9,508 bases of DNA, from the NCBI GenBank assembly GCA_000388065.2, contig KB932204.1, one strand, 5' to 3'. Shown piece after piece: positions 1 through 9,508 of the stretch (the stretch's first letter is position 1; every line of letters starts with the position of its first letter). This DNA is from Fonticula alba ATCC 38817. Its lineage: Eukaryota > Protista > Nucleariida. The notes beneath the pieces are model-generated. The model was given only the letters and a program-made list of their open reading frames with translations, was not told where the DNA came from and did not search any database. The position numbers and the translations under genes are program-made.

Positions 1-62
1 CCCCCCCCCCCCCCCCCCCCCTCGCCGCCGACCCAGTCTCCGCGCTACGCACGCACAGAGGC

Positions 63-2504
63 ATGTCCGCGCGGCTTTTCTCCATTCTCTGTTGCGGAGG
101 CAGTTCGGAAAGCAGCCAATCTACCAGATCCCACACCACCCCCCACGGCAAGGCCGGCGGGACAGCATCCTCGGCATCGGCCAGCTCGGCCGGCCAGCAC
201 ATCCCCCTGAGCGAGCAGCCCGGCGCCCCGAAGACGGCGGCCCACCTCCCCCCCCACACGCCGGCCAGCCCGGAGCACCACCCCCCGCAGCAGGCCCAAC
301 ACCAAGCCAAGGGCGCCATGGCGACGCCTGACGGCACGAACCCCGGCGGGGCGGCCCCCCCGGCCGCCGGGTCACCCATTTACTCCGCGGCCGCCGGTCC
401 CGGCAGCAGCAGCAACCCGCTGGCCAGTGTCGGGTACAGCGCGGCGGCGGTGTCCGGCACGGCCGGGGCCGGCGGGCCGGCCGACGGCGAGTGTCTGGCC
501 ACGTCGCTGAACCTGCTGGGGGATGTGCCGGCCCACCGGGCCGGGCGCAAGGTCCTGGTCCTGGACCTGGACGAGACGCTGGTGCACTCGTCCTTCCGGC
601 CGGTCGACCGGCCGGACTTCAGCGTGCCCGTGGAGATCGAGGGCCAGACGCACCGGGTCCATGTGCGCAAGCGCCCGTATGTCGATGCCTTCCTGCTGGC
701 CGTGGCCAAGCACTATGAGGTTGTGGTCTACACGGCCAGCCTGGCCAAGGTGCGTCGCTGTTGGGGTGTTCCTTGGCTGGGCATTCGGCGCGCGCGCGGG
801 TGCGTATGCTTGTGCATGTCTCTGACTTGATGATGCTGTGTCTTTCCGTTTTGCCTTGCGGTGTGTGCGCCCGTGTGTGTCTCCGTGTGTGTCTCCGTGC
901 GTGTCTCCGTGCGTGTCTCCGTGCGTGTCTTCGCATGTGACTCCGTACATGTCTGTGCATGTCCGTGCATGTCTCCGTATGTGACCCCGTGCATGCCCGT
1001 GCATGCCCGTGCATGTCCGTACGCGACTCCATGCGTGCCGCCGCCCGCCCGCGCGATGGCTCTCCTTTCTCGCGCACACACATACACACAGTACGCCGAC
1101 CCGGTGCTCGACCGGCTGGACCCCACCGGGGTCATCACGTCGCGGCTCTTCCGCGAGGCATGCTCCCTCTACCGGGACCAGTATGTGAAGGACCTGTCAC
1201 GGCTGGGCCGGCCGCTGGGGGATTGCATTTTGATCGACAACTCCCCGGCCTCGTATGCCTTCCACCCGGCCTACTCGATCCCCATCACCACCTGGCTGGA
1301 GGACCACCGCTGCTCGGAGCTCCTGGAGCTCCTGCCGCTGCTGATCGAGGACAGCGTGCACATTGCCGCCGGGGGGCCGGGCGGCAAGCCGGGCGAGTCC
1401 CACACCGCCGGCGGTGGGGGACCGGGCAGCAGCGGCGGCGGCGGCGGCGGCGGCGGCAAGGCCGATGACCCCCAGCAGCAGCAGCAGCACGGCGCCGACC
1501 CGGACGCCGGGCCGGCGGGGCTCCCCTGCGAGTGTGGCCGGGCCACGGCCGGGGCCGGGGCCCTCCCCGGGGCCGGGGGCTCCGGCTGCGGCGATGTCAC
1601 CGTGCCGATGTCCAATGCGGCCGGCATGACGGCCGAGAATTACCGGCGGTGGGTGCGCCGGCGAGCGGAGATCGCCGCGGTGGCGGAGCTGGCCCGGCCG
1701 ACCTTCGCCCGGCCGGACGCCACGGCCTTCCCCCCGAAGGAGTCGACCGTGGAGCCGGACGGCGGCCGGTCCGATGCCCTGGTGGACCTGCTCCTGCGGC
1801 GGTACCTGACCCCGGCGGAGCTGGCGTGCCTGGCGCGGGCCGAAACCCGGACCCGGGCCCGGTGGCCCGGCGGCCAGGCGCCCCCGCACCTGCCGGCCAC
1901 GCAGTACTCGCAGGCTGTGCCGGAGACGGACCTGACCCCGGAGGCGGCGCTGGCCCTGCCCCGGCCGGAGGAGAACCCGCCCATGGCCGACATCGAGGCG
2001 GACATCATGCTTTGCGGCCCGGACCCGGCGCCCTTCGGGCAGAATGACGAGTACCTGCGCCTGGCGGCGCTGGCCCTGGCCGGGGTAGACCCGGGGCCAG
2101 TGCCGCAGGGCGCGGCCATGGGCCCGGTCCGCGCCCTGGCCCTGGCTGGCCCGGCCCGGCCGGATGAGCTGGCCGCGGCGCAGGCGGCCGTCGCCGCGCG
2201 CGCTGCCAGCCGCGCCGCCGGCAGCGGCAGCGGCAGCACCTCGCCCACTTCGGCCGAGGCCGCGGCGCAGGCGCCGCCCTCGCCCACGGCCACCGCGGCG
2301 ACGGCGGCCCTGCCGCCGGCCTCCTCGGAGGAGGGCGGCCCCTCGCCGGCGGGCGAGGCGCTGCCGGTTGCCCCGGCGTCCAAGCAGCTGGCCGCCGAGG
2401 CGGACCGCCCCCTGCCGGCTGGCGACCGGGCCGACGATGACCCGGCCACCGCCGGCTGCCAGGAGGCCTTCGCGCGCATGGAGGTCTCGGCCCCGGCGTC
2501 CTGA
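63..2504 (+). CDS. FCP1/SCP-family (NIF domain) HAD-like protein phosphatase, Psr1/Psr2/CTDSP-like; join(63..749,1092..2504), 699 aa
   Basis: HAD motif I VLVLDLDETLVHS (DLDETL at 564-581); splicing AAG|GTGCGT..CACAG|TAC joins VYTASLAK to YADPVLDRLD, the canonical family sequence; downstream RLFREAC, YVKDLSRLGR, LIDNSPASYAFHP; N-terminal FSILCC resembles the yeast Psr1/2 N-terminus (recalled, not searched). Confidence 0.93.
750..1091 (+). other. Intron 1 of phosphatase gene (342 nt, phase 0)
   Basis: GTGCGT donor at 750, CACAG acceptor ending 1091; removal restores the conserved LAK-YAD junction. Confidence 0.92.
871..1038. repeat. Composite intronic minisatellite: 5 x 12-mer CCGTGYGTGTCT followed by degenerate 10/12-mers CCGTGCATGY
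   Basis: 12-mer copies at 871, 883, 895, 907, 919; CCGTGCATGY copies at 963, 987, 997, 1007. Confidence 0.9.
1434..1487 (+). repeat. Coding trinucleotide repeats (GGC)8 and (CAG)5 encoding polyGly/polyGln linker
   Basis: GGC x8 at 1434-1457; CAG x5 at 1473-1487, in the phosphatase frame just after the catalytic domain. Confidence 0.85.
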
Positions 2505-3164
2505 GGGGGGCGACATGCGCGCCGGCCCCCGTGTATCGGCGGGGGCCGCTCGCCCCCCCCCTCCCCCTGTGTATCTCTGCCCCGTCTCCCTCGGCCATAT
2601 GTGTGAGACGCGCAAGCCTCCAACCGCGTGCTGCGTGCCCCCCCCCCCCCCCCATACGCGCACATGCTCCCTCCTGGCAGTACCCGAGCCGCGGTGTCCG
2701 CGCCTGTGTCCGTGCCTGTGTTTGTGTGTGCGCGCGCGCGTGTCTGCATGCTCCTTGGCGCCGCGCCCCCTTCCGTCGCTCTCCCTTTCCGTCCTTTCTG
2801 TGTCCTGCCAGGCCCACGCCCCTGCGTGCGCGGGGGCCGTGCGGCCTCGCGCGCGCGTGTGCCGCCGAGACAAGAAAGAAAGTAGGCAGGGAGACGGCCG
2901 TGCCTGTCAGTGTCGGCCGGCCGTCGCCTGCCTGTTCGCCTTCCTCCCCTCCCTCTTCCCTCCCTTTTCACATATGCCCCGGCTGCGCTCGCGGTGTGCG
3001 TTGCCCTGCGCGCGCGCGCGCCCACACACGTGCACATCGCGCCGGGGGCGGAAGGGGCGGCGCGGGGGCCGGGGTCGAGGAGCATCCGCGTGCTGCCTCT
3101 CCTGCTCCCCCTCCCCCCTGAGAACCGTTCTTCAGTCTGCCCTCCCCTCCGCCATCTTCCTGCG

Positions 3165-3277
3165 GTGTGTGTGTGTGTGTGTGTGGGCTGCTTCCTCCCT
3201 CCCCCCTCCCCCAATATAGACCCCGTCTCACTTGCCGCCGACAGCCAGGAGTGTGTGCGTGTGTGTGTGTGTGTGTG
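3165..3277. repeat. (GT)n microsatellites between convergent genes
   Basis: (GT)10 at 3165-3184 and an imperfect GT run at 3251-3277. Confidence 0.9.
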
Positions 3278-3310
3278 GGTGGGCGGGTGGGTGTGCACTG
3301 GCGCGAGGAA

Positions 3311-3400
3311 GCCGGGCCATGCACGGGTCCACACAGGCAGCCGGGCCATGCACGGGGCCACACAGGCAGCCGGGCCATGCACGGGGCCACACAGGCAGCC
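3311..3400. repeat. Tandem repeat, 3 x 29 bp (GCCGGGCCATGCACGGGKCCACACAGGCA)
   Basis: Units at 3311-3339, 3340-3368, 3369-3397 with one mismatch in the first; no spacers. Confidence 0.93.
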
Positions 3401-3516
3401 GCATGCAAGCGCCCGGTGGTGACGCGCTTCCCGAAGGCAGGAGGCCAAACAATGGCCGGCAACACAACGACCCACGGCGGGGAGGAGGGCATTTCCATTG
3501 GATGGCCGGCGCCGGC

Positions 3517-4666
3517 TCAATGCCCGGCACGGCGCCGGGGGGCGGACAGGCCGACCGCCGGGCCCTGGGACAGGACGGCCGGGGGGCGGGGGCCGGCGTC
3601 GGCCGGGCCGATGGCCGGCGTCGGCGGCGTGCCAGTCCCGCCGCCCCCGAGGGACCCGCGCACCAGGCTGGCCATTTCGGCCTGGGCCTGGCGCATCTCC
3701 TCCACATCCATGGAGTTGAAGATGAGCGAGCTGAGCCACATCATGCCCAGGGGCAGGCCCAGGGACAGCATGAGCGGGTGCGTGGCAATCCCGTACAGGG
3801 TCCAGGAGGAGGTGCGCGCACGGAAGGGCCGGAAGAGCCCGGTCGGCCGGAGCTGCACCACCATCGGCGCCGCGTCCAGGGCCTGCGCATCGGGGAACAC
3901 CCGCCAGGGGGGGTACAGGCACCCGGCCCCCTGGACCTCGAGAATGTATGCGGCCTGGCGATCGAGCGAGTCGCTGGCCGGGGGGCAGGGGCGCAGGGGG
4001 GCGAGGACAGGCGCGAGTCAGCCCCGGGGCGCGCGAGCAGGCGAGGAGGAGGGCGGGGAGGGGGGTCCGGCAGGAGGAGCCCCATGGGCAAGGGGGAGAC
4101 GCACAAGACGAAGCTCCCGTCGCGCCGGACAGGGGTCACAATGGCCGGCCGGGCGGGGGCCGCGGTGGGGCCGGCCGGCCCGGGTACCGGCGTGGCGCGG
4201 ACGTGGGCCGCGGCCGTGATCGGGCCGCACATGTCTGTGCGCATGTGCGTGCGTGTGTGTGTGTGTGTGTGCGGATGTCAGCAGGTGGCCAGCCGGGGCG
4301 CATGCAACGGCAACAAGGGCGCATACCCTCGCGAAGGAGCTTGCCGGAGAAGGCTCGCCGCGAGGCGGGATCGGTGTTTGGCCGGAGGAACACCACCTCG
4401 GTGCTGGGACCGGGGGAAGAGCACACCCAGGGGAGGGGGAGGGGGGAGGGAGGGGGAGGGTACGTGGAGTGGCGGGGGGTCAGCAGCGCGCATCGGGGTC
4501 ACGGTGCCGGGGGATGCCAGCTACGGGGCGCGCACGTTTCGGTGGCGGCGCCAGCGGCGGCCGGCCCGGGCAGGTGCGCCAGCGACAGAAGGGCCAAGAG
4601 CAGGGCCAGGACCAGCAGGCAGGCCGGGCGCTGCGCCCGTTGCCCAGGCAGGCGCGTGTATGTCAT
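3517..4666 (-). CDS. EMC7: ER membrane protein complex subunit 7-like (EMC7/DUF2012); complement join(4666..4536,4403..4327,4234..4105,3973..3517), 264 aa
   Basis: Exon 1 gives signal peptide MTYTRLPGQRAQRPACLLVLALLLALLSLAHLPGPAAA; three GT-AG introns with compatible phases (2,1,2); spliced protein reads RRDGSFVFDSLDRQAAYILEVQGAGCLYPPWRV, then SWTLYGIATHPLMLSLGLPLGMMWLSSLIFNSMDVEEMRQAQAEM, matching the EMC7 pattern (DGSF..Y.VEV, then W...NPM...LP TM followed by D.EMR.EM) as recalled; total 795 nt, a multiple of 3. Confidence 0.8.
3974..4104 (-). other. EMC7 intron 3 (131 nt)
   Basis: GTGCGT donor, GCCAG acceptor, CTGAC at 4021-4017; joins DGSFVF to DSLDRQAAYILEV. Confidence 0.82.
4235..4326 (-). 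other. EMC7 intron 2 (92 nt) containing a (CA)n run
   Basis: GTATGC donor, CACAG acceptor, CTGAC at 4281-4277; frame preserved. Confidence 0.75.
4404..4535 (-). other. EMC7 intron 1 (132 nt)
   Basis: GTGCGC donor, CCCAG acceptor, CTGAC at 4483-4479; frame preserved. Confidence 0.75.
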
Positions 4667-4722
4667 GGGAAGGGAGGCGAGCGGGGAAGGGAAATGCGCG
4701 GTGGAGGAGGGGGGGGGGGGGG

Positions 4723-4847
4723 NNNNNNNNNNNNNNNNNNNNNNNNNNNNNNNNNNNNNNNNNNNNNNNNNNNNNNNNNNNNNNNNNNNNNNNNNNNNNN
4801 NNNNNNNNNNNNNNNNNNNNNNNNNNNNNNNNNNNNNNNNNNNNNNN
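4723..4847. other. Assembly gap (125 N) flanked by poly-G on both sides
   Basis: N run seen directly; G runs at 4709-4722 and 4848-4865. Confidence 0.99.
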
Positions 4848-5522
4848 GGGGGGGGGGGGGGGGGGACGCACGCCTAAACGCCCAGGCGCCCCGGGACGGG
4901 TGCGGTGGCTTGGTCTCCCCTCTCGGAGGCTGTCCGGCGGCCCCCGGCGGCAGGGAGCAATATCGTTGGCAGCAGGGGCACAATGCCCGGGCGTGGTCAC
5001 GGCGCCGCTGGCTCCCACGCGCAGGGGCTGCTCACGCGAGTCCGCGGGCCTTGGGGGCTCGTTGCTTTGGGGTCATGTGGACGCGGAGCACCACCACCCG
5101 GGACGTTCTGGTGTGTGTGTCTGTGTGAAGCAGGGTCTGTCCGTGGACTTTGCAGGCCCACCGCCAGCCGGAGGCATGGGGCAGGCGGCCTCCCTCCGAC
5201 GAGGATATACGCCTATTAAAATGGACAACTTGCTGCTTGTTTGGCTCTCTTGCGTGCTGGTGGTGGTGGCGGTGGCGGCGATCGGCCAGGAGCCTGGCGG
5301 CCTCTCCTCTCCCGGCCGGCTGGGGCCTGGGTCCCGGCGGGGACGTCTCGCGAAAGGCACCCGGAGGCATGTGACCCGGGCGCGCCAACATGATCGGACA
5401 ATGGGCAGCACGTCCTGACACCCGGGCCTCGCTCAAAGCAGGCTTCTGTCAGAGGCGCCTCCTTCTCGACAAGCGGGGGATTAATATGAACGCGGCGGTG
5501 TGCCGCCCGGCGAGGGGGGGGG

Positions 5523-6098
5523 NNNNNNNNNNNNNNNNNNNNNNNNNNNNNNNNNNNNNNNNNNNNNNNNNNNNNNNNNNNNNNNNNNNNNNNNNNNNNN
5601 NNNNNNNNNNNNNNNNNNNNNNNNNNNNNNNNNNNNNNNNNNNNNNNNNNNNNNNNNNNNNNNNNNNNNNNNNNNNNNNNNNNNNNNNNNNNNNNNNNNN
5701 NNNNNNNNNNNNNNNNNNNNNNNNNNNNNNNNNNNNNNNNNNNNNNNNNNNNNNNNNNNNNNNNNNNNNNNNNNNNNNNNNNNNNNNNNNNNNNNNNNNN
5801 NNNNNNNNNNNNNNNNNNNNNNNNNNNNNNNNNNNNNNNNNNNNNNNNNNNNNNNNNNNNNNNNNNNNNNNNNNNNNNNNNNNNNNNNNNNNNNNNNNNN
5901 NNNNNNNNNNNNNNNNNNNNNNNNNNNNNNNNNNNNNNNNNNNNNNNNNNNNNNNNNNNNNNNNNNNNNNNNNNNNNNNNNNNNNNNNNNNNNNNNNNNN
6001 NNNNNNNNNNNNNNNNNNNNNNNNNNNNNNNNNNNNNNNNNNNNNNNNNNNNNNNNNNNNNNNNNNNNNNNNNNNNNNNNNNNNNNNNNNNNNNNNNN
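5523..6098. other. Assembly gap (576 N) covering the proximal RPT5 promoter/5' leader
   Basis: N run seen directly; ends 21 nt before the RPT5 ATG. Confidence 0.99.
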
Positions 6099-6119
6099 AC
6101 CCGCTCCCCTCCAGTTGCC

Positions 6120-8208
6120 ATGTCCTCCCTCGAGAACGCCCTCGTGGAGAACGAGATCTCCCCGGAGATCCTCGCCATGACCGACGGCGAGCTCCGTCGC
6201 CGGATCAACGACATCGATGACGCCACGCAGGTGCGTGGGCTCCGGCCGACTGCCTTCCCTTGTTGCTCTGCTCGTCCCCCTGCTCTCGTCCATCCGCTCG
6301 CGCCACCCTCCCCCTAACGCCCCCGATTGCCTCTGTGGCCCTGGCGGCCGGCGCTTCCTTCCCCCCTTCCTGCTCTCGCTCTTGGCCCTCCCGCTGCCCT
6401 GCTCTTCCCCCCCCCCCCCGGCCCCGCTCGGGCCCGCCACAGTCCATGCAGAACCAAATCAATGCCATGGACAACGAGCGTAGCGGCAAGATGGAGATCC
6501 TGAACGCCAACCGGTCGCGCATCCGCGTGAACAAGCAGATGCCCTACCTGGTGGCCAACGTGGTGGAGGTCCTGTCGCCGGCCGACCTGGCCGCGGCCGC
6601 CGACGAGATCGACGGCGAGGCGGACGGCCCGGACGACGGGGCGCACGTCAACGAGGATGACAACCGCGACCACAAGTCGGCCGTGGTCAAGACCAGCACC
6701 CGGCAGACGGTGTTCCTGCCGATCGCCGGGCTGGTGGACCCGGAGTCTCTGCGCCCGGGCGACCTGGTCGGCGTCAACAAGGACAGCTTCCTCATCCTGG
6801 ACACGCTGCCGCCCGAGTATGACCCCCGTGTGAAGGCCATGGAGGTGGATGAGAAGCCGACTGAGGACTACAGGTGCGTGTGTCTGCTGGCTTGGGCTTG
6901 CCTTGTGTCCGGGGCACATATGCTGACTCTCTCTCTCTCTCTCTCTCCCCCTCCCCCTGTGTGTGCGTGTGCTGTGCGACTCGAATGGGGGCGGTGGGCT
7001 GCCGCATGGGGCTGCTTCTGTGTCTCCTGCTCCACTTCGCCGCCGTCATTTTTCTGCTGCTGCCCTCGGCGCTTGTCTTCCATCTGTCCCCCCTCCTGTC
7101 GCGCTCTCTTTTTGCGTTTTTTTCCATTGTCGCCTGCTGCCATCTGCTCCCCTTCCCCCCCCGCCCCCCCGTCCTTCGCTCTCGTCCCCCCTCTCGGCCC
7201 GGGCTGCTCGGCACATGCAGCGATGTCGGCGGCCTCGAGAAGCAGATCGAGGAGCTGGTCGAGGCGGTGGTCCTGCCAATCACGCACAAGGACCGCTTCG
7301 AGAAGCTGGGCATTCGGCCGCCCAAGGGCTGCCTGCTGTACGGGCCGCCCGGGACCGGGAAGACGCTGATGGCGCGCGCGTGTGCGGCCCAGACGAACTC
7401 CTGCTTCTTGAAGCTGGCCGCGCCGCAGCTGGTGCAGATGTTCATCGGTGATGGCGCGAAGCTGGTGCGCGATGCCTTCGCCCTGGCCAAGGAGAAGGCC
7501 CCGGCCATCATCTTCATCGATGAGCTGGATGCCATCGGTACCAAGCGCTTCGACTCCGACAAGTCCGGCGACCGTGAAGTCCAGCGGACCATGTTGGAGT
7601 TGCTCAACCAGCTGGACGGCTTCAGCAGCAATGACCAGGTGAAGGTGATCGCCGCCACCAACCGCATTGACATCCTGGATCCGGCGCTCCTGCGCTCCGG
7701 GCGTTTGGACCGGAAGATCGAGTTCCCCCACCCGAACGGTGCGTCTGCCTCCTGTGCCTGCCCTTGCCGGCGGTTGCACGTTCCCCTCCCCCCCGTCCGA
7801 GCTCGAGGAGGGCGGGGAGCGGGGGGAGGAACAACTCGTGTATGCTTGTGCGATCGAAGATCTGGCCCCCGATCTGACACCTACTGACCTGCCTGGTGGT
7901 GCGCATTGTCCGTCGTCCGCCTCCCCGCAACCCCTGGCTCAATATCATGGTGCATACATGCAGAGGAGGCCCGTGCGCAGATTCTCAAGATCCACTCGCG
8001 GAAAATGACCGTCCACCCGGGGGTCAACTACGAGGAGCTGGCCCGGTCGACGGAGGACTTCAACGGCGCCACCCTGAAGGCCGTGTGCGTGGAGGCCGGC
8101 ATGATCGCCCTGCGGAGGGGCGCCTCCGAGATCCACCACGAGGACTTCATGCAGGGTGTCCAGGAGGTCCAGGCCAAGAAGAAGGCCACGCTCAACTACT
8201 TTGCTTGA
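6120..8208 (+). CDS. RPT5: 26S proteasome regulatory AAA-ATPase subunit RPT5 (6A, TBP-1); join(6120..6230,6443..6873,7221..7738,7964..8208), 434 aa
   Basis: [25 protein letters not shown], spliced [26 protein letters not shown], Walker A GPPGTGKT, pore loop LVQMFIGDG, Walker [34 protein letters not shown], spliced [14 protein letters not shown]-terminus [10 protein letters not shown]; all three introns phase-compatible, total 1305 nt. Confidence 0.97.
6231..6442 (+). other. RPT5 intron 1 (212 nt)
   Basis: GTGCGT donor, CACAG acceptor, CTAAC at 6314-6318. Confidence 0.9.
6874..7220 (+). other. RPT5 intron 2 (347 nt) with (CT)10 at 6927-6946
   Basis: GTGCGT donor, TGCAG acceptor; restores EDY-S-DVGG. 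Confidence 0.95.
7739..7963 (+). other. RPT5 intron 3 (225 nt)
   Basis: GTGCGT donor, TGCAG acceptor, TACTGAC at 7882-7888; restores PN-E-EAR. Confidence 0.95.
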
Positions 8209-8219
8209 GCGCGGTGGCG

Positions 8220-8309
8220 CGCAGCCTTGGCCGAGGCCGATCCCCCCCCCCCCNNNNNNNNNNCGCAGCCTTGGCCGAGGCCGATCCCCCCCCCCCCCCC
8301 CCCCCCCCC
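8220..8309. other. 10-N gap flanked by a duplicated 22-mer plus poly-C; probable contig-overlap artefact
   Basis: CGCAGCCTTGGCCGAGGCCGAT at 8220-8241 and again at 8264-8285, each followed by a C run; Ns at 8254-8263. Confidence 0.8.
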
Positions 8310-9508
8310 GGGGCCGCGAGGCCGGCGCGTGGTCCCCCTGCTCTTTCCCCCGGCGGGCCGCCCCCCCCCCCCCCCGCCCCGCCCCCCCACCCCCCCCCCC
8401 CCCCCCCTCCGGGGGAGTGGTGCCGGCGCTGTGTTGCCGGTGTCTTTTGCCGGGGGTGTGGCCCCCCCCCCCGCCCGGGGGCCGCCCCCCCGGCCCCCGG
8501 GCCCCCCCCCCCCCCCCGGGAGGGCGGCCCCGTTCCCGGCGCCCGGGGCACAGCGGCCAGCCGCATCGGCGCCCTGCCGGAATGTGCGCATCTCCCTTTC
8601 TGCTCCTGCTCCTGTCCCATTTTGAGTCAGTGCTCCTGGGGGGCGCTCTGGGGGAGGGGGCAGGAGGAAGAGGAGCGAAGCGGGGGCCTCTTTCTCGGCC
8701 GTATCCGGTTGCGCACGCGGCGCCGTGTGCTTTGCCTGCCCTTTGCCCCCCCCCCCCCTCGTCTTCTCCCTTTCTCTCGATAAAAAATACTACACAATTC
8801 ACATTTCCCTACTGACACCAATATATGAATGTGACCAAATGGCCGTGTGGCATGAGGGGCGTGGGGTTCCTCTGTGTCCTTCGTGAGCGTGAGTCCGTTT
8901 TCTTCCGCGCATCAGGCACACTTCGCCCGCATCGGTGTGTTGATACCGCGTCTCTCGAATTGTCGGGGGCGGGGTCGATCGCGCAGGCGGTCACGCCCTT
9001 CTAGATCACGCGTATGTTTCTCCCCCAGCAGAATCGCCAGAACCTGCCGTGAGGGGCAGGAGCTGGTGCCCCCCATGCCCTGTGGTGTTTCCCCGAAGGT
9101 CGGACGGCGGGCGGGGGGCGTGGAGTGAACATGGCCCGGCTGGCGCCGGGATGGGGGGGGGGGGTCTGCTTCGTGCGGCTCACAGCGCGCGGAGGCGGCG
9201 GCCGCGGGGATCGGTGTGGCCGTGGGTGCCTGGCACATCCGAGGCTGGTCGGCCGCGAGGGGAGCCTCAGGCCCCCGGCTCCGCGGCGTTGCCCTCCTGC
9301 CCCTTGAGACCCTCGGGGGGCTGGATTGGTCTGGGCATCCCCGTCTCCTCCCCCCCCCCCGGCGTCCAGGGCGGGCGCTATCCCATCCGAGCACATGGGG
9401 ACCTGGGGCACCAATCGGGAAGGGGGCACGGGGGCTGACGATCTGTCACCGCACCGCCGGCCCGGTTCTCTGCCCGCGGTGTGGTTGTTCCGGGCGCCCC
9501 TTCCGGCC

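What the first reader, a model, noticed from the sequence alone, without database searches (positions are those of the whole stretch)
750..7963. Distant, donor-proximal branch points with strict AG-exclusion in all seven introns
Each intron contains a CTRAC. Distances (donor to branch A / branch A to acceptor), hand-counted: phosphatase i1 75/266; EMC7 i1 55/76, i2 48/43, i3 86/44; RPT5 i1 86/125, i2 52/294, i3 138 or 148/86 or 76. In every case there is no AG between the motif and the acceptor. Five introns, including the 342- and 347-nt ones, have no internal AG at all. The two that do (EMC7 i1, one AG; RPT5 i3, a cluster at 7800-7859) have them only upstream of the CTGAC. In RPT5 i2 the CTGAC is directly followed by (CT)10. 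Typical branch points sit about 18-40 nt from the acceptor; distant branch points with AG exclusion zones are known as a minority class in mammals. Here they look like the default, with intron length variation absorbed 3' of the branch point. That implies a spliceosome that fixes the branch near the donor and scans to the first AG. Caveats: the introns are A-poor, and near-matches (GTGAC at 937 and 981) exist in phosphatase i1.
Basis: partly seen in the sequence, partly recalled or inferred. Interest (0 to 1): 0.75.

Follow-up and report, generated by a model that had tools for sequence, protein, structure and literature searches.

The report
AG-free intron tails in Fonticula alba
The seven introns are ordinary spliceosomal introns of the amoeba Fonticula alba that follow the known rule "splice at the first AG after the branch site"; this organism tolerates unusually long branch-to-acceptor gaps, but its branch sites are not generally fixed near the intron start.

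Summary
Each of the seven introns has a CTRAC box and no AG between it and the acceptor. Five have no internal AG at all. The assembly gaps are intergenic and touch no intron or flanking exon.

I built an independent intron set from about 280 kb of the same genome (84 filtered introns). A de novo 5-mer search there returns CTAAC, ACTGA and CTGAC as the top words. The share of A's followed by G is 0.15-0.17 upstream of the box and within 12 nt after it, then 0.03-0.07 further on. The acceptor is the first AG beyond +12 in 57 of 62 introns, against 37.8 expected.

So the branch-site reading and the AG exclusion zone are real. This is the known first-AG rule.

The "donor-proximal by default" reading fails. 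Genome-wide the branch A lies a median of 52 nt from the acceptor and 90 nt from the donor. Both segments absorb length variation. About 13% of tails are 100 nt or longer, far above the human estimate. The window's tails of 125, 266 and 294 nt are the upper tail of this spread.

U2 carries the canonical GUAGUA; Slu7 and Prp18 matches are present.

The scan has flagged the same pattern on other pieces of this genome.

The parts
750..1091 (+). Intron 1 of the NIF/FCP1-like phosphatase gene (342 nt, GTGCGT...CAG)
   Evidence: Pfam NIF profile positions 1-63 end at 749 and 66-151 start at 1092. My gene finder recovers the same intron. No internal AG.
822..826 (+). CTGAC branch-site box, branch A at 825 (75 nt from the donor, 266 nt from the acceptor)
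   Evidence: Only CTRAC in this intron. A's at 11-156 nt from the acceptor mean a nearer non-consensus branch cannot be excluded here.
871..1017 (+). AG-free 12-nt tandem repeat (12.9 copies) that makes up more than half of the phosphatase intron tail
   Evidence: Tandem Repeats Finder.
4404..4535 (-). EMC7-like gene (H696_02735) intron 1, 132 nt; CTGAC at 4479-4483 (branch A 4480); single AG at intron position 14
   Evidence: Exon translations match P0001 residues 1-43 and 45-69. Counts. The nearest A at 10 nt or more from the acceptor is 57 nt away.
4235..4326 (-). EMC7-like intron 2, 92 nt; CTGAC at 4277-4281 (branch A 4278), 43 nt from the acceptor; tail is a CA repeat
   Evidence: P0001 residues 45-69 and 71-112 flank it. 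Counts. TG/CA repeat 4244-4271.
3974..4104 (-). EMC7-like intron 3, 131 nt; CTGAC at 4017-4021 (branch A 4018), 44 nt from the acceptor
   Evidence: P0001 residues 71-112 and 114-264 flank it. The intron holds only 4 A's, and the box A is the only A between the acceptor AG and 44 nt upstream of it.
6231..6442 (+). RPT5 intron 1, 212 nt; CTAAC at 6314-6318 (branch A 6317), 125 nt from the acceptor
   Evidence: Frame, coding score and gene finder. Exon 2 aligns to RPT5 chains from its residue 4. No A lies between 4 and 115 nt upstream of the acceptor, so an adenosine branch must be at least 116 nt away.
6874..7220 (+). RPT5 intron 2, 347 nt; CTGAC at 6923-6927 (branch A 6926), 294 nt from the acceptor; (CT)10.5 at 6927-6947 directly after it
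   Evidence: The junction joins residues 173 and 175 of PDB 8amz_M. Counts; repeat. The nearest A at 10 nt or more from the acceptor is 78 nt away.
7739..7963 (+). RPT5 intron 3, 225 nt; six AGs at 7800-7859, then CTGAC at 7874-7878 and 7884-7888 (branch A 7877 or 7887), then 76-86 nt without AG
   Evidence: The junction joins residues 345/346 and 348 of 8amz_M. Counts. Of the seven, this intron shows the AG step at the box most clearly (six AGs upstream, none after); EMC7 i1 has one upstream AG.

Best explanation
These are ordinary U2-type GT-AG introns of Fonticula alba.

- The signals are strong and yeast-like: donor GTRCGY and branch box (A/T)CTRAC, which pairs with the canonical GUAGUA of U2.
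- The acceptor is the first AG lying more than about 12 nt downstream of the branch.
- Selection therefore keeps the branch-to-acceptor interval free of AG. It also roughly halves AG across the whole intron on the sense strand.
- The branch-to-acceptor spacing is loosely constrained in this organism: median about 50 nt, and about one intron in eight at 100 nt or more.
- The spacing from the donor has only a lower limit of about 45-50 nt.
- The window's tails of 125, 266 and 294 nt are the upper tail of that distribution. Part of their length is AG-free tandem repeats.

Shown here: the motif, the AG step, the distance distributions, and the canonical U2 sequence.
Inferred: that the distant CTRAC boxes are the branches actually used, and how the AG is reached over 100-300 nt.
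For: - Exact counts.
- De novo 5-mer enrichment in 88 filtered introns (84 of them outside the window): CTAAC 20 introns against 3.4 expected, ACTGA 23 against 5.0, CTGAC 48 against 17.1.
- 74% of the 84 independent introns carry an exact CTRAC. Most of the rest carry CTGAT, CTCAC, TTGAC or CTAAT.
- Share of A's followed by G: 0.15-0.17 from -200 to +12 around the branch A, 0.03 at +12..+30, and 0.07 at +30..+60.
- First-AG rule holds in 57 of 62 introns against 37.8 expected, z 6.5. It holds in 91-95% under looser and stricter filters.
- Intron AG/GA 0.53 against CT/TC 1.11; non-genic 0.96.
- 37% of independent introns have no internal AG; the median AG-free stretch before the acceptor is 112 nt.
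- A-free stretches force branch distances of at least 116, 78 and 57 nt, and exactly 44 nt, in RPT5 i1, RPT5 i2, EMC7 i1 and EMC7 i3.
- U2 snRNA: two full-length copies carrying GUAGUA. Slu7 and Prp18 domains are present.
- The bypass of AGs within 12-15 nt of the branch and the first-AG search are as described for mammals in PMC1431707.
Against: - No lariat or RNA-seq data were available, so no branch is mapped.
- The independent intron set is small: 84 introns from about 1% of the genome. It comes from my own gene finder, not from transcripts.
- The gene finder picks the acceptor by coding score, which can slightly favour upstream AGs and so flatter the rule.
- Five of 62 introns break the rule; two of these are low-confidence predictions.
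- In PPase i1 many A's lie near the acceptor, so a weak proximal branch remains possible.
- The AG-free statistic for that intron is inflated by a tandem repeat.
Confidence: 0.7

Rival explanations
1. The Fonticula spliceosome sets the branch at a fixed short distance from the donor as its default, and all intron length variation lies between branch and acceptor.
For: In the window three branch boxes sit 48-55 nt from the donor, and intron length tracks the 3' segment. Other first-stage notes on this genome report similar cases.
Against: In the independent set the donor-to-branch distance has a median of 90 nt (5th-95th percentile of the 66-intron set 52-225) and a larger variance than the branch-to-acceptor distance. 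The median relative position is 0.64. 37% of branches lie within 40 nt of the acceptor. Tandem repeats cover both sides about equally.
Confidence: 0.07
2. In the long-tailed introns the real branch is a weak, non-consensus site near the acceptor. The donor-proximal CTRAC is a chance or decoy match, and the AG-free tail reflects A-poor, repeat-derived sequence.
For: CTRAC arises by chance in 12-46% of shuffles per intron. The PPase i1 tail has A's at 11-156 nt from the acceptor and is half tandem repeat. About a quarter of the genome's introns work without an exact CTRAC. Three or four of the seven tails are AG-free simply for lack of A.
Against: RPT5 i1 has no A between 4 and 115 nt from the acceptor, RPT5 i2 none between 8 and 77 nt, and EMC7 i1 none between 2 and 56 nt. 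All seven introns having a box by chance has probability about 7e-5. Genome-wide the AG step is anchored on the box.
Confidence: 0.15
3. The AG shortage is only base composition (A about 8-10%, pyrimidine-rich introns), with no selection.
For: Mononucleotide shuffles leave 33 of 66 tails AG-free anyway. Several window tails have 0-3 A's.
Against: GA has the same composition as AG but is twice as frequent in introns. The complementary pair CT/TC shows no such bias, and non-genic DNA is symmetric. The share of A's followed by G falls three- to fivefold, from about 0.16 to 0.03-0.07, from 12 nt past the box while A content stays about 10%.
Confidence: 0.04
4. Long tails are folded so that an RNA stem brings the acceptor close to the branch, as in S. 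cerevisiae COF1 and UBC13 (PMC3239191).
For: The two longest tails fold better than shuffles: z -2.4 and -2.2, -2.1 and -2.6 on recomputation. In three window tails the minimum-energy fold pairs a TGTG-type stretch near the branch with the CACAG-type acceptor end.
Against: Across 21 tails of 70 nt or more the mean z is -0.41 (p 0.20). The structural path length is 24 nt against 30 nt in shuffles, so any G+C-rich tail compacts about as much. RPT5 i1 has z 0.14.
Confidence: 0.15

Closest known systems
Distant branch points with AG dinucleotide exclusion zones in mammals (Gooding et al. 2006, PMC1431707)
   Same: A consensus branch box lies at the 5' end of a long AG-free stretch. The first AG downstream is used. 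AGs within about 12-15 nt of the branch are bypassed, and AGs are more frequent upstream of the zone. All are seen here.
   Different: In humans about 1.2% of introns have an AG-free zone of 100 nt or more, and an estimated 1 in 160 to 1 in 400 have distant branch points. These exons are enriched for alternative splicing. In my Fonticula sample 57% of introns have such a zone and about 13% have a CTRAC 100 nt or more from the acceptor. They occur in short constitutive introns of housekeeping genes. No branch is mapped here.
S. cerevisiae-type introns: strong UACUAAC box, variable branch-to-AG distance, structure-assisted distant acceptors (PMC3239191, PMC2483917)
   Same: Strong donor and branch consensus, a loosely constrained branch-to-AG distance, and use of the first accessible AG.
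   Different: The second-longest yeast spacing is 155 nt and long ones depend on stems (PMC3239191). Here tails reach 266-294 nt, with no fold signal beyond shuffles across the set. Fonticula has several introns per gene, unlike yeast.
Intron-poor lineages with a fixed, very short branch-to-AG distance (D. hansenii, E. gossypii; PMC2483917)
   Same: Strong branch-site consensus.
   Different: The opposite spacing behaviour: 5-10 nt there, against a median of about 50 nt and a broad spread here.

Membership tests
U2-type GT-AG spliceosomal intron | GT donor and AG acceptor that restore the reading frame of a conserved protein | tested here: met
   RPT5 i1 is supported by frame and coding score only.
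U2-type GT-AG spliceosomal intron | Branch box complementary to the U2 snRNA GUAGUA | tested here: met
   CTRAC is present in all seven introns and is the top enriched 5-mer in independent introns. The U2 copy read (L043) carries GUAGUA; a second full-length U2 match exists.
Distant-branch-point / AG-exclusion-zone introns | AG-free zone of 100 nt or more before the acceptor | tested here: met
   Met in six of the seven. EMC7 i2 is only 92 nt long and wholly AG-free.
Distant-branch-point / AG-exclusion-zone introns | Consensus branch box at the 5' end of the zone, with AG at normal frequency upstream of it | tested here: inconclusive
   Visible in RPT5 i3 and EMC7 i1 only. In five introns the zone runs to the donor, so it does not locate the branch. 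In the genome sample the step is clear.
Distant-branch-point / AG-exclusion-zone introns | Branch more than about 40 nt, or classically 100 nt or more, from the acceptor | tested here: inconclusive
   By motif all seven exceed 40 nt (43-294 nt) and three are 100 nt or more. A-free stretches independently force at least 116 nt (RPT5 i1), 78 nt (RPT5 i2), 57 nt (EMC7 i1) and 44 nt (EMC7 i3), assuming an adenosine branch.
Distant-branch-point / AG-exclusion-zone introns | Experimentally mapped lariat at the distant site | not testable with these tools
Structure-assisted distant acceptors (yeast COF1/UBC13 type) | A stem between branch and acceptor that is more stable than composition predicts | tested here: inconclusive
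   The two longest tails have z of about -2.1 to -2.6. The set of 21 long tails has mean z -0.41, p 0.20.
EMC7 (ER membrane complex subunit 7) | Match to the EMC7 beta-sandwich family or to solved EMC7 chains | tested here: not met
   No Pfam hit for exons 2, 3 or 4 searched singly (E up to 0.01; exon 1 was not searched). No PDB hit for exon 4. The name rests only on the UniRef label of P0001. The domain may be split across exons.

The most novel reading that the evidence does not exclude
Fonticula alba may routinely use branch points 100-300 nt from the acceptor, in roughly one intron in eight. These would be constitutive introns of housekeeping genes with no dedicated RNA structure. About a third of its introns have been purged of every internal AG. 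That would make it a natural system in which the long-range first-AG search is the everyday mode rather than a rare regulated exception.
Probability: 0.4. Interest if true: 0.45.

Novelty: new member of a known kind. Interest (0 to 1): 0.3.

Why it matters
How the spliceosome finds the 3' splice site after branch formation is still debated: linear scanning, diffusion, or structural compaction. Natural distant-branch introns are rare in the usual model organisms. An organism with strong, easily predicted branch boxes, a strict first-AG rule and many long AG-free tails would give many natural test cases. It would also warn annotators not to look for branch points only in the last 40 nt. In practice the first-AG-after-CTRAC rule could improve acceptor prediction in this G+C-rich genome.

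Tried and rejected
- **More genome sequence.** Three later family searches (Pkinase, Helicase_C, Ras) returned coordinates but no loci. The sample stayed at about 280 kb.
- **Structure in long tails.** No signal beyond dinucleotide shuffles across 21 tails.
- **Tandem-repeat asymmetry.** Repeat coverage is 18% upstream and 23% downstream of the box, so repeats do not expand the 3' side in particular.
- **Motif-free branch distance from A-free stretches.** Only 14% of independent introns lack an A at 10-40 nt from the acceptor, and 1% beyond 100 nt. This argument works for four window introns but not for the genome as a whole.
- **Identity and border checks that found nothing.** Pfam on EMC7 exons 2-4 (exon 1 not searched) and RPT5 exon 1. 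PDB on EMC7 exon 4 and RPT5 exon 1.
- **U2AF large subunit (TIGR01642).** Only exon-sized RRM pieces below the family cut-off. The best collinear pair is at C3:1391922-1393002 and is inconclusive. U2AF35, SF1 and Prp22 were not searched, for lack of a specific family model or a tool-given query.
- **Literature.** No paper on Fonticula branch points was found.
- **Joined gene models.** Not searched. Each exon was searched by reference on its own.
Full report
**Source and layout**

The window is G000:C4:935690-945197 of a 31.3-Mb assembly. Exon 4 of the minus-strand gene is 100% identical to the public protein H696_02735 of Fonticula alba. This agrees with earlier notes of the scan.

The window holds three genes:
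- a NIF/FCP1-like phosphatase, exons 63-749 and 1092-2501;
- an EMC7-labelled gene on the minus strand, 4666..3520, four exons;
- RPT5, 6120-8205, four exons.

**Gaps first**

The gaps at 4723-4847 and 5523-6098 lie between the EMC7 start codon (4666, minus strand) and the RPT5 start codon (6120). No intron or flanking exon touches them. Whether the sequence is continuous across them cannot be known, and it does not matter for the finding. The frame upstream of the RPT5 ATG stays open up to the gap, 21 nt away, so the start codon itself is not certain.

**Intron borders**

- EMC7: the four exon translations sit at residues 1-43, 45-69, 71-112 and 114-264 of the 264-residue public protein. One split codon lies at each junction.
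- RPT5: exons 2, 3 and 4 align to residues 57-173, 175-345 and 348-427 of PDB chain 8amz_M. The human chain behaves the same way.
- Phosphatase: the intron joins NIF profile positions 63 and 66.
- RPT5 i1: this rests on frame, coding score and my gene finder. Exon 1 alone has no PDB match.

I searched every exon by reference on its own. I did not search joined models.

**The observation**

All hand counts are exact.
- Each intron has one CTRAC; RPT5 i3 has two.
- None has an AG after the box.
- Five have no internal AG at all.

The chance of a CTRAC per intron is 0.12-0.46 by dinucleotide shuffles, so about 7e-5 for all seven.

For the AG-free tails I used a conservative null: the share of A's followed by G upstream of branch boxes in this genome, 0.166. 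The per-intron probabilities are then 0.013, 0.58, 0.079, 1.0, 0.70, 0.14 and 0.16. Their product, my arithmetic, is about 1e-5.

Two caveats apply:
- Three or four tails are AG-free simply because they hold 0-3 A's.
- More than half of the phosphatase tail is a 12-nt tandem repeat (871-1017), so its A's are not independent.

The scarcity of A is informative in its own right. An adenosine branch must lie at least 116 nt from the acceptor in RPT5 i1, at least 78 nt in RPT5 i2, at least 57 nt in EMC7 i1, and exactly at the box (44 nt) in EMC7 i3.

**Genome sample**

I fetched 200 kb of contig 1 and used 16 non-overlapping loci from an AAA-domain search.

I wrote a codon log-odds Viterbi gene finder.
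- Intron and intergenic bases score zero.
- Acceptors need only an AG.
- Only the donor matrix and codon table are self-trained.
- Neither AG content nor branch motifs can therefore shape the predictions.

Where a Pfam domain is split it reproduces the borders exactly. For example, the AAA pieces 1-66 and 67-129 on contig 11 flank a predicted 150-nt intron.

It predicted 154 gap-free introns. Of these, 88 passed the filters: the intron is needed to keep the frame open, both flanking exons score above 10 bits, and the donor scores above 4 bits. 84 of the 88 lie outside the window. Median length is 156 nt. The donor consensus is GT(G/A)(C/T)G(T/C).

**Branch signal**

A blind 5-mer enrichment against per-intron Markov simulations puts three words on top:
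- CTAAC, in 20 introns against 3.4 expected;
- ACTGA, in 23 against 5.0;
- CTGAC, in 48 against 17.1.

74% of independent introns have an exact CTRAC. Most of the others have CTGAT, CTCAC, TTGAC or CTAAT. Both U2 snRNA genes are full length, and the copy I read carries the canonical GUAGUA.

**AG exclusion**

I aligned the 62 independent introns on the last CTRAC and measured the share of A's followed by G.

| Position relative to the branch A | Share of A's followed by G |
|---|---|
| -200..-60 | 0.173 |
| -60..-30 | 0.158 |
| -30..-8 | 0.149 |
| +2..+12 | 0.155 |
| +12..+30 | 0.032 |
| +30..+60 | 0.066 |

- A content stays near 10% on both sides.
- The bin beyond +60 (0.118) is dominated by two low-confidence predictions.
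- The acceptor is the first AG beyond +12 in 57 of 62 introns, against 37.8 expected (z 6.5). This holds in 91-95% under looser or stricter filters.
- Over whole introns, AG is about half as frequent as GA (165 against 311). CT/TC on the same strand is 1.11, and non-genic DNA gives 0.96. The depletion is therefore sense-strand specific and not compositional.
- 37% of introns have no internal AG. The median AG-free stretch before the acceptor is 112 nt.

This matches the behaviour described for mammalian distant branch points. There the first AG after the branch is used and AGs within 12-15 nt of the branch are bypassed (PMC1431707).

**Distances**

In the independent set:
- The branch A lies a median of 52 nt from the acceptor (bootstrap CI 41-66, IQR 31-80).
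- It lies a median of 90 nt from the donor, with a floor near 45-50 nt.
- Its median relative position is 0.64 of intron length.
- 37% of branches are within 40 nt of the acceptor, and 13% (CI 5-23%) are at 100 nt or more.
- The 5' segment varies more than the 3' segment (variance 4834 against 2875).
- In the 66-intron set that includes the window, both segments correlate equally with intron length (Spearman 0.49 and 0.48).

Tandem repeats cover both sides about equally. The branch is therefore not anchored near the donor, and length variation is not absorbed only on the 3' side.

The window's tails are longer than the sample (Mann-Whitney p 0.045). Three of seven are at 100 nt or more, against 13% in the sample (p 0.05).

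Compared with humans, such distances are very common here. Human figures are about 1.2% of introns with an AG-free zone of 100 nt or more, and 1 in 160 to 1 in 400 with distant branch points (PMC1431707). An earlier follow-up in this scan put ordinary Fonticula branch sites about 50 nt from the intron end, and my sample agrees.

**How an AG 100-300 nt away is reached**

The two longest tails fold somewhat better than shuffles (z -2.4 and -2.2). RPT5 i1 does not (z 0.14).

Across 21 long tails the mean z is -0.41 (p 0.20). The structural path from branch to acceptor is 24 nt, against 30 nt in shuffles. Any G+C-rich tail therefore compacts to about that length. There is no evidence for dedicated stems of the yeast COF1/UBC13 kind (PMC3239191).

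The second-step factors Slu7 and Prp18 are encoded. A U2AF-large-like locus is only suggested.

**Verdict**

The branch-site and first-AG parts of the interpretation are supported, and they are already-known mechanisms. The claim that the branch is donor-proximal by default is not supported.

The new element is quantitative and specific to this organism: loose branch-to-acceptor spacing with frequent long AG-free tails. It rests on a small computational sample with no lariat data. No paper on Fonticula branch points turned up.

Noticed in passing
L012 (G000:C3:16492-17001, minus strand): A 510-nt intron splits the AAA domain of another gene (Pfam pieces 1-34 and 31-131). It has six AGs in its first 100 nt. 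A CTCAC/CTGAT pair follows at about position 134-138, then about 400 nt of AG-free minisatellites. There is also a CTGAC only 6 nt before the acceptor, so which branch is used is unclear.
   Followed up: partly
window 8221-8300: The 10-N gap at 8254-8263 is flanked on both sides by the same stretch of about 30 nt ending in a C run. This looks like an assembly duplication at a homopolymer. All gaps in the window abut C or G homopolymers.
   Followed up: no
window 3306-3401: A 29-nt tandem repeat (3.3 copies, 97% identical) lies just past the 3' end of the EMC7-labelled gene.
   Followed up: no
G000:C2:536727-536913 (+) and G000:C1:744266-744452 (-): Two full-length U2 snRNA genes (104 and 102 bits). 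The copy read (L043) has the canonical branch-site-binding GUAGUA.
   Followed up: partly
window 1380-2501: The phosphatase has a long, low-complexity, Ala/Gly/Pro-rich C-terminal extension of about 370 residues after the NIF domain, with no Pfam match.
   Followed up: no
window 3520-4666 (minus strand): The gene labelled EMC7 by UniRef gives no Pfam match for exons 2-4 searched singly (exon 1 not searched) and no PDB match for exon 4. Its family assignment is unverified here.
   Followed up: partly
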